From positions 3,423 to 67,422 of IMG/VR virus record IMGVR_UViG_3300010885_038456: DNA of 64,000 nt. One strand, 5' to 3'. Both the position numbers and the translations under genes were made by a program. The notes under the pieces were generated by a model. It searched no databases and was not told the DNA's origin. It saw only the letters and a program-made list of their open reading frames with translations. The stretch comes from a virus. Within the stretch, counting starts at the first letter, position 1; the number at the start of each line of letters is the position of its first letter. Positions 1 through 64,000 of this stretch are shown piece by piece.

Positions 1-69
1 GTAGATGGTATAGAAGGTACGTTTACCAATTGGAAACCACGTCAGAAGTATAATTTAGTAAAAATATAA
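1..69 (+). CDS. 3' end of upstream gene (partial), probably a glycosyltransferase-cluster gene
   Basis: Frame open from base 1 (VDGIEGTFTNWKPRQKYNLVKI*), stop 6 nt before the next ATG. Confidence 0.6.
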   Translation, partial: VDGIEGTFTNWKPRQKYNLVKI

Positions 70-75
70 GAAGTT

Positions 76-1344
76 ATGAATAGACCAACGTTAGTATACC
101 AAGCTCCAGTAGCAACTCGAAGTGGTTATGGAGAACATTCGAGAGATTTATTACATTCTCTATATACATTAAATAGGTTTGATATTAAAATCGTTTCTAC
201 GAGATGGGGTTCGACTCCAATGGATGCATTAAACTATGATAATGCATTTCATAAATGGGTAGTTGATAACATAGTTCAGAATGTATCAGAGAAGCCAGAT
301 ATCTATATTCAGGTAACCGTACCAAATGAGTTCCAACCAATGGGACATTATAACATAGGCATTACAGCCGGTATCGAAACTACCGCATGTGCTATTGATT
401 GGATACATGGGTGTAACAGAATGGACTTAATAATTGCACCATCTGAACATGCTAAGTTGAGTTTAGTTGGAACAATCTATACCGAAACGGATAAGAACAC
501 CAAACAACTGATTAAACAACATAGAGTTGAGAAACCGGTTCATGTATTATTTGAAGGGTTCGATGAAGAGGATTTTGCTACAAAGGAGATAGCACCTATT
601 GCACAATTAGATGAGATTCCCGAAGAGTTTGCATTCTTATTCGTTGGACATTGGTTACGTGGTAACTTAGGAGAAGACCGTAAGAATATCGGTATGATGA
701 TAAAAGCATTTGCTACATCATTTAAGAATGAAAAGGTTAAGCCAGCATTGGTTTTAAAAACATCAGCAGGTGCATTTAGTATATTGGATAGAGAACGAGT
801 TGTGAGTATGATTCGTCAGACATTAGGTTCTGATTATGGTACTGTTCCGGTTTATCTATTGCATGGTGATTTAACTCAAGCTGAGATGAATGGATTATAC
901 GAACATCCAAAGGTGAAAGCAATGTTAAACTTTACCAAAGGTGAAGGATTCGGCAGACCACTATTAGAGTTTAGTTTGACTGGTAAACCAATCTTAGTAA
1001 GTAATTGGAGTGGACATTTAGATTTTCTAAAAGAAGGAGCAGTATTATTGGAAGGTGAGTTGAAAGAAGTACATGAATCGGCAGCAGACCAATTTCTACT
1101 TAAAGAATCAAAATGGTTTAATGTAAATATTTCGAAAGCATTACCACTAATCAAAGATGTATATAAGAACTATAAAAAGTATAAGATATCAGCTGAGAAG
1201 TTAGCTAAGCACAACATTGCAACATTTGGGTTATCGAAAATGACGGAAGGGTTTGATAATATATTACAAACTTACGATATTTATAATAAGATACAACCTA
1301 AATTTGAGAAACTGAAACTACCAAAGTTGAAAACGCTTAACTAA
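76..1344 (+). CDS. GT-B fold glycosyltransferase (GT4-like)
   Basis: N-terminal SGYGEHSR; C-terminal KGEGFGRPLLE (EX7E) and SNWSGHLDF motifs. Confidence 0.85.
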   Translation: MNRPTLVYQAPVATRSGYGEHSRDLLHSLYTLNRFDIKIVSTRWGSTPMDALNYDNAFHKWVVDNIVQNVSEKPDIYIQVTVPNEFQPMGHYNIGITAGIETTACAIDWIHGCNRMDLIIAPSEHAKLSLVGTIYTETDKNTKQLIKQHRVEKPVHVLFEGFDEEDFATKEIAPIAQLDEIPEEFAFLFVGHWLRGNLGEDRKNIGMMIKAFATSFKNEKVKPALVLKTSAGAFSILDRERVVSMIRQTLGSDYGTVPVYLLHGDLTQAEMNGLYEHPKVKAMLNFTKGEGFGRPLLEFSLTGKPILVSNWSGHLDFLKEGAVLLEGELKEVHESAADQFLLKESKWFNVNISKALPLIKDVYKNYKKYKISAEKLAKHNIATFGLSKMTEGFDNILQTYDIYNKIQPKFEKLKLPKLKTLN

Positions 1345-1817
1345 TGAGAAGCTATAATCCCATATATCGTAAGTTTATTGATGATAAGAAACGAATTGTG
1401 CCCGAAACTATGGTTAGGGCAAAATTCTATCTTATAAAACAATACGAATATGTGGATGGCACTAAGGGTGTTTATGGCGAATCTACTGCACCTATTATAT
1501 ACACATTGTTTGTATCAAAATCAAAAGATGTAGTTCATTGTGTTAAGGTATCAACGATTAATCCACAATTGATAAAGAAGTTCTTTGGTAAGTTCGTAAA
1601 TGAGAATACTGAAAAGCTGGAAATGAAGGGTGGAGCAAAAGCATTCTACCAATCAGTAGTTAGTAAAGTTCCCATAATTACAAATGATTCGTATAGAACA
1701 TATAAGTTAAGTGGACTTGGTTCTGTTGTTGAATTGAATATGGATGTAAATGAGCTAACACCTACACATAAGAATGTAACGGGCATAGATGAAAATACAC
1801 AAACACGTAATAAATAA
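1344..1817 (+). CDS. hypothetical protein
   Basis: 157 aa ORF, TAATG-coupled to the upstream gene. Confidence 0.75.
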   Translation: MRSYNPIYRKFIDDKKRIVPETMVRAKFYLIKQYEYVDGTKGVYGESTAPIIYTLFVSKSKDVVHCVKVSTINPQLIKKFFGKFVNENTEKLEMKGGAKAFYQSVVSKVPIITNDSYRTYKLSGLGSVVELNMDVNELTPTHKNVTGIDENTQTRNK

Positions 1818-1822
1818 TAGAT

Positions 1823-2068
1823 ATGGATTCACATGATTTTACACTTTGGTTAAGAGGGTTTGCAGCAGGTAATACTTCGGCATTAACAAAGGAACAATGG
1901 AGTATTGTGGTAGATAAACTGAACTCAGTAGTTGACGCAGTAAATCCACATATACTATTGGATAGTAACAAAAACACATCTCCAAATCCATATAAACCAA
2001 GTTGGACACCACCTACTATGGAAAAAGAAGGTACAGCTACTATTCGTTCTAAATACGAACGTTGGTAG
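1823..2068 (+). CDS. hypothetical phage protein
   Basis: 81 aa ORF in operon; FTLWLRGF N-terminal motif. Confidence 0.7.
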   Translation: MDSHDFTLWLRGFAAGNTSALTKEQWSIVVDKLNSVVDAVNPHILLDSNKNTSPNPYKPSWTPPTMEKEGTATIRSKYERW

Positions 2069-2095
2069 AATTATTAAAGTATAAATTAAAAGGTT

Positions 2096-2728
2096 ATGGA
2101 AAATATAAAGATATCATACGCAATTACCGTATGCAACGAGTTCGATGAAACAATTACATTACTGACTCAACTATTAAACTATAAAGGTGAGAATAGTGAG
2201 ATAGTGGTATTATTGGATACACCCAAAGCATCGCCAGAATTAATTGAGTATTTAGAGTTACATGCTGATTCCGAACGAATAAAACTTATCGAATCGGAGT
2301 TTGGTAATGATTTTGCACACTGGAAGAACTTTCTCAATTCAAATTGTAGTGGAGAGTGGATTTTTCAATTGGATGCAGATGAAAACTTAGACCCCAATCT
2401 TATTATTAATTTAGAAGAACTACTTGATACCAACTCTGATAAGGATTTGATTATAGTTCCACGTATTAATATTGTCAATGGTATTACTGATGAACATATT
2501 CAAAAATGGGGATGGGTTGTAAATGAGAAAGGATATATCAACCACCCCGATTATCAGACAAGAATTTACAAACGTTCTGATAAAATAGGTTGGGTGAATA
2601 AAGTGCATGAAAAGATTGTAGGATTTGAAAGTTATACATCATTTCCAACAGATGATATCTACTGCATCAGACACATTAAAGAGATTAATAGACAAGAGAA
2701 GCAAAACGATTTCTATAATACATTATGA
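2096..2728 (+). CDS. GT2 family glycosyltransferase
   Basis: ISYAITVCNE start, WIFQLDADE (DxD), PDYQTRIY, VHE motifs. Confidence 0.85.
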   Translation: MENIKISYAITVCNEFDETITLLTQLLNYKGENSEIVVLLDTPKASPELIEYLELHADSERIKLIESEFGNDFAHWKNFLNSNCSGEWIFQLDADENLDPNLIINLEELLDTNSDKDLIIVPRINIVNGITDEHIQKWGWVVNEKGYINHPDYQTRIYKRSDKIGWVNKVHEKIVGFESYTSFPTDDIYCIRHIKEINRQEKQNDFYNTL

Positions 2729-3615
2729 AAATAACGTTTATATACGCATACGAAGGTGGTGAAGAGTGGAGTACACCAATGGCGTTGGTTAATGAATTCA
2801 AACTAAAAGGTTGGGATACTGAGATAATATCAATAGGTTCTAATCGTACAGGGCATTATCACGATATCGATTTAAAACAATGGGTTGAATCAAAGCCGGA
2901 TACTGATATTGTATTGTTTATGGATTGGGGTAGGTTTGATTCTCAATATCTAAACAAAGAGTTAGTTCCTAACGCATTTTGGATACAAGAGAGTGGAGAT
3001 GACCCACAAAACTTCGATAGAAATTCACCAAAGGCAAATCGATTCCATATAACAATTACAACCGATACTCGTGCTTGTGATGAATATCGTAATAGAGGTA
3101 TAGATGCAATATGGATACCACACTTTGCAGATACTGCTGTTCAGTTTCCGATGAATTTAGAACCAAAATATGTAGCAGTTACCACTCGAGGGCTTGGAAA
3201 TTCGGAATTTTTAGATTATATTACGAACTGGGCAGAAGGTTCAATCGGAAATAAAGGTGGAATGGGTGCATTAGACCATACTGAGTTTTTGAATACGGGA
3301 TTAATGGTTATTCAGAATAGCAGATGGAAAGAAATCACTCGTAGAATCTTCGAAGGAATGGCTTGTGGTAAGTTGGTAATAACGGATAGGTTACCAATAG
3401 AAACAAAACTACAAGAGTTATTCATAGAAGGTGAGGATATCATTTATTACGATGATATGTTTGATTGTATTGAGAAGATGAACTATTATACGGATAATGA
3501 AGATGAACGTGAGAGAATAGCTCACAACGGAATGATAAAAGTATTACATAATTACACACAAGTACAAGTTGTGGATAAATTAATAGAAAAATGGAAAAGT
3601 TACCAATCAGTATAG
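2725..3615 (+). CDS. GT-B glycosyltransferase (CgeB/Glyco_trans_1_2-like)
   Basis: RIFEGMACGKLVITD...LF.EGEDIIYY...ERERIAHNG...H.Y C-terminal signature. Confidence 0.8.
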   Translation: MKITFIYAYEGGEEWSTPMALVNEFKLKGWDTEIISIGSNRTGHYHDIDLKQWVESKPDTDIVLFMDWGRFDSQYLNKELVPNAFWIQESGDDPQNFDRNSPKANRFHITITTDTRACDEYRNRGIDAIWIPHFADTAVQFPMNLEPKYVAVTTRGLGNSEFLDYITNWAEGSIGNKGGMGALDHTEFLNTGLMVIQNSRWKEITRRIFEGMACGKLVITDRLPIETKLQELFIEGEDIIYYDDMFDCIEKMNYYTDNEDERERIAHNGMIKVLHNYTQVQVVDKLIEKWKSYQSV

Positions 3616-4331
3616 GAGTATTAGCATGGCATAGTGGGCAGGTATTAGTAGACACGCTAACCACATATTACGAAAATGGATTATTTGATATTTCAAATGA
3701 TATTACAATACTTTTTCAAGAGGCAAACGGAATAGATAAAGAAATAGCAGAACATTTTGGATTAAAAGCTATTTATGAAGTTGAAAATATTGGAATAGGA
3801 AAAGCATTCATCAAACTTACAGAATCAGCACAGACTGATAATGTAATGGTATTGGAGCATGATTGGAACTTAATTGAAAATCCAACAACTACATATGATA
3901 GATTACAGAGTGGAATTGGATTATTGGATAATGGATATGCGTGTGTAAGATACAGACATAGAGAACAACCAGGTCACCCACACTTTTCATTTAGACATAG
4001 AGGTAATGAGTTAAACTACTATGATCCAGAGATTGAGTGTACTTCTCCGCATCTATTGGATTCTGTACATTGGTTAGACCCTGCTGTTGAGTTTCCAGAT
4101 AAGATACAACGTGATGGTGATTATTTTGTTTCAACATCTCGTTGGGCAAATTGGACCAATAATCCATCTTTATATAAGAGAAACTTCTATTTAGATACAG
4201 TTGAAGGATTTGCAGGAGATGGTATTGCATTAGAAGGAAACATTAGTAAATGGTGGGCACAGCAAACATATAAAGTAGCACACGGTGAAGGATTATTTAA
4301 ACATAATGATTGGGCAAAATATGGAAGATAA
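3591..4331 (+). CDS. putative GT-A glycosyltransferase
   Basis: ENIGIG and VMVLEHDW motifs; cluster context. Confidence 0.65.
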   Translation: MEKLPISIGVLAWHSGQVLVDTLTTYYENGLFDISNDITILFQEANGIDKEIAEHFGLKAIYEVENIGIGKAFIKLTESAQTDNVMVLEHDWNLIENPTTTYDRLQSGIGLLDNGYACVRYRHREQPGHPHFSFRHRGNELNYYDPEIECTSPHLLDSVHWLDPAVEFPDKIQRDGDYFVSTSRWANWTNNPSLYKRNFYLDTVEGFAGDGIALEGNISKWWAQQTYKVAHGEGLFKHNDWAKYGR

Positions 4332-5037
4332 AAAATTAAATATTCTCATACCAATGGCAGGTGCGGGAAGTAGATTTCAATCGGTGGGATATAAATTACC
4401 AAAACCATTGATTAATGCGAATGGTAAACCTATGATACAGGTTGTAGTTGATAATATAAAGTTAGATGCTACGTTTACATTTGTTGTTCAATCATCACAT
4501 AGAAAATTATACGATTTAGATAATATATTGGGTACAATTGCACCTGGATGTAATATCGTAGAAGTTGATGGAGTAACAGAAGGAGCAGCATGTACTACAT
4601 TGTTAGCAAAGGAATACATTAACAACCAACTACCACTTATTATATCTAACTCAGATGAGTTCTTAGAGTGGGATGAATTTGATTTCATTGAAAAGTGTAA
4701 AGGTATCGATGGCAATATTGTTACATTCAAGCATTTGGATACAAAGTGGTCTTTTGCTAAAGTAGTTGATGGGTATGTAACAGAAGTAGCTGAGAAGAGA
4801 CCAATATCAGATAATGCAACTGCTGGAATTTATTATTGGACAAAGGGGTCGGATTATGTAAAATATGCTGAACAGATGATAGATAAGAATATCAGAGTTA
4901 ATAATGAGTTCTATGTAGCACCTGTTTATAACGAAGCAATCGCAGATGGTAAATTAGTTAAAATATATAACATAGAAAAAGTTTGGGGATTGGGTACACC
5001 TGAAGACTTGAACTATTATTTAGAAAATCACAAATGA
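4321..5037 (+). CDS. sugar nucleotidyltransferase (NTP_transferase, dTDP-glucose pyrophosphorylase-like)
   Basis: ILIPMAGAGSRF..GY.LPKPLI, VAEKRPIS, GLGTPEDL; ATG at 4321 is the likely start rather than GTG at 4285. Confidence 0.85.
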   Translation: MEDKKLNILIPMAGAGSRFQSVGYKLPKPLINANGKPMIQVVVDNIKLDATFTFVVQSSHRKLYDLDNILGTIAPGCNIVEVDGVTEGAACTTLLAKEYINNQLPLIISNSDEFLEWDEFDFIEKCKGIDGNIVTFKHLDTKWSFAKVVDGYVTEVAEKRPISDNATAGIYYWTKGSDYVKYAEQMIDKNIRVNNEFYVAPVYNEAIADGKLVKIYNIEKVWGLGTPEDLNYYLENHK

Positions 5038-5489
5038 TACTAATTTCTCACAGAGGTAACATAAATGGCCGGATTGAAGAGGTAGAAAACAATCCCGAAT
5101 ACATAGATTCTGCAATCAAAGCAGGATATGATGTTGAAATAGATGCATGGGTAGTAAATGGGTTTATAATGTTAGGACACGATGAACCAACGTATCCAGT
5201 AGATATTGAGTGGTTGCGTAGTAGAATAACTAAGTTATGGATTCATTGTAAGAATATAGCAGCATTGGAATTATTTGATGAGTTAGTTGAGTTCCATTAT
5301 TTTTGGCATGAATCTGATACCGTTACTATAACATCACAAATGGTAATTTGGGCATATCCAGGTAATCAACCAATTAAGAATAGTATAGCAGTAATGCCTG
5401 AAATGTGTAAAGATAACATTACAGAGTGTTTAGGAATTTGTTCGGATTATATAAAACTTTACAGAAATGAAATTAAACAAGCTGAGTGA
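5034..5489 (+). CDS. PLC-like/GDPD-like phosphodiesterase
   Basis: ISHRGN, ENNPEYI, DVEIDAW, LGHD, WIHCKN motifs. Confidence 0.75.
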   Translation: MILISHRGNINGRIEEVENNPEYIDSAIKAGYDVEIDAWVVNGFIMLGHDEPTYPVDIEWLRSRITKLWIHCKNIAALELFDELVEFHYFWHESDTVTITSQMVIWAYPGNQPIKNSIAVMPEMCKDNITECLGICSDYIKLYRNEIKQAE

Positions 5490-5787
5490 TATGGTTAAAG
5501 GGTGGTTTGTAGGAAACTTTGAACCAACTTTATATAAGACAACCGATGTTGAAGTAGCAGTAAAGAGATACAAAGCCGGAGAGCGTGATACTAAGCATTA
5601 TCATAAAATAGCAACAGAAATATCAGTAATATTGGATGGACGAGCTATTATGAATGGTGTTGAATATTCCGATGGAGATATAATAACGGTAGAACCAAAC
5701 GATGTAACTGAGTTTGAAGCAATTGATGATATCACAATTATCGTAGTTAAGATTCCAGGTGCAGAAAACGATAAATATTTAGTATGA
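5467..5787 (+). CDS. cupin-domain protein
   Basis: KHYHKIATE...GDIITVEPN cupin motifs. Confidence 0.75.
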   Translation: MKLNKLSDMVKGWFVGNFEPTLYKTTDVEVAVKRYKAGERDTKHYHKIATEISVILDGRAIMNGVEYSDGDIITVEPNDVTEFEAIDDITIIVVKIPGAENDKYLV

Positions 5788-6431
5788 AAGTAGCATTAGT
5801 ATTATCCGGATTACCCAGAAAAGTTGTAGAAGCATATGATATGTGTTGGGGGCATATCATTGAAAACTATGATACGGATGTATACCTGCACTTTTGGAAG
5901 AATGAAGAATATGAGAAAGTATTGCAAGTGTATACTCCAAAAAAATACATATGTGAAGAACCATTTTCATTTGAGGATTTCAGAAAAGGAGTAACAAAAA
6001 CGGGAGATAACCCATTTAATTTGGAAACACCATATGAGTTTAATGATAACTTTGGTGGATTTCCAATGTATCACGGGTGGCAACAATCGGTTAAACTAAT
6101 AGAAGGTGAATATGATTGTGTTATTCGAAGTAGATATGATTTAGGAAGTGAACGTATATTCTTAGAAAAGTTAGATTTAACAAAGATAAACATATCTGCT
6201 CACCACTGGGAAGGTAGTGTTATACCGGATGATAATCTATTCATAACAAATCAAACACTTACAACCTTATTATTTTCTGATATATTTGATGAGTTTGTTT
6301 CGTATGTTAGAAAGACTGGACAAGTTTCAACTCCAGAACGAAATCTTATGGAGATATTAAATAGAAAAGACTTATATAAATATATTAACAAAACATACGA
6401 TTTGAATTTTAAATTATTACGAGAAAAATAG
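5784..6431 (+). CDS. putative glycosyltransferase-like protein
   Basis: MKVALVLSGLPR, DVYLHFW, YDCVIRSRYD; family typical of viral glycan clusters. Confidence 0.6.
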   Translation: MKVALVLSGLPRKVVEAYDMCWGHIIENYDTDVYLHFWKNEEYEKVLQVYTPKKYICEEPFSFEDFRKGVTKTGDNPFNLETPYEFNDNFGGFPMYHGWQQSVKLIEGEYDCVIRSRYDLGSERIFLEKLDLTKINISAHHWEGSVIPDDNLFITNQTLTTLLFSDIFDEFVSYVRKTGQVSTPERNLMEILNRKDLYKYINKTYDLNFKLLREK

Positions 6432-6433
6432 AT

Positions 6434-7627
6434 ATGAAAACAATCAACACACCAATTCAGTTATTTAAAGTCCATATGAATCCAAACGCCAAAGTAGAAG
6501 TTGGTAAGGTATTGGATAGTGGTTACATTGGACAAGGACCTAAAGTAGAAGAGTTCGAAGCAAATTTGAATGAATACTTCAATTCAGATAAGGTAATCAC
6601 ATTAAATTCTGGAACTTCCGGATTACATTTGGCATTACAATTATTAAAGAAACCATTAGTTTCTGAGAAAACACCATGGCCGGGTGTAATGTATACAGAC
6701 CGATGGCCTGGAATCCAACCTGGTGATGAAATACTTGCAACTGCATTGACTTGTACTGCTTCTAATTGGCCGATATTAGCAAATGGATTAAGCATTAAGT
6801 GGGTTGACATCGATGAGAAAACATTGAATATGGATTTAGATGATTTGGAAAGAAAGTTAAGTCCAAAAACCAAAGCAATTATGGCAGTTCATTGGGGTGG
6901 GTATCCATTGGATTTAGATAGACTTGCTGAGATACAATCCAAATGTCAGAAAATGTATGGATTTAAACCTGCGATAATCGAAGATGGTGCACATTCATTT
7001 GGGTCTGAGTATAAAGGAAAGAAGCTCGGTAATCATGGTAATATTGTTATGTATTCATTGCAGGCAATTAAACACATTACTGCAATTGATGGTGGGTTGT
7101 TGATATTACCACATACTGAATTATACAATAGAGCAAAACTACTTCGTTGGTATGGTATCGACAGGAATAGTAATAAGAAGGATTTCAGATGTGAAGCAGA
7201 TATACCAGAGTGGGGATTTAAGTTTCATATGAACGATGTATGTGCTACTGTTGGTATTGAGAATCTAAAAGATGCAGACACTATTATCTCAAAGCACAGA
7301 GCAAATGCTAAGTTCTATGATGTAAACCTAAAAGGAGTTAATGGTGTTACATTATTGGAAAGAAAAGAAGGACATAATTCAGCATTTTGGATTTATAGTA
7401 TGTTAGTAGAAAACAGAGATGCATTCTATGCATGGATGAAAAAATGCAATATTGTAGTATCACAGGTACATGAACGAAATGATAAACATACGTGTGTAAA
7501 TGAGTTTGTATCGGCGTTACCAACATTGGATAGGGTATTACCAAAAGTAGTATCAATACCGGTTGGATGGTGGGTAACTGAAGAAGAAAGACAATATATT
7601 GTTGATTGTATTAAGCAGGGTTGGTAA
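6434..7627 (+). CDS. DegT/DnrJ/EryC1/StrS PLP-dependent sugar aminotransferase
   Basis: GPKVEEFE, NSGTSGLHLAL, VHWGGYP, IIEDGAHSFG, SLQAIKHIT (Schiff-base Lys). Confidence 0.92.
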   Translation: MKTINTPIQLFKVHMNPNAKVEVGKVLDSGYIGQGPKVEEFEANLNEYFNSDKVITLNSGTSGLHLALQLLKKPLVSEKTPWPGVMYTDRWPGIQPGDEILATALTCTASNWPILANGLSIKWVDIDEKTLNMDLDDLERKLSPKTKAIMAVHWGGYPLDLDRLAEIQSKCQKMYGFKPAIIEDGAHSFGSEYKGKKLGNHGNIVMYSLQAIKHITAIDGGLLILPHTELYNRAKLLRWYGIDRNSNKKDFRCEADIPEWGFKFHMNDVCATVGIENLKDADTIISKHRANAKFYDVNLKGVNGVTLLERKEGHNSAFWIYSMLVENRDAFYAWMKKCNIVVSQVHERNDKHTCVNEFVSALPTLDRVLPKVVSIPVGWWVTEEERQYIVDCIKQGW

Positions 7628-8223
7628 TGGATATACTAATATATGGTTCAACATATTTGACTCAAAAAGTATGTGAAGAATTATTGAAATACGATGAGTA
7701 TAATATAATTGGATATATCCCATCAGCCAATCCTACGATAAAAGGGATTATACCACCATCGATTAAACCAATAGAATTTACCGATAAATATGATATAGCT
7801 ATTTCGATACAATATGATAAAAAAATATTAAATTTGGATAATTGTTTTAACTTACATACGGGATTACTTCCTGAGTGGGGTGGTTGTGATATTTTATATC
7901 ATAGTATTAAACAAAAGATCAAATATCAGGGGTTAACTTTTCATAAAATAAATAATAAGTTTGATTCTGGAGAAATAATTTCAAAAATATCATATCCAAT
8001 ATTACCTACTGATACCATTTTAGAACTATATGATAATATGGTATTATTATCTCCGTTATTTGTAAAAAATTGTATAGAGTTGGTATCCAAAATGGGTAAT
8101 GGTGCATTACAATATTTGGAAATCAATGAACCAACGATATACAACCGAGGTAATATTTTAGATGAGGATATTGGGTTGTACAAAGAAACATTGAAGAAAT
8201 TAAAAGATAGGTACGAACTATAA
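7627..8223 (+). CDS. sugar N-formyltransferase-like protein
   Basis: FNLHTGLLPEWGG, GLTFHKI...FDSGEII formyltransferase motifs. Confidence 0.8.
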   Translation: MDILIYGSTYLTQKVCEELLKYDEYNIIGYIPSANPTIKGIIPPSIKPIEFTDKYDIAISIQYDKKILNLDNCFNLHTGLLPEWGGCDILYHSIKQKIKYQGLTFHKINNKFDSGEIISKISYPILPTDTILELYDNMVLLSPLFVKNCIELVSKMGNGALQYLEINEPTIYNRGNILDEDIGLYKETLKKLKDRYEL

Positions 8224-8243
8224 AATATTAAAACGGCTAATAA

Positions 8244-9179
8244 ATGAAAATAAATAATATTGGTATAATTGGAATTGGTTCATATGTTCCAGAAAAGATA
8301 TTAACCAATGCGGATATTGATTTATTGGGTAATGGTACGAACTCAGATTGGACAAGAGAAAAATTAGGAATCGAAGAAAGAAGAATTGTACAAGATGAAG
8401 TTCCATCTGATTTGGCATACCATGCAGCGATGGCAGCGATAGAAGATGCTGGTATAACTAAGGATGATATTGATTTAATTATAGTTGCAACATCAAGTCC
8501 CGATAGAATTTCACCATCTACTGCTATTATTATGGCTAAGAGGTTGGGTATTAAAAAACCAGCGTTTGATATAAATGCAGTTTGTACCGGATTTGTATAT
8601 GGGTTACAGATGGCATCAAGTTTAATAAGTGTAAAACAATATAAGAATATTTTATTAATCGGAGCAGATGCATATTCCAGAATAACAGATTGGAATAGAA
8701 AAGATTGTGTTTTCTTTGGCGATGGGGCAGGTGCTATAATCTTATCTGAAGTAAAAAACGGATGGATAAATACCGATTTATATGGTGATGCAAATGGTAA
8801 AGAAGCATTTACGTGTCATCATTCGGGTACATTTAAAATGGATGGTAAAGCCGTATATGATTTTGGTACTAGTATTTTACCTTCAACTATTAAAAGTTCA
8901 TTGGAGAACTTAAACATTTCTAACGAAGATGTTGCATGGATTATTCCACATCAACCTGGTCATAGGGTTTTATTAAAAACGGCAGAGGTACTTGATTTCC
9001 CAGTTGAAAAGATAGTATTCAATATGGCAAAGTTTGCTAACACAGCAGGTGCTTCGATTCCAATGGCATTGGATAGTATATATAAACAAAATAAAATAAA
9101 AAACGGAGATATACTTGTTATGCCAGCGATTGGGTCCGGGTGGACATATGGTGTTAGTATTTTAAAATATATTAAATGA
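8244..9179 (+). CDS. fabH: 3-oxoacyl-ACP synthase III
   Basis: GSYVPEKILTN, DINAVCTGF (Cys), FGDGAGA, IPHQPG (His), ANTAGAS (Asn). Confidence 0.92.
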   Translation: MKINNIGIIGIGSYVPEKILTNADIDLLGNGTNSDWTREKLGIEERRIVQDEVPSDLAYHAAMAAIEDAGITKDDIDLIIVATSSPDRISPSTAIIMAKRLGIKKPAFDINAVCTGFVYGLQMASSLISVKQYKNILLIGADAYSRITDWNRKDCVFFGDGAGAIILSEVKNGWINTDLYGDANGKEAFTCHHSGTFKMDGKAVYDFGTSILPSTIKSSLENLNISNEDVAWIIPHQPGHRVLLKTAEVLDFPVEKIVFNMAKFANTAGASIPMALDSIYKQNKIKNGDILVMPAIGSGWTYGVSILKYIK

Positions 9180-9820
9180 AAAAAATAATAGTATTTGGTG
9201 GAACTGGTGGGCTTGGTAGTAAATTAGTACCACTATTGGAACAAAAATACAATGTAGTATCGGTTGGAAGTAAGGATGTCGATATCATATCATTTGATGC
9301 AGTTAAACACTTTTTTGATTCAAATGAGTATGATATTGTTTTAAATATGAGTGCAAAAAAGTATGATGTATTTTTGAGTAAAATAACAAAAGATGACCAA
9401 GAAGAAATAGATAAAATGATTGATGTAAATATAAAAGGTAATATTAATATAATATCATCTTGTTTACCAAAAATGATTGAAAAAAGATATGGTAGAATTA
9501 TAGCAATATCATCAGTATTTTCTGAAATGAATATACCAAAAAATTCAGTTTATTGCGCATCAAAAGCATTTGTAGATAGGTTAGTTAGTAATGCAAATAA
9601 AGAAAATGTAAAATTTGGAATCACTTGTAATACCATTCAATTGGGATATTGGGATGGTGGTATGGGCCAAAGAGTTGAAGAAAAGTATCAAGAGATGGCT
9701 AAAGAAACGATTGGTTTAAAAAGATGGGGAAATATTCAAGAGTTGTACAATACTATTGATTATATCATAGAAAATGAGTATGTTTCTGGTACAAATCTAA
9801 GAATAGATGGGGGATTATAA
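9176..9820 (+). CDS. SDR oxidoreductase (FabG-like)
   Basis: GGTGGLG, YCASK (YxxxK), GTNLRIDGG. Confidence 0.85.
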   Translation: MKKIIVFGGTGGLGSKLVPLLEQKYNVVSVGSKDVDIISFDAVKHFFDSNEYDIVLNMSAKKYDVFLSKITKDDQEEIDKMIDVNIKGNINIISSCLPKMIEKRYGRIIAISSVFSEMNIPKNSVYCASKAFVDRLVSNANKENVKFGITCNTIQLGYWDGGMGQRVEEKYQEMAKETIGLKRWGNIQELYNTIDYIIENEYVSGTNLRIDGGL

Positions 9821-9829
9821 ATTAATGTT

Positions 9830-10408
9830 ATGTATATACACAAAAATGGAATTGCTTTACGCAAAATAGAAAAAACTGATTTACCAAAATTAAAAGATTT
9901 AAAAAATGAGTCTTGGTTTGGTACACATAACATTACATTACTAAATGATTATGAACAAGAAAAATGGTTTGAATCTTTAAATAGACATACTCATTTAATT
10001 CTAATTGCAATTGATACTAAGACAGATAATGAAGTTGGATTATATAAAATACAGAATATTGATTGGTATAATAGGACATATGCTTCTTCTCATGATGTTT
10101 TTAAAGAACATAGAGGTAGGGGATTTTCTAAACCCATACTGTGTGCAGGTACGGATTTTGCATTTGAGGTTTTAAATATGAATAGAATTGATGGTGAAAT
10201 ATTAGAAAATAATTTAGCAAGTATTAAATCAGCAGAATATGCCGGTTTTAAACAAGAAGGTATTAGGAGAAAATCAATTCATAAATGTGGAGAATATCTA
10301 GATAGTATTTACATAGGTATACTAAAAGAAGATTGGGTAAATTTAGAAAGAATAAAAAACTATGGTGGTATATGCAATATATCATATACACCTAAAAATA
10401 ATTTATAA
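9830..10408 (+). CDS. GNAT N-acyltransferase (RimJ/PseH-like)
   Basis: RGRGFS acyl-CoA motif; LNMNRI..EILENN.AS...AGFKQEG.RR. Confidence 0.85.
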   Translation: MYIHKNGIALRKIEKTDLPKLKDLKNESWFGTHNITLLNDYEQEKWFESLNRHTHLILIAIDTKTDNEVGLYKIQNIDWYNRTYASSHDVFKEHRGRGFSKPILCAGTDFAFEVLNMNRIDGEILENNLASIKSAEYAGFKQEGIRRKSIHKCGEYLDSIYIGILKEDWVNLERIKNYGGICNISYTPKNNL

Positions 10409-10422
10409 AAATAAATAAAATT

Positions 10423-11193
10423 ATGAAAACTTCAATTGCAATAGCTTGTTATTTTTCAGGAAATAGAGATAGAGTTCCTGATGCATATATAAATGATTAT
10501 TTGTATTTTGTTAAAAAGCATGTGGAAGTATTTGAAAAAATTGGTAATCAATTGCACAAAATATACTTAGTTTGTACATATGATGAATTATCAGTTGATA
10601 TGGGATATATATATTCTTATTTTTCTGAATTATTAAAAACGCAATCAAACATTGTAATATTCAATAGACCCAATTTAGGAGGTTCATATGCGGGCTGGCA
10701 AGTTGTTTCCGATTTTGATGAAAATGCTTCCGATTATATTGTATTCACAGAAGATGATTATACTATAATTGACACTTCTATTGATGATATGTTAGAATAT
10801 TATAAAGAAACCCCTGATATGATTTATCTTTGTCAAAGGTGGAGTAATGAAAGATATATGAAAGATGGGTTGGATATCATTGGCCATGCTCAAATGGCAG
10901 GTGGTATGCTAAATGCAAACTTATATAATAAATTAAAAAAAGAAAATAATATAAATTTTACAATATTTACATTTCCTGGAAAAACGGCAATATATAATAA
11001 CCAAGTTTGCTTTTTAGAAGAGTATAGGAAAAATGGTATATTGATTAGGGATATGAAAGAAAAACATGCATGTCTATATTTGACTGATAATGATTCAGTT
11101 ATAAATTTTGGAAATAGAGATGGTAGAGATATATTAATTCCAATTACAAATTGGTATCCAAATGATTGCCCAAACTTACGATATAACTGGTAA
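10423..11193 (+). CDS. putative GT-A glycosyltransferase (paralog of 11734..12462)
   Basis: RPNLGGSY..W and FTEDDY motifs. Confidence 0.6.
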   Translation: MKTSIAIACYFSGNRDRVPDAYINDYLYFVKKHVEVFEKIGNQLHKIYLVCTYDELSVDMGYIYSYFSELLKTQSNIVIFNRPNLGGSYAGWQVVSDFDENASDYIVFTEDDYTIIDTSIDDMLEYYKETPDMIYLCQRWSNERYMKDGLDIIGHAQMAGGMLNANLYNKLKKENNINFTIFTFPGKTAIYNNQVCFLEEYRKNGILIRDMKEKHACLYLTDNDSVINFGNRDGRDILIPITNWYPNDCPNLRYNW

Positions 11194-11687
11194 TGAACTT
11201 AACTTTTGTAAAAATAACAAGAAATGATTTGGAATTTGTAAATAGGGTGCGTAATGAATACGCATCCGAATATTTACATAATAGTCAAACATATTCATTG
11301 GAAGAAACATACGATTGGTTTAAAAAAACTAATCCAGATTTTTGGATAATATGGGATTTAGATAATGAGATGCGAGTTGGGTATTTCAGAGTATCAAATC
11401 ACTCAATTCAGAATAAAAACATATACATTGGCGCGGATATTGCGCCTGAGTATAAATCTAAAGGGTACGGTAAAGTAGCTTACCGTATCTTTATACCATA
11501 TTTATTTGAACAATATGATTTACACAAAATAACACTTGAGGTTCTTTCTACAAATACATTGGCTAAAAGTATATATGAGAAATTGGGATTTGTAATCGAT
11601 GGTATAAAAAGAGATGATGTATATAAAAATGGAAAGTATGTCGATTCGGTTATAATGTCAATTATAAAATCAGAATATAAAAAATAA
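11193..11687 (+). CDS. GNAT N-acyltransferase (PseH-like)
   Basis: KSKGYG; LHKITLEVLSTN...YEKLGF..DG.KR. Confidence 0.85.
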   Translation: MNLTFVKITRNDLEFVNRVRNEYASEYLHNSQTYSLEETYDWFKKTNPDFWIIWDLDNEMRVGYFRVSNHSIQNKNIYIGADIAPEYKSKGYGKVAYRIFIPYLFEQYDLHKITLEVLSTNTLAKSIYEKLGFVIDGIKRDDVYKNGKYVDSVIMSIIKSEYKK

Positions 11688-11696
11688 TAATAAAAA

Positions 11697-11728
11697 TTTG
11701 GAAAATTCAAAAAAATAACTTAAATTTG
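11697..11728 (+). promoter_or_regulatory. Bacteroidota-type sigma promoter (-33 TTTG / -7 TAAATTTG)
   Basis: TTTG-N20-TAnnTTTG just upstream of the ATG at 11734. Confidence 0.65.
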
Positions 11729-11733
11729 TAAAG

Positions 11734-12462
11734 ATGAAAATTGGATACGTTATAGCTGCATACTTTGGGAAAAGAGATAATTGTAATGATGGGTATTACC
11801 ATGATTTTTTATTTTATATAAAAACTCATTTAGATTTGATAAACAAATTTAAATTAGATATTCATAAGATATATGTAGTTTGCACATCCGACTTAGGAGA
11901 AGCTACTATGGTACATGCAACCAACTATCTACAACATCTACAAAATATAGATGATAGAGTATCAGTAATCCATCGTGAAAATACCGGTGGTTCGTATTGT
12001 TCGTGGAAAGCGGCTTTGGATGCTGATAATAATGAATGTGATTATATGTTATTATTGGAAGATGATTACACAATTGCATCTGAAAAATCTATTGAATATG
12101 CTTTAGAATATTGGGAAGAACATACCGATTTACTATACCTATGCATGATGTGGACAGATGTACCATATCAGGGAATACCAAATCACGCCGCTATTTCTCC
12201 AGGTATTATAAATAATAAACTATACAATAAACTTAGAACTGAAAACAACATAGATTTTACGTTGGAGTATGGAGTGGGTAAGGATAATATGTTTAAGAAT
12301 CAGGCAACTTTTTTAGAAGATTTCCGATTATGTGGTTCACTTATTATGGATATAAGAGAAAAATATAGTTCACTGTTCAATGGTGACAAGGAGTTAGTTA
12401 TAGAATATGGTAATCCAAATGGTGAATGTATCTTCATACCGATTGCCGATAAATTTTTTTAG
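11734..12462 (+). CDS. putative GT-A glycosyltransferase (paralog of 10423..11193)
   Basis: RENTGGSYCSW and LLEDDY motifs. Confidence 0.6.
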   Translation: MKIGYVIAAYFGKRDNCNDGYYHDFLFYIKTHLDLINKFKLDIHKIYVVCTSDLGEATMVHATNYLQHLQNIDDRVSVIHRENTGGSYCSWKAALDADNNECDYMLLLEDDYTIASEKSIEYALEYWEEHTDLLYLCMMWTDVPYQGIPNHAAISPGIINNKLYNKLRTENNIDFTLEYGVGKDNMFKNQATFLEDFRLCGSLIMDIREKYSSLFNGDKELVIEYGNPNGECIFIPIADKFF

Positions 12463-12463
12463 T

Positions 12464-13228
12464 ATGAGTAAATTAATAAGTGGTTACCTTTGGGCATTTA
12501 GAAACTATGAGAGTGGTAAGATGTCTGTAAATAGTTTGAGAAAGTTCTATCCGGACTCTGATATTTTTATAAATGTGGATTTCGAAGGAGATATCACAAA
12601 TTATACCAATGTTTGTGATGAGATTAATGCTACGGTTAGTAGAAACAATTTTCAGTTAGGATATTGTGGTAACTTTGGTGGTAGGGAATTTGGTTATGAA
12701 TGTTGGTCAAAAGAAAGCACATTCGAATGGTTGCGTGGTATATATGATGCATGTAATAAAACAGATTCCAAATATATGATGTTACTGGAAGAGGATGATT
12801 TTGTATTAAGGAATATATCAATACTGGATACGGATTTCTCTATGGCAATACATCCGACTGCACCATCACCAACTGGTAGAATGAGACCTAATTTTATACC
12901 TGAGCAATTTATTTCATATGTAAGTACGTTTGGTGGTAATCCGATAGTAAACGGATACGCATCGGGTGGAGGAACTATCTTTAACAGAGTTGAATTTATC
13001 GATGCATGGAATAGATGCAAAGCATCACTTTGGAAAGATTACGATGATTTAAAAAAGATAAATAAGATAATAGGTTGGGCAGATTTTATACTACAATTTG
13101 TAATGATGTTGGGTGGGTATAAAATAATTCAGAATGATAACCTATGTGAACATTGGGAAGTTGAAGATAGTTGGATTAATTTTGAAGTAGTTACGGGGTT
13201 TAAAGACCATGCATTAATAAAGTTATAA
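12464..13228 (+). CDS. putative GT-A glycosyltransferase
   Basis: SLRKFYPDSDI, MMLLEEDD; ATG at 12464 (MSKLIS) is the likely start. Confidence 0.6.
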   Translation: MSKLISGYLWAFRNYESGKMSVNSLRKFYPDSDIFINVDFEGDITNYTNVCDEINATVSRNNFQLGYCGNFGGREFGYECWSKESTFEWLRGIYDACNKTDSKYMMLLEEDDFVLRNISILDTDFSMAIHPTAPSPTGRMRPNFIPEQFISYVSTFGGNPIVNGYASGGGTIFNRVEFIDAWNRCKASLWKDYDDLKKINKIIGWADFILQFVMMLGGYKIIQNDNLCEHWEVEDSWINFEVVTGFKDHALIKL

Positions 13229-13229
13229 T

Positions 13230-14021
13230 ATGAAATACACAATAGTAGGTTGTATAACCAAATACGGAGTAGATGATATCAGACCATATGTAGAGTCGAT
13301 TAAACAGAGTGGGTTCACAGGTGAGAAGCTTATGCTGGTCTATGAGGTTTCTAATGAAGTAGTTGACTATCTGAATGTTAATGGTTGGAAATTAATCCAA
13401 TCTGAACCATTTGAGCACATCATATTACAAAGATTCAAAGATATGTATATGATATTACATCAATACGAAACCGATGTGATAATTTGGACAGATGTAAAGG
13501 ATGTTGTATTTCAAAAAGACCCAATTGATTGGCTTAATAAAAATATGACAGGAGATATATTGGCATTTTCCGAATGTGTAGTTATGAAGAACGAACCATG
13601 GGCTTGTGTAAATAGTGGGACTAGTTTTCCGATGGAGTGGGAATGGTTAAAGAATGAAATTAGTTATTGCGCAGGAACATTGGTTGGTAAGAAAGATGCA
13701 CTTAGAGATTTATTCATTGAGATATATAGATGGGCAAAAACAACAGATAACCCACAGCAACTATCCGACCAAGCTGCAATGAATGTTCTAATACATTTAG
13801 ACCATTTTAAACATTCTGTACAGTTCGTAGAGCAAGAAGCAGGATTTGCGACTCAATTAGGAACTGTATTGATAAAAGCAAATGAAATACCACTAACAGA
13901 ACCAACACCAAAATATGTAGATGGTAAGTTCTACACAAATAATAATGAAGAGTTTGTAGTGGTACATCAATATGATAGGAATCCTACCATAAAATCGCAG
14001 ATATTAGAAAAATATAAGTAG
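13230..14021 (+). CDS. putative GT-A glycosyltransferase
   Basis: WTDVKDVVFQKDP, SDQAAMN, VHQYDR motifs. Confidence 0.65.
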   Translation: MKYTIVGCITKYGVDDIRPYVESIKQSGFTGEKLMLVYEVSNEVVDYLNVNGWKLIQSEPFEHIILQRFKDMYMILHQYETDVIIWTDVKDVVFQKDPIDWLNKNMTGDILAFSECVVMKNEPWACVNSGTSFPMEWEWLKNEISYCAGTLVGKKDALRDLFIEIYRWAKTTDNPQQLSDQAAMNVLIHLDHFKHSVQFVEQEAGFATQLGTVLIKANEIPLTEPTPKYVDGKFYTNNNEEFVVVHQYDRNPTIKSQILEKYK

Positions 14022-14024
14022 GTT

Positions 14025-14513
14025 ATGATTATAGGTAACGGTGATATAGGTTCTATCTTAAATGATAGGGATGGTGCAATCTTTTTTGCAGCGGGAGTAT
14101 CTAATAGCTCGGAAACACGTGAATCTGAATTTCAAAGGGAGATAGAACTATTGAATGTACAAGATAGAAGTAAGTGTTTGTTTTATTTCAGTTCGATTGT
14201 ATTAGATATTAAAGATAATGGATATAGTAGATATCGTGAACATAAGAGAAGTATGGAATCTTTGGTTAAAACTAACTTCGAAAATCACAATATTATTCGA
14301 ATCGGTAATATAGCATGGGGAGTAAATCCACATACCGTAATAAACTACATTAGAAATAAAATGAAATTGAAAGAGCCGGTTGAAATACGAGATGAATATC
14401 GGTTTGTAATAGATAAGAAAGAACTACTTCTATTAACAGATAATTTACCATTAGTAGGGCAGAATCAAATAAGTGTATTTGGTAAGATGGTAAAAGTAAA
14501 GGATTTAATTTAA
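14025..14513 (+). CDS. NAD-dependent epimerase/dehydratase-like protein (short)
   Basis: MIIGNGDIG, FFAAGVSNS, YFSS, Y..HK..ME. Confidence 0.7.
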   Translation: MIIGNGDIGSILNDRDGAIFFAAGVSNSSETRESEFQREIELLNVQDRSKCLFYFSSIVLDIKDNGYSRYREHKRSMESLVKTNFENHNIIRIGNIAWGVNPHTVINYIRNKMKLKEPVEIRDEYRFVIDKKELLLLTDNLPLVGQNQISVFGKMVKVKDLI

Positions 14514-14518
14514 TAAGC

Positions 14519-15424
14519 ATGTTAGAAATTGTAATATGGATATCACCGACTGATTTGAATGATTTGGAAAAATCACTACACAGATTAGGTATCGGTCAGA
14601 AACTATTATCAGATAAGCAACGTTCACAGATACGGTTTAATATCGTAATGGGTGTATCGGATGAGATTATAGATTGGAGTAAGAGTACTGTAAGTAAAGA
14701 ACAATGTATAGATGAGTTTCAGGCATTGAAACCACTAACAGATTGGGCAGGGGTAAGTGAGTTCATATCATCTACTGAGATTAGTGGGTGTACATCTATG
14801 CGTAGAATATCATCATATAGTGATTCTAAATGGTATTTGTGGTTAGATACCGATATAGTGTATGACCCAAAAACATTAGTATATATGTTACACTCAATAG
14901 AATCAGTTGAATCGGCTGGATATTCTAAGTTTGTAATATCACCTGAGATAGTAAGACAGTGGGATGAGACCTGGGATTGTTTAGTAAATGAAAGATTTAT
15001 AGCAAAACCAATCGGATACCAAGCTACAAATAACCCATATATTGATACTATAATAGATTCTGAGTCTGAAATGGAACTGGAGGTAGTTCATAATAGAAAT
15101 CCAATAGATTGGCCATTTATGAAGTTTGGTGGTGGGTGGTTTACGCTTATATCAAAACCATTATTAGATGCTGCACAATTTCCTAAGAACTATGGTCACT
15201 ATGGACTGGATGATACCTATGTAATGTGGGCTGCACAAATACTAAATGACCCGATGATACTGCAATTCAAAATTAGAAATGTAATAGTGTGTGAGAACTA
15301 TTTCGATAGAATAACCACACATAAGGATAAGATTTCGTTCATAGATAGAAGAGAAGAATACCTAAAGCAAAATGAAGAATTGTTTACAATTGGACTGAAT
15401 GAGTTAATAAAATCCAATTCGTAA
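14519..15424 (+). CDS. putative GT-A glycosyltransferase
   Basis: YLWLDTDI (DxD), KFGGGWFTLIS, YGLDD. Confidence 0.65.
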   Translation: MLEIVIWISPTDLNDLEKSLHRLGIGQKLLSDKQRSQIRFNIVMGVSDEIIDWSKSTVSKEQCIDEFQALKPLTDWAGVSEFISSTEISGCTSMRRISSYSDSKWYLWLDTDIVYDPKTLVYMLHSIESVESAGYSKFVISPEIVRQWDETWDCLVNERFIAKPIGYQATNNPYIDTIIDSESEMELEVVHNRNPIDWPFMKFGGGWFTLISKPLLDAAQFPKNYGHYGLDDTYVMWAAQILNDPMILQFKIRNVIVCENYFDRITTHKDKISFIDRREEYLKQNEELFTIGLNELIKSNS

Positions 15425-15477
15425 TATATTTTAATTAAAAGTTTGATATTTATAGCAGTATATACAACTCATTTATT

Positions 15478-15912
15478 ATGAAATTTGAAGTAACAAACCC
15501 TAAAATTTGGAAACGATTAGCAGAAACGAATCTGCCAATGGCTCATAAAGTTAAGATTTATGAGAAACTCGGTGGAGCATATAGAATGGGTGAAGATGGT
15601 GGAGAGCAGGTATTCAATAAAATGACCGAACTGGTTAAGTATAAGAATTCACTTGCAGAAGGTAAGCAGATTGCTAAAGATAAGTATGTAGTTCAAACCG
15701 ATGGTAACTATGTTGTGGTAACCTATAATGGTATAAAAATTGGATATGGTGAATTTGATGCACCATCTCAATCATATTGGATAAAATTTGATGGAGTTCT
15801 ACAACAACACTCATTTAACGCATTAGAAGATATTATAGATTACGCAATCGCATATCATATAGATAAACCATATAATATACAGCAGGAACAACGTAATAGA
15901 CGAGTTAAATAA
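15478..15912 (+). CDS. hypothetical protein
   Basis: 144 aa ORF downstream of a GATATTTATA motif. Confidence 0.75.
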   Translation: MKFEVTNPKIWKRLAETNLPMAHKVKIYEKLGGAYRMGEDGGEQVFNKMTELVKYKNSLAEGKQIAKDKYVVQTDGNYVVVTYNGIKIGYGEFDAPSQSYWIKFDGVLQQHSFNALEDIIDYAIAYHIDKPYNIQQEQRNRRVK

Positions 15913-15950
15913 AACCAATCGTTATAACTACCTAACCCTAACTACAACAA

Positions 15951-16262
15951 ATGGAAAATTTATATGGAGTCATTGTAACGCTTATAACCGTAATAGGAGG
16001 TTCTACTGCATTTTCTTATTATGAAAGACGAGCTAACAGAAGGCATCGAGACGATGAATACATTAGAGTTGATTATAGTAAACGAATTGCTAAATTAGAA
16101 TCCTTATTACTAACGGCAGGAAAAGAGAAAGATGATTTAAGAGCACTCGTATTATCATTAACAAGTCAAGTTGCAGAACTTAGAGTTAAAGTTGAGTTCT
16201 TAACTGACGAAAATGGAAAGTTAACAAGAGCAACAAAAAAGAAACAGATATTAAATGATTAG
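15951..16262 (+). CDS. membrane-anchored coiled-coil protein
   Basis: N-terminal TM helix followed by heptad-rich segment. Confidence 0.7.
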   Translation: MENLYGVIVTLITVIGGSTAFSYYERRANRRHRDDEYIRVDYSKRIAKLESLLLTAGKEKDDLRALVLSLTSQVAELRVKVEFLTDENGKLTRATKKKQILND

Positions 16263-16932
16263 CAATTTTACATCAGGAATTTGGGAAGGTATGAAGGTTG
16301 AGTTTGGGAAGATATACGGAAACCCAGCAGTAAACGCATTCACACCATTATTCGAATTAAATAGTGAACGTAAGTTGCGTGTGTTTGACTTTGATGATAC
16401 ACTTGTCAAAACCAGTTCAAACATATATATTACACATAAGGATGGTAAGAAATCAACACTTACTCCTGGTGAATACGCAGTTTATACACCAAAGGTTGGG
16501 GATACGTTTGATTTCTCAGATTTCAACCAAGTAAGACAACCACAAGAAATAAAAGGAGTTACAAAGTTACTGAAAACATTTGCAAGTGCCGAAGGAGAAA
16601 GAACAATAGTTATTCTTACTGCACGTTCGGCATATAAGCCGGTTAAGGATTACTTACGTGATATTGGATTAGATGGTATCTACGTTGAAGCGCTTGCTGA
16701 TAATAATCCACAAAAGAAAGCAGATTGGATAGAAGACCAAATCAAACGTGGTTTTAATGATGTGTTCTTTATTGATGATTCACAAAAGAATGTATCTGCG
16801 GTAGGTGGATTAAAGAAGAAATACCCAAATGTTAAGTTTCAAGTAAGACGAGTTAAACACGATATACCAAATGCACCCAAACAGGTATCGGAACATTCAT
16901 TACAATTAACTACCCTAATACCAAAGAAATAA
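16255..16932 (+). CDS. HAD-superfamily phosphatase
   Basis: VFDFDDTL (motif I), ILTAR (II), K (III), FIDDS..N (IV). Confidence 0.85.
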   Translation: MISNFTSGIWEGMKVEFGKIYGNPAVNAFTPLFELNSERKLRVFDFDDTLVKTSSNIYITHKDGKKSTLTPGEYAVYTPKVGDTFDFSDFNQVRQPQEIKGVTKLLKTFASAEGERTIVILTARSAYKPVKDYLRDIGLDGIYVEALADNNPQKKADWIEDQIKRGFNDVFFIDDSQKNVSAVGGLKKKYPNVKFQVRRVKHDIPNAPKQVSEHSLQLTTLIPKK

Positions 16933-16941
16933 TAAATTATA

Positions 16942-16973
16942 TTTGGAAAATCCAAATATTTTAGTTATATTTG
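16942..16973 (+). promoter_or_regulatory. Bacteroidota-type sigma promoter
   Basis: TTTG-N20-TATATTTG upstream of cysC. Confidence 0.7.
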
Positions 16974-16998
16974 ACAAACAGTTATAAATTATTCATAG

Positions 16999-17448
16999 AT
17001 GGCAGTATTCCTATTAACAGGACAACCAGGTAGTGGCAAAACTACCATTGGTAAACGATTACAATTTTGGTTACAGACTGATAAAAAGAATTGGAGAAAA
17101 TCAGTATTTCACATCGATGGGGATGATTTACGAAAGGTATTTCCAAACGATGATTATTCCAAAGTAGGTAGAGAACAGAATATGGAGTTGGCATTTAATA
17201 CTGCTAAGTATCTAAACTCGTGCGGTAATGATGTAGTTATATCATTAGTAGCACCTTATAGAGAGTTACGGGATAAGTTTAAAGCAGATTGTAAGGTACA
17301 AGAGATATATTGTCACACTAAACGTAATAGAGGTAAAGAATCATTCTTTGCTATGGATTACGAAACACCACAATCATTCTTTATAGATTTAGATACTTCG
17401 GAATCAATTGATGAAACATTTGGTAAATTGATGAAACTAATTGTATAA
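16999..17448 (+). CDS. cysC: adenylyl-sulfate (APS) kinase
   Basis: LTGQPGSGKTT, IDGDDLR, DYSKVGR..N, SLVAPY...R, YETP. Confidence 0.85.
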   Translation: MAVFLLTGQPGSGKTTIGKRLQFWLQTDKKNWRKSVFHIDGDDLRKVFPNDDYSKVGREQNMELAFNTAKYLNSCGNDVVISLVAPYRELRDKFKADCKVQEIYCHTKRNRGKESFFAMDYETPQSFFIDLDTSESIDETFGKLMKLIV

Positions 17449-17451
17449 AGT

Positions 17452-18024
17452 ATGGAAGAAATAAATGATGAACAATACTTTCCAAATATACAGGAACGTA
17501 TTACAAAAAGAGGGCTTGGGTTTAAACCTATCTTAGAATCACAGATTCGTGCAGCACAAGATAAAGCCAAATCGGCAGCAGAAGCAGCTAGAATGTTAAA
17601 TGTATCGTATAACACATACAAAAAGTATGCTACCTTATATGGTATATTCGAAGACTTATTAAATCCATCGTGTAAGGGTATCGTTCGTAAGACAAATTAT
17701 CATAATCGCAAGTTTGATGTTGAAGATTTGGCGAATGGGAAGTATATGAAGTATCCGATGTATAAGTTTAAGAATAAGTTATTCAATAGTGGTATTATTC
17801 CAAAGATATGTAGTAGTTGCGAATTTAGTGAAGAACGTATTACAGATGGTAAATCACCACTACTGATTGATTTCATTGATGGGAACTTAAATAACAGAAA
17901 CATAGAGAATATAAGACCATTATGTTACAATTGTTTCTTTCTATTAGTTGGTGAAAGAAATGTAAAACATTGGTATGCTGAGCATGGTTATCCAGATGAA
18001 GCAGAATCATTAAAAAATCAATAA
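17452..18024 (+). CDS. HTH plus degenerate HNH-like zinc-binding protein
   Basis: SAAEAARMLNVSYNTYKKY helix-turn-helix; CSSC...IDFIDGNLNN...ENIRPLCYNC. Confidence 0.65.
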   Translation: MEEINDEQYFPNIQERITKRGLGFKPILESQIRAAQDKAKSAAEAARMLNVSYNTYKKYATLYGIFEDLLNPSCKGIVRKTNYHNRKFDVEDLANGKYMKYPMYKFKNKLFNSGIIPKICSSCEFSEERITDGKSPLLIDFIDGNLNNRNIENIRPLCYNCFFLLVGERNVKHWYAEHGYPDEAESLKNQ

Positions 18025-18025
18025 A

Positions 18026-18238
18026 ATGGCAGTAAAAACATCCAAAGAATCGGAAAAGGTTACAAAGTTTCAATACATCTTTAAAGATGATGATTGTATT
18101 TCAATTTGGAAATATGACCTTAGTAAAACTAAAGGTGGGCCTGTTTCGGTAGAGAATCGATATACAGCAAGTCACAATAAGATGATGGAAGAATTGCGTA
18201 TTGCAAAAAGAAAGAAAAGAAAAACGGCTAAATCGTAG
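18026..18238 (+). CDS. hypothetical protein
   Basis: 70 aa ORF in operon, basic C-terminus. Confidence 0.7.
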   Translation: MAVKTSKESEKVTKFQYIFKDDDCISIWKYDLSKTKGGPVSVENRYTASHNKMMEELRIAKRKKRKTAKS

Positions 18239-18292
18239 GTAATTACGATTATTTTCCGTATATTTGTTTATTATTAATTAAAATTAGAAATC

Positions 18293-18463
18293 ATGAGTAA
18301 AAAAGAAGAAACGTTCGCAACCTTAAAAGGTCTATGGACTAAGTTTGAAGAAGAGCACAACAAAGCAACAAAAACATCACAGAAAAACGCAAGAGGTTTA
18401 ATCGGTGATATTAAGAAGTTGGTTACAGAGTATCGTGCAGCATCAGTAGAAGAATCTAAGTAA
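18293..18463 (+). CDS. small helical protein, histone H1-like Hc1 family candidate (not in ORF track)
   Basis: MSKKEETFATLKGLWTKFEEEHNKATKTSQKNARGLIGDIKKLVTEYRAASVEESK; preceded by a TATATTTG -7 box. Confidence 0.65.
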   Translation: MSKKEETFATLKGLWTKFEEEHNKATKTSQKNARGLIGDIKKLVTEYRAASVEESK

Positions 18464-18485
18464 ATCATTAAAAACAGAAAAGGTT

Positions 18486-18692
18486 ATGGCAAAGTATTAT
18501 TCAGTTACGGTTTCAGTTGAAATCGAAGATGCAAAAGGAAAGATTAAAAAACAAAAAGAAAACTACTTAGTGGATGCATTAAGTGTTACGGAAGCAGAAG
18601 CAAAGTTAGTGAAGAAATTCGTTAACGAAGCAGTTCAGCTAGAATATGAAGTAGTTAAAGTTTCTGAAACTCGTATACTGGAGGTATTCTAA
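18486..18692 (+). CDS. DUF4494-like protein
   Basis: GKIKKQKENYLVDALSVTEAEAK motif of a Bacteroidota-typical family. Confidence 0.75.
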   Translation: MAKYYSVTVSVEIEDAKGKIKKQKENYLVDALSVTEAEAKLVKKFVNEAVQLEYEVVKVSETRILEVF

Positions 18693-18694
18693 CT

Positions 18695-18946
18695 ATGACA
18701 ACGGAACTCAAAGAACAGAGAACCGCAGTTCTTAAACGAGTCCCACCTGGAGATAGATGGACATTTGCGAACCCTGCAAAGGGAACGCAAGTGTTCCAAT
18801 CTCTTACAGATGCATTGGAAGGGTGGTATCAACTTACAGATGAAACACAATTCTTTATGGATGCCAGAAATGGTATCGTTGAAACTATCGAAATGGAAGA
18901 AGTTGAAAGACCCGTAAAACGTTTTTCTTTATATGGTGAAGAATAA
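18695..18946 (+). CDS. hypothetical phage protein
   Basis: 83 aa ORF, RVPPGDRW motif. Confidence 0.7.
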   Translation: MTTELKEQRTAVLKRVPPGDRWTFANPAKGTQVFQSLTDALEGWYQLTDETQFFMDARNGIVETIEMEEVERPVKRFSLYGEE

Positions 18947-19172
18947 TCTTATAGAATTAATCGAACAATACATTAGTAGGTATTGTGTAGAGATACAAGA
19001 AAACGAAACCGAAGAATATGTTAAGACAAAACTTCGAAGACATTCTATTATAGAAAGATATAAAGTGAAATACTACATTCCAGATTGGGATTTAGAATAC
19101 ACCGTAGATGATGATATGATGCGTGAATTATTAATGTTTAGATATAAAATAAAAGACACTAACAAAATATGA
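18933..19172 (+). CDS. hypothetical protein
   Basis: 79 aa ORF overlapping both neighbours in operon fashion. Confidence 0.6.
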   Translation: MVKNNLIELIEQYISRYCVEIQENETEEYVKTKLRRHSIIERYKVKYYIPDWDLEYTVDDDMMRELLMFRYKIKDTNKI

Positions 19173-19603
19173 AATCGAATACTCAAACATTAGTTATTGC
19201 AAGTGGATATTTCAACCCATTACATATGGGGCATATTGAATATTTAGAACGTAGTAAAGAATTAGGAGATAAGCTGATAGTAATAGTGAACTCAGACCAC
19301 CAAATAAAATTGAAAGGTTCAAAAGAGTTTCAGAATGAGTTGGAACGTTTATTGATAATCAATAGTTTGAGATGTGTAGATTACGCAGTATTATCAATTG
19401 ATACCGATAGAAGTGTTAATAAAACGATTGAACTCCTAAAGGAAAAGAATTCGGAGATGGAAACAATTCTATTCGCAAATGGTGGAGACCAAACATTGGA
19501 AACCATTTTAGAAAGAGAAACTTGCGAAAGATTGGGTATACAATTAGTAGATAGTTTAGGTGAAAAGATACAATCATCATCGTGGTTAAAGGATAAGCAA
19601 TGA
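19169..19603 (+). CDS. cytidylyltransferase-like nucleotidyltransferase (HxGH family)
   Basis: SGYFNPLHMGH, LIVIVNSD, FANGGD, QSSS. Confidence 0.88.
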   Translation: MKSNTQTLVIASGYFNPLHMGHIEYLERSKELGDKLIVIVNSDHQIKLKGSKEFQNELERLLIINSLRCVDYAVLSIDTDRSVNKTIELLKEKNSEMETILFANGGDQTLETILERETCERLGIQLVDSLGEKIQSSSWLKDKQ

Positions 19604-19908
19604 CTCATATAATTGGTTCAGCTTGTATAGATTGTGTAGATGGTGGATGTTTAGCAGTTTGTCCAGTAGATTGTATTCATGGACCAATTAACCCAACTGG
19701 TAAATCAGCTGAGTTGGCAGGTATGAGTGAAGATGAAAAGCGAGGGATGCAGTTATACATAAACCCAAAGACATGTATCAATTGTGCAGCATGTATACCA
19801 GAATGTCCCGTAGATGCAATATACTCAACAGAAGCAAAAGCCATTGCTAATGGTGAGTTAAACGCAGTTAATGCAAATTATGAGTTTTTCGGACTTAAAT
19901 TTAATTAA
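19600..19908 (+). CDS. 4Fe-4S/7Fe ferredoxin
   Basis: CIDCVDGGCLAVCPVDC and CINCAACIPECPVDAI. Confidence 0.9.
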   Translation: MTHIIGSACIDCVDGGCLAVCPVDCIHGPINPTGKSAELAGMSEDEKRGMQLYINPKTCINCAACIPECPVDAIYSTEAKAIANGELNAVNANYEFFGLKFN

Positions 19909-19960
19909 AAACTTTTTATATTTATATTTAAAAACAAACAATTATTAAAACAATTAAATT

Positions 19961-20266
19961 ATGGTAACAGGATTATTAATTACAGTAGGAGCAATAGTGT
20001 TTCTTGCAGTAGGTATTTATTTAGCAATGAAGAGCGATAAAATCGCAGATGCTAACAATAACAATATTCCAGATGTATTGGAAACTGCATTTGAGAATTT
20101 GAAAGCAGAAGCTGAAGTTGCTGCTAAAACAATTAAAAAAGTAGTTAAGGCGGTAGAAACTGAAGTTGAAGCAGATGTTAAGAAAGTTGCAGCAGAAGTT
20201 AAGAACGTAGAAACTAAAGTTGAAGATACGGTAAAACGTTTGACAAAAAAACCTATTAAGAAGTAG
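19961..20266 (+). CDS. membrane-anchored protein with K/V/E/A-rich helical tail
   Basis: N-terminal TM, DANNNNIPD motif; upstream of the endolysin. Confidence 0.75.
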   Translation: MVTGLLITVGAIVFLAVGIYLAMKSDKIADANNNNIPDVLETAFENLKAEAEVAAKTIKKVVKAVETEVEADVKKVAAEVKNVETKVEDTVKRLTKKPIKK

Positions 20267-20297
20267 GTAGTATTCACATTTAATAAATAACTTCCCA

Positions 20298-20432
20298 ATG
20301 GCTAAAGGAAAAAAATCAGATTCATCCGGAGTAACCAAAGTTGTATTTGGTAAAAAGGTTAGTGGTAATGCACATAAACGTTGGAATAAGCGCGATAAGA
20401 GTGAAAGAAACTATCGAGGGCAAGGTAGGTAG
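20298..20432 (+). CDS. small basic protein ending YRGQGR (not in ORF track)
   Basis: MAKGKKSDSSGVTKVVFGKKVSGNAHKRWNKRDKSERNYRGQGR*, 44 aa. Confidence 0.65.
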   Translation: MAKGKKSDSSGVTKVVFGKKVSGNAHKRWNKRDKSERNYRGQGR

Positions 20433-20493
20433 TTAATCTAATGTGTGTAAAATTGAAGAGGTTATTTATTAAAAAATTAAAAATTAAAAAAGT

Positions 20494-21363
20494 ATGCTAC
20501 TAAAAAGAGGTGACAACAACGAAAACGTAAAGCAATTACAAATTAAATTGGGATTAGACCCAATCGGTAATTATGGACCAAAAACCGAAGATGCAGTTAA
20601 AGCATACCAATCAAAGAACGGATTAACTGCGGATGGTATTGTTGGTGATGGTACTTGGGCTAAGATTATGGGTAACTCAGTTGAAACTGAAGAAGTAGAA
20701 GATGATGATGTAGTAGAAACAACTACTACAACAACTGCAACTACTACAACGAACAACACCGGTATCAATTTGGATAAACTTAAAGGACACGTTCCAGATT
20801 CAGTTATCGCACAGATTCCAGATACAGCAGCTAAGTTCGAAATTAACACACCACTGCGATTAGCACATTTCTTAGCACAATGTGGACACGAAAGTGGTGG
20901 ATTTAAATTGGTACAAGAAAACCTAAACTATGGTGCTAAAGGTTTGTTAGGATTATTCAAAAAGTATTTCCCAACAGAAGAGAAAGCATTAGCATACGAA
21001 CGTAAACCTGAGAAGATTGCCAATTTGATTTATGGTGGTAGAATGGGTAACGGAGATGAAGCAAGTGGTGAAGGTTGGAAGTTCCATGGCAGAGGATTTA
21101 TTCAGTTAACTGGTAAAGATAACTACACAGCATTTACCAAATCAATTGGTGAGGATTGTGTATCTAATCCAGATTTAGTTGCAACTAAGTATCCATTAGC
21201 ATCAGCAGCGTGGTTCTTCAATAAGAATGGTTTACACAAACTATCCGATGGTGGAGCAAACGAAGCAACTGTGACAGTAGTTACCAAACGAGTTAATGGC
21301 GGAACTATCGGGTTAGAAGACAGGATAAAACATTTTAATGAGTTTTACAAACTCTTATCTTAA
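20494..21363 (+). CDS. endolysin: peptidoglycan-binding domain + GH19 catalytic domain
   Basis: LKRGD..VKQLQ..G..G.YGPKT..AVKAYQ...GL.ADGIVG; AHFLAQCGHESGGF, ENLNY, GRGFIQLTG..NY, VNGG..GL.DR. Confidence 0.92.
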   Translation: MLLKRGDNNENVKQLQIKLGLDPIGNYGPKTEDAVKAYQSKNGLTADGIVGDGTWAKIMGNSVETEEVEDDDVVETTTTTTATTTTNNTGINLDKLKGHVPDSVIAQIPDTAAKFEINTPLRLAHFLAQCGHESGGFKLVQENLNYGAKGLLGLFKKYFPTEEKALAYERKPEKIANLIYGGRMGNGDEASGEGWKFHGRGFIQLTGKDNYTAFTKSIGEDCVSNPDLVATKYPLASAAWFFNKNGLHKLSDGGANEATVTVVTKRVNGGTIGLEDRIKHFNEFYKLLS

Positions 21364-21367
21364 TAAA

Positions 21368-21553
21368 ATGAAAGAATTGTTATTTGGTACATTTAAGATT
21401 TTGTTAGTAACAACTATAATAGGGTTAGCATTATCATACGCAACTCAATTATTAGATTCAGTACGTGATTTGAATTTCTTAGAAGCAGTTGGAGTATATT
21501 GTTTATGGATTCCGATACATGAGATGATAACTACGATGGGTAAAGGAAAGTAA
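21368..21553 (+). CDS. small membrane protein (holin-like candidate)
   Basis: Two hydrophobic segments, directly after the endolysin; ATG at 21368. Confidence 0.5.
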   Translation: MKELLFGTFKILLVTTIIGLALSYATQLLDSVRDLNFLEAVGVYCLWIPIHEMITTMGKGK

Positions 21554-21587
21554 TTCATTACGATAATACGATTTTTTTGAAGTAAAT

Positions 21588-21619
21588 TAATGGGGAGGTA
21601 ACACTTCCCATTATTTTTT
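21588..21619 (+). terminator. intrinsic terminator
   Basis: TAATGGGGAG/CTTCCCATTA stem followed by a T run. Confidence 0.75.
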
Positions 21620-21680
21620 GCTTAAAAACAGAATATTTCAATCATTTTTTATATATATATAAGTAATAAAAAATGGTAGT

Positions 21681-22241
21681 ATGATAGATAAACTTATAGA
21701 ATTAAAGCAAAGTATAGGTAGAAGAATTATTCAATCTACCACATTACGCATAATTGTACTTACTGTAATTGCATTATTGTTGCAACTATGTACAACACGT
21801 CTATATGGAGCAACTCCCAGTGGTACTGTATTCGTAGAGAGTGTGACAAACCGAGTAGTTATCGGTAAATTAGCAGGAAACAGAAAATTAGAATTCGGTG
21901 TCAAAAATATCTTAGAAGAGTATTTACAAGACAGCGGGTATGATATATCTCCATCAGCACAGAATAAGATTAAGGTGGACATAGTTTATTTAGATGTTCT
22001 AACTACAAAAAAGAATATCTCCGTCTTCCACAAAAATGAGGAAGAAGTTGTTATCAGACTTAAAGGTACACTTTATAAGGATGGCAAAAAGGATAAAGAG
22101 GTTATGGTTGAAGAATCTTCATCAGAAATCTCGATATCAACTTTGATAGTAGATGAGGGTGGTAAGTTCAACCAAACTTCGTTGAGTAATGCACTCAAAA
22201 AAGGTTGCGATAAACTTATAACCAAACTACTACCAAAGTAA
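21681..22241 (+). CDS. exported protein (possible CsgG/TolB_N-like alpha/beta fold)
   Basis: Hydrophobic N-terminal signal; FGVKNILEEYL and FNQTSLSNALKKGC resemble the 28549 protein. Confidence 0.55.
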   Translation: MIDKLIELKQSIGRRIIQSTTLRIIVLTVIALLLQLCTTRLYGATPSGTVFVESVTNRVVIGKLAGNRKLEFGVKNILEEYLQDSGYDISPSAQNKIKVDIVYLDVLTTKKNISVFHKNEEEVVIRLKGTLYKDGKKDKEVMVEESSSEISISTLIVDEGGKFNQTSLSNALKKGCDKLITKLLPK

Positions 22242-22242
22242 T

Positions 22243-23898
22243 ATGAGAAAACTACTAGCTTTTATTGGAATAATATTACTATCCGCATTTACTACAAATG
22301 CGCAACTGACTGTAAACCAGTCAATAGTAACAAAATCGTCTTACAAAGTAGGCGATACTATACAAGTCAAATATACCGTCAATCGTGGTTCAACTACTCC
22401 ACGTTATTTTTGGTTACGATACCAATACAATAATAAAGCATTGACATATGTATCTACAACTTGGTCACAAGGTACTTCCGTACAAACTTACTACACAGGT
22501 TGGAATAACTACAAATTCACAGAGAACTCATCCGCTGATGCAACTAGTTTGTATGGACAATATCAATCATCGAATTGGGCATATACTGCAAATTCAGATT
22601 GGAATGTTGGGCAATTAACCGTACAACGAACAGATGCTTCGATTGATGGTGATATTGCAACTCAAAAATACATACTTAAAGATTTAGTGGATTATACTGA
22701 TATTCATAAGTTAGATTTATCTTATGCAGTTAATACCGCTTCCACAAACATTTCACCAATCACTACTACAACTGGTAAAGTATCATTAGGCACTGTTACG
22801 GGTGCTACTTCGCAATTCAAAGTAAGAGTATTATATCCATCTGGATACACAATCGCAGACCATAGTATACAATTAATGCCATTACTATCGGATGGTGTTA
22901 GTATAAATTCAGCAGGAACACCTATTGCAACTAAAGCATTGGATTCGAATGGTGAAGTCACATTTACAACTGAAGTTAAAGTAGGGGATATATTTGGTGT
23001 AATGGTAACACCAGCATCTCAGAAGAGTTGGATGGATAATGTAGTAACTGTTGCAGATGCTTATAAAGCATTCTTAGGTGTTACGAGTGTTGGATTGGAT
23101 GGTACTTCTAATTACTTTACATATCCTGTCAGAGACCAAAGAATTGGTAATGTATCAAAAGATGATGGAACGGGTACTAGTACATTTAACGAAACCGATG
23201 CGTACTATTTATTCTCTTATATAATGGGCATTGATATGAGTTCCAAAGCATATATACCAACCTCAACTGCTACTTCATTCCGTTTTGAAAGCGCATTGTT
23301 AAATCAGAATTGGATTGATGGTACTAATAAAAACAAAGTAACGATAACTGCGCCTGTTCAAACCGTTAATATGGTATATGCATGGGCTGGTGATTTGGAT
23401 TATTCACATTCATCTTCTCCAACAGAAATTGCAAGTAGAATTACATCTGGTAATGTTTCAACTGGAATGAATACAATTACATATCTAAAGAGTTCAGCAA
23501 TCACAACGATGTCATACACACCACCGGTATTGGAGAATGTTAAATTAAGTGTGGCTTCTAAGTTAGAAAATGGTAAAGTGATATTAACTACAACATTGAC
23601 AAGAGCTGATTTAGCAGGGTTGGAAGTGATTATGAACTATGATAATGCAAAATTGACATTAGATAATGTTTTATTTGATTCTGGTAATACGATAACAAAC
23701 TTTTCAACACACGAAAATGGTAGATTAACATTTGGTTCTATTGACCAATTGAAATCGGCAAGAATTAAAGTAGGAACACCATACACATTGATATTCACAC
23801 CAAAAACTACCTTAACAAATACTGCTGGATTATTCTACTTTATATTATCAGACGCTATCGATTCGACCGGAAAGAAAGTTAATTTGATTGTGGAATAA
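22243..23898 (+). CDS. secreted Thr/Ser-rich beta protein with dockerin-like and C-terminal cohesin-like regions
   Basis: Signal peptide (..TTNA/Q); VTVADAY...GNVSKDDG...FNETDAYYLFSYIMG; LAGLEVIMNYDNAKL. Confidence 0.65.
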   Translation: MRKLLAFIGIILLSAFTTNAQLTVNQSIVTKSSYKVGDTIQVKYTVNRGSTTPRYFWLRYQYNNKALTYVSTTWSQGTSVQTYYTGWNNYKFTENSSADATSLYGQYQSSNWAYTANSDWNVGQLTVQRTDASIDGDIATQKYILKDLVDYTDIHKLDLSYAVNTASTNISPITTTTGKVSLGTVTGATSQFKVRVLYPSGYTIADHSIQLMPLLSDGVSINSAGTPIATKALDSNGEVTFTTEVKVGDIFGVMVTPASQKSWMDNVVTVADAYKAFLGVTSVGLDGTSNYFTYPVRDQRIGNVSKDDGTGTSTFNETDAYYLFSYIMGIDMSSKAYIPTSTATSFRFESALLNQNWIDGTNKNKVTITAPVQTVNMVYAWAGDLDYSHSSSPTEIASRITSGNVSTGMNTITYLKSSAITTMSYTPPVLENVKLSVASKLENGKVILTTTLTRADLAGLEVIMNYDNAKLTLDNVLFDSGNTITNFSTHENGRLTFGSIDQLKSARIKVGTPYTLIFTPKTTLTNTAGLFYFILSDAIDSTGKKVNLIVE

Positions 23899-26210
23899 TG
23901 AGGAATATTTTCGTTACACTATTGTTGTTGGTATGTTCGTTCATATCATATGGGCAAACGGTTACTGCTCCAGACTCTAAATCATTCTTACAAAGTACAT
24001 CTGGACAAGATGCTAGTGGGTTTGCGTTGAATGGGTTTAATGCTACCGATGTTCTATTTGCATCAATTAGTTTAGTATCACCACCAACCGGAACAACGTT
24101 TACCGTATCAACTACAACGGGATTAACTTACTCAAGTGGATATACTACTTGGAGTAATATAACACGTATATCTTTCACCGGAACTCAATCGGATATCAAC
24201 AACGCATTGGCATCTCTGAAGATAAACACAAGTACAACGAAAGGTAATGTGGTTATATCGGTAGCGGCGTGTGTTAATCCAACTGGGTATTACTTTAATG
24301 GTGTGAATGGGCACTTTTACAAACCCGTAACAACTGGTACAACCTATACGAATGCAAGGGCATTATCATTATTAACTACATTCAAAGGACAGACGGGATA
24401 TTTAGTAACAATTACATCTTCTCAGGAAGATTTATTCATTCAAGCCAATGTTCCACAAACTAATATATGGTTTGCAGCAACGGATGAAGTAAAAGATGGT
24501 ACATGGGTAATTGATGCAGGACCTGAAAAAGGAACTATTATGAAAACTGCAAATGGACCAACTGCTGGAAATATAGTCGGAGTTTATAACAACTGGGCAA
24601 ATGGTGAACCAAATGGTGCAAATCATAGTGAGGATTACGCAGTAACAAAATGGAATGGTAATAAGTGGAATGATTTATCTAACAATTGGAGTAACCCATA
24701 TGTAATTGAGTATGGAACTTGGAGTAACCCAGATGATCAAACCTTTACTGATTTCTTTTCAAATAGTGTATCTAATACAAATGGTGATGTATTGGCAGCT
24801 AAGTTCAACTTTAACTTTGGTGGTAATGTAGATGAAACAAAATTCTCATCAAAAGCATATACCTATATTAATAGTGCATGGAACACAACCACAACAACAC
24901 AGACCCGAACGTTGAGTGGATTGGGTAAAGTGGATATAAGTAATGATGTTGATACTGCAAAAGTTAATAGTGGTACATATAAGGCAACGATATCTAATGG
25001 CAATGTAGAGTGGTCTTATTGTGAACCTAATTCATTTGGAAACGGGTATAGTAGATTACTAATCGATATGAGGCAATTTACTACTACAACACCGAGTTCA
25101 GTATCATCTGTAAACCTAATGGGAATATACAATGGTAGTGTAGAGTATCTAACAGCAGACCCTAATGGTTGGGCTGAGTATCGAGTTCCATCGGATTTAG
25201 CAGGTGTAACAACGAGTACAAACGCCAGTATCAGAAATGCTGGATATGGTGGATGGGCATTTGCTTGTAATGTATCATTTGGTGTTAGTAATGTATACAA
25301 ACAACATGGAATTGAATTAACTGCAAACAATCAAACAGAACTAAATACATTATACAATAGTATAGTAACGGTATCCGATGTATATTTGGCATTTAAAGAA
25401 TTGGCAAATATTGGTATACTCGGAAACGAAAGTGGAAAAGAGTTCACATCGGGTATTCAATATATGAACGCAGATGTGGATGATAATGGCGTATTTAATG
25501 AAGCGGATTGTTTTAAATTATTACAACATCTTACCGGAGTACAATCCCTAACACAATCCACTTCGCTAACGTATCTGATGAAACTGATTGATAAAACACA
25601 ATACGATGCCGTTACTAAAACAAATTGGAATGTAGCTAGAACGGGAACAGACTTTAGTAATTTGACACGAAACCTGTATCCATTTAGTTTAAATACAGGT
25701 GCACTTAACAATACATATAATATAGATGTAACTTGGAAGGGTGATGTAAATCTATCACACTCAGCATTACAATCTGGCACAAATGGGGCAAGTGGTAAAA
25801 GTTTGAATACACTATTATTAAAATCTACAAGTTCACTAAACCAAATACAATCGGCAATCGTAACCGAATTGAGTGATGGTAAGGTATATGCATATATAAA
25901 TGTAGACCCATTACAAGAAGAAGTAGTTGGTACTCAATTCCAATTAAACTACGATAATACTGTATTAAAATTTGAGAAGGTAGATTTCACTACAAAAGGA
26001 AATCCAACCAATTACGGAACTAATAGAGGTGATTATGTGAACGTTGGCTCATTAGTAAGTGATGGCAGTACCACATTGGATAATGCAACTGAATATAAAA
26101 TCACATTTACACCAATAAAACCCATCAGTAATACATTGGGGTTAATATCTATTGGAGCAACTGATGCAGTTAGTAAAAGTGGATTACAATTAAATGTTAA
26201 GGTAAACTAA
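23898..26210 (+). CDS. secreted protein: C-type lectin domain + dockerin-like + cohesin-like
   Basis: Signal peptide; NGHFY...GYLVTITS..E...W....D...GTW...YNNWANGEPN...EDY...WNDL; ADVDDNGVFNEADCFKLLQHLTG; GTQFQLNYDNTVLKF. Confidence 0.75.
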   Translation: MRNIFVTLLLLVCSFISYGQTVTAPDSKSFLQSTSGQDASGFALNGFNATDVLFASISLVSPPTGTTFTVSTTTGLTYSSGYTTWSNITRISFTGTQSDINNALASLKINTSTTKGNVVISVAACVNPTGYYFNGVNGHFYKPVTTGTTYTNARALSLLTTFKGQTGYLVTITSSQEDLFIQANVPQTNIWFAATDEVKDGTWVIDAGPEKGTIMKTANGPTAGNIVGVYNNWANGEPNGANHSEDYAVTKWNGNKWNDLSNNWSNPYVIEYGTWSNPDDQTFTDFFSNSVSNTNGDVLAAKFNFNFGGNVDETKFSSKAYTYINSAWNTTTTTQTRTLSGLGKVDISNDVDTAKVNSGTYKATISNGNVEWSYCEPNSFGNGYSRLLIDMRQFTTTTPSSVSSVNLMGIYNGSVEYLTADPNGWAEYRVPSDLAGVTTSTNASIRNAGYGGWAFACNVSFGVSNVYKQHGIELTANNQTELNTLYNSIVTVSDVYLAFKELANIGILGNESGKEFTSGIQYMNADVDDNGVFNEADCFKLLQHLTGVQSLTQSTSLTYLMKLIDKTQYDAVTKTNWNVARTGTDFSNLTRNLYPFSLNTGALNNTYNIDVTWKGDVNLSHSALQSGTNGASGKSLNTLLLKSTSSLNQIQSAIVTELSDGKVYAYINVDPLQEEVVGTQFQLNYDNTVLKFEKVDFTTKGNPTNYGTNRGDYVNVGSLVSDGSTTLDNATEYKITFTPIKPISNTLGLISIGATDAVSKSGLQLNVKVN

Positions 26211-27103
26211 TGAAAAAACTAATAATAATTCTGTCACTAATTTCGATAACATTTGTGACAAACGCACAGTTACAGCAACCTGATACATTACAATTATCAC
26301 CAAAAGAACAATTTGATTTCAGTTCTAAGTGGAGTAATGTAGGAACAATGCAATCATACATAGATTTTCAAAAAGACGTGCTCTCATCATCAAACCTTTC
26401 AATTGGTATAGTTGGAAAGGCAATAACATCGACTTTGAATTTGGGATACAACAAATCATCTCAGAATGGTAAATGGGAACATATATTTTCAACATCAATA
26501 AATCCAAAATGGAAATATTATGGATTTGGATATGGGTTTGCTAAGAATACAGATAAAAGAATCTCAACAATTCAGGCATACTATTCAACTGACTTTGATT
26601 TTCAAAAAGATGTTTCATTATCAATTATAGATGTATTCAAAACAAAGAAGTTTGGTTCTTTTGGGTATAGTTTAATGGTAGAAAAAACATTTTGGGGAGA
26701 ATATGAAGGTGAATGGCAAGGAAAATACACAGTCGATGTAAATGGAAATTGGGTTAAGAATATATATCCAATCAACCCACCATCATCTCAATTAATATAT
26801 AGATGTATGCTAATGTACACTTATACATTCAAAACACATTTGGTTAATATTTCACCACAAATATTTGGTATGAGTGATTTTTATACTGTTTTTAAAAATG
26901 GAGGGACTAGTGATTATTCATATAAAAATGATTTCAATTTGGACTTATATTATGCTATATCTATGGATTGGAAAATAACTAAAAAATTCATTCTAAATAC
27001 AAATATCAGATTTAATAAAACATTTGATAAATTTGGTGAATCGGTTGGGTTTAAGAAAGTTAACCCAATAGTTTTTGCAATAGGAACAAACTTCAAATTT
27101 TAA
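26210..27103 (+). CDS. putative outer-membrane beta-barrel protein
   Basis: Signal peptide, alternating aromatic beta-strands, C-terminal Phe (AIGTNFKF). Confidence 0.65.
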   Translation: MKKLIIILSLISITFVTNAQLQQPDTLQLSPKEQFDFSSKWSNVGTMQSYIDFQKDVLSSSNLSIGIVGKAITSTLNLGYNKSSQNGKWEHIFSTSINPKWKYYGFGYGFAKNTDKRISTIQAYYSTDFDFQKDVSLSIIDVFKTKKFGSFGYSLMVEKTFWGEYEGEWQGKYTVDVNGNWVKNIYPINPPSSQLIYRCMLMYTYTFKTHLVNISPQIFGMSDFYTVFKNGGTSDYSYKNDFNLDLYYAISMDWKITKKFILNTNIRFNKTFDKFGESVGFKKVNPIVFAIGTNFKF

Positions 27104-27441
27104 TGAAAAAACTATTATTCATATTATTAGTATTGGCATCTTGTAAGAAGATGGACATACCTAAACCTATTATACCCATAGCTGACATTTTTAGTGTTAG
27201 CCAAAGTAGTGTAATGGATGGACAGGATATTCATTTCAATCTGCAAACCGCAGGTATTTATACACTAACATTGATAAATAAAACAAACAATCAAGTAGTT
27301 TCGAGAGAACGATTTACTGGTAAAGTTGGAGAAAATGCATTAAAACTTTATACAAACACATTATCGGTAAAAACTTTATATTTATTGCTAGAAAATAATA
27401 GTAAAGTTCAAATAGGAAAAACAATTGTAATAACTAACTAA
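27103..27441 (+). CDS. lipoprotein with small Ig-like domain
   Basis: Lipobox LAS-C; beta-rich domain. Confidence 0.7.
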   Translation: MKKLLFILLVLASCKKMDIPKPIIPIADIFSVSQSSVMDGQDIHFNLQTAGIYTLTLINKTNNQVVSRERFTGKVGENALKLYTNTLSVKTLYLLLENNSKVQIGKTIVITN

Positions 27442-27452
27442 ACTAAATAAAA

Positions 27453-27815
27453 ATGAAAAACGTATTTTTAATATTACTAATATCTATCATAATGGTAGGG
27501 TGCAGTAAAGATAATTTTGCACCAACAAACTCAAATTCCAATCTGAATATGACTACACCGGTAGGTATTAAGTTGGAAACGCCATTTGTAACCTCTGGAG
27601 TTGCAATGAATGTGAAAGCTTCTGAAGCTGGAGTAGTTACTATTAAAATGTTTGACATTGCTAATAGAGTAATATCAAAAGAAGAGATACATATTAACGT
27701 AGGAGATAATATCCTAAATGTATATACAACAATACTTCCATCATCGGCATACCGAATTGGAATATATAATTCAGTTGGTAATGAGTTGGGAATAACAGAT
27801 TTTAACAAACTATAA
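27453..27815 (+). CDS. lipoprotein with T9SS-CTD-like Ig domain
   Basis: Lipobox MVG-C; TIKMFDIANRVI...G.N...LPSSAYRI pattern resembles Por secretion tails. Confidence 0.65.
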   Translation: MKNVFLILLISIIMVGCSKDNFAPTNSNSNLNMTTPVGIKLETPFVTSGVAMNVKASEAGVVTIKMFDIANRVISKEEIHINVGDNILNVYTTILPSSAYRIGIYNSVGNELGITDFNKL

Positions 27816-27826
27816 ATTAAATTATT

Positions 27827-28174
27827 ATGGCAAAGGCAAAGAAAGAGCAAACGCCGGATGAGGCAATGGCTAAAAATGAAAAACACAACGATGGTACTGT
27901 AAGTGGGTTAAAGAAAACCATTATCGGTACAGTTGGTACGTTGGTAACCGCAGGTGGTGCGTTTTTAATGACTTATGTGAATACACCTAAGAACAATGAT
28001 AAACCTGTACAACCACAAAGTATTAATATCAACATGCCAGCTCCTGCACCTGCTGCAGAAACTAAAACTATAATCATCAAAGAAAAAAGTGGTGAGACCG
28101 GAGCAACCGGAGCAACTACACCAGTTAAGAAAAAAGACGGTGATGAATTTAAGAAGAAAGAACCATTGTGGTAA
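27827..28174 (+). CDS. single-TM membrane protein
   Basis: TM IIGTVGTLVTAGGAFLM then Pro/Ala/Thr-rich tail. Confidence 0.7.
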   Translation: MAKAKKEQTPDEAMAKNEKHNDGTVSGLKKTIIGTVGTLVTAGGAFLMTYVNTPKNNDKPVQPQSININMPAPAPAAETKTIIIKEKSGETGATGATTPVKKKDGDEFKKKEPLW

Positions 28175-28213
28175 TTTAATACAATCAGTAAAAACAATCT
28201 AAAACAAATTATT

Positions 28214-28498
28214 ATGGGAAAAAGAGAAAAAGATTTATCATTTAAAGAATGGATAGTTGATATCTTTAAAGATGAACGTGGTGCAATATCGGTAAAACCA
28301 GTTATTGCATTTGTAGGAGCAATGTTCTTATGTATAACTATGGTTGCGAATAGCTACTCTGCAAAGGATATAGCACCATCTGATAAATTAGTTGATGCGG
28401 TAATGATTATTACTGCAATCGGAATGGGAGCAGATACTTTAGACAAGTTTACTTCTAAGAAAGCAGAAGAACCTAAAAAAGAAGAAGAGTTAGGATAA
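28214..28498 (+). CDS. two-TM membrane protein (holin-like architecture)
   Basis: Two hydrophobic helices and a charged C-terminus. Confidence 0.65.
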   Translation: MGKREKDLSFKEWIVDIFKDERGAISVKPVIAFVGAMFLCITMVANSYSAKDIAPSDKLVDAVMIITAIGMGADTLDKFTSKKAEEPKKEEELG

Positions 28499-28504
28499 CA
28501 TTAA

Positions 28505-28537
28505 GAGGGAAGAACCATAAAACTTCCCTTTTTTTTT
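28505..28537 (+). terminator. intrinsic terminator
   Basis: AGGGAAG/CTTCCCT stem followed by a long T run. Confidence 0.75.
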
Positions 28538-28548
28538 AAATAAAAGAT

Positions 28549-29268
28549 ATGAAAAACTTATTAGTATTATTAGGTATGTTATTGATTGGGACTACCACTA
28601 TGGCGCAAACCATTGGAACAACCAAAACAGAAGATTTCAAAGCAAGTTTTGAAAAGAAAAGAGATATCTCACAATATATGGATTATGAAGGACCTAAAAA
28701 GAATATTCAAATCCTAAAATGTGGTATTGGTGATGAGGTATATGATATGTATCCAGAACTTAAAGAGAAGCGAGTAGGATTGGGTGTTGCAAATATCGTA
28801 TTAGAATATTTGGATAACCTTAATAGATTTGAATTTACCGAAGACAAAACAGAAATAAAGAACAGGATGATTACCCAGTACAAAGCATCAGCAGCAGGTA
28901 TTTCCGAAAACAAATTGGATGGTAGAGGAAAGATTAAGTTGGCACACTACTTTGTAGAGGTAGAATGTTATGACTACTCTGTTAGTGAAGATGAAACAAT
29001 TAATTTGAAAAATGGTATTAAGGATGATTTAACTACAAGAATTGGGTTGCAAGTTAGATTTACAAATTCTGAAAACGGAACAATTATAGCAGCATCTGGA
29101 TTAGGAGAAGCAAGAACAAAAAGAGAACTAACTTTAATGAGTGATGCATCAGTAGACCCTATTAAGTTCAATCAGTCATCTATAAGTACAGCAACTAAAA
29201 AAGCATTAGATGTGGCGTGTGCTAACATTTTAGATAAGATGATTAAGAAAAAAATATTTGAAAAATAA
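28549..29268 (+). CDS. CsgG/HfaB-like exported protein (curli assembly/transport family)
   Basis: Signal peptide; GLGVANIVLEYL..LNRFEFTE, AHYFV, IGLQVRFTNSENGTII..SG.GEA, ATKKALD.A fit the CsgG-type alpha/beta pattern. Confidence 0.65.
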   Translation: MKNLLVLLGMLLIGTTTMAQTIGTTKTEDFKASFEKKRDISQYMDYEGPKKNIQILKCGIGDEVYDMYPELKEKRVGLGVANIVLEYLDNLNRFEFTEDKTEIKNRMITQYKASAAGISENKLDGRGKIKLAHYFVEVECYDYSVSEDETINLKNGIKDDLTTRIGLQVRFTNSENGTIIAASGLGEARTKRELTLMSDASVDPIKFNQSSISTATKKALDVACANILDKMIKKKIFEK

Positions 29269-29300
29269 GTAAAAAACAGAATAGTGTGATATTTATATGT

Positions 29301-29963
29301 ATGAAGAATACATATATTTATATTAAAGAAAGTCCATTAGGCCTCAAGTATTTAGGAAAGACCGTATCCGACCCATATCAATATAAGGGTAGTGGCAAAA
29401 AATGGAAGTTCCATCTTAAAAAACATAATATAACAGCAAATCAAATTAAAACAACTATATTATGTGAAACAAATAATTACGATAAACTAAAAGAATTAGG
29501 ATTGTATTATTCAAATTTTTATGATATAGTCAATTCATCTAATTGGGCAAATTTGAAACCTGAAGAAGGTGATGGTGGTGCTACTAGAAACGGTATGAAG
29601 CATTCATCCGAAACCAAAAAATTAATGAGTGAACAAAAAATTGGAGATAATAATCCAATGAAAAGACCTGAAATGAGAAAATTGATGAGTGAGATTGGAA
29701 AAAACAGAATACACAGTAATGAAAGTAATAAAAAAAGAAGTGAAGCATTGAAGGGAAAGAAAAGACCTTTAGATGTTGTAGAAAAAATAAAAAAAGGATT
29801 AACGGGCAAAAAGTTATCAGAAGAACACAAACAATCATTAAAAGGAAAACGAAATCCATATGGAGAGCAACCTAAAATAAAATGTATTTATTGTGGATTA
29901 GAAGGTGGTAAAAACTCAATAAACAGGTGGCACAATGACAAATGTAAAAATAGAGTAATTTAA
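29301..29963 (+). mobile_element. free-standing homing endonuclease (GIY-YIG-like + NUMOD3 repeats)
   Basis: YIYIK...LKYLGKT...YKGSG..W N-terminus; HSSETKKLMSE, HSNESNKKRSE, LSEEHKQSL repeats; C-terminal CIYC...RWH..KC. Confidence 0.8.
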
Positions 29964-29993
29964 TAACTTGTTGATATTTAAAAAATAAATAAG

Positions 29994-30074
29994 ATGATAA
30001 AACTGACTAATATACTAAACGAAGACCTTAGAAAGTGGTTTGGTAAAGGTGGTACTTGGAAAACATGTAAATAA
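29994..30074 (+). pseudogene. 26 aa mini-ORF MIKLTNILNEDLRKWFGKGGTWKTCK, probable internally deleted gene
   Basis: Carries the MIKLxxLL...NE leader also seen at 35470 and 36651. Confidence 0.45.
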
Positions 30075-30176
30075 ATAATAAACTTTAGATTATCGATTAA
30101 ACAATAGTTACAAACCAAAAAATCGTTACTGCAATAATTCGTTACAGCCAATTAATTAACGGCAATACGATAGTAG

Positions 30177-31709
30177 ATGAAAAGATGGTTAGTATATGTG
30201 ATAATATCGGTTATATTATTTATTTCGCATAAAGCGAAAGGACAAACCTATACCCAAACGTTTGTTGACAGATGTACTGGTGAAACCAAATTAGCAGTAA
30301 CTACCTATATAAATGGTAATGCAGTAGTTTCGTTTTACAATCAAATCAGAACATTCACACCAATTGAAGTTCAGAGTGGAGCATTGCAAGCTTGGTTGAT
30401 AACAACTAAGGTAACATATGAAGCAATGACTTGTCCAACTGCTACCGTCATAACAAATGTAATATCAACTACCATATCTCAAACCGTTGCAAATACAGCA
30501 ACGGCTGCAGCAGCTTCGGCAGCGGCAGCGGCAGCATCAGCAGCTGCATCTGCTGCATCTTCTGCTGCGAGTAGTTCGGCATCTTCTGCTGCGAGTAGTT
30601 CGGCATCGGCAGCTGCAAGTGCAGCGGTATCAGTTCCAACTCCAACAATGGCGCCACCACCACCAACACCAACTGCAACACCACCACCTGCTCCGGCAGC
30701 AGCACCAGCTCCTGCACCTACCGAAAGTAAACCAGCAAGTGCAGCACCTGCTCCCGCTGAAAGTAAGAGTGAACCGAAACCTGCTGAGAGTAAAACAGAA
30801 GCCAAAACCGAATCAAAGGAAGAAGCTAAAACCGAATCCAAAACCGAATCAAAGGAAGAAGCTAAATCGGAAAGTAAATCTGAATCAAAGGAAGAAGCTA
30901 AATCGGAAGAAAAGAAATCAGAATCTAAATCAGAAGAAAAGAAATCAGAATCTAAATCTGAACAAAAGAAAGAACAGAAGAAGGAAGAAGCCAAAAAGAA
31001 AGAAGAAGAGAAGAAGAAAAAGGAAGAGGAACGGAAGAAGAAAGAACAACAACGTGCATTGAATCCAATGTTGCTAGCATCCGACTTAACTGCTTCGCAA
31101 GGTGCTGATGGTAAATATACTGAATCCATAACCATTGGTGTTAGTAAATCTTCTATGATGGGAGATAAGAGTTGGAGTGGAACATCTATGATATACAGTA
31201 ACCTTACTCAGTTTGTATTGGCAGGTGGATATACGAAGATGATGTTCAAAGATGGTGGGTTAAACGCAATACACTCATACTCAACAGCTGAGGCTTATTT
31301 ACAAGGTAATTATATGAACTTAGTTGGATATACATATATCAAACCAAATCCAAAATATGGGACGTATGGGTACAATGTGGGGGTTATAAATCTATTCCTA
31401 AAGGATGGTACTAAATTTAACTATAATATGTCCTCATCTATCGTAGCATTTTGGACAAAACCATATCCGTATAGTAGGAAGTTAGTTATATCACCACAGG
31501 TATTCACAATGTTCTCACCCGTAGCATGGAATACGGTAAGTGGTGTTACTACGATAAATACGAATATGGGATATATGTTGGGGGCATCGTTTGATTATAA
31601 GATAAGTAAGAGATTCGGATTCAGTTTTAACTATAAGTTTAGTGGTTCTACTCAGAAGGGTATACCAATATTGAATAACTTTTTAATAGGTAGTAGAGTG
31701 ATACTTTAA
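30177..31709 (+). CDS. exported protein with long Ala/Pro/EK-rich linker and C-terminal beta-barrel-like domain
   Basis: Signal peptide; poly-Ala/Ser, Pro-rich and ESK(S/T)E repeats; aromatic alternating C-terminal strands. Confidence 0.75.
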   Translation: MKRWLVYVIISVILFISHKAKGQTYTQTFVDRCTGETKLAVTTYINGNAVVSFYNQIRTFTPIEVQSGALQAWLITTKVTYEAMTCPTATVITNVISTTISQTVANTATAAAASAAAAAASAAASAASSAASSSASSAASSSASAAASAAVSVPTPTMAPPPPTPTATPPPAPAAAPAPAPTESKPASAAPAPAESKSEPKPAESKTEAKTESKEEAKTESKTESKEEAKSESKSESKEEAKSEEKKSESKSEEKKSESKSEQKKEQKKEEAKKKEEEKKKKEEERKKKEQQRALNPMLLASDLTASQGADGKYTESITIGVSKSSMMGDKSWSGTSMIYSNLTQFVLAGGYTKMMFKDGGLNAIHSYSTAEAYLQGNYMNLVGYTYIKPNPKYGTYGYNVGVINLFLKDGTKFNYNMSSSIVAFWTKPYPYSRKLVISPQVFTMFSPVAWNTVSGVTTINTNMGYMLGASFDYKISKRFGFSFNYKFSGSTQKGIPILNNFLIGSRVIL

Positions 31710-31758
31710 TTGAAAAATATATACTTATACCTATACTAATTTAAACAGATATTTATTT

Positions 31759-32406
31759 ATGAAAAGAGTTTTTTTATCAATTGTTATGGTTCTATGGTTA
31801 TCTGTAACATCACTTATCGCACAAGATTTGGTTACAATTAAGCACACAAACTATACAACCACATTTTCCAAATCAAAGAAATACCCAGTAGAAGTAGAAT
31901 GGTGGATTACGAAAGCAAAGATTGCATGTACTAAACCATTGGCTAGAAAAGATAATTTTAAACCAGACCCACAATTAGTAGCAGAAACAAACATTGCGGC
32001 TGATTACGTTGGAAGTGGAACGGATAGAGGACACAATATGCCAGCAGCAGAGAATCTATGCCAGACACCTGCTGTGCAAGATGAGTGTTTTTACTTTACA
32101 AATATGACTCCCCAGTATCATTCACTCAACGCTGGAGATTGGAAATCCGTAGAGGTGTTGGAAAGACAATTAGCAAACGAAAACGATTCTGTACATGTAT
32201 GGTGTGGTTCAGTTGGAATTGCAAAAGTATTGGGAGCAAATAAGGTAGCAGTTCCTACACAATGTTGGAAAGTAATTTACATTGTAAAGAGCAAAGAATG
32301 GAAAGCATATATATTCAATAACACAACAGATAAACCAACTGGTATACCATCCCACATTGTACCCGTTGCAAATGTAGAAAAATTAACAGGGTTTAAATTC
32401 AAATAA
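31759..32406 (+). CDS. secreted DNA/RNA non-specific endonuclease (NucA/EndoG family)
   Basis: Signal peptide; DRGHNMPA, FYFTNMTPQ...LN...W..VE, VAVPTQCWKV. Confidence 0.9.
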   Translation: MKRVFLSIVMVLWLSVTSLIAQDLVTIKHTNYTTTFSKSKKYPVEVEWWITKAKIACTKPLARKDNFKPDPQLVAETNIAADYVGSGTDRGHNMPAAENLCQTPAVQDECFYFTNMTPQYHSLNAGDWKSVEVLERQLANENDSVHVWCGSVGIAKVLGANKVAVPTQCWKVIYIVKSKEWKAYIFNNTTDKPTGIPSHIVPVANVEKLTGFKFK

Positions 32407-32407
32407 T

Positions 32408-32626
32408 ATGATGCTACAACTCAACCCAATGATTCCGATTGTAAGAGTAAGTGACAAGATGAAAGGATATGTGTTCATGGTGATTGATTATTCACAAGAA
32501 CATGATATCCTTTTTACTTGCGCAATGGATAATGGTGAGATTTGGACATTACCAAATAAAGAGATTCGGTTTAATAAAAACATATCATTAGACCGGAAAG
32601 TAATTAGTTATAAGAATCCAAGCTAA
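32408..32626 (+). CDS. hypothetical phage protein
   Basis: LQLNP.IP...IDYSQEHD...NGEIWT..N..IR motif. Confidence 0.75.
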   Translation: MMLQLNPMIPIVRVSDKMKGYVFMVIDYSQEHDILFTCAMDNGEIWTLPNKEIRFNKNISLDRKVISYKNPS

Positions 32627-32647
32627 TTCTAACTTAATACTAAAACT

Positions 32648-33037
32648 ATGAGTACAGATGCACATTTACACTTATTAGTAAGAGGATATATTAAAACACC
32701 ACCTAAGAATGAAAAACTTTTAAATATTTGGTTTAAACAATTGGCACTTGAAATTGGTATGAAGCACGTTACTCCACCAATTTCTAATTATATAGAAGAT
32801 ACCGGAATGGCCGGAACGGCACTATTTGATACGGCAGATACTTCTATACACATCTGGGATAATACTCCAACATCCCTAATTCAATTTGATTTATATAGTT
32901 ACACTAAATTAAAACCCAAAAAGGTATTGGCTCACATAAACGCGTGGTTTGAATTGGATAGTGTGTATTGGCAACTTATCGATAGAAGTAACGATGGATT
33001 CAAAGTGATGGATTCTGGCGATAGTGTGAAGATTTAA
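32648..33037 (+). CDS. S-adenosylmethionine decarboxylase-like protein (SpeD/SpeH fold), active site degenerate
   Basis: HLHLLVRG...SIHIWD...IQFDLYS layout; the expected (E)TSH cleavage site reads DTAD. Confidence 0.65.
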   Translation: MSTDAHLHLLVRGYIKTPPKNEKLLNIWFKQLALEIGMKHVTPPISNYIEDTGMAGTALFDTADTSIHIWDNTPTSLIQFDLYSYTKLKPKKVLAHINAWFELDSVYWQLIDRSNDGFKVMDSGDSVKI

Positions 33038-33142
33038 CATCTTTTAACATTATTTAACTAAATAAATTTGGCGGTTTGGATATAAATACCTATCTTTAGG
33101 TATTGAGTTTAGAGAGTTATTAACCACTAAAAATTAAAAGTT
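33033..33142 (+). repeat. conserved early promoter-leader repeat, copy 1
   Basis: (TTTAAC)x3 phased, TTTGG-N19-TATCTTTA, GGTATTGAGTTTAGAGAGTTA...AAAAGTT-ATG. Confidence 0.85.
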
Positions 33143-33442
33143 ATGAGTTACATTAGTTCAGAAAATGTTTTAGAAACAATCACAGAGATTGGCGAGTTTG
33201 AAGGGTCTTTAGATAATATGTCGGGGACATTGGAATGGTATAATAAGAAATCCGGCGTTACCATATACGCCACTCCTAATTGGAATATCGAAGGTGAAGT
33301 TCCGTTTGATGTTTCAACAAATGGTGGAGAGTGTGATTATCACAATGTATTTACCATTAAACTGATTAAAGGTGATATTTCTACACAATGTACCCACTAT
33401 CTGAATGTATTACGAATCGTTATGAATCACTATTCAATTTAA
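33143..33442 (+). CDS. hypothetical early protein
   Basis: 99 aa ORF directly after repeat copy 1. Confidence 0.75.
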   Translation: MSYISSENVLETITEIGEFEGSLDNMSGTLEWYNKKSGVTIYATPNWNIEGEVPFDVSTNGGECDYHNVFTIKLIKGDISTQCTHYLNVLRIVMNHYSI

Positions 33443-33454
33443 TCCAAAAAAGTT

Positions 33455-33790
33455 ATGAAAACTGAAGAGTATTTAAAATCCAATCCAATCGTTAACAACT
33501 TTATTAACGAAGTCAATACCAAAATTGAAACGTATTACAAAACCAAACTTAGTTCATTAAGATTTGAACCTGTGATAGTTGAAATTGGTAATAAGTTTAT
33601 TAAAATCTCCCACAATACGTCAGTATGGGGATTCATCAGTAGAATAGATGGTAATCTCAAAGGAGCTCCAATCCGTAAAGGTGATTTATTGAAACCGGCA
33701 TCCTGGAGAGCACCGGCTAAACACGCTAGAGGTAACATCATCGATGGTACTCAGAGTTATGATACTTACGGACCAAGTTATATGAGATAA
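33455..33790 (+). CDS. conserved phage hypothetical protein
   Basis: SVWGFI...GDLLKPASWRAPAKHARGNI motif. Confidence 0.8.
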   Translation: MKTEEYLKSNPIVNNFINEVNTKIETYYKTKLSSLRFEPVIVEIGNKFIKISHNTSVWGFISRIDGNLKGAPIRKGDLLKPASWRAPAKHARGNIIDGTQSYDTYGPSYMR

Positions 33791-33900
33791 TTAACAATTA
33801 TTTAACATTATTTAACTAAAATAATTTGGCAGTTAGGATATAAATACTTACCTTTAGGTATTGAGTTAAGAGAGTTGTTAATCACTAAAAATTAAAAGTT
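33791..33900 (+). repeat. promoter-leader repeat, copy 2
   Basis: Near-identical to copy 1. Confidence 0.85.
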
Positions 33901-34248
33901 ATGAGTTTACCATTTAATCCAAGTTCCTTAGTTACAAAATTAGAAACCATAAAAGGTTGGGAATCACTTAAAAGTTCAATCCCATATTGGGGTGATATTT
34001 GTTTTTCCGCATTGGAAGAAACAATTTCAGAATATGAAGAATGGCCAGAAGACCAGGGGTTCGGTAGTTCTGATACCACTTATGCTGTTCAATCTTTCAT
34101 TAATTCTATTATTCAACATAGTGCGTTAGGAGAAAAGTTTATGACTAGTTTCACTCCATCACTTTCAATCGTTGAATATTCAGAATCACATATTCCAATC
34201 GATGAAAATCCTAATTGGTATGAAGTATATCCCAATTCTCAAAAGTAA
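33901..34248 (+). CDS. hypothetical acidic protein
   Basis: 115 aa ORF after repeat copy 2. Confidence 0.75.
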   Translation: MSLPFNPSSLVTKLETIKGWESLKSSIPYWGDICFSALEETISEYEEWPEDQGFGSSDTTYAVQSFINSIIQHSALGEKFMTSFTPSLSIVEYSESHIPIDENPNWYEVYPNSQK

Positions 34249-34275
34249 TTAATCATTAAAAAAATAAAAGTTATT

Positions 34276-34440
34276 ATGAAAAAGTTTGAAATTAGTTATT
34301 ATGGTTGGATTCCATTGTATGGTGATTTTGATGGTGATGAGATAGAAATCGAAGCCGAATCGGAAGCTGATGCTTGGAATGAGTTCAATACTCGTGTTAA
34401 GTTTGTAAAGAGTGCATATTGTAAAGAAATCCTTAATTAG
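34276..34440 (+). CDS. hypothetical small protein (not in ORF track)
   Basis: MKKFEISYYGW...IEIEAESEADAW..., 54 aa, A-rich start context. Confidence 0.6.
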   Translation: MKKFEISYYGWIPLYGDFDGDEIEIEAESEADAWNEFNTRVKFVKSAYCKEILN

Positions 34441-34448
34441 AAAAAGTT

Positions 34449-34775
34449 ATGAATAAGTTACCTCGTGGTTATAATATTGAAGTTGTTATTAGAGAATTGC
34501 GCACCAAAGATGGTATAGCAAAAACAACAACTTATCGGTTAGTACACATTCGAAAAGGGATAGATAAGATATTCATTTCAGAAGAAGCAGCATTCAAACA
34601 TATCCAATTGTTAGAGTTTAAGAAGATAGAAGATAAAGCTCTATCTGGTAAAGGAGCATACTTTGCAGGAGCATCTACTATAATAAACGCTGGGAAGGAT
34701 TTAGAAGCAGCAAATGAGTTATCTACTATATGGGATGATTCGGTAGTTAACACCTCTCAAATCGAAGCAGAGTAA
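34449..34775 (+). CDS. hypothetical protein
   Basis: 108 aa ORF with AAAAGTT-ATG start. Confidence 0.7.
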   Translation: MNKLPRGYNIEVVIRELRTKDGIAKTTTYRLVHIRKGIDKIFISEEAAFKHIQLLEFKKIEDKALSGKGAYFAGASTIINAGKDLEAANELSTIWDDSVVNTSQIEAE

Positions 34776-34921
34776 CAATGGCAAACATAATATCTCTGTG
34801 GGTAGGATACACTATATTGTGGATAGCAGTAAATATAGGTAGACGAGATTGTTGCAAGATAGAAAGGTTCTCAGAGGACTGGTGGGTTATTATATTACTA
34901 CTAATAATCGGGTCTACATTC

Positions 34922-35029
34922 TTAACAATTATTTAACATTATTTAACTAAAATAATTTGGTGGTTACGTTTAAATGTTGTATATTTGAGTATTGATTTTA
35001 GAGAGAGTTATTAATTAAAATAAATTATT
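34922..35029 (+). repeat. promoter-leader repeat, copy 3
   Basis: Phased TTAAC, TTTGG, TATATTTG, GTATTGATTTTAGAGAGAGTTA. Confidence 0.8.
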
Positions 35030-35413
35030 ATGAGTTTAAGAGAAAAAGGATTTAAGACAATTTTTAGTGATATCGATGGTACATTGATTGAGCAAGTATA
35101 TTTTAACGAATTAGACCCGAATGTGGTTAATGTGTTAGAAGGAGTTAAAGAAAAGATGAATGAATGGTATGAAGCCGGACATTGTATTCTACTTACTACT
35201 GCAAGACCGGAAGAGTTAAGAGAAGTGACCGTTAAACAAATGGAAATCGCTGGGATACGATATCATCAATTGATAATGGGTGTTGGAAGAGATGAGAGAA
35301 TTCTAATCAACAACAACTCCAAAGGTACACCAAATGTTCCCAGAGCATTATCGGTGGCAGTACCGAGAGATAATGGTTTTGAAAACATCCAATGGAACGA
35401 AGTTGGTTTGTAA
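35030..35413 (+). CDS. small HAD-like phosphatase
   Basis: IFSDIDGTL, LTTAR, YHQLIMG; motif IV reads INN. Confidence 0.75.
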   Translation: MSLREKGFKTIFSDIDGTLIEQVYFNELDPNVVNVLEGVKEKMNEWYEAGHCILLTTARPEELREVTVKQMEIAGIRYHQLIMGVGRDERILINNNSKGTPNVPRALSVAVPRDNGFENIQWNEVGL

Positions 35414-35469
35414 TTGAATGATTTTAAAGATATTTTATATTTATAGGATATACATACATCAATAGAGTA

Positions 35470-36222
35470 ATGATAAAACTAAAGAACTTATTAAGTAAGA
35501 AAGCACTGAACGAAGGTGTGTACGATCCTGGAATCCTAAAGTGTATCTTCTTAGCAGGTGGACCTGGAAGTGGTAAGAGTAAAGTATCACATGATATCTT
35601 TGGTATAAGTGATACCTTATCTTTTTCAGCAGGTGGATTAAAGATTATCAATTCCGATACTGCGTTTGAAACACAACTTAAAAAGAATGGAATTGACCCA
35701 AAAGACTTAGCAAAAATAGAAGTAGAAAATCCAGATTTATGGGATACCATTACAAAAGACCCACATGGTGCTAGAGAAACTGCTAAGAGAACAACATTGG
35801 GTATTAAAGCATTCTATGAAGCCGGTAGAATTGGAATGATTATAGATGGTACTGGTGATGATGTTTTGAAGATTAGAACACAGAAAGAAAGAGCAGAATC
35901 ATTGGGATATGATACATATATGGTATTCGTAAATACTTCATTGGAAGTGGCAAAGTTCAGAAACTCAAAGAGAGATAGAGTATTGCCTGAGAATCTATTA
36001 GTTCCTATATGGAAAGAATGTCAGAACAACTTAGGTAAGTTCCAAACTATGTTTGGTGGTGGATTCCGTATTGTTGATAATACAAATAATGGTAACAATG
36101 TTACTCCGGATATCCAAAAAGCAGTTGATGAATTCATTCGTAAACCTATCCGTAATGGTATCGGAAAGCAGTGGATGTTAAATGCAACGGCACTTAAAAA
36201 CGCAAATATAATAAAACGATAA
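35470..36222 (+). CDS. P-loop kinase (zeta toxin/AAA_33-like)
   Basis: FLAGGPGSGKS, INSD..FE, IIDGTG, MVFVNTSLEVA..RN..RDR. Confidence 0.8.
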   Translation: MIKLKNLLSKKALNEGVYDPGILKCIFLAGGPGSGKSKVSHDIFGISDTLSFSAGGLKIINSDTAFETQLKKNGIDPKDLAKIEVENPDLWDTITKDPHGARETAKRTTLGIKAFYEAGRIGMIIDGTGDDVLKIRTQKERAESLGYDTYMVFVNTSLEVAKFRNSKRDRVLPENLLVPIWKECQNNLGKFQTMFGGGFRIVDNTNNGNNVTPDIQKAVDEFIRKPIRNGIGKQWMLNATALKNANIIKR

Positions 36223-36223
36223 T

Positions 36224-36598
36224 ATGTCAATGAATAGTGAACAATTCCGAAAACTACTTGAACGGACAATCCGAGAAGAAGTTAAGAATATAATCAATGA
36301 AGATACTCGGAAGTGGACTATTGAAGATATAACATACGATGATATCCAACAGATGTCAGTACGTGTCAAACTACCAAATCAGCCGGGTGGGGCGTTGGAA
36401 ATAAACAAAGAGCACAACTTTGATGATTGGAAAAAAGATTTTACTCGTCATTATGGTACTGATGGTAATATTTTACTAATCGGTAAAGATAAGTTTGAGA
36501 TACAAGGAAATCACAAATGGGATAAAGCCAATAAAGATATGGCGAATTCAATGGGTTCGTATTATGGTAAAGGAAATGGTAATTATACCGGTGATTGA
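36224..36598 (+). CDS. hypothetical protein (possible virion internal protein)
   Basis: N-terminal LLERTIREEVKNIINE helix. Confidence 0.7.
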   Translation: MSMNSEQFRKLLERTIREEVKNIINEDTRKWTIEDITYDDIQQMSVRVKLPNQPGGALEINKEHNFDDWKKDFTRHYGTDGNILLIGKDKFEIQGNHKWDKANKDMANSMGSYYGKGNGNYTGD

Positions 36599-36650
36599 TT
36601 TGGAAATGTAAAAAAATTGTTGTATATTTACAAAAACGAATAAAAAGATA

Positions 36651-37226
36651 ATGACAAAATTGACTGATATATTAAAGAAAGTATTGGGTAATACCACATA
36701 TCATGAGAACTCTATATATCCAAAGAATCTACATGAAGCATTCCGTCTTAATGGATTTTCAGTTGATAAACGTAATGGAAAACTATATGAAACTACCTAC
36801 TATAATATAAAAGGTGAGAGTGTTTTATTAGAAGATAATGATAAAAAAACGTTTTACAATAAGGGTGGTATCATATCATTCTCAACCGATGTAAATGCAG
36901 TTCAGAGTTCTAAAAATAAAGTGTTGAACTTTATTAAAAACAAAGTGGCAACTTACAAAAATAGATTTATGAAGAATGCAAAGATATATAAGGTATTAAA
37001 CCGGCATTCTGAAATATATGGAGTTACTATTGGTAATTTTGTTAAAGGAAGATACAAAGATAAGGATGGTAATTTTTATAATGAAAAATCGTTATCAATT
37101 GAAATCATTGGTATCACAACCGAAGTATTGGATGCGGTAGCTAAAGATTTAACAAAAGAATTCACACAAGAAAGTGTATTGGTAAAGAACTACGCAACGA
37201 ATGATATATACCTAATTTATAAGTAA
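36651..37226 (+). CDS. hypothetical protein
   Basis: MTKLTDIL leader; C-terminal F.QESVLVK. Confidence 0.75.
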   Translation: MTKLTDILKKVLGNTTYHENSIYPKNLHEAFRLNGFSVDKRNGKLYETTYYNIKGESVLLEDNDKKTFYNKGGIISFSTDVNAVQSSKNKVLNFIKNKVATYKNRFMKNAKIYKVLNRHSEIYGVTIGNFVKGRYKDKDGNFYNEKSLSIEIIGITTEVLDAVAKDLTKEFTQESVLVKNYATNDIYLIYK

Positions 37227-37268
37227 AGCATTATTGCATACTTAATTTCCCAAAAATTATTAGGAATA

Positions 37269-37407
37269 TTTGGAAATCTAAAAAATTTATTGTATATTTG
37301 TAATGTACTAACTAAGTATGGTTATCCTACTAACACAACTAGCGGACTTAGTTATTAAAAAAACTACTGAGAATATTTGGTAATATCAAATATTTTTTGT
37401 ATATTTG
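37269..37407 (+). promoter_or_regulatory. two tandem Bacteroidota-type promoters (37269-37300, 37376-37407)
   Basis: TTTG-N20-TATATTTG twice. Confidence 0.75.
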
Positions 37408-37440
37408 TAAAATTAATTAATTAAAAATCAAAAAAAAAGT

Positions 37441-38046
37441 ATGTGTATGAAAAGAATGATGTTTGTTATTAGTGTAGTGGTTGGTTCAGCAATGTTGTTT
37501 ACATCTTGTGCAAAATTTCCACAAGCAGAGTACGATTCTGCAAAAGCAAGTGTGAGTGAAGTTAAAGCAGCTGGAGCAGATGTGTATGTTCCAACAGATT
37601 TTAAAGTGTTAACCGATTCTTTACAGAAAACAGAAGTTACTCTTAATTATGAAAACTCTAAATGGTTTAAAACATTTAAACAATCTAAACTAAGTTTAGC
37701 AGGAGTTAGTAACTTAGCAGTTGAAGTTAAAGGTAAAAACACTAACAGAAAAGACCAATTAAAAAAGGAAAATGAAACTTTAATCAAAGAAACTACTGAG
37801 TTAGTTGCACTTGATAAAGAATTGTTAACCAAAGCACCAAAGGGTAAAGATGGTAGGGCAGCATTAGCAGCAATCGCTGGTGATATCGCAGTTGTTGAAA
37901 CTACGGTTACTGAAGCAACTACATTGAACGCATCTAATGATTTCTTAGGAGCAAATGGTAAACTTAAATCAGCAAAGGACAAAGCAGTGACAATTCAAAC
38001 TGAATTGCAGAACGCTATTGACAAATCAAAAGGGCATACGAAGTAA
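37441..38046 (+). CDS. alpha-helical lipoprotein (DUF4398-like)
   Basis: Lipobox FTS-C; P.AE...AK..V......GA..Y.P. Confidence 0.75.
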   Translation: MCMKRMMFVISVVVGSAMLFTSCAKFPQAEYDSAKASVSEVKAAGADVYVPTDFKVLTDSLQKTEVTLNYENSKWFKTFKQSKLSLAGVSNLAVEVKGKNTNRKDQLKKENETLIKETTELVALDKELLTKAPKGKDGRAALAAIAGDIAVVETTVTEATTLNASNDFLGANGKLKSAKDKAVTIQTELQNAIDKSKGHTK

Positions 38047-38162
38047 TTCTTATTCCAAAAAATTGATTGATGGTTGAAGCCATCAAATAATAAAACCGAT
38101 TGAGTGACCACTTTCTCTATATGTAGGGGGTTAATAAAGCCGGATATCATCAATCAATACCT

Positions 38163-38233
38163 GCGGTGGAAGTGTTACGGTAGCACAACAGACTTCCAGT
38201 TTGAAAGAGAATGTTCAATTCATTCCCACCGCT
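38163..38233 (+). tRNA. tRNA-Gly(TCC), atypical
   Basis: GCGGTGG/CCACCGC acceptor, U73, anticodon loop CT-TCC-AG, T-arm GAATG-TTCAATT-CATTC; A8 and U14. Confidence 0.8.
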
Positions 38234-38251
38234 CTTTAATTTAATTACCTC

Positions 38252-38319
38252 GCGGGTTAAGTGTTACGGTAGCACAGAAACATTCCAGTTTCAGGAGAGA
38301 TTCGACTTCTCAACCCGCT
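38252..38319 (+). tRNA. tRNA-Gly(TCC)-like, strongly atypical (68 nt)
   Basis: GCGGGTT/AACCCGC acceptor, same D-arm as copy 1, irregular anticodon loop, 4-bp T-stem GAGA/TCTC. Confidence 0.6.
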
Positions 38320-38358
38320 CACTTAGTTATGGTTCTAATAAGTAAAAACCAACATATT

Positions 38359-38427
38359 GCGGTATAAGTGTTATGGTAGCATAATGTACTTCCAGTACAA
38401 AGGAGCTGTTCAATTCAGCATACCGCT
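38359..38427 (+). tRNA. tRNA-Gly(TCC), atypical (69 nt)
   Basis: GCGGTAT/ATACCGC acceptor, loop CT-TCC-AG, 4-bp T-stem GCTG/CAGC, U73. Confidence 0.7.
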
Positions 38428-38651
38428 CATTCTCTTAGGAGAAACAGAATCGCATCGTTTTAGCTTGTATGGTTATTGATAATGAGTTCAAGCTTGGTTC
38501 GATGTAAAACTAAACTAAAATTAAAAAAAGTGGGTTATCCGATTTTATGGGAGATTTCTCGTTAAAAAATGGCATGTTCGATGAAGTGCATAACGTGGTA
38601 ATTAAAAACTACCGATGAAAGGCGTTACTCCCAAACCTTTCTTTATATATT

Positions 38652-38724
38652 GTGGTGTTAGTGAAGTGGTTATCATGCTACACTGTCACGGTAGAGATCG
38701 TGAGTTCGAATCTCACACACCACG
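38652..38724 (+). tRNA. tRNA-Asp(GTC)
   Basis: GTGGTGT/ACACCAC acceptor, loop CT-GTC-AC, GTGAG-TTCGAAT-CTCAC, G73. Confidence 0.88.
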
Positions 38725-38764
38725 CTAAGTTATTTCATACATTTTATTAACCAACATTAACAAT

Positions 38765-39229
38765 ATGAATATTGCTAATATATTAGAAAGTGTATTACTT
38801 GCGTTAGTTCTTATACTTGTACCAATCCATACTTCGAAGATGAAACAACATCCACCCGAAGTATTTAAGTTTATGAAGCCGGATATTGTAACGGTAACAA
38901 CTTACACAATCCAATCAGCCGGTATAAGACCGGATACGATATCAACAACAACTGCAAGTGGATTCGAAATCAATGAACGTAATCCGAGAGCACACCGAAT
39001 AATAGCGATAAGTAGGGATTTACGAAAGAAATACGGATTCGGCCAGAAAGTTAGGATTGAAGGTACAGGTATCTACGATGGTATATATGTAGTACGAGAT
39101 TTGATGGATTCCAGATGGAAAAAGAGAATCGATATATTGATTAACGATGTAGATAAACAGATAAAGATTTACAATGTTAAGATTTATAAACTACTGAAGA
39201 AACAACCAACGTTAGAAAAGATTGCATAA
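38765..39229 (+). CDS. 3D (Asp-Asp-Asp) domain cell-wall protein
   Basis: N-terminal TM; TASG, IIAISRDL, FGQKVRIEG, VRDLM, RIDILI. Confidence 0.8.
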   Translation: MNIANILESVLLALVLILVPIHTSKMKQHPPEVFKFMKPDIVTVTTYTIQSAGIRPDTISTTTASGFEINERNPRAHRIIAISRDLRKKYGFGQKVRIEGTGIYDGIYVVRDLMDSRWKKRIDILINDVDKQIKIYNVKIYKLLKKQPTLEKIA

Positions 39230-39232
39230 GTT

Positions 39233-39259
39233 AAAGGGGGTACATTGTATCCCTTTTTT
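39233..39259 (+). terminator. intrinsic terminator
   Basis: AAAGGGGGTAC/GTATCCCTTT stem followed by T residues. Confidence 0.7.
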
Positions 39260-39260
39260 G

Positions 39261-39343
39261 TTAACAAATATTTAACATTAAACATTTGGAATGTACAGAT
39301 AAATTTTGTATATTTGTGTATTAATCATTAAAATTTAAAAGTT
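39261..39343 (+). promoter_or_regulatory. short variant of the promoter repeat (2x TTAAC + TTTG-N20-TATATTTG)
   Basis: Sequence match to the repeat family. Confidence 0.7.
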
Positions 39344-39703
39344 ATGGGTAGGTATTACATTGGCGACATTGAAGGAAAGTTTTGGTTCGGGACACAATCA
39401 AGTTGCGCAGCTGACAGGTTTGGTGTGGAAGGAACTCAACCTGAGTATTTGGAGTATAACTTTGGAGAAAGCCATTTAGAAATGGTTGAAGCTGAAATAG
39501 TAAGGATTGAAGAGTTCTTAGGTGATAAGAAGAAAGCCATTGATGAATTCTTTGAAGTACGGGATAGTTACAACGATGAAATACTATTAGAGATTGGTGT
39601 TACTGCAGAAGAATTATCAGAGTATGCCGATTTGGGGTTAGGTATCAAAATTAGAGATTGTATAAAAGAGTTAGGTTATTGCTCATTTGAAGCAGAATTG
39701 TAA
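39344..39703 (+). CDS. acidic phage hypothetical protein
   Basis: MGRYY.GDIEGKFWFG.QSS..ADRFG...LG.KI.DCI...C.FEAEL. Confidence 0.8.
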   Translation: MGRYYIGDIEGKFWFGTQSSCAADRFGVEGTQPEYLEYNFGESHLEMVEAEIVRIEEFLGDKKKAIDEFFEVRDSYNDEILLEIGVTAEELSEYADLGLGIKIRDCIKELGYCSFEAEL

Positions 39704-39729
39704 TATTTAATTAAAAGAAGAAAAAAGTT

Positions 39730-40023
39730 ATGGAAGCATTAGTAAAAATGTTAGAAGAGATTTATAGTAATTACGATGTTAGGTTTATCATTGAACAGGT
39801 ACAATTTGATCAAGAAAAGCCGGTATTTCGCTTGAAAAGACGTAAAGTGGTAAAGTTCTTTGGTAGGGTAAAGTATATGGATGAGTATGAACTAAACTCA
39901 ATCAGTAAGAGAATCAATTTCAAATCGGTAAAAGATATCGAAATGTATTTAAGATTCCAATTTTCAGAACCAGAAGGATTTATGACAAATGTGTTTGACC
40001 TATCACAAAACGATAACGATTAA
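39730..40023 (+). CDS. hypothetical protein
   Basis: 97 aa ORF in operon. Confidence 0.7.
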   Translation: MEALVKMLEEIYSNYDVRFIIEQVQFDQEKPVFRLKRRKVVKFFGRVKYMDEYELNSISKRINFKSVKDIEMYLRFQFSEPEGFMTNVFDLSQNDND

Positions 40024-40026
40024 GGT

Positions 40027-40296
40027 ATGGATTTAGATTACAAAACCAATTATAGTGCGTTGTACGATGTAGCACCTAAGTTAAAGGATGCAACACTACA
40101 ACGTACTAAGTTAGATGAAGCTGGTAAGGAATCCGTTATTTCGGATATCAATTCCAGCGTCAATCTTGCCAACGAAACATTGAAGTTGTTAAACAATTCA
40201 TATGAACTACATTCGGATAGACATATTGGAGATGCCATTGTAACTATTACGGCAACAATTAAATCAATTAATTTATTCAGAAACTCACTACAATAG
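40027..40296 (+). CDS. hypothetical protein
   Basis: 89 aa ORF in operon. Confidence 0.65.
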   Translation: MDLDYKTNYSALYDVAPKLKDATLQRTKLDEAGKESVISDINSSVNLANETLKLLNNSYELHSDRHIGDAIVTITATIKSINLFRNSLQ

Positions 40297-40444
40297 TTAT
40301 GAAAGTAATATATATGGAGTGTACACTAGGGTATATGCAGAGTTTGGGAATGCAAGATGAGATAGATGAATTACTTGCACATTCGGAACTTTACAAAGTT
40401 AAAGATATTAACTACATAAAACTAACAGAAACAGAGGAAACGTT

Positions 40445-40786
40445 ATGAAAAACAAAGGGTTATTTACAAAGCAGTTATTTATAGATACAATCAATGCAAT
40501 TCAGGTACAAAGAGAACGGGATATAGATAACGCTGATAAACTTAGTGATATCTTTGATTCATATGTTATGCCATACGATAATGGTGAACTATATGACCAA
40601 TTACTGGCAATTATGTATTATAATTTTGATATGGATAATGAATCTCAAATATATAATAATGATATTGAGTATTTCATTTGGGAGTTGGATTTCGGAAAGA
40701 AATATAGACCTGGTTGTTATACCATCAATGGTAACCCAGTTACACTAAAAACTGCCGAAGACCTTTGGGATGTATTAAATAGATAA
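40445..40786 (+). CDS. phage hypothetical protein
   Basis: DIEYFIWELDFGK...LKTAEDLWD motif. Confidence 0.75.
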   Translation: MKNKGLFTKQLFIDTINAIQVQRERDIDNADKLSDIFDSYVMPYDNGELYDQLLAIMYYNFDMDNESQIYNNDIEYFIWELDFGKKYRPGCYTINGNPVTLKTAEDLWDVLNR

Positions 40787-40897
40787 CCAATGGAAGATAA
40801 AAGAGTAAAGTGTGCATCGTGTGGTGTTATCCATTACGATAGCATTTGTCCAAATTGTGGTTCAGTTATTTCAACAGATGTAAAAGATAAATAAATT

Positions 40898-41152
40898 ATG
40901 GTAGATAATTCTTCAGGTAAACTAAGCAATTTGCAGTATCACGAAGCAATGGACAGGACTCAGTTAGTAGCTCAGTTCATTGATGATACATTAAGAATAC
41001 ACCCAGTATATACTAATAACGATGAGTTGTTAACTAAAGTGGATTCGGCAATTGAAATATTAGTTCAATTGTATGGTGAAATATTAGAAATGGGTATCAA
41101 AGATTCGGAATCTGATGATGATTTTGATTACCCTAATTTATTCGAAGAATAA
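40898..41152 (+). CDS. hypothetical acidic protein
   Basis: YHEAMDRT...HPV motif. Confidence 0.7.
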   Translation: MVDNSSGKLSNLQYHEAMDRTQLVAQFIDDTLRIHPVYTNNDELLTKVDSAIEILVQLYGEILEMGIKDSESDDDFDYPNLFEE

Positions 41153-41457
41153 TGGAAGATAACGAAGATATGATTATCAGAAAAGGGTTTAAGATTAAGT
41201 ATGATGGCAAAGCATTGACCAACGTAGATAGTCTTACATACAATGGTTATATTGAATCCGTTGCCAATCTAATGAAAGCACATATCCTATTGATGAGAGA
41301 AGTGTTTCCCGAATCAAAAGAGAATTGGTTTTGTGGTAGTGCTACGATATGCGACCTATACCACTATTCTGATAATCTCATTCTAACATATGGTAGGGAA
41401 GAAGAATCGGCTGGGTTATCGGATGTGAGTGATATATATGTTGAAATAGATTTTTAA
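41152..41457 (+). CDS. hypothetical protein
   Basis: TAATG-coupled 101 aa ORF. Confidence 0.65.
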   Translation: MEDNEDMIIRKGFKIKYDGKALTNVDSLTYNGYIESVANLMKAHILLMREVFPESKENWFCGSATICDLYHYSDNLILTYGREEESAGLSDVSDIYVEIDF

Positions 41458-41461
41458 AAAT

Positions 41462-42169
41462 ATGGATGAAGTAATAGTAGTTGAAATTATAAAGGAATCA
41501 CCGGCGAATTGGAGATTCATATTACAATACAAAACTCCAGAACCTATTAGATTTATACCTGGACAACTAATTCAACTTGCGGTAGAAGATATACCATGTG
41601 ATTTAGTGACAAGAAACTTCTCAGTTGCATCGTGGCCAGATGGTACTAATAAGTTAGAGATTATAGTTACAAATATAGTAGGTGGTAGAATGTCTAACTA
41701 TCTATTCAATAAATGTAAGGTTGGCGATGTAGTTGCAATTGGAGCACCAGTTGGTGGATTCATTTTACCAACACCATTGGAACGAGATGTGGTATTTGTA
41801 TGTACGGGTTCTGGCATATCACCATTCCGTTCTATGATAAACTATGTGACAATTAATAAGGTATCAACAAAGCAAATCTATATGGTGTTTGGTTGTAGAA
41901 CGCAGGAGGATATACTATACAGAGCTGAGATGGAAGCGTTGGAAAGAATCAATCCAAACTTTCACTATATTCCAGTACTATCGCGTGAAGAGTGGGATGG
42001 TGCAAATGGATATGTTCATCAGCAGTATTTGGATATTATTAAAGATATGGAAAACAAACCACTATTTTATCTATGTGGTTGGAGTGGAATGATTGATGAT
42101 GTTAGAACAAATCTTACTAAATTGGGATATCAGCTTAGACACGATATCCGTATAGAGTTATTTGGGTAA
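41462..42169 (+). CDS. FAD/NAD(P)-binding oxidoreductase (ferredoxin-NADP reductase family)
   Basis: FIPGQ, RNFSVAS, GGRMSNYL, CTGSGISPFRSM, FYLCGW, IELFG. Confidence 0.9.
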   Translation: MDEVIVVEIIKESPANWRFILQYKTPEPIRFIPGQLIQLAVEDIPCDLVTRNFSVASWPDGTNKLEIIVTNIVGGRMSNYLFNKCKVGDVVAIGAPVGGFILPTPLERDVVFVCTGSGISPFRSMINYVTINKVSTKQIYMVFGCRTQEDILYRAEMEALERINPNFHYIPVLSREEWDGANGYVHQQYLDIIKDMENKPLFYLCGWSGMIDDVRTNLTKLGYQLRHDIRIELFG

Positions 42170-42174
42170 TATTT

Positions 42175-42393
42175 ATGGAGCTATACGATACATTGATTCT
42201 GAAATGTGGAGGGCAGATAGTTAAAGAGCTGAGGTATATTGCTAATTGTAATAGTAGATACTTACTTGCTCCGAGTGATGGTAGGGCCGATATTCGTTCC
42301 CTACTATGGATAAAAAAGAAGCACGATATAATTCAATTAGATGATAAGACATGGCAATTGGATATATCAGAGATTGGATTGGCAGATTTATAA
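42175..42393 (+). CDS. hypothetical protein
   Basis: 72 aa ORF in operon. Confidence 0.55.
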   Translation: MELYDTLILKCGGQIVKELRYIANCNSRYLLAPSDGRADIRSLLWIKKKHDIIQLDDKTWQLDISEIGLADL

Positions 42394-42404
42394 AACAATA
42401 AGTT

Positions 42405-42863
42405 ATGATTAAAGGAAAAACAATTGCGTTAATAGCACACGATGCTAGAAAAGCAGACATGGTTGAGTGGGTAGAGCATAATGCATTCACCCTATTAAAC
42501 AACAATTTGGTATGTACTGGAACAACTGGTGGGTTGATTGATAAGATACTACAAACAATCGCAACCGATACGATATCCAACAAACACCCAAATGTTAATA
42601 AGAAGAAATCAGGTCCGATGGGTGGTGATGCGCAGATTGCGGCAATGGTAGTTGAAGGTAAGATAGAACTATGTGTATTTCTTATAGATGACCTTACTGC
42701 AAACCCACACGAAGCTGATATTCAAATGTTACTTCGTCAATGTAGAATACATAATATCCCAGTAGCTTGTAATCGGCATTCAGCAGACTTAATGATTACA
42801 TCTGATTTGTGGGGCACTGATTATGACCCATCTATTCCAACTTATACTGAGTTTTTTAGATAG
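42405..42863 (+). CDS. mgsA: methylglyoxal synthase
   Basis: IALIAHDARK, TGTTG, SGPMGGDAQI, PHEADIQMLLR, PVACN. Confidence 0.93.
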   Translation: MIKGKTIALIAHDARKADMVEWVEHNAFTLLNNNLVCTGTTGGLIDKILQTIATDTISNKHPNVNKKKSGPMGGDAQIAAMVVEGKIELCVFLIDDLTANPHEADIQMLLRQCRIHNIPVACNRHSADLMITSDLWGTDYDPSIPTYTEFFR

Positions 42864-42867
42864 AACT

Positions 42868-42979
42868 TTTTAACATTTTTTAACGTTTTTTAACTAAAAT
42901 AATTTGGTGGTTACAGCAAAAATGATTACCTTTAGGTATTGAGTTTAAAGAGTTACTAATCACTAAAAATTAAAAAATT
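42868..42979 (+). repeat. promoter-leader repeat, copy 4
   Basis: (TTTAAC)x3, TTTGG, TACCTTTAGGTATTGAG. Confidence 0.85.
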
Positions 42980-43207
42980 ATGAGTTACGCAGGTTCTAAC
43001 AGTTGGGAAAGTATTGGTTTGTATTTGAGTGGTTCAACCGCTCCATCAGGTAATGTTTCGGGTTTACCTGAGTTATTAGTTACAGATGGTGTTGGAAATA
43101 CCAGAAGGTTTCCGTTCAAAAGTAAAAAAGCATTATTGAAGATTAAAGAAACGATTAAACAAGCCAAAGCAAACGCTGTGGCAAATGGTAGTGTATTTAC
43201 CTTTTAA
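42980..43207 (+). CDS. hypothetical early protein
   Basis: 75 aa ORF after the repeat. Confidence 0.7.
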   Translation: MSYAGSNSWESIGLYLSGSTAPSGNVSGLPELLVTDGVGNTRRFPFKSKKALLKIKETIKQAKANAVANGSVFTF

Positions 43208-43384
43208 TTATATAAACAATGGATAGCAGTACATTTAAAGAAATTGTATCCGCCGCTAAACGTGCCGGAGTACACAACTACCCAACTCTAGAAGAGTTTG
43301 TGGCGTATGAGTTGGATGAGTCATTAGCAGAACAAATGACCGGTAGTGATTACTATAAGGTCTTAGAAAAGCTAGAAGATTAAG

Positions 43385-43735
43385 ATGATTAACGCAAAGG
43401 ATGAATTAAAAAGCATTCTGCCTAAACAAACATTGGCAGAAAACGATGGGTACACAATTAAGTGTGCTAAGATTGAGAAGCGTGATTCCAAATATTGGGG
43501 AGATGACTATACTGAAACTGTATACGAACATATCTTACCAACTGGATATAGTCCTCAACAATGGGATGAGTTTTGGAATGGAATTGATTTCGAATACAAT
43601 GCCGGGTATGGTCAGCAAGAGTTGTTCGGAAACGTATGGTTCTACGGACCAAGTTGGTTAGAACGTAGTGAATACGATGGTTCGGAGTGGTGGGTTCTTA
43701 GAGAACTACCAACAATACCAAACGAACTATTGTAA
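43385..43735 (+). CDS. phage hypothetical protein
   Basis: DFEYNAGYGQQELFGNVWF...WLERSEYDGSEWW motif. Confidence 0.8.
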   Translation: MINAKDELKSILPKQTLAENDGYTIKCAKIEKRDSKYWGDDYTETVYEHILPTGYSPQQWDEFWNGIDFEYNAGYGQQELFGNVWFYGPSWLERSEYDGSEWWVLRELPTIPNELL

Positions 43736-44085
43736 TGGATTACGCTACACATGGTATATTTGTCATAAGACACGTAAAGCATGGGACTAGAAAATCGGCA
43801 GGTGTTATGTGGAGAGGTTCTATAACTACCACATATAACCAGCTGATTACATTATTAGGAGAACCAACTATCACCAGACCTACTTCGGATGGTAAAACAC
43901 AAAGACAGTGGGTAATTTATTTCAGAGATGAGATATTTACAATATACGATTGGAAGGTATACGATATAAACATTGTTACCACTACACTAAATGAGTTTCA
44001 GGTTGCCGGATTTACGGAAGCAACTGAATTTATAGAACGGATTAATCATTACATTGGAGAGTTAGAAAACGTTAATAATTTTTAA
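43735..44085 (+). CDS. phage hypothetical protein
   Basis: TTYNQL...LGEP....DGKT..QW......FTIYDWK motif. Confidence 0.75.
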   Translation: MDYATHGIFVIRHVKHGTRKSAGVMWRGSITTTYNQLITLLGEPTITRPTSDGKTQRQWVIYFRDEIFTIYDWKVYDINIVTTTLNEFQVAGFTEATEFIERINHYIGELENVNNF

Positions 44086-44086
44086 T

Positions 44087-44332
44087 ATGGCATACTTAAA
44101 GAGTTATTTGTACGAAGTATCGGAAGAAATATATGAAAACATTCCGAAGGAAGTAACATTGGAAACCGGAACATATGAGTTGACTGAGTTATCCGAATAT
44201 GATTTGGAAAAGATAGTGGATTACGCAGTAAATCGTTATGTGGATAAGGTGTATGATGTTGTAAAGCAAGAAATGCTTGAAGAAAGCAAAATGTATTTGA
44301 GAGAATTAGTTATAGAACAAATCCTAAATTAG
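44087..44332 (+). CDS. hypothetical acidic protein
   Basis: 81 aa, Glu/Tyr-rich. Confidence 0.7.
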   Translation: MAYLKSYLYEVSEEIYENIPKEVTLETGTYELTELSEYDLEKIVDYAVNRYVDKVYDVVKQEMLEESKMYLRELVIEQILN

Positions 44333-44602
44333 AAGTTATGAATTGGTTACATAAAACAGACCCTATCGTAGTATTAGTAGTTGGTATACTAATAGTAGTT
44401 GCATTGTTAGCATTCGTATATACACAGATTTAACAATTTGTTAACATTAAAAGTTTGGTAGTTTCAATGGTATTGATTATATTTGTAGTATAACATTAAG
44501 AGATAGAAATTATGACTGTTACATTTTGGATTGATTTATTTTGGATTGGGTTGATTTTCGTTGGATTTGGGTATTGTGCTTACTTAGAAAGAAATAAGTA
44601 GT

Positions 44603-45007
44603 ATGTATACATTGGAGTATGGATTAGGTAATCGGGCTGAAACAGTCCGTATCGGTGGTATCGTAGCCAGATGGTGTAAACGTACATTCGGTGTAAATAA
44701 ACGTAGGAAGTTTGCACCTATATGGAGTTTCCAAAAATCAGATCAGATAGATACACAAAACCACACAACCGGTGTATTTCACTATTGGGATAATGAAGTT
44801 ATTATCTATTGGAACAATGTTCAAAACATTGAAGAGTTGATACGAGTATGTATCCATGAGTGGACACATCAGAATCAACCACTAACCACACATTACGATA
44901 AACAAACAGAATCATACGATAACAACAAATATGAGATAGAAGCTAGAAAAGCTGAAGATACTCATTATTTGAATTGTTGGGGTTACATTTCAACTAAGTT
45001 AAACTAA
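44603..45007 (+). CDS. zincin-like metallopeptidase domain protein
   Basis: IHEWTH (HExxH) and YEIEAR. Confidence 0.7.
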   Translation: MYTLEYGLGNRAETVRIGGIVARWCKRTFGVNKRRKFAPIWSFQKSDQIDTQNHTTGVFHYWDNEVIIYWNNVQNIEELIRVCIHEWTHQNQPLTTHYDKQTESYDNNKYEIEARKAEDTHYLNCWGYISTKLN

Positions 45008-45171
45008 CATTTATATATTATGCAAGAAGCAATTACGGTATTAGAAAAAGCAGAATCAGTATTATTACGGAGAGCAATGCAGATGAGAGAAGGATTACCT
45101 AAATGGTCAGCATTGGAAAGATTGAGAGAGATTAAAGCAGCTCTAAAGTTAATAAAACAAAGTGCATAAGA

Positions 45172-45283
45172 TTTAACATTCTTTAACGTTTTTTAACTAA
45201 AATAATTTGGCGGTTAACTTAAAAATGCGTATCTTTAGGTATTGAGTTAAGAGAGTTATTAATCATTAAAAACAAAAAAAGTT
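45172..45283 (+). repeat. promoter-leader repeat, copy 5
   Basis: (TTTAAC)x3, TTTGG, TATCTTTAGGTATTGAGTTAAGAGAGTTA. Confidence 0.85.
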
Positions 45284-45886
45284 ATGAAAAACAAAATCAC
45301 ATTGACATTAAGTGGAGTTAAATTGGAATTACAAATTAAGTGTTTAAAAACTACCGATTGGAGTGGTAACAAATTAGAAAAACCTATCATCAGAATCGGA
45401 CAAGTTGAATCGGCTTCGTTAATCAAACAATTCGTTAAACAAAAGTTTCCAAACATTGTTGTGGCTTCCGCTTCTGATTCTTATAGTGGTGGTTGTAGTT
45501 GTAGAGTTTACCTTTCAGATAAGTATGGTAATCCGGTTAATGAAACGATTACAACGGTAGTTAACGATTTCGCTAAACAATTCCAAGAAGGAAGGTTCAA
45601 CGGAATGATTGATTGTTACGAATACAACGATACAAAGTTGGTAAGTGATAATGGAACAACAATCGATGGTGGTTGTAGTTATGTTTTCGTTGAGAATCGA
45701 CCAAAGTTTGGTTCAGCTCCCGATATCATTCGTTGTATCAGAGAACATATCGCTGGTAATTATGTTTGTGGAGTTCAAACATTGGAAGGCGCTAAACACC
45801 AAATCAAAGGTTACTACAAAGAATTGGATATTACGAAAGCTCTGATTGGAGTTAATCTTACAGAAGCTTTAAACACTAACATTTAA
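45284..45886 (+). CDS. LPD29-like (large polyvalent protein-associated) domain protein
   Basis: ASLIKQFVKQKFPN...SDSYSGG.S.RV...FQEGRFNGM.D.YEY. Confidence 0.6.
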   Translation: MKNKITLTLSGVKLELQIKCLKTTDWSGNKLEKPIIRIGQVESASLIKQFVKQKFPNIVVASASDSYSGGCSCRVYLSDKYGNPVNETITTVVNDFAKQFQEGRFNGMIDCYEYNDTKLVSDNGTTIDGGCSYVFVENRPKFGSAPDIIRCIREHIAGNYVCGVQTLEGAKHQIKGYYKELDITKALIGVNLTEALNTNI

Positions 45887-45897
45887 TTCATAAAGTT

Positions 45898-46110
45898 ATG
45901 ATAAAGACTAAGAAAAACGTAGGAATTGAAATTGACCTAACAGGTCCACAAGGTAACGCTTATTTCCTAATCGGAACAGCTAACAACTTAGCTAAACAAT
46001 TAGGATTTGATTCTACTACTATTAAAACCGAAATGATGAGTGGTGATTACGAAAACTTAGTTACCACATTTGATAAGTATTTCGGGTCAGTTGTAACACT
46101 ATACAGATAA
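45898..46110 (+). CDS. conserved phage hypothetical protein
   Basis: IDLTGPQGNAYFLIG...EMMSGDYENL. Confidence 0.8.
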   Translation: MIKTKKNVGIEIDLTGPQGNAYFLIGTANNLAKQLGFDSTTIKTEMMSGDYENLVTTFDKYFGSVVTLYR

Positions 46111-46122
46111 TACTTAAACGTT

Positions 46123-46347
46123 ATGGCTCTAAAAGAATATATTCAGGAAATTATAGATTCGGCAGTTCTAAAAACCAAAGTTGTAACTATGTATACTCCC
46201 AATCACGGAAGTTCAACTGGAGAACCGGTTGAGCTTACATACTATTGGGATGAATACGAATGTGAATGGACTACTAAGGAGTTCGCATTGAAAAGATATG
46301 TGTTTAATCAAATAGAACCACTAATAAGAATTACAAGTTATGAGTAA
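46123..46347 (+). CDS. hypothetical protein
   Basis: 74 aa ORF in operon. Confidence 0.65.
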   Translation: MALKEYIQEIIDSAVLKTKVVTMYTPNHGSSTGEPVELTYYWDEYECEWTTKEFALKRYVFNQIEPLIRITSYE

Positions 46348-46642
46348 ATACGAAATATACTATGATATAGATTTGTTCCAATGGGTTAAATCCAACAGAA
46401 CATTTTACGCAGATGGTTGGGATTTATGGCCAGAGCCGGCCGGAGATTACAAAACCGCATTTCCAAATGGAAAACAGCAGTTCCTAATAATAAACAACAG
46501 AACCAAAGGATTCAGAAGATTCCGTTATGTAGAAGATTTTGAATATACGCAGGAGTTTGATGGACAATCGGTTGTAGTGGAGCGTGGTTGGTTATTTACA
46601 TCGGAAGATGGTATTTTATGTAAGGTATATTTTGAGAGATAG
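46340..46642 (+). CDS. hypothetical protein
   Basis: 100 aa ORF in operon. Confidence 0.7.
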   Translation: MSKYEIYYDIDLFQWVKSNRTFYADGWDLWPEPAGDYKTAFPNGKQQFLIINNRTKGFRRFRYVEDFEYTQEFDGQSVVVERGWLFTSEDGILCKVYFER

Positions 46643-46819
46643 GAACATGATACAGAAACTAAAATCAAAATTACTGACAATGTTATTTGTTAGTTGGGTA
46701 AACGATGAATACGATTTAGAGCTATTAGCAATGACTCGTAGTTTAATTGAGAAGCAAGAGACGAGAATCAAATGGTATATACATTTCGGAAATAGAGTTG
46801 AAATTAAAGGATTCAGAGG

Positions 46820-47332
46820 ATGAGAATATTAATAGTTATATTAGCAATAGTTTTAAGTAGTTGTGTAGATGGTAATCTATTTGATTTAAACCATAAAGAT
46901 ATCCAATTATCAATTAACCCAAAGTTACCCAAAGATTCAAACGGATACTATTACTTTGAATTGTATTCAACACAACTTCAGAACATTCATACGGTGACGG
47001 GTTCAATTCGTGTCAATGGAGATATACCAAACTCACCCAGAGAAAAGGTAGAATGGGAAAGCTCATTGTATTGGGTATTAAGACAAGGTGAAACCATTGG
47101 TACAATCTATCGAAGGACTTGGAGAGGACTGGGTTGGCAAGTTGTGGATAGTATAAAGGTGACAAACCTAAAGGAAGCAATCGTTCCAACAATCAATCCA
47201 GCATGTTATAATTCATCCGATGGCAGTATCAATACCGTAATAGCACCAATGTGGAATATGAAAGGTGATACTATGGTAATCGTAGCAAGATGTGGTGAAG
47301 CAGTAACTTCTGTTAAAATAATTTTGAAATAA
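46820..47332 (+). CDS. lipoprotein
   Basis: Lipobox LSS-C; beta-rich domain. Confidence 0.75.
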   Translation: MRILIVILAIVLSSCVDGNLFDLNHKDIQLSINPKLPKDSNGYYYFELYSTQLQNIHTVTGSIRVNGDIPNSPREKVEWESSLYWVLRQGETIGTIYRRTWRGLGWQVVDSIKVTNLKEAIVPTINPACYNSSDGSINTVIAPMWNMKGDTMVIVARCGEAVTSVKIILK

Positions 47333-47375
47333 CAAAAAAATATCGTATATTTACTAAACATTAAAATCTAAAGGT

Positions 47376-47588
47376 ATGAGTACAGCATCGGATTTATTTG
47401 AAGAAGAAACAGAAGACCGCTGGGTTGAGCAGGAGTTCTTAGATGAACAAATGCAACTTGAATGGATTAGACAATGTGAAATAGCATTTGAATATATTTA
47501 TGGTAAATACGAACCAATTGTATTTTCAGAAAATGAAACAATATATGATGATGGCAGTTTCAAAGCCAGATTCGAACCTAATATTTAA
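47376..47588 (+). CDS. hypothetical acidic protein
   Basis: 70 aa, D/E-rich, promoter-like motif upstream. Confidence 0.65.
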   Translation: MSTASDLFEEETEDRWVEQEFLDEQMQLEWIRQCEIAFEYIYGKYEPIVFSENETIYDDGSFKARFEPNI

Positions 47589-47609
47589 TTTACACTTAAT
47601 AAAACAAAG

Positions 47610-48101
47610 ATGAGCGACAACACAAATTACAATGAGAAAGCAGTATTTACCGGAAAAGCGTATGGTACTGAGATAAATGTTACATTAGACCATTCCGATT
47701 TGGAAATCGATGAAATATTCGATGCATTCCAAACTATTGTAACGGGATTAGGATTCCACCAAGATAGTTGGAAAGAATGGATATTGGATAGAGCAGAAGA
47801 GTATATCGAAGAAGATGGTTGGGATTGTACCGATGAAGATGATGAGTGGGATGTGACCTTAGAAGATGGACTGGAAGATTGGAAAGAAGAATGTTGTAAA
47901 GAAGGAAGCACTCAATGTGGATGTGGTAATTCTGCTATAATATCAGAATCGTATTGGTCTAATCCTATATCAGCATTTTCTACTACTGGGCCTTTCATAA
48001 CTACAACATCATATCCAAATAACGCTTCTGTTTCTTTTACAGCAGCAAATGGTACACCAACTGATAAAGTGTGTTGTAAAGATAAACCAAAGAAATCTTA
48101 A
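47610..48101 (+). CDS. hypothetical acidic protein with Cys-rich tail
   Basis: 163 aa; EWDVTLEDGLED motif, CC..CGC..CC. Confidence 0.7.
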   Translation: MSDNTNYNEKAVFTGKAYGTEINVTLDHSDLEIDEIFDAFQTIVTGLGFHQDSWKEWILDRAEEYIEEDGWDCTDEDDEWDVTLEDGLEDWKEECCKEGSTQCGCGNSAIISESYWSNPISAFSTTGPFITTTSYPNNASVSFTAANGTPTDKVCCKDKPKKS

Positions 48102-48442
48102 TGAACACTCTAAACGAAATAATCGAAACTACTGATAATATAATGTCTGTATTAGTAGATGCAGAATTCTTTTATTTAAATGAGTTTGTAGATGGTCTTT
48201 CGGTAAGAACAAAGCTGGAAACTCAGATGCAACGTAATTGGGAACAAAAAGATGATATGTATCTAACAGATGCACAATTTATGGATATAATCAGAGAATC
48301 TCTATTAGAAGCATACGATATCCATTCTACCTATGCATTTATAAATGGATTATGGACAGCAGATTCATTAGATTCGAATGGAAAATTAGTTTATAAGATT
48401 AACGAAAGTAACGAAATCCGTCAGTATTTACAATCCATTTAA
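48101..48442 (+). CDS. hypothetical protein
   Basis: TAATG-coupled 113 aa ORF. Confidence 0.7.
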   Translation: MNTLNEIIETTDNIMSVLVDAEFFYLNEFVDGLSVRTKLETQMQRNWEQKDDMYLTDAQFMDIIRESLLEAYDIHSTYAFINGLWTADSLDSNGKLVYKINESNEIRQYLQSI

Positions 48443-48505
48443 TTATATTAGTATATTTATTCACATAGAGTAAACGATTTAATAAAACTAAAATGGACGC
48501 AGACG

Positions 48506-48730
48506 GTGATAGTAAAGGCGAAAGACAGATTTCGAAGAAAAGCAATGTTTTACAAAGAAGTGTCACTTATGTTGGCAATGTTCTTTCTTCCATTCGGATA
48601 CGATGCATTATTCAAAATGATAATGGATATGAGCGGTTCTTATTGGGTAGCGGATATAGTTTTCTACTCAATTTCAGGTTTCTTTTGGTTGTGCTATATA
48701 TTACTTACGAAATATCTAAATAAAAACTAA
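48506..48730 (+). CDS. small two-TM membrane protein (overlaps ORF 48493..48723)
   Basis: LMLAMFFLPFGYDALF...FYSISGFFWLCYILL. Confidence 0.6.
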   Translation: MIVKAKDRFRRKAMFYKEVSLMLAMFFLPFGYDALFKMIMDMSGSYWVADIVFYSISGFFWLCYILLTKYLNKN

Positions 48731-48777
48731 AGTTATCTATACTTATTTCCAATAACACAACTTAATATTGAATAAGG

Positions 48778-48954
48778 ATGGAAGAAGCACTTAGAAGGAT
48801 TATCTTTGAGATTAAAGATATATTAAAGGAAATTGATGAGGATGGAACATACCACCCGTTATTAGAAGAAATATCTGAATATCTTGAGGAAATGCAAGAA
48901 GTTATTGAGAATTACGAAGAAGATTTACAAGACGAAGATTCTGACGATTATTAG
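48778..48954 (+). CDS. small highly acidic protein (not in ORF track)
   Basis: MEEALRRIIFEIKDILKEIDEDG...YEEDLQDEDSDDY, 58 aa. Confidence 0.6.
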   Translation: MEEALRRIIFEIKDILKEIDEDGTYHPLLEEISEYLEEMQEVIENYEEDLQDEDSDDY

Positions 48955-48970
48955 GAATTAAAAACAATTA

Positions 48971-49312
48971 ATGAATAAGTTACTTTTAGGTAGTGTGTAC
49001 GGAATACTTGCACAGATACTTACGTTCCTGCAACTGCAAGGGAACATAAAATACAATTGGTTTCAGAAAGCACCTATACTTACATTATTGGTTGGAATAC
49101 CATTAGCATACCTTTATATAAAATCAGTAGAGAACTTTGTATTGGCTTACGATGGACAAGTCTGGCCGAGTAGATTACTAGGTTTCGGTCTGGGTATGAT
49201 TGTGTTTGGTGTAATGAGTTATACAATGTTCGATGAACCTGTTACATTGAAAACCACAACCTGTCTTGCGTTAGCAGTATCTATAATCTTAATACAAATA
49301 CTTTGGAAATGA
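48971..49312 (+). CDS. four-TM small membrane protein (SMR/DMT-like)
   Basis: Four hydrophobic helices; F.EPVTLK. Confidence 0.7.
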   Translation: MNKLLLGSVYGILAQILTFLQLQGNIKYNWFQKAPILTLLVGIPLAYLYIKSVENFVLAYDGQVWPSRLLGFGLGMIVFGVMSYTMFDEPVTLKTTTCLALAVSIILIQILWK

Positions 49313-49539
49313 GAAAATTAGATGTTGTTAGAATGGGTGATGAGTTATTTGAGGTTAAACACAGAATACCTGTCAGCCGATTTACCATAGAAATCAATTC
49401 TGAAAATAGTGCTCTACTAAAGGAATACTATAAAGTGGATAAGGTATTACGAAATGCTCAGACCAATGAGTATATGTTTGCCAATCGTATCGAAGATGCA
49501 ATAATAGTTGAAGATGATATTGAAAATACACCAATTTAA
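49303..49539 (+). CDS. hypothetical protein
   Basis: ORF upstream of groEL; no clear GroES signature. Confidence 0.6.
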   Translation: MEMRKLDVVRMGDELFEVKHRIPVSRFTIEINSENSALLKEYYKVDKVLRNAQTNEYMFANRIEDAIIVEDDIENTPI

Positions 49540-49571
49540 TTTGGAAATACTAAATATTTTTCGTATATTTG
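49540..49571 (+). promoter_or_regulatory. Bacteroidota-type sigma promoter
   Basis: TTTG-N20-TATATTTG upstream of groEL. Confidence 0.75.
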
Positions 49572-49608
49572 AAACAATAAATAATAATAACCAAAAAATC
49601 ATAAATAA

Positions 49609-51231
<1,623 letters not shown>

Positions 51232-51258
51232 TGGTGTAGGAATACAACATTAACGAAT

Positions 51259-51444
51259 ATGAAACCAGAGAAAGAAAAACGGATTAGACGTGTACGAGAT
51301 ATCGAAGAGTGGGAAGAATTACCCAGTTCTGAAACTATGAGTGGTTACACTAAATCTAAAAAAGTAAGAGTAACACCAAAGTATCCAAGTAAATCATCAA
51401 AAAGAAAACAAAACTTCAATGAGAGCGAGGGCTTTGACGATTAA
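51259..51444 (+). CDS. hypothetical small basic protein
   Basis: 61 aa ORF. Confidence 0.5.
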   Translation: MKPEKEKRIRRVRDIEEWEELPSSETMSGYTKSKKVRVTPKYPSKSSKRKQNFNESEGFDD

Positions 51445-51730
51445 AAACCCAGACATAATTATCGGACTCGATTGGGTAGAGCCATTCACTAAGAATGAAG
51501 CAACCGATGATTATTACATTTGGAAAACAAAGAATTATACACTATTCCTATCACGTCATAGTAGCGAGGTTGACACTGACTTAGGTATGAATATGTATAA
51601 ACTAATATGTGTAGATGAGAGAACAAGCCAAAAGAAATGGGTTTGGGTCTCATCTCACCAATTGGAGAATAGAGAAGAGTTTTTACATCAGGCGTGGGAT
51701 TTAGTAGATATATTAGAAGATAAGTTTTAA
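51419..51730 (+). CDS. hypothetical protein
   Basis: 103 aa ORF. Confidence 0.65.
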   Translation: MRARALTIKNPDIIIGLDWVEPFTKNEATDDYYIWKTKNYTLFLSRHSSEVDTDLGMNMYKLICVDERTSQKKWVWVSSHQLENREEFLHQAWDLVDILEDKF

Positions 51731-51936
51731 ATTTAATTGATATGATTGACGGAAATATTATTGAAGATACCGCAATAGTGAATGAATTACTATTAAGCGC
51801 AGGTGATTACGGAATGCAATCCGAAGTTGTTACATGGGCATTGTATAATATGAAAAGAAACCCAAACCTAAGTATTACAGATGCTATGCAGCTGGGTTAT
51901 TCGGAATGGATTAAATAATTTAAATAATAAGAGGTT

Positions 51937-52170
51937 ATGAAGACAGCAGAAGAATTAATAGAAATAAGTAACGCAATTGATTTACTCAGAAAAGAAGGAT
52001 ACTTTGTAGATGCACTATGGCATACCGATGATATCCAACTTACATACGATTGTAGTGATGAAGATGCGACTTCACTATTAGATAAAGCATTTACTAGTGA
52101 TAGTTTATACGATACTATTTGGGATGAGATAGATTTCTACGCTAACGATATGGAATTAGTAAAAAAATAG
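51937..52170 (+). CDS. hypothetical acidic protein
   Basis: GYFVDALWHTDDI motif. Confidence 0.7.
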   Translation: MKTAEELIEISNAIDLLRKEGYFVDALWHTDDIQLTYDCSDEDATSLLDKAFTSDSLYDTIWDEIDFYANDMELVKK

Positions 52171-52174
52171 TAAG

Positions 52175-52771
52175 ATGGCAATAAGATTCACCGATACGTT
52201 CAGAATCAAGCTGAATAGGATAATACTACATCAAAGTGGATTATTCACAGCATATTCTGCATTACGATACAATGTTCCTAACTTCTTTGCTAACATATGG
52301 AGATTTAGGAAAGTCCTATGGAGGCATCAATGGTGGGATTACGCTTACCATTTGGAAGCAATGCATACTTCACTATCCATTATGGAGAAAGGGATTCGAA
52401 CCAAAGGTCACCACGAGCGAGATAAAGTTGTAGCAAAGATGCAGAGGGCAATACAAATACTAAAGGACAAAGCCGAATACAATTATATCGATAGAGCAGA
52501 GTCGATGATGGGTAAGTTGGTAGAGTATGATTGGATTTTTGAACCCGTTGAAGAAAATCCAAAATTGGCTAGGTTGGTTGATAAGTTGACACCAATTGAA
52601 AGAGAACACAATGGTAAGGTATATGCATACGCTGATAGATTAGAACGTGAAGAGTGGGATGAGTTATGGAGAATATACAGAGGACCTGAACCATATTCAA
52701 AAGAAATATCAGAGCAAACCAATTACGATGCATATTTTGACGGCAGCGGTTTGAATAACTGGTGGGACTAA
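52175..52771 (+). CDS. conserved phage hypothetical protein
   Basis: NIWRFRKVLWRHQWWDY...FDGSGLNNWWD. Confidence 0.8.
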   Translation: MAIRFTDTFRIKLNRIILHQSGLFTAYSALRYNVPNFFANIWRFRKVLWRHQWWDYAYHLEAMHTSLSIMEKGIRTKGHHERDKVVAKMQRAIQILKDKAEYNYIDRAESMMGKLVEYDWIFEPVEENPKLARLVDKLTPIEREHNGKVYAYADRLEREEWDELWRIYRGPEPYSKEISEQTNYDAYFDGSGLNNWWD

Positions 52772-52783
52772 TATAATAAAATT

Positions 52784-53041
52784 ATGACAAAGGCAATCTT
52801 AAAGTTTCAGTTAAACGATTTTGATGATAAACTTGATCATTTCAGATGTGTAAAATCCGAAGAGATGGCAATAGCATTATTCGAAATCAATACTGCTAGA
52901 AGGAAGTGTAACTCTATCGCAGATGATAGAGTGGATAAGCTCGAAGAGTTAGATGTTTATGATGGAATCGATATAGTATTCGATGAGATACTTCGTATTT
53001 TGGATAAGAATGATATCAACTTAGACACACTAATTTATTAG
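52784..53041 (+). CDS. phage hypothetical protein
   Basis: MTKAILKFQL...NDINLD. Confidence 0.75.
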   Translation: MTKAILKFQLNDFDDKLDHFRCVKSEEMAIALFEINTARRKCNSIADDRVDKLEELDVYDGIDIVFDEILRILDKNDINLDTLIY

Positions 53042-53678
53042 TAAATAACGTATCGTTGTTAATAATTATTTCTCAATATATATACTTGAGATATTAACTA
53101 TAATTATTAACGAATTCTGCATACGTTATGAACGAGCTTTTAAAGGATTTTAGTGAAATGGATTGTGGTTATGGCGTAGCAGCACTAACCATATTATACG
53201 CAACATTAGTAGTATCGTTTGCGTATATTACCATTAAATCGTTATGTATTTTAATTAAATCGTTATATAATTCAAAAATTGGCAGCAAAAAGTAATAGTA
53301 CGGCGGATGTTACCGCATGGCTTGAAAAGGTTTTACAATCGTGTGAAACAGAGGAACAACAGGATTCCGCATTGAGGTTGATTGATATATTTGAACGTAG
53401 GGCTGTTCAAGTAAAAGCAAACAAATGGCATGTTGAGTTAAGTATGTATGGTGGGAATTACAAAAAGTATGGTGGGTTAAAAACGTTCTAAAAACATTAA
53501 GTGAGTTATGGGTTGGCTCAAAAAGAAGGTCTTACTACATTGGCAAATGGTGGGTAGGAAGACAGCGGTAACTATTGTTAGGGATTACAAACGTAATCGC
53601 GTGGTTATATACATCAAAAATGGCAGATGTATGATATACACGTATAATGGGGAATGGATATCTGGTTAAAAAAAGGTT

Positions 53679-53879
53679 ATGAAAATAGAAACAGAAGAAC
53701 AATTCAATGAGTTTGTGAGTGAAACAATTCCACAAGCTCTTTTTCACGTCGAACGGACTGATATGGATGATGAGTATGGAGTCCGAATAGATGAGTTGAC
53801 AATACTCAGATTATTAAACCAACACCCCGAAGTGTTAAAGTTCAAATCACTCACGTGGTTTGTTCGGAGCTTCGTATAA
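53679..53879 (+). CDS. hypothetical protein
   Basis: 66 aa ORF, AAAGGTT-ATG start. Confidence 0.6.
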   Translation: MKIETEEQFNEFVSETIPQALFHVERTDMDDEYGVRIDELTILRLLNQHPEVLKFKSLTWFVRSFV

Positions 53880-54007
53880 AACTATAATGTTATGCTGATA
53901 TTGAAGGTGTGTTATTTGGTTGTTGTATTTTGGTGTGCAGCACTACTGGTTTTGGAGTTAACAAATGTGTCTGACAAATCGAAGGACGATAAATAAAATA
54001 GTTATAT

Positions 54008-54196
54008 ATGGGACAAGAACGAACTGAGGCTGAATACCAACAAATGGTAATCAACTTATTGATGGGGATAACAGATATCCTCAAAGAAATGCAACAACAA
54101 CAACAATCGGGTAATTCTACTAAGATAACCGTAGTTGGTAACAGAGGAACATCAAGTCCGAAAGGATTTAATTCTAAAGATGATTTTGTATTATAA
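54008..54196 (+). CDS. hypothetical protein
   Basis: 62 aa ORF with a Q run. Confidence 0.55.
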   Translation: MGQERTEAEYQQMVINLLMGITDILKEMQQQQQSGNSTKITVVGNRGTSSPKGFNSKDDFVL

Positions 54197-54324
54197 AAGG
54201 TATTAAGATGGAAGATGCACAAGAACAAGAGATTTTAGAAAGAATCGATAGACTCATTCAGAAATCAAAAGAAATTGATGAGAAGTTGGAATTACTACGA
54301 ATCGAATTACAATTAAATAAAATT

Positions 54325-54354
54325 AAAAAGGGAAGTTAATCACTTCCTTTTTTT
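54325..54354 (+). terminator. intrinsic terminator
   Basis: AAAGGGAAGT/ACTTCCTTTT stem followed by a T run. Confidence 0.75.
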
Positions 54355-54363
54355 ATGCCATAA

Positions 54364-54545
54364 TTTAACATTATTTAACTAAAATAATTTGGCGGTTAGA
54401 AAAATAATGAGTACCTTACCGTGTCAAACACTTCACTACTCACCATTAATATAATTTAACATCTTTTAACATTATTTAACTAAAATAATTTGGTAGTGTG
54501 TATATAATTTTGTATCTTTACTATGTAATCAATGAGAGATAAGTT
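54364..54545 (+). repeat. promoter-leader repeat, tandem copies 6a (partial) and 6b
   Basis: TTTAACATTATTTAACTAAAATAATTTGG twice. Confidence 0.8.
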
Positions 54546-56594
54546 ATGAATGTAAAAACTATGAGTAAAAAGGTTTTCAAACCACAAGCTTCTTCGTTCT
54601 GGACAGATGTTTGGGATTCGTATGAAGAAAATGATTCTTACACTCCAGAAGAATCGAAATCGATTAACCTAATGAAGTTGAGTGGTCATCGCAGGGCGAT
54701 AGCTAACTTTGTTAATATCCTAACCAACCAAAATATTCCGGTTGAGTTTAAACAATCGGGTGGGTCTTACACCGATGGTAAGAGTGTTACAATTTCTTCG
54801 GATGTTAAACCAGAAAAGTTTGATATCGCAGTTGGGTTGGCGTTGCACGAAGCTTCTCACATTAAACTTACCGATTTTCAGTTATTTCCAAACTACTATG
54901 TTCCAGATGAGTTATTCAAATTGGGACAATCTAAGGGATTGGATGTTAACTCCAATACAGGTCATCGGAGTACATATCAATTCAAAACCATCAAAGATTT
55001 AACGAATTGGGTTGAAGACCGTAGAATTGATACTTTTATCTTTAAGACCTGTCCAGGTTATAGAGATTACTATCGGGCTTTGTATAACGAATACTTCTAC
55101 GCTGATATCGTAGCAAAGGGATTGAAATCTGACGAGTATACCGATGAAACAATTGATTCGTATCTGTTCCGAATTATCAATATCAATAACGAATCTACTG
55201 ACCTTACTAAGTTGAAAGGTTTAAAATCGATATACAGAATATTGGATTTGGCTAATATAGAACGTTTAACTTCAACCACCGATTCACTCAAAGTTGCCGA
55301 AGCAATCTTTGATGTTATCCTTACTCACATTGACAACACCGATTGTGGTGAAGGTGATAATGATGAGGAAATCGAAGATGGTGACGGAGAAGCCGGTGAA
55401 GGTACTGACGGTGAAAGTAAAGAAGGCGATGGCACTAACGAAAGTGAAGGTGGTGCAGCTTCAAATGGTGGTGGTGAATCAGAAGAATCTGATAAATCAC
55501 CCAAAGGTAGTTCAGATAAACCACTTTCGGACGCAGCTAAAAAGCAATTGGCTAAAGCAATTGATAAACAAAAGCAGTTCATTAATGGTGATGTGAATAA
55601 GAAAGGAATTACCAAATCACAGGCATCAACACTTAACTCATTAGAACAATCTGGAACTGAAATGGTGACAGTAGGTGGACAGGTGATTGACGGACTTGGT
55701 AGAGCAATGGGACAGACTCAGGTGATGGTTTCAAAACGAATGACCGAATCACTAATGAAACAACAAACATTCCCATTCGCCTATACAAATTACAAAGGTG
55801 AATTGAATGACTATTGTGGTACAGAAGTTTCCAAAGGTATTCAATTGGGTACTATCTTAGGTAAACGTTTGGCAGTTCGTTCTGAAGAGCGTGAAACGAT
55901 TAACACCAGACAACAAAGTGGTAAAATTGATAAGAGATTAATCGCTGGTTTGGGATTTGGTTACGAAGCAGTATTCTCAACGAGAGATATTTCAAAGTTT
56001 AAAAAGGTAGCATTACATATTTCAATTGATGCAAGTGGTTCGATGGACGGAAGACGTTGGGACCAAACAATCGTTACAACGGTTGCCATTTGTAAGGCGG
56101 CATCTATGATTAGTAATTTAGATGTGCAAGTTTCTATTAGAGGTACTTGGAATGATAGTGGTTCTAAACCATACGTTGTTATCGCTTATGATTCTAAGAT
56201 TGACAAATTTGAAAAGGTTAAACGTTTATTTCCATCACTAAGAGCTAGTGGTACAACACCTGAAGGACTTTGTTACGAAGCAATTATGAATCACTTTATA
56301 GAATCTTCCAGAGATACTGAATCGTACTTTGTTAATATATGTGATGGTGAACCAAACTGGGAAGGTAATGGTTTTTATTACACCGGCCAAATCGCTTTGA
56401 ATCACACAAAATTAATGGTTAATAAGATACGTTCGAAAGGTATAAAGGTTCTAAGTTATTTCGTAGATGGTAATTCATCAGGGCATTCACAAGACCGTTT
56501 CAAAGTAATGTATGGCGATTCAAGCAGATTCGTAGATATCAACAATATCGTACCAATTACCAAAACGTTAAACGAACTTTTCCTAACTAGATAA
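54546..56594 (+). CDS. VWA-domain protein with N-terminal HExxH domain and acidic linker (CobT/MoxR-partner type)
   Basis: YTDG...LHEASH...EDRRID; G/E/D/S linker; SIDASGSM (MIDAS), GTTPEG, ICDGEP. Confidence 0.88.
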   Translation: MNVKTMSKKVFKPQASSFWTDVWDSYEENDSYTPEESKSINLMKLSGHRRAIANFVNILTNQNIPVEFKQSGGSYTDGKSVTISSDVKPEKFDIAVGLALHEASHIKLTDFQLFPNYYVPDELFKLGQSKGLDVNSNTGHRSTYQFKTIKDLTNWVEDRRIDTFIFKTCPGYRDYYRALYNEYFYADIVAKGLKSDEYTDETIDSYLFRIININNESTDLTKLKGLKSIYRILDLANIERLTSTTDSLKVAEAIFDVILTHIDNTDCGEGDNDEEIEDGDGEAGEGTDGESKEGDGTNESEGGAASNGGGESEESDKSPKGSSDKPLSDAAKKQLAKAIDKQKQFINGDVNKKGITKSQASTLNSLEQSGTEMVTVGGQVIDGLGRAMGQTQVMVSKRMTESLMKQQTFPFAYTNYKGELNDYCGTEVSKGIQLGTILGKRLAVRSEERETINTRQQSGKIDKRLIAGLGFGYEAVFSTRDISKFKKVALHISIDASGSMDGRRWDQTIVTTVAICKAASMISNLDVQVSIRGTWNDSGSKPYVVIAYDSKIDKFEKVKRLFPSLRASGTTPEGLCYEAIMNHFIESSRDTESYFVNICDGEPNWEGNGFYYTGQIALNHTKLMVNKIRSKGIKVLSYFVDGNSSGHSQDRFKVMYGDSSRFVDINNIVPITKTLNELFLTR

Positions 56595-56599
56595 TCAAT

Positions 56600-56983
56600 A
56601 TGGCTAATTCAAAAGGCAACGATGGTGTGGTGTTAAACTTTCTTATGAGGAATGGGTTTAAGTGGCAAGATAAAGAAGTAGTTACGGAAGATGGTGTAAC
56701 CTATCTAAAGCTGAAAGATATTAAGATAGCAGCACTCGGTGAAGATGGTAGGTTATGGATATCGACAGAACGAGCAAGACGTATCAAAGGGTTTAAAACT
56801 AAATGTAAAGACCTACTGAATGAATTACCCAATGTTAAGATAGTCCAAACCAACTTTGAATGGATATTGAATGGTACACGTTGGACAGGTAAACCGATAT
56901 GTGTAGTATCAACTGCGAGTTTGGATATAAATGATTTTTTGGACACCATTAATAATACAATCAGTAATGCTAACAATACATAA
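56600..56983 (+). CDS. hypothetical protein
   Basis: 127 aa ORF after the VWA gene. Confidence 0.7.
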   Translation: MANSKGNDGVVLNFLMRNGFKWQDKEVVTEDGVTYLKLKDIKIAALGEDGRLWISTERARRIKGFKTKCKDLLNELPNVKIVQTNFEWILNGTRWTGKPICVVSTASLDINDFLDTINNTISNANNT

Positions 56984-57410
56984 CATAGAGGAATTCGCAC
57001 ATAATATACCACTAGATACGGATAATACATCTGTACCTGCATCTGGTATGATACAAATACGATACGCTGGGACAGCGGTATTAGATGAGTTATTGGAAGG
57101 AGATGATAACCGAATTAAAAAATATGGATTTGACGTAAGATATATTGATACATCATACACTAGAACTATGACACCTTCACTAATTGGTAGAATGTATTTA
57201 AGTAGGACTACCCATAGGAGCAAGGGCGGGTTTGATTATTACAAATTGGTGTTCCCAACTTCTAAGACATCATTTCCATACCCAACTGCGGTGATTGGTG
57301 CAAAGATGGAAGCAGAGGTTACGACTCATTTGGTATTGAGTGATGCAGAGAGTTTCAAACTATTTCTGACGATGTGGATACAATCGAATTTAATTCCACC
57401 AATAGCATAG
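56931..57410 (+). CDS. hypothetical protein (start probably the internal ATG, MLTIHN)
   Basis: ORF following 56600..56983. Confidence 0.6.
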   Translation: MIFWTPLIIQSVMLTIHNIEEFAHNIPLDTDNTSVPASGMIQIRYAGTAVLDELLEGDDNRIKKYGFDVRYIDTSYTRTMTPSLIGRMYLSRTTHRSKGGFDYYKLVFPTSKTSFPYPTAVIGAKMEAEVTTHLVLSDAESFKLFLTMWIQSNLIPPIA

Positions 57411-57718
57411 TTACCAAAAGCAAAATCAAATCCATTACAAAATGGACACATATAATAATTCAGCTAAAACGAGTAATACTACAAGTAATACATACATAGC
57501 ATAAGAGTATACATAAGAAGTAATAGATAATAAATAATCAGTATAAGTAACTGTACATAGTACCAGAGTAAGAGTATATACTGCTGTATAGTAATACTAA
57601 TGTATGACTGTATAGAATACCACTGTACATAGTACGAGATGGTTAGCCACACTACCCAACTGACTACATTAATACGAACGACTAATTCAACTACGGATAC
57701 ACTAATACGAACGACTTT

Positions 57719-57780
57719 GTACATTCGTAGCAATAGTACATTCGTAGCAATAGTACATTCGTAGCAATAGTACATTCGTA
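57719..57780. repeat. tandem 17-mer GTACATTCGTAGCAATA x3.6
   Basis: Exact units at 57719, 57736, 57753 and a partial unit at 57770. Confidence 0.95.
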
Positions 57781-57835
57781 CAGTTGTACAAACAATATTG
57801 ACACCTACCAACTCACTGCTACTACTACCATATGA

Positions 57836-57885
57836 AATACACTACTATGTATAACATACTACTACCTATAACATAGTAGTGTATT
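57836..57885. repeat. perfect 15-bp inverted repeat with 20-nt loop
   Basis: AATACACTACTATGT / ACATAGTAGTGTATT. Confidence 0.9.
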
Positions 57886-58102
57886 AAACCCACCTACCCT
57901 ATCATAATATATAAGTGCACCGGTTTAATAGACGTAGAATGGATTAAAAAAGGATTGGAAACCAGTCAGTATCAAAAAGAGTGATGAGACCATAGTAATA
58001 CATACATACGATAGGTCACCATACACACGAGTTCATTTCGGATTAGACCACCCTTAAACGCTATGTAAACCACGTACGATTGAAAGCAAAATAATAGCAG
58101 AA

Positions 58103-58209
58103 TTTAACATTTATTAACATTATTTAACTAAAAGGAGTTGGCAGTGTCAGCTGAATTAGTTACCTTTAGGTATTGAGTTAAGAGAGTTATTAATTAAAAC
58201 CAAAAAGTT
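58103..58209 (+). repeat. promoter-leader repeat, copy 7
   Basis: Phased TTAAC, TTGG, TACCTTTAGGTATTGAGTTAAGAGAGTTA. Confidence 0.85.
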
Positions 58210-58431
58210 ATGAGAAATTCAGAAAGTATTGTTGAGATTGCGAGTTCATTAAACGCTGTAGAGTTTACAAAGTTTTTAGATACAGAACAGATTTTCTATG
58301 AATTATTAGATTGTGATAACATTATGGACTATAACGATGGATTTTACAACATAGTTGTTTGTAATCCGGCTGATGGAACTGGTGTTGAGGGTGAAGCATT
58401 TTTATTTATTGATGGTATTTACACAGCGTAA
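58210..58431 (+). CDS. hypothetical acidic early protein
   Basis: 73 aa ORF after the repeat. Confidence 0.7.
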   Translation: MRNSESIVEIASSLNAVEFTKFLDTEQIFYELLDCDNIMDYNDGFYNIVVCNPADGTGVEGEAFLFIDGIYTA

Positions 58432-58442
58432 TTCAAAAAGTT

Positions 58443-58667
58443 ATGAGAGAAGTTAGATTAAGTATGGCAGTTCAGTCACATCTGAGTGATGTTATGTATG
58501 AGAATGAATCAGGTAGAACACCAAAGCTACGTTTTATAAAGCAAATTATACATTGGAATCCAAATTTAGAAATAGAAGTTGAAACCCGTTATTTAGATTG
58601 GTTATGGGAACAGTGCTTAAACGGAGGGTTTGGTGGTGAGTATAGTAGTTGGAAAGAATGTAACTAA
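58443..58667 (+). CDS. hypothetical protein
   Basis: 74 aa ORF, AAAAGTT-ATG start. Confidence 0.7.
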   Translation: MREVRLSMAVQSHLSDVMYENESGRTPKLRFIKQIIHWNPNLEIEVETRYLDWLWEQCLNGGFGGEYSSWKECN

Positions 58668-58850
58668 CGGAATATTAACAGGTTAGATAATTCAGCAGTG
58701 AATATTCCATTAGCTAAGCCGTGATGATGATGAGTATGTATTATCAAATTGTAAGTAAAACACACCAATCGCTTACACTTTAGTTAGTGTATCACATACG
58801 AGACGTAACAGATTGTAAGTAAAACACCACATTCGCTATCAATTTGATAT

Positions 58851-58960
58851 TTTAACATAATTTAACATTGTTTAACACTTCAAATTTGGCAGTCTAAGTA
58901 ATAATGATTACCTTTAGGTATTGAGTTGAGAGAGTTATTAATCACTAAAAACAAACAGTT
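58851..58960 (+). repeat. promoter-leader repeat, copy 8
   Basis: (TTTAAC)x3, TTTGG, TACCTTTAGGTATTGAGTTGAGAGAGTTA. Confidence 0.85.
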
Positions 58961-60178
58961 ATGAGTAAGAAAGAAATTAATGGTTCAGTAGGTTACACCA
59001 ATGAAATCTACAAAGTGGAATTAATCAGTAATCGTTACCAATTGGTAGACACTGATGGTAAGGTAGTCCTGAATGGTAATAAGATAACCGGTTCGGGCCA
59101 TCGTAAGCAGGCATTCGAACGGGGATTGGCAATTCGGGCCTATGTGAATGGTAGTAATACCAGTTATCGTAAAGTACCTATTGAGCAGTACAACCTAATC
59201 GCTAAACCACTTCATACGGATACAGCAGAGACGGTTGTTGAGAACCCATCGGAACACATTGATGTTAAGGAGTTTATACATAAGGAAGGTATTAAGTTAA
59301 AACCTAAGAATCTCCTAATGACTGAACTAAAATGGAAATACCTCATTCGTTCCGCAGTACGTGGTAGGAATATTATGATGACAGGACCGGCAGGTAGTGG
59401 AAAGACAATGGCGGCTAAAGCATTAGTTGAGGCGTTGAACAGACCGTACTTCTACTTCAACTTAGGTTCAACACAAGACCCGAGGGCAACGTTCATTGGT
59501 AATACCCACTTCAATAAGGAGACCGGTACTTACTTCTCAGAATCTACCTTTGTTAAGGCGATTAAAACACCATACGCAGTTATCCTATTGGATGAGTTGA
59601 GTAGAGCACACCCTGAGGCTTGGAACATTCTAATGAGTGTTATCGACCAGACACAGAGATACTTACGATTGGATGAGGCAGAAGGTTCACCTATTGTGAA
59701 TGTGGCTGAAGGAGTTACTTTCATCGCTACGGCTAACATCGGTAATGAGTTCACCTCAACGAGAGTATTAGATAGGGCATTAGTTGACCGATTCGTTACC
59801 ATAGAGGTTGATGTTCTGAACGCTGAGCAGGAGTATGAGTTACTTCAAATGTTATATCCACAAGCTGATAGTGATGATTTAAAGGCAGTTGCGGAGATTG
59901 TATCACATACCAGAGACCAAATCAAATCGGACGCCGGTAAGATAACAACCGCAGTATCGACCAGAACATCGGTTGAAATGGCTGGGTTACTCTATGATGG
60001 GTTCACTCTAATCGAATCCGCTGAAGTGGCAATCTTCCCTATGTACTCCACAGATGGTGGCTTGGACTCGGAAAGGACATATATTAAACAATTGGTTCAG
60101 AAGTATATGAAAGACGAAAGTGGTGAGAAGTTATTCACCCTCGATCGAGACAAAGAAGATACTTCAATCAATTGGTAA
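58961..60178 (+). CDS. MoxR-family AAA+ ATPase (CbbQ/NirQ/CobS-like)
   Basis: Walker A GPAGSGKT, Walker B ILLDE, IATANIG, LDRALVDRF, VSTR. Confidence 0.9.
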   Translation: MSKKEINGSVGYTNEIYKVELISNRYQLVDTDGKVVLNGNKITGSGHRKQAFERGLAIRAYVNGSNTSYRKVPIEQYNLIAKPLHTDTAETVVENPSEHIDVKEFIHKEGIKLKPKNLLMTELKWKYLIRSAVRGRNIMMTGPAGSGKTMAAKALVEALNRPYFYFNLGSTQDPRATFIGNTHFNKETGTYFSESTFVKAIKTPYAVILLDELSRAHPEAWNILMSVIDQTQRYLRLDEAEGSPIVNVAEGVTFIATANIGNEFTSTRVLDRALVDRFVTIEVDVLNAEQEYELLQMLYPQADSDDLKAVAEIVSHTRDQIKSDAGKITTAVSTRTSVEMAGLLYDGFTLIESAEVAIFPMYSTDGGLDSERTYIKQLVQKYMKDESGEKLFTLDRDKEDTSINW

Positions 60179-60189
60179 TAAGGCATATA

Positions 60190-60366
60190 GGGTATAGTAT
60201 GGTAACTCTCTCAATATAACTCCCATACATACCCACATTAGGTAGGCGGAGGATAGGCACTCTTTTCATAACGGATGGCCAATGACCCCTACCTTACTGA
60301 ATTTTTCATAGTTTTAGATTTAGTTTTTTACAAAGAATGCACCCGCTCATTTAGAGTGGGTGTTTT
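60190..60366 (+). ncRNA. candidate structured antisense RNA (two hairpins, an antisense tract and a terminator)
   Basis: Stems GGGTAT-A-GTATGG/CCATAC-ATACCC and AGGTAGG/CCTACCT; loops complementary to leader and start-codon sequences. Confidence 0.5.
60339..60366 (+). terminator. intrinsic terminator
   Basis: GCACCCGCTC/GAGTGGGTGT stem followed by TTT. Confidence 0.7.
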
Positions 60367-61025
60367 CACGTTGCCTTACGGATTACAAATGTAATTTACA
60401 AATGTAACTAATTGACTACCAACCGCATCTGACCGGCATCGGACTAACCTAATAATAAAACAGCTAACACTAAGACAAGTACACACAATGGGTAAGTATA
60501 AGCATACCAGAGTATTACATAGGATATACAACACATAGAGTATAACGTTGGGATAACACTCAGTACCCACAGACCGGTGGACTGAATTTCATGTTACTAT
60601 GGGTAGCGGCGGGTGCTGCAAGGGGGCTCGGACCTGTTAAAATATCGAGGTCAGGTTTTTTCGCTATGGAAACGTTTTTTGATAGTAGGTGTGACACACC
60701 AGATACGCAGTATAGTAATACGTTGGTTACCCATCCGTACAAAGTACATCCGTACAAAGTACATCCATAATGAATTTGATTCGTAGCAATAGTACATTCA
60801 GCTAGATATGGATTACTGTAACCTACATTACTGTAATGGGCGTTACAATAAAACCTACCATATATGAGAGGGGGAAATGATTCGTTTTCAGAAAATTTTA
60901 ACTATACTGCGTATTTGATAGTATTTAGTAATGTGGAATATTTATTGTATATTTGTACAACTGTACGAAGGTACTAATGTACGAAGGTACTATTGCTACG
61001 AATGATAACTAATAAGATAAGAGAT

Positions 61026-61451
61026 ATGAAAATAAGAATACTGCCATCTAAGATAATCCCATTAATGTACTATGTACGGATACTGCGTATTCAGCTATTA
61101 GCATTGATAATGAGTGGGTGTGTATCTATACAAAGTATGGTAACGGCTAGTATACCTTCAAGTAGACACGGAGTTGTGTATAACTATGATGAGTATTATA
61201 TCTATGGTGGTGAGGTATACTACTATACTCCGTACTCTGTACCGCCGTACTCACACATACGTTCGACATATAGGGTGCCGGTGTATTACCCACATAAATC
61301 ATACGCAGTGCGGAGATACAAAGTACATAGTACCCGTCCTAATACCGGTACGAAGTACGAAGGTACGAAGTATGGAGATAAGCAATACGAAGGTAAGCAT
61401 TACGAAGGTAAGCAGTATGGGGGTGGTAACTCATCGGGTAGGAGAAAATAG
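61026..61451 (+). CDS. putative Tyr-rich lipoprotein with KYEG-like repeats
   Basis: LLALIMSG-C lipobox-like; TKYEG/KQYEG/KHYEG repeats; start uncertain. Confidence 0.5.
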   Translation: MKIRILPSKIIPLMYYVRILRIQLLALIMSGCVSIQSMVTASIPSSRHGVVYNYDEYYIYGGEVYYYTPYSVPPYSHIRSTYRVPVYYPHKSYAVRRYKVHSTRPNTGTKYEGTKYGDKQYEGKHYEGKQYGGGNSSGRRK

Positions 61452-61488
61452 AGTTAAACGACATTATTAAACAAACGGATAAGTTATT

Positions 61489-62493
61489 ATGATACGCAGT
61501 ATAGTTAACGGATTAGATACACAATACACCGAACTACTTAAAACGATAGGTAAATACGGAATCCTTAAAACCGATAGGACTGGAACAGGCACCAAATCGA
61601 TTTTTGGGTACACTATACGGCATAAGATGAGTGAAGGGTTTCCACTACTCACTACCAAACGAATGGCTTGGAAATCGATTGTAACTGAGTTGTTGTGGTT
61701 TTTACGAGGTGATACTAACATCAGATACTTAGTAGATAATGGGTGTCACATATGGGATGGTGATGCTTATAAGAACTATCAGAATAGGGATGGTAAATGC
61801 TATTGTGGACATACAACTGATTGTGATTGTGGGGATATTCCAAAAGAAGAGTTTATCGAACGTATCCAAACCGATGATGCCTTTTGTGAGAGGTGGGGGG
61901 ATTTAGGTCCAATCTATGGTAAACAGTGGAGAAAGTGGGAAACAGATGATTTAGATGCACCTCGTTATGAGCATTGGAAAAACTATATAGACCAAATCGC
62001 TAACCTCGTTTCTGAACTCAAAACCAATCCGGATAGTAGAAGAATGATAGTAAGCGCTTGGAACGTTGGAGAATTAGACCAAATGGTTCTGCCACCTTGC
62101 CACTACGCATTTCAATGTTATACTAGAAAAACAACAAGAGAAGAAAAGATAGTCCATCCTGGAAAATATAGAGCAATCTCACTAATGTGGAATCAACGTT
62201 CAGTCGATACATTCTTAGGACTTCCATTTAACATTGCATCCTATGGATTACTATTAGAGATTATAGCAAAAGAAGTGAATATGGTTGCAGATGAATTGAT
62301 TGGTAACTTAGGTGATACTCATTTGTATCTGAATCATTTGGAGCAGTCTACTGAGCAGATTGGTAGAGAGCCGTATCCGTTACCAACGTTATCAATTACA
62401 GGTGATGGTGGGTTTATGGGGTATTCACCTACCGATTTCCGATTGATTGGATACGAATCTCACCCAGCTATTAAAGCACCGCTGAGTAACTAA
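61489..62493 (+). CDS. thyA: thymidylate synthase
   Basis: DRTGTGT, FPLLTTK, ELLWFLRG, LGPIYGKQWR, PDSRR, LPPCH, QRSVDTFLGLPFN, HLYLNH. Confidence 0.97.
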   Translation: MIRSIVNGLDTQYTELLKTIGKYGILKTDRTGTGTKSIFGYTIRHKMSEGFPLLTTKRMAWKSIVTELLWFLRGDTNIRYLVDNGCHIWDGDAYKNYQNRDGKCYCGHTTDCDCGDIPKEEFIERIQTDDAFCERWGDLGPIYGKQWRKWETDDLDAPRYEHWKNYIDQIANLVSELKTNPDSRRMIVSAWNVGELDQMVLPPCHYAFQCYTRKTTREEKIVHPGKYRAISLMWNQRSVDTFLGLPFNIASYGLLLEIIAKEVNMVADELIGNLGDTHLYLNHLEQSTEQIGREPYPLPTLSITGDGGFMGYSPTDFRLIGYESHPAIKAPLSN

Positions 62494-62578
62494 TACACAT
62501 CAATGCGACCCGTTCGTCTACCGGTCTTACTTAAAATATAAGTGGACTGTAATCCGAATTGGGAATACATATAACCAA

Positions 62579-62650
62579 GGCCCGTTCGTCTACCGGTTAG
62601 GACATCAGGTTTTCATCCTGGAAATAGGAGTTCGATTCTCCTACGGGCTA
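62579..62650 (+). tRNA. tRNA-Glu(TTC)
   Basis: GGCCCGT/ACGGGCT acceptor, loop TT-TTC-AT, AGGAG-TTCGATT-CTCCT. Confidence 0.9.
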
Positions 62651-62677
62651 CTATCTAAAGAATTTAAACGACGACAA

Positions 62678-62911
62678 ATGAAACTAAAACAATTTTTGGA
62701 AAACATCAACACATTGGTGGAACAACATCCACACATATTAGAAGAGTGTGATGTGGTATTCTCTGCTGATGCTGATGATGAACTAAACCACGCAACGATT
62801 AATAAGATAACATACCAACCTACATTGGGTCACCTTTCGGATATCGATTTTCTCGAGGTTGAAGATTGGGATTCACCCGATAGTGGTATAAATGCTATTT
62901 GTATTAATTAA
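62678..62911 (+). CDS. hypothetical acidic protein
   Basis: 77 aa ORF ending NAICIN. Confidence 0.7.
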   Translation: MKLKQFLENINTLVEQHPHILEECDVVFSADADDELNHATINKITYQPTLGHLSDIDFLEVEDWDSPDSGINAICIN

Positions 62912-63014
62912 CATCTTTTAACATTATTTAACTAAATAAATTTGGATATCTCCGCAGAATTGATTATCTTTATGTATTGAGTTTAGAGAGAGTGTTAATT
63001 AAAACCAAAAAGTT
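62908..63014 (+). repeat. promoter-leader repeat, copy 9
   Basis: (TTAAC)x3, TTTGG, TATCTTTATGTATTGAGTTTAGAGAGAG. Confidence 0.85.
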
Positions 63015-63224
63015 ATGAGTTTCTTAGAAGAGTTAAAAGGGTTTATTGAGTATTGTAATGAGTTCTACAACATTAACTATGGTTTGTATCCAGTCGCTAC
63101 TACGGAAGAGATTGAGATGGCAGTTGGGTATTATCTAATGAACCCACATACTTGGGATGTACAATTCGATTCATTGGATAGAGAAAAGGTTAGAGAGATA
63201 TTAGGTGATTATAGAATAGTATAA
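63015..63224 (+). CDS. phage hypothetical early protein
   Basis: FIEYCNEFY....GLYP...FDSLDREKVREI. Confidence 0.75.
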   Translation: MSFLEELKGFIEYCNEFYNINYGLYPVATTEEIEMAVGYYLMNPHTWDVQFDSLDREKVREILGDYRIV

Positions 63225-63231
63225 GCAAAAT

Positions 63232-63332
63232 AGTCAGGTGGCGGAATTGGTTAGACGCTGACCACAATAAGATAGGTTTACAATATGGTCTTAAAGTTAC
63301 TTATCATACAGGTTCGAATACTGTCCTGACTA
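63232..63332 (+). ncRNA. tRNA-like RNA (Leu-type D-arm) lacking a canonical anticodon loop
   Basis: AGTCAGG/CCTGACT acceptor, GCG-GAATTGGTTAGA-CGC D-arm, ACAGG-TTCGAAT-ACTGT T-arm; GACCA/TGGTC stem encloses 21 nt. Confidence 0.7.
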
Positions 63333-63360
63333 CAATTAAATTAAGTTATATAATAGTATT

Positions 63361-63636
63361 ATGAAAAAAACAACAGAAGTAGCAGGTGTTATTGAGACGG
63401 TGATATATGAATCATCCGTTATTCACTCAACGGTATACAATACTAAGAGTGGTGATTTAGTTGTAGCATTTAAAAAGAATGGTACAGATTCTATTCCATA
63501 TACAAAGGAGTATTCGTATAAGGGCGTATCGGTTTCTGATTACGAAACATTCAGAGATGCTGATTCAACTGGTAAGGTATTCAACGTTACCGTTAAGGGT
63601 AAGTATAATACTACATCCGAAATTGCTTTAATCTAA
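63361..63636 (+). CDS. KTSC domain protein
   Basis: ESSVIHS..YN.....L.V.F...Y.Y.GV....Y..F..ADS.GK.FN..VKGKY. Confidence 0.85.
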   Translation: MKKTTEVAGVIETVIYESSVIHSTVYNTKSGDLVVAFKKNGTDSIPYTKEYSYKGVSVSDYETFRDADSTGKVFNVTVKGKYNTTSEIALI

Positions 63637-63641
63637 TCCGT

Positions 63642-63821
63642 ATGGCAGATATATCAATGTGTAGTGGTGAAGGTTGTCCTAAGAAGGAAAACTGCTACCG
63701 ACATACTGCATATGCTAATGAGTTTATGCAATCGTACTTTACCGAAGTCCCATTAAAGGAAGATAAAACTTGTGAATGGTATTGGGATAACATAGATAGA
63801 AAACAAAACAAATTAAACTAA
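63642..63821 (+). CDS. small Cys-rich phage protein (not in ORF track)
   Basis: MADISMCSGEGCPKKENCYRHTA...QSYF...CEWYW. Confidence 0.7.
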   Translation: MADISMCSGEGCPKKENCYRHTAYANEFMQSYFTEVPLKEDKTCEWYWDNIDRKQNKLN

Positions 63822-63822
63822 A

Positions 63823-64000
63823 ATGAAAAAACCAAAATTTAACTTATCTTTGTATCGGAATTACAGATTTGTTTGGATACCATATTTCCGTAAACGGAAG
63901 TTAATGTGGAAAGACAAATTTGATACTCCAAGATGTGAGAGAGAACCATACTTTGAATTTGAATGGTTATGGTTTGGTGTCTATGGTGTGTGGGGTGATG
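63823..64000 (+). CDS. hypothetical protein (partial, runs off window)
   Basis: MKKPKFNLSLYRNYRFVWIP..., open to the window end. Confidence 0.6.
   Translation, partial: MKKPKFNLSLYRNYRFVWIPYFRKRKLMWKDKFDTPRCEREPYFEFEWLWFGVYGVWGD

What the first reader, a model, noticed from the sequence alone, without database searches (positions are those of the whole stretch)
38163..38427. Three tandem non-canonical tRNA-Gly(UCC) genes, possibly non-ribosomal glycine donors
Seen: all three keep the Gly identity elements (G1-C72, C2-G71, U73, TCC) but share deviations. A8/U14 replaces the near-universal U8/A14, the D-arm GTGT-TAYGGTA-GCAY is nearly identical, and C32-G38 can pair and shrink the anticodon loop. 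Copies 2 and 3 have only a 4-bp T-stem (7/4 branch), and copy 1 has an AU-rich T-stem. Their stems differ by compensatory changes, which suggests selection on structure rather than decay. Established: T-stem pairs tune EF-Tu binding; staphylococcal non-proteinogenic tRNA-Gly supply Fem ligases; Gly-tRNA has been reported as the donor for the Mu Mom (GNAT) adenine modification. Inference: these tRNAs feed a glycyl-transferase (DNA or glycan modification) or act as anticodon-nuclease decoys.
Basis: partly seen in the sequence, partly recalled or inferred. Interest (0 to 1): 0.8.

Follow-up and report, generated by a model that had tools for sequence, protein, structure and literature searches.

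The report
Three odd phage glycine tRNAs
Three deformed glycine-tRNA genes in a large phage belong to a family that in other phages sits right beside the gene for Mom, an enzyme that takes glycine from charged tRNA to disguise DNA, so they probably carry glycine for DNA modification rather than protein synthesis, although no such enzyme is visible in this partial genome.

Summary
Three diverged tRNA-Gly(UCC)-shaped genes lie at 38163-38233, 38252-38319 and 38359-38427.

All three keep the bacterial glycine identity set (G1-C72, C2-G71, U73, C35, C36). All three also carry a C32...G38 loop closure, which 0 of 35 ordinary phage tRNA-Gly(UCC) show. Their loops, CUUCCAG and CAUUCCAG, are the two commonest among 59 distinct tRNA-Gly-like genes that start within 30 nt of a mom gene (76-78 of 80 Mu-like loci).

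Among large phages at least 60% complete, Mom occurs in 5 of 7 records that carry this tRNA type and in 0 of 10 that lack it. Mom is published to transfer glycine from Gly-tRNAGly to DNA adenine.

The best reading is private, non-translating glycyl donors. This rests on family membership only. The record is 29% complete and shows no Mom, DruA or Fem gene. The slot that holds Mom in a close relative is empty here.

The A8/U14 D-arm is not specific: 98 of 120 loci with it are tRNA-Trp. This scan had already noted the Mom-tRNA pairing on other DNA (at least 49 genomes). I reached it independently, before reading those notes.

The parts
38163..38233 (+). Copy 1: non-canonical tRNA-Gly(UCC). It has a 7-nt loop CUUCCAG (C32-G38 can pair), A8/U14, a 5-bp AU-rich T-stem and U73, followed by C with no encoded CCA.
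   Evidence: ARAGORN. Rfam 49.6 bits. Model R2, built from Mom-adjacent tRNAs only, 61.5 bits. Fold z -3.89.
38252..38319 (+). Copy 2: non-canonical tRNA-Gly-like. Its loop is C-AUUCCA-G (8 nt, or 6 nt if C-G closes). It has no nucleotide 26, a 4-bp T-stem and U73.
   Evidence: Missed by ARAGORN and Rfam. R2 52.2 bits. Fold z -3.29. Its loop is identical to the commonest loop of Mom-adjacent tRNAs, 17 of 59. Its ortholog L125:5021-5088 is identical at 61 of 71 aligned columns, with two-sided changes in the acceptor and T stems.
38359..38427 (+). Copy 3: non-canonical tRNA-Gly(UCC). It has a 7-nt loop CUUCCAG, A8/U14, a 4-bp T-stem and U73.
   Evidence: ARAGORN. Rfam 42.7 bits. R2 59.7 bits. 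Fold z -3.14.
38320..38358 (+). Spacer or trailer between copies 2 and 3. It is conserved with the spacer in front of the copy-2 ortholog in the 266-kb relative L125, and it resembles the trailer of the window's tRNA-Asp. It may be a processing or promoter signal.
   Evidence: Sequences. The exact 21-mer from it is found only in L125 among viral contigs. Its function was not tested.

Best explanation
The three genes are paralogs of a virus-only family of non-canonical tRNA-Gly. The proposed mechanism has three steps.

1. The host glycyl-tRNA synthetase charges them, because the bacterial glycine identity set is intact.
2. Their anticodon arm (C32-G38 closure, extra loop base in copy 2) and weak or 4-bp T-stems keep them out of EF-Tu and the ribosome.
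3. The Gly-tRNA then serves as a private glycyl donor for a Mom-type, tRNA-dependent DNA-modifying acyltransferase encoded elsewhere in this roughly 230-kb phage.

What is shown by computation: the genes, their structure, their family membership, and the family's linkage to mom in other phages. What is established in print: Mom uses Gly-tRNAGly. What is inferred: charging, exclusion from translation, and the existence of a partner enzyme in this phage.
For: (1) They are real, selected tRNAs: cloverleaf covariation on 13 members gives 91.5% paired, 15 of 21 pairs with two-sided changes, and 0 of 500 shuffles as high.

(2) Linkage to mom in Mu-like phages. A Mom gene (PF25680, E 3.8e-53) overlaps the same tRNA type in L016. 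Of the 80 best Mom loci, 76 have one model hit that starts -6 to +30 nt (median 6) from the end of the Mom match, 47 on the same strand and 29 on the opposite strand. Two more have a visible tRNA-like sequence.

(3) Among the 59 distinct Mom-adjacent sequences:
- GCG start in 59 of 59 and CGCU end in 58 of 59;
- C35C36 in 59 of 59;
- the base(s) between the first loop base and N34 vary (AU 24, U 19, A 10, C 2, AA 2, AC 2);
- loop length is 7 nt in 31 and 8 nt in 28;
- the loop is closed C...G in 50 of 59.
The invariant positions are the bacterial glycine identity set (PMC9976931, section 23, passages read).

(4) The window's loops CUUCCAG and CAUUCCAG are the second commonest (14) and commonest (17) in that set. 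Ordinary phage tRNA-Gly(tcc) in 120 loci show U33 with A38 or C38 in 35 of 38; the other 3 of 38 are members of this non-canonical family (CAUCCAG x2, CGUCCAG x1). None of the 38 has CUUCCAG. Over 784 distinct tRNAs, C32/G38 occurs in 6.

(5) On model R2, built only from Mom-adjacent tRNAs, the window copies score 61.5, 52.2 and 59.7 bits; Rfam tRNA gives 49.6, none and 42.7. Canonical tRNA-Gly of L122 and L124 behave the opposite way: R2 50.7 and 50.8, Rfam 70.8 and 68.9.

(6) Large phages at least 60% complete: Mom is present in 5 of 7 records with this tRNA type and in 0 of 10 without it, Fisher p=0.0034. Each of those seven also carries a canonical tRNA-Gly(UCC), so the odd copies are not needed for decoding.

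(7) A close relative, G073 (GroEL 68% identical), has Mom plus one such tRNA.

(8) The subtype pattern occurs in 9 viral contigs and in none of the contigs of one genome for each of 185,579 bacterial and archaeal species.

(9) Published work. Mom transfers glycine from Gly-tRNAGly to N6 of adenine, and Gly-tRNAAla is not used (PMC13219725: abstract, sections 14 and 38, and passages). Non-proteogenic tRNAGly of S. aureus bind EF-Tu weakly and feed Fem transferases (PMC7826273, introduction).
Against: No partner enzyme is visible. No Mom, DruA, FemAB or Acetyltransf_6 match occurs in the 67-kb record. Four unknown 256-301-aa window proteins show no profile similarity to Mom.

The slot between the kinase and HNH-like genes holds Mom in G073 and an unrelated 263-aa ORF in G079. 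It is empty here (16999-17448 is followed directly by 17452-18024).

The family is not always linked to Mom:
- G079 (GroEL 73% identical, 51% complete) has two such tRNAs but no Mom.
- G066 (100% complete) has a family-like tRNA (U2.G71) without Mom or DruA.
- G003 (80% complete) has none.

Mom exists without such tRNAs in Polaribacter phage P12002L and Listeria phage A511, and in phage Mu as published.

Copy 1 is nearly canonical (U33, 7-nt loop, 5-bp T-stem) and could decode. The window copies lack the unpaired A63 that is typical of Mom-adjacent members. R2 scores of canonical tRNA-Gly reach 59.4 bits and overlap copy 2.

The co-occurrence counts are not phylogenetically independent. The 80 Mom loci are one clade, 64-100% identical to the L016 Mom. 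Model R1 contained three sequences of that clade.

Nothing on expression, charging or EF-Tu binding was tested.
Confidence: 0.5

Rival explanations
1. They are ordinary decoding tRNAs. The phage supplies extra tRNA-Gly(UCC) to read GGA and GGG in its AT-rich genes, and the odd features are tolerated drift or tuning. This applies above all to copies 1 and 3.
For: Copies 1 and 3 have U33 and 7-nt loops and pass ARAGORN and Rfam. GGA plus GGG make up 45% of 853 glycine codons in 46 long ORFs. The genes sit beside a normal tRNA-Asp. The A8/U14 D-arm is used by clearly ordinary phage tRNAs, 98 of 120 being Trp.
Against: The CUUCCAG loop (G38) occurs in 0 of 38 distinct tRNA-Gly(tcc) of 120 phage loci; 35 of those 38 are ordinary (U33 with A38 or C38) and the other 3 belong to this non-canonical family. 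C32/G38 occurs in 6 of 784 tRNAs overall. Copy 2 has an 8/6-nt loop. Copies 2 and 3 have 4-bp T-stems. Relatives that carry this type also carry a canonical tRNA-Gly(UCC). Family members vary at position 33 (U, A, G, C), which decoding tRNAs hardly ever do: U33 in 772 of 784. GGT, not GGA, is the commonest glycine codon at 50%.
Confidence: 0.2
2. They are decoys or sponges. Charged or uncharged glycine-tRNA look-alikes soak up a host defence factor that targets tRNA-Gly, such as an anticodon nuclease or a TacT-like acetyltransferase toxin, or they persist for such a role after loss of Mom.
For: The identity nucleotides (U73, G71, C35, C36) are kept while decoding features are relaxed. TacT recognises U73 and G71 of Gly-tRNAGly (PMC9976931, passage). 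The tRNAs occur without a detectable Mom in G066 and G079 and in this record.
Against: The tight, two-orientation adjacency to mom in 76-78 of 80 loci is explained more simply by an enzyme-substrate pair. No tRNA-Gly-specific anticodon nuclease was identified here. No test was possible.
Confidence: 0.12
3. They are processing punctuation. tRNA-shaped elements are kept as RNase P/Z cleavage signals that mature neighbouring RNAs, as for the GOLLD RNA that they follow in relatives.
For: In 14 of 21 GOLLD loci, a member of this family starts within a few dozen bases 3' of GOLLD. Other GOLLD loci carry acceptor/T-arm minihelices at that place. A conserved trailer motif lies after copy 2 and after tRNA-Asp.
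Against: No GOLLD exists in this record. A pure processing signal would not need invariant C35C36 and U73. It also would not explain the linkage to mom.
Confidence: 0.08
4. They are decaying duplicates with no function, or copy 2 alone is a natural +1 frameshift suppressor because of its 8-nt loop.
For: Copy 2 is missed by the tRNA finders. Expanded anticodon loops are known from frameshift suppressors (recalled, not looked up).
Against: Two-sided compensatory changes occur between copies and against the ortholog in L125. The same CAUUCCAG loop recurs in 17 of 59 distinct Mom-adjacent genes. The extra base lies 5' of U33, not inside the anticodon.
Confidence: 0.06

Closest known systems
Non-proteogenic tRNAGly (NP1-NP3) of Staphylococcus aureus and S. 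epidermidis, with the Fem transferases (PMC7826273, introduction read)
   Same: Both are extra tRNA-Gly(UCC) paralogs charged by the normal GlyRS. Sequence features are read as impairing EF-Tu and ribosome use, so that glycine goes to a tRNA-dependent GNAT-fold transferase.
   Different: Those are cellular, not viral, and the acceptor substrate is a peptidoglycan precursor, not DNA. NP tRNAs have UGC/UGU in the T-loop, while the window copies keep TTC. The deviations here are the C32-G38 closure, an 8/6-nt loop and 4-bp T-stems. No Fem gene is present.
Bacteriophage Mu Mom with host Gly-tRNAGly (PMC13219725; preprint 10.1101/2023.03.24.534169)
   Same: This is the enzyme family (PF25680) found beside, or together with, this tRNA type in other phages. 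Its proven co-substrate is Gly-tRNAGly, and it is specific for the tRNAGly body.
   Different: Mu uses host tRNAs and encodes none. Neither text mentions phage tRNA genes (term searches; supplements were not seen). No Mom gene lies in this window's record.
GOLLD RNA with neighbouring or embedded tRNAs (Rfam RF02032; 10.1101/2024.12.08.627333 and PMC6582537, passages read)
   Same: Relatives place this tRNA type directly 3' of GOLLD at the head of a tRNA array. The association of GOLLD with tRNAs is published.
   Different: No GOLLD exists in this record. The papers do not say that the adjoining tRNA is a non-canonical tRNA-Gly.
Phage tRNAs with altered anticodon loops that escape host anticodon nucleases
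   Same: Both are phage-encoded tRNAs whose anticodon loops differ from host-type loops.
   Different: Those tRNAs still decode and replace a cleaved host tRNA. Here position 33 and loop length vary, and canonical tRNA-Gly copies coexist in relatives.

Membership tests
tRNA (Rfam RF00005) / bacterial-type tRNA-Gly | Cloverleaf that reaches the Rfam gathering score of 29 bits | tested here: inconclusive
   Copy 1 scores 49.6 and copy 3 scores 42.7 bits. Copy 2 is not reported even at E<=10. All three fold as cloverleaves.
tRNA (Rfam RF00005) / bacterial-type tRNA-Gly | Bacterial glycine identity set: G1-C72, C2-G71, U73, C35, C36 (PMC9976931) | tested here: met
   Read in all three copies. The same positions are invariant in alignment A1.
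Mom-linked non-canonical tRNA-Gly family (defined here from 59 distinct mom-adjacent genes) | Anticodon loop closed by C...G, with UCC preceded by one or two variable bases | tested here: met
   The window loops are CUUCCAG (copies 1 and 3) and CAUUCCAG (copy 2). In the mom-adjacent set these occur 14 and 17 times out of 59, and the C...G closure occurs in 50 of 59. The closure occurs in 0 of 35 ordinary phage tRNA-Gly.
Mom-linked non-canonical tRNA-Gly family | Higher score on a model of mom-adjacent tRNAs than on the general tRNA model | tested here: met
   R2 gives 61.5, 52.2 and 59.7 bits against Rfam 49.6, none and 42.7. Canonical tRNA-Gly of L122 and L124 show the reverse. The absolute R2 scores overlap those of canonical tRNA-Gly (up to 59.4).
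Mom-linked non-canonical tRNA-Gly family | Disturbed T-stem, typically GGNG/CNA-CC with an unpaired A63 | tested here: inconclusive
   Copies 2 and 3 have 4-bp T-stems without the unpaired A. Copy 1 has a regular 5-bp AU-rich stem.
Mom-linked non-canonical tRNA-Gly family | A Mom (PF25680) gene adjacent or in the same genome | tested here: not met
   There is no match at E<=1 in the 67-kb record, which is 29% complete. The slot that holds Mom in relative G073 is empty here. The rest of the genome is unseen.
Staphylococcal non-proteogenic tRNAGly | T-loop UGC/UGU instead of UUC, and use by Fem transferases | tested here: not met
   The T-loops are TTCAATT, TTCGACT and TTCAATT. No FemAB or Acetyltransf_6 match occurs in the record.
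Staphylococcal non-proteogenic tRNAGly | Weak binding of the charged tRNA to EF-Tu-GTP | not testable with these tools
   This is inferred only from the 4-bp or AU-rich T-stems.
Frameshift-suppressor tRNAs with expanded anticodon loop | Extra nucleotide inside the anticodon that gives four-base pairing | tested here: not met
   In copy 2 the extra A lies between C32 and U33, 5' of the anticodon.

The most novel reading that the evidence does not exclude
Phages encode an orthogonal glycine-carrier system. These tRNA-Gly paralogs are still loaded by the host synthetase but are deliberately disabled for EF-Tu and the ribosome. They deliver glycine to DNA-hypermodifying Mom-type enzymes. In this phage, three specialised carriers may serve several enzymes or a still unknown glycyl-transferase.
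Probability: 0.45. Interest if true: 0.85.

Novelty: new variant of a known kind. Interest (0 to 1): 0.72.

Why it matters
Mom was shown only in 2026 to modify DNA with glycine taken from charged tRNA, and it was described as scavenging host tRNA. A conserved viral tRNA family tied to mom would mean that many phages bring their own donor, dedicated and excluded from translation. That would be a viral counterpart of the staphylococcal cell-wall tRNAs.

It would explain a class of 'broken' phage tRNA genes that the standard finders miss. It would show which tRNA features Mom and GlyRS need and which EF-Tu and the ribosome need. It would also offer natural orthogonal tRNA scaffolds.

For this window, it predicts a glycine-derived DNA modification system in the unseen part of the genome.

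Tried and rejected
Searches that found nothing:
- Similar DNA in cultured phages for 37900-38800: no match.
- Relatives of the upstream gene 37441-38046: none.
- Pfam and PHROG scans of the flanking genes: only unknown families, a P-loop kinase and a weak SAM-lyase-like hit.
- Glycan-cluster proteins: formyltransferase, KAS III, SDR and GT2, but no Fem-type enzyme.
- Four unknown proteins of 256-301 aa compared with a Mom profile: probability below 1% each.
- The exact window spacer in metagenome contigs: 0.

DruA (PF14236), a lead from earlier scan notes. It is absent from the own record. It is present in G001, G003, G004 and G064 and absent from G061, G066, G068, G073, G075 and G079, so it is not a consistent partner. 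A shallow profile comparison of the G004 DruA protein with Mom found no similarity, so I do not call it Mom-like.

The 263-aa ORF in the G079 slot has no Pfam family and no similarity to Mom.

Sigma-70 promoter and terminator scan of 37900-38900: counts were no higher than in shuffles, so the scan was not informative.

RNA sequencing runs: no RNA holder was listed.

Absence of an encoded CCA was rejected as a family marker, because the window's tRNA-Asp and tRNA-Glu also lack it.

Cultured phages with Mom-like genes show no family member. P12002L has none in the whole genome. A511 has only a tRNA-Gly with a UUUCCAA loop.

Literature. Term look-ups inside PMC13219725, the 2023 preprint and PMC7824862 were. 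None mentions such a gene.

Full report
WHAT IS THERE

The window is part of a 67,422-base IMG/VR virus record that CheckV rates 29% complete. Its GC content is about 33%. It encodes GroEL, a CobS-like ATPase, thymidylate synthase and a glycosyltransferase cluster.

ARAGORN finds four tRNA genes: Gly(tcc) at 38163-38234 and 38359-38428, Asp at 38652-38725 and Glu at 62579-62651. Rfam tRNA gives 49.6 bits for copy 1 and 42.7 bits for copy 3. It gives nothing for the middle copy, even at E<=10.

Read directly, the middle copy (38252-38319) is a cloverleaf whose anticodon loop is C-AUUCCA-G. That is 8 nt, or 6 nt if C-G pairs, and there is no nucleotide 26. All three copies fold as cloverleaves better than shuffles (z -3.1 to -3.9).

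THE D-ARM IS NOT SPECIAL

In the 120 loci held, the tRNA that carries it is Trp in 98, Gly in 8, Pro in 7, Asp in 3, Gln in 1 and not called in 3. A8/U14 therefore says nothing about a non-ribosomal role.

THE ANTICODON ARM IS SPECIAL

Adding TCCAG at the right distance cut the hits to 9 viral contigs and to 0 in one genome for each of 185,579 prokaryote species. In these relatives position 33 is A, G, C or U, or the loop has six to eight bases, while UCC, C32 and G38 stay.

Among 784 distinct tRNAs that ARAGORN calls in 120 phage loci, U33 occurs in 772 and the C32/G38 combination in 6. Of 38 distinct tRNA-Gly(tcc), 35 have U33 with A38 or C38, and the other three belong to the odd family.

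Thirteen family members support the cloverleaf by covariation: 91.5% of cells paired against 72.8% in shuffles, 15 of 21 pairs with two-sided changes, and 0 of 500 shuffles as high. Copy 2 and its ortholog in the 266-kb contig L125 agree at 61 of 71 columns and differ by two-sided changes in the acceptor and T stems.

THE LINK TO MOM

In the Mu-like contig L016 the only tRNA is of this type. It overlaps the 3' end of a gene that matches Pfam Mom with E 3.8e-53.

Of these, 371 were confirmed and the best 80 were kept. All 80 are 64-100% identical to the L016 Mom, so they form one clade.

Model R1 found exactly one hit in 76 of the 80 loci. Each hit starts -6 to +30 nt (median 6) from the end of the Mom match, 47 on the same strand and 29 on the opposite strand. 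L144 and L202 show a tRNA-like sequence by eye, and L182 and L189 show none. R1 contained three sequences of this clade, so detection is partly by construction. The position and the two orientations are not.

The 59 distinct sequences have the following features:
- GCG at the start in 59 of 59 and CGCU at the end in 58 of 59.
- C35C36 in 59 of 59.
- U34 in 57 and A34 in 2.
- Loops of 7 nt in 31 and 8 nt in 28.
- C...G closure of the loop in 50.

The commonest loops are CAUUCCAG (17), which is the loop of window copy 2, and CUUCCAG (14), which is the loop of copies 1 and 3. Many have a T-stem with an unpaired A63, and some lose G18G19 and the TTC of the T-loop.

The invariant nucleotides are the bacterial glycine identity set: U73, G1-C72, C2-G71, C35 and C36 (PMC9976931, section 23, passages). 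The relaxed features are the ones that EF-Tu and the ribosome use; that last point is my inference from general knowledge.

SCORES

A second model (R2), built only from the mom-adjacent hits, gives the window copies 61.5, 52.2 and 59.7 bits. Canonical phage tRNA-Gly score 41-59 bits on R2, so R2 alone does not separate the classes.

The contrast with Rfam does separate them. The canonical tRNA-Gly of L122 and L124 score 70.8 and 68.9 bits on Rfam and 50.7 and 50.8 on R2. The window copies behave the other way round.

LARGE PHAGES

In L121, L122, L124 and L125 a pair of these tRNAs follows a GOLLD RNA (275-295 bits) at the head of a tRNA array. A GOLLD-anchored sample gave 23 loci, of which 21 are real GOLLD. 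A family member lies directly 3' of GOLLD in 14 of them.

I combined Mom searches with whole-record tRNA classification for records at least 60% complete.

| tRNA type in record | Records | Mom present |
|---|---|---|
| Present | G001, G002, G004, G061, G064 | yes (5) |
| Present | G066, G003 | no (2) |
| Absent | G062, G020, G021, G018, G022, G009, G015, G060, G054, G017 | no (10) |

Mom is therefore present in 5 of 7 records with the tRNA type and 0 of 10 without it (Fisher p=0.0034). These genomes are related, so the p-value overstates independence. I dropped all records below 60% completeness, including G012, which has an ambiguous tRNA and a 28.5-bit Mom-like match.

In the wider control, Mom occurred in 3 of 47 records that share the D-arm motif but have no known family member. 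In the large phages, Mom and the tRNAs lie 9-72 kb apart. Each of these phages also has a canonical tRNA-Gly(UCC).

THIS PHAGE

The 67-kb record has no Mom, DruA, FemAB, Acetyltransf_6 or GOLLD match.

The relatives closest by GroEL are informative:
- G073 (GroEL 68% identical, 40% complete) has a Mom gene between homologs of window genes 16999-17448 (kinase) and 17452-18024 (HNH-like). The gene scores 113 bits and has one TAA inside the match. G073 also has one family tRNA 13 kb away.
- G079 (GroEL 73% identical, 51% complete) has an unrelated 263-aa ORF in that slot and no Mom. It has two family tRNAs in tandem.
- In the window the two flanking genes are 3 nt apart, so the slot is empty.

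The partner enzyme, if any, must lie in the unseen 71% of the genome.

PUBLISHED BACKGROUND

Silva et al. (PMC13219725; I read the abstract, sections 14 and 38, and passages) show that Mom transfers glycine from Gly-tRNAGly to N6 of adenine in dsDNA. All three E. coli isoacceptors work, Gly-tRNAAla does not, and the glycine is said to be harvested from the host. Term searches in that paper and in the 2023 preprint found no mention of phage tRNA genes. Supplements were closed.

The S. aureus non-proteogenic tRNAGly are the nearest precedent (PMC7826273, introduction).

Earlier notes of this scan describe the Mom-tRNA pairing in at least 49 other genomes. I read them after I had found the link. 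They added the DruA lead, which proved inconsistent.

VERDICT

The three genes are real, selected members of a Mom-linked, virus-only class of non-canonical tRNA-Gly. The most likely role is a private glycyl donor kept out of translation (confidence 0.5). Ordinary decoding comes next (0.2), mainly for copy 1. In this phage the enzyme is unseen, and nothing was tested at the bench.

Noticed in passing
L121:9667-10232, L122:8045-8609, L124:6179-6746, L125:4493-5088: A GOLLD RNA (Rfam 275-295 bits) is followed within a few dozen bases by one or two non-canonical tRNA-Gly genes. The same arrangement occurs in 14 of 21 GOLLD loci sampled. Other GOLLD loci carry acceptor/T-arm minihelices or other tRNA-like sequences at that place.
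   Followed up: partly
window 16999-18238: There is a variable cargo slot between a P-loop kinase gene and an HNH-like gene. It holds Mom in relative G073 and an unrelated 263-aa ORF in G079, and it is empty here. The 70-aa ORF at 18026-18238 is a homolog of the small ORF that precedes Mom in G004 and G001.
   Followed up: partly
L016:508-1287: The mom reading frame runs through the whole tRNA gene (1214-1283) and stops 4 nt after it. tRNA processing would therefore cut the mom message before its stop codon.
   Followed up: no
L001-L120 (viral contigs): One D-arm sequence with A8 A9 and U14 is shared by phage tRNAs of five specificities, mostly tRNA-Trp(CCA) with an encoded CCA (98 of 120). 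This is a reversed 8-14 pair in evidently ordinary phage tRNAs.
   Followed up: partly
window 38320-38358 and 38725-38762: Similar trailer motifs (TTAGTTAT / TAAGTTAT ... AACCAACAT) follow copy 2 and tRNA-Asp. The first is conserved in L125. None of the window's tRNA genes encodes CCA.
   Followed up: no
G074:33-461, G075:9320-9772, G012:150097-150513: Weak Mom-domain matches (28-36 bits) lie inside large ORFs of 470-564 aa in phages related by GroEL or by tRNA arm. These may be fused Mom-like enzymes.
   Followed up: no
L020, L034, L039, L093: A further phage tRNA-Gly(UCC) variant has the same D-arm, a CUUCCAC loop, A73 and an encoded CCA. The record of L020 also has a Mom gene (128 bits).
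   Followed up: no

What the first reader, a model, noticed from the sequence alone, without database searches (positions are those of the whole stretch)
60190..60366. Candidate multi-target antisense RNA against the phage's own early leader and start-codon regions
Seen in the sequence: three elements lie between the AAA+ stop and a terminator. (i) A 12-bp hairpin whose loop begins TAACTCTCTCAA (60203-60214). This is the exact reverse complement of TTGAGAGAGTTA in repeat copy 8 (58926-58937), and it covers the AGAGAGTT(A) box shared by most promoter-leader repeats. (ii) A second hairpin containing ACTCTTTTCATAAC, i.e. anti-GTTATGAAAAGAGT. 13 nt of it match the start of the secreted nuclease gene (31757-31769), and the core matches several GTTATGAAAA starts. 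(iii) AATTTTTCATAGTTTTAGATTTAGTTTTTT, i.e. anti-AAAAAACTAAATCTAAAACTATGAAAAATT, which reads like a Bacteroidota translation-initiation region. Inference: a 3'-UTR-derived guide array that shuts down early cassettes and/or host mRNAs by covering leaders and AUGs, which would suit a host without Shine-Dalgarno sites. I know of no described system of this form.
Basis: partly seen in the sequence, partly recalled or inferred. Interest (0 to 1): 0.85.

Follow-up and report, generated by a model that had tools for sequence, protein, structure and literature searches.

The report
Phage 3'UTR mirroring its own leader
The non-coding tail behind a phage ATPase gene carries a hairpin whose loop mirrors that gene's own leader, a pairing kept with different letters in dozens of related phages, so the message probably folds back on itself to control its own use; a neighbouring stretch resembles a known Bacteroides small RNA.

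Summary
Window 60179-60372 is a strongly folded + strand 3'UTR (z -4.47). It holds three patches antisense to the phage's own 5' signals. It is the densest such spot in the 64 kb for two of three word sizes.

- Patch 1 (hairpin-1 loop) pairs best with the AAA+ gene's own leader. In 63 dereplicated related phages this gene's 5' region and 3' flank are complementary far above controls, using about 21 different arm sequences. The word is usually unique locally. This fits self-regulation of one mRNA better than a multi-target array.
- Patch 3 plus the terminator (60299-60370) is a below-threshold match to the Bacteroides FopS/GibS small RNAs. It is antisense to a generic Bacteroidota start region. 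This is suggestive only.
- Patch 2 (hairpin 2) is no better than coding-region controls and varies between natural strains.

There is no RNA evidence, and RNA-level versus DNA-level action is undecided. Earlier notes of this scan describe similar anti-leader 3' hairpins in other lake phages. I did not check those notes.

The parts
58885..58916 (+). Promoter of the AAA+ unit (repeat copy 58851-58934): TTTG at 58885-88 and a variant -7 box TACCTTTA at 58909-16
   Evidence: Repeat family D1, 10 copies. Coordinates were counted from the printed copy, and the leaders are listed. Promoter function is inferred from the Bacteroidota consensus, which I recalled.
58926..58937 (+). 5' arm: leader box TTGAGAGAGTTA, 24-35 nt before the ATG and near the predicted 5' end of the mRNA
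   Evidence: It occurs once in 64 kb, and its reverse complement occurs once, at 60203. It is the best duplex partner of the hairpin-1 loop, at -21.8 kcal/mol.
58961..60178 (+). AAA+ ATPase gene (405 aa) of AAA_5 / MoxR-CobS type
   Evidence: Pfam AAA_5 at 1.3e-18 and phrog_249 at 2.9e-29. A CobT-like partner lies at 54546-56594 (phrog_5298).
60190..60234 (+). Hairpin 1: a 12-bp stem with a 20-nt loop (60203-60222). The loop starts with the 3' arm TAACTCTCTCAA
   Evidence: Fold. A hairpin at the same position, with a covarying stem, occurs in 11 relatives. No difference is listed in three natural variant strains.
60240..60294 (+). Hairpin 2: GC-rich, with the apical loop UUUCAUAAC
   Evidence: Fold. 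It is not start-site-specific. It carries all 8 differences listed for the 3'UTR in strains X3, X5 and X9. No homologue was found in relatives.
60299..60334 (+). Element iii: a single-stranded U-rich stretch antisense to a start region (...CUAUGAAAAAUUCAG), followed by a spacer
   Evidence: The Rfam alignment to FopS/GibS begins at 60299. By the start-site matrix it ranks 2 of 994. Its best in-window partner is the start region of gene 58210, at -20.9 kcal/mol. No difference is listed in the variants.
60340..60366 (+). Intrinsic terminator: CACCCGCTC, ATTTA, GAGTGGGTG, then TTTT
   Evidence: Sequence and fold. It forms the 3' hairpin of the FopS-like match.

Best explanation
The region is the structured 3'UTR of a single-gene mRNA for a MoxR/CobS-like AAA+ ATPase. 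Its first hairpin shows, in its loop, a sequence complementary to the mRNA's own 5' leader.

I propose that the 3' end pairs with the 5' end of the same message. This could happen within one molecule (a fold-back, as in icaR or hbs) or through a released 3' fragment (as in OppZ/CarZ). Either way it would control ribosome access or 5'-end stability, so the gene limits its own expression.

The last 72 nt (anti-start seed plus terminator) may also work as a FopS-like small RNA on start regions. Candidates are phage gene 58210 and host exported-protein mRNAs.

Shown: the complementarity, its conservation with changing sequence, and its specificity for this gene. Inferred: that it acts at the RNA level, and what the outcome is.
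For: Window:
- The hairpin-1 loop pairs best with its own leader (-21.8 kcal/mol), and the next 7 partners are sister leaders.
- Folding the leader together with the 3'UTR gives -67.6 kcal/mol, against -58.3 and -1.4 folded apart.
- Of 117 genes, only this one has an own 5'/3' complement of 10 nt or more. The all-gene mean is 5.79 for own pairs and 5.80 for cross pairs.

Relatives (142 loci, 63 after dereplication):
- Longest own complement of 10 nt or more in 18/63, against 57/3906 cross-locus pairs. At 9 nt or more, 27/63 against 3.6%. Permutation test 0/2000. The direct-repeat control averages 5.75.
- Duplex energy is -15.5 kcal/mol for own pairs and -10.6 for cross pairs, p=2.8e-11.
- Same-locus controls: other genes' start regions average 5.77 (n=440), and neighbouring genes' own 5'/3' pairs average 5.73 (n=437).
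- About 21 different arm sequences are used. In 23 of the 27 loci with seeds of 9 nt or more, the 3' arm begins within 16 nt of the stop codon. Many 5' arms cover the ATG.
- The arm word is unique on the held + strand in 23/27 loci.
- In a 64.7-kb relative, GAGTTATGAG occurs once forward, at the gene's own start, and twice reversed, both in its own 3' loop.
- Hairpin 1 is unchanged in three natural variant strains, while the coding tail and hairpin 2 differ.
Against: - No RNA run holds the phage, so the transcript ends and the pairing itself are unproven.
- G-U against A-C mismatches beside the seeds are 10 against 8 of 79 (not significant). The + strand against - strand energy gap is also not significant (p=0.11). 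A DNA-level inverted repeat is therefore not excluded.
- 24 of 63 loci have less than 8 nt of complement, and the closest 69%-identity clade (L004, L263) has none.
- In the window the 5' arm lies at -35 to -24, outside a typical ribosome footprint.
- Its 9-nt core is shared by five other leaders, so action in trans on the whole class is also possible.
- The FopS/GibS match is below threshold and not significant over the whole window (E 8.3 and 2.3).
Confidence: 0.55

Rival explanations
1. One reading: the tail is, or releases, a multi-seed antisense RNA. It would act in trans to shut the whole promoter-leader class (loop 1), GUUAUGA-type starts (loop 2), and MKK/MKN-type starts of phage or host mRNAs (element iii).
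For: - Three separate patches are antisense to recurrent 5' words, and the window ranks first at k=9 and k=7.
- The top 8 partners of loop 1 are all class leaders.
- Element iii reaches 37 start regions at -10 kcal/mol or better, against 23.5 +/- 5.7 for shuffles (2/100 as good). Its best partner is gene 58210.
- The FopS/GibS likeness.
- The target 20-mer is a true start region in 51 of 59 genome hits, 48 of them Bacteroidota by record title.
- Unchecked notes of this scan describe similar anti-leader 3' hairpins in other lake phages.
Against: - In relatives the conserved partner is the gene's own, locally unique 5' word, and neighbouring start regions are not matched.
- Loop 2 is no better than coding controls and varies in nature.
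- The leaders are near-copies of each other, so 8 hits amount to about one independent event.
- There are no RNA data.
Confidence: 0.22
2. A DNA-level inverted repeat flanks the open reading frame, for example cassette boundaries, a recombination site, or a cruciform or protein-binding site. No RNA pairing would be involved.
For: The complementarity is symmetric. There is no excess of G-U pairs, and the minus-strand energies are also better than cross pairs (-14.1 against -9.9). The gene is a self-contained unit whose downstream neighbour changes between close relatives.
Against: - The arm sequences differ between clades (about 21 types), unlike the ends recognised by a recombinase.
- The arms overlap the start and stop codons and lie between the promoter and the terminator.
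- In two clades the 3' arm sits in the loop of a conserved RNA-type hairpin.
Confidence: 0.1
3. Nothing special: an ordinary terminator region whose AT-rich hairpins happen to match AT-rich leaders.
For: 12-13-nt complements to irrelevant sites also occur. Loop 1 is not enriched against all start regions compared with shuffles (22 against 18.5, with 29/100 shuffles as good). The Rfam hits are at noise level over the whole window.
Against: The family-wide own-pair signal (0/2000 permutations), the within-locus controls, and the top rank in an unbiased scan.
Confidence: 0.08
4. The antisense ATG contexts start real minus-strand mini-genes: a 33-aa frame (60269 down to 60168) and a 6-aa frame from 60309.
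For: The ATG at 60309 has a good start context, rank 2 of 994.
Against: - Nearly every long frame in the window is on the + strand.
- The ATG at 60269 ranks 407 of 994.
- All 4 natural substitutions in codons 2-8 change the amino acid (my reading).
- Relatives have no homologue.
- The other frame has only 6 codons.
Confidence: 0.03

Closest known systems
5'UTR-3'UTR pairing within one bacterial mRNA: icaR (S. aureus) and hbs (B. subtilis). Source: review PMC7821165, passages read.
   Same: A 3'UTR stretch is complementary to the ribosome-binding or 5' region of its own message. In icaR this blocks initiation and creates an RNase III site. In hbs a 14-nt pairing protects the 5'UTR from RNase Y.
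   Different: Here it is a phage gene, in a host phylum without Shine-Dalgarno use. The pairing is kept across dozens of phages with changing sequence. In this window the arm sits in a hairpin loop and targets the far 5' leader. Nothing has been shown experimentally.
Self-regulating 3'UTR-derived sRNAs OppZ and CarZ of Vibrio cholerae (PMC7398697). I saw the title and the start of the abstract. Details are recalled.
   Same: A seed just upstream of the parent mRNA's terminator pairs with a start region of the same transcription unit, giving negative feedback.
   Different: Those sRNAs need RNase E processing and Hfq. Whether Bacteroidota lack Hfq is my recollection. No processing site is known here.
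FopS family and GibS of Bacteroides thetaiotaomicron (Rfam RF04319 and RF04182; PMC11697453, passages read).
   Same: A 5' single-stranded seed antisense to a start region, a spacer, and a terminator hairpin in about 70 nt. 20 of the first 24 seed positions are identical to the FopS consensus (my count). One FopS member is 3'UTR-derived. The authors note a copy in a phage.
   Different: The scores are far below the gathering cut-offs (26.6 against 56, and 31.2 against 115). No canonical promoter lies in front. The phage is from fresh water and its host is unknown. The likeness may be convergence on the same generic start region.
hok mRNA fold-back inhibition (fbi/tac) of plasmid R1. Recalled; I saw only one listing containing the phrase.
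   Same: The 3' end pairs with the 5' end of the full-length mRNA and keeps it translationally inert.
   Different: That is a toxin-antitoxin system, activated by 3' trimming. There is no evidence for either feature here.

Membership tests
mRNAs with 5'UTR-3'UTR pairing (icaR/hbs type) | Complementary stretches in the 5' region and the 3'UTR of the same gene, above chance | tested here: met
   12 nt in the window and the only such gene of 117. Across the family, own pairs exceed cross pairs with 0/2000 permutations as good. Energies differ at p=2.8e-11.
mRNAs with 5'UTR-3'UTR pairing (icaR/hbs type) | Both arms lie on one transcript | tested here: inconclusive
   A promoter-like repeat lies upstream and a terminator downstream, judged by sequence only. 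No RNA-holding run is listed.
mRNAs with 5'UTR-3'UTR pairing (icaR/hbs type) | Pairing shown to change translation or stability | not testable with these tools
   This needs reporters with compensatory mutations, or structure probing.
FopS / GibS sRNAs (RF04319, RF04182) | Reaches the Rfam gathering score | tested here: not met
   26.6 bits against 56, and 31.2 bits against 115. Whole-window E values are 8.3 and 2.3.
FopS / GibS sRNAs (RF04319, RF04182) | R1/R1' seed at the 5' end, followed by a terminator hairpin | tested here: met
   The alignment covers model positions 1-71 of 71, starting at 60299. 20 of 24 seed positions are identical, followed by a hairpin and a U run.
FopS / GibS sRNAs (RF04319, RF04182) | Own promoter directly upstream (13 of the 14 FopS members are not 3'UTR-derived) | tested here: not met
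   Only TACCTTAC lies 4 nt upstream, with no TTTG -33 box, and it forms the 3' arm of hairpin 2. True phage- or prophage-borne copies show TTTG...TAnnTTTG. The 3'UTR-derived route (FopS-14) remains open.
FopS / GibS sRNAs (RF04319, RF04182) | Represses SusC-like start regions and binds RbpB | not testable with these tools
   The host is unknown. The target 20-mer heads diverse exported-protein genes, not specifically susC.
Self-regulating 3'UTR-derived sRNAs (OppZ/CarZ type) | A seed upstream of the parent terminator, complementary to a start region or leader of the parent unit | tested here: met
Self-regulating 3'UTR-derived sRNAs (OppZ/CarZ type) | A stable processed 3' fragment | not testable with these tools
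   No RNA data.

The most novel reading that the evidence does not exclude
The 190-nt tail is released as a three-seed phage RNA that acts in trans.
- Loop 1 silences the whole promoter-leader class, including its own gene.
- Loop 2 silences GUUAUGA-type starts.
- The FopS-like seed silences MKK/MKN-type starts, including host exported or outer-membrane protein mRNAs.

This would be a phage-borne multi-seed translational silencer, built for a host phylum that does not use Shine-Dalgarno pairing. It would be one example of a wider class of anti-leader 3' hairpins in lake phages.
Probability: 0.18. Interest if true: 0.8.

Novelty: new variant of a known kind. Interest (0 to 1): 0.6.

Why it matters
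Pairing between the two ends of a bacterial mRNA is known from only a handful of single-species cases. The review I read names icaR, hbs and RNAIII.

Here one phage gene family keeps such pairing through about 21 different sequence solutions, in phages whose start regions do and do not carry GAGG-type ribosome sites. That gives a natural covariation series. It also gives a ready set of compensatory variants for testing how end-to-end pairing controls translation or decay.

If the FopS-like part is real, phages outside the gut would be shown to carry anti-start-region RNAs of the kind Bacteroides uses on its own transporters. My one literature search for a phage case found nothing relevant, but that is a thin search.

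Tried and rejected
- Sequence homology of the 3'UTR in 80 related loci. blastn and nhmmer found nothing significant (best E 0.076). Only the principle and hairpin 1 are shared, not hairpin 2 or element iii.
- Rfam at gathering thresholds finds tRNAs only.
- Nested model, in which the three genes 58210, 58443 and 58961 are mirrored by element iii, hairpin 2 and hairpin 1. The outer and inner pairs each rank first of 117. The middle pair ranks only 11 to 47 of 117, so I dropped the model.
- G-U wobble test for RNA-level against DNA-level action. Inconclusive.
- Cultured relatives. Only Microcystis phage Mel-JY01 and one uncultured 484-kb record match, at 52% and 49% identity. Neither gives clear 5'/3' pairing. 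The -15.1 kcal/mol in Mel-JY01 involves terminator arms, and the other record gives -6.9.
- RNA evidence. No RNA holder is listed among the 22 runs. The laid runs are DNA contigs and say nothing about transcripts. That call hides 83 rows, so 'no difference listed' in hairpin 1 and element iii rests on the visible rows (33 of 36 for X5).
- A promoter for element iii. None is convincing.
- Supplementary Fig. 5a of PMC11697453 (the phage copy of FopS) could not be seen.
- The scan's earlier notes on other phages were read as leads and not checked.

Full report
**Context.**
- The window is part of a 67.4-kb viral contig estimated at 29% complete.
- Nearly every long frame is on the + strand.
- A promoter-leader repeat heads about ten gene units. 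It has TTTAAC boxes, TTTGG, a variant -7 box TAyCTTTA and the leader UAUUGAGUUnAGAGAGUUAUUAAU...GUUAUG.
- The gene ending at 60178 is an AAA_5 (MoxR/CobS-like) ATPase. A CobT-like gene lies upstream and thymidylate synthase downstream.
- DNA runs that hold the stretch are freshwater and lake metagenomes from 13 studies.

**Observation.**
- The quoted strings and matches are exact.
- The + strand folds into hairpin 1 (60190-60234), hairpin 2 (60240-60294), a weak AU pairing over element iii, and a terminator (60340-60366).
- The fold energy is -58.3 kcal/mol, with z -4.47 and 0/200 shuffles as good. The minus strand folds less well (z -2.47).
- Raw 12-13-nt complements are expected by chance in 64 kb. 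The same 194 nt also matches irrelevant sites.
- The targets, however, are not random.
  - The reverse complements of AGAGAGTTA (6 forward copies) and GTTATGAAAA (4 forward copies, all at predicted starts) each occur once on the + strand, both in this region.
  - The ATG context at 60309 ranks 2 of 994 minus-strand ATGs by the phage's own start matrix.
- In an unbiased scan, this 150-nt window ranks first for cover by reverse complements of recurrent 5' words at k=9 and k=7. At k=8 it has 30 covered bases against a maximum of 36.

**Element i.**
- The loop of hairpin 1 pairs best with the AAA+ gene's own leader (-21.8 kcal/mol). The next seven partners are the sister leaders.
- Of the 117 genes in the window, only this one has an own 5'/3' complement of 10 nt or more.
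- I fetched 160 loci with homologues of the ATPase.
- The closest clade has 70-80% protein identity and 11 loci. Directly after the stop codon it has a hairpin at the same position as hairpin 1. The stem is GGGGYGG/CCRCCCC, with one compensatory change.
- That clade's loop contains CUCAUAACUC twice. This is antisense to the gene's own start region, GAGUUAUGAG.
- In one such 64.7-kb contig the 10-mer occurs once forward, at that start, and twice reversed, both in that loop.

**Family-wide test.**
- 142 loci had both flanks, leaving 63 after dereplication.
- The longest exact complement between -45..+10 and stop..+40 averages 8.19 nt for own pairs and 5.82 for cross-locus pairs.
- Complements of 10 nt or more occur in 18/63 own pairs against 57/3906 cross pairs. 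The permutation test gives 0/2000. Direct repeats average 5.75.
- Duplex energies are -15.5 against -10.6 kcal/mol, p=2.8e-11.
- Within the same loci, other genes' start regions do not match the AAA+ 3' flank (mean 5.77, n=440). Neighbouring genes lack own 5'/3' complements (mean 5.73, n=437). The own start is strictly the best partner in 32/63 loci.
- The 27 loci with seeds of 9 nt or more use about 21 different words. In 23 of them the 3' arm begins within 16 nt of the stop codon. Many 5' arms cover the ATG, and in some clades they cover a GAGG ribosome site.
- The word is unique on the held + strand in 23/27 loci.
- Against: 24/63 loci have less than 8 nt of complement, and one near clade has none.

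**RNA or DNA?** Mismatches beside the seeds show no G-U excess (10 against 8 A-C of 79). The strand asymmetry in energy is not significant (p=0.11). I favour RNA for three reasons:
- the arms vary in sequence;
- they overlap the start and stop codons and lie between promoter and terminator;
- in two clades they are displayed in a hairpin loop.

This remains an inference.

**Element ii.** Hairpin 2 is not start-site-specific and has no homologue in relatives. It carries all 8 differences listed for the 3'UTR in three natural strains. Hairpin 1 and element iii plus the terminator show none (with 83 rows hidden).

**Element iii.**
- In E-value mode, Rfam aligns 60299-60370 end to end with FopS (26.6 bits) and 60299-60415 with GibS (31.2 bits). 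Both are far below threshold.
- Over the whole window the E values are 8.3 and 2.3, among five unrelated noise hits.
- 20 of the first 24 seed positions are identical to the FopS consensus.
- FopS sRNAs block the start regions of SusC-like mRNAs, one member is 3'UTR-derived, and the authors mention a phage copy.
- The seed pattern is common in viral contigs, with at least 111 loci, mostly carrying their own promoter.
- The target 20-mer has 59 genome hits. 48 are Bacteroidota by record title. In 51 of the 59 it heads a frame of 100 aa or more, or one that runs off the held DNA. Most of these start MKK or MKN followed by a hydrophobic stretch.
- In the window its best partner is the start of gene 58210 (-20.9 kcal/mol). 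Its own gene's start gives only -8.4.
- I rate a real anti-start function at roughly 40%.

**Verdict.**
- The best-supported reading is self-regulation of the AAA+ mRNA by 5'-3' pairing. This is a new, phage-borne and strongly covarying variant of a known kind. A possible FopS-like module sits beside it.
- Unchecked notes of this scan report similar anti-leader 3' hairpins in other lake phages. This raised my weight for action in trans.

Noticed in passing
window 27051-27250: This is the second-ranked 150-nt window for reverse complements of recurrent 5' words. Minus-strand start-like ATGs lie at 27179 and 27122, inside + strand coding sequence and near a minus-strand frame at 27443-27886. It may be a real minus-strand gene start.
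   Followed up: no
window 60110-60151: The C-terminal tail of the AAA+ gene is hypervariable in natural strains: 10 substitutions plus a 3-nt deletion in 42 nt in X5 and X9. The adjacent hairpin 1 is unchanged.
   Followed up: partly
window 58742-58845: Two copies of a 40-nt repeat (80% alike) containing a GTAAG..CTTAC hairpin lie between gene 58443 and the AAA+ promoter. It is unclear whether they terminate the upstream unit.
   Followed up: partly
window 60298: The natural variant T>C makes TACCTTACCG, identical to the -7-like box of the degenerate promoter copy at 54354-54437. The meaning is unknown.
   Followed up: no
window 38252-38291: A third copy of the tRNA-Gly-like 5' half lies between the two tRNA-Gly genes that ARAGORN calls.
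   Followed up: no
L083-L192 (viral contigs): FopS-type sRNA genes with canonical TTTG...TAnnTTTG promoters and terminators are very common in IMG/VR viral contigs.
   Followed up: partly
window 57719-57780 and 60775-60802: A 17-nt unit repeated 3.6 times has a single 79% copy in the non-coding region downstream of the finding.
   Followed up: no
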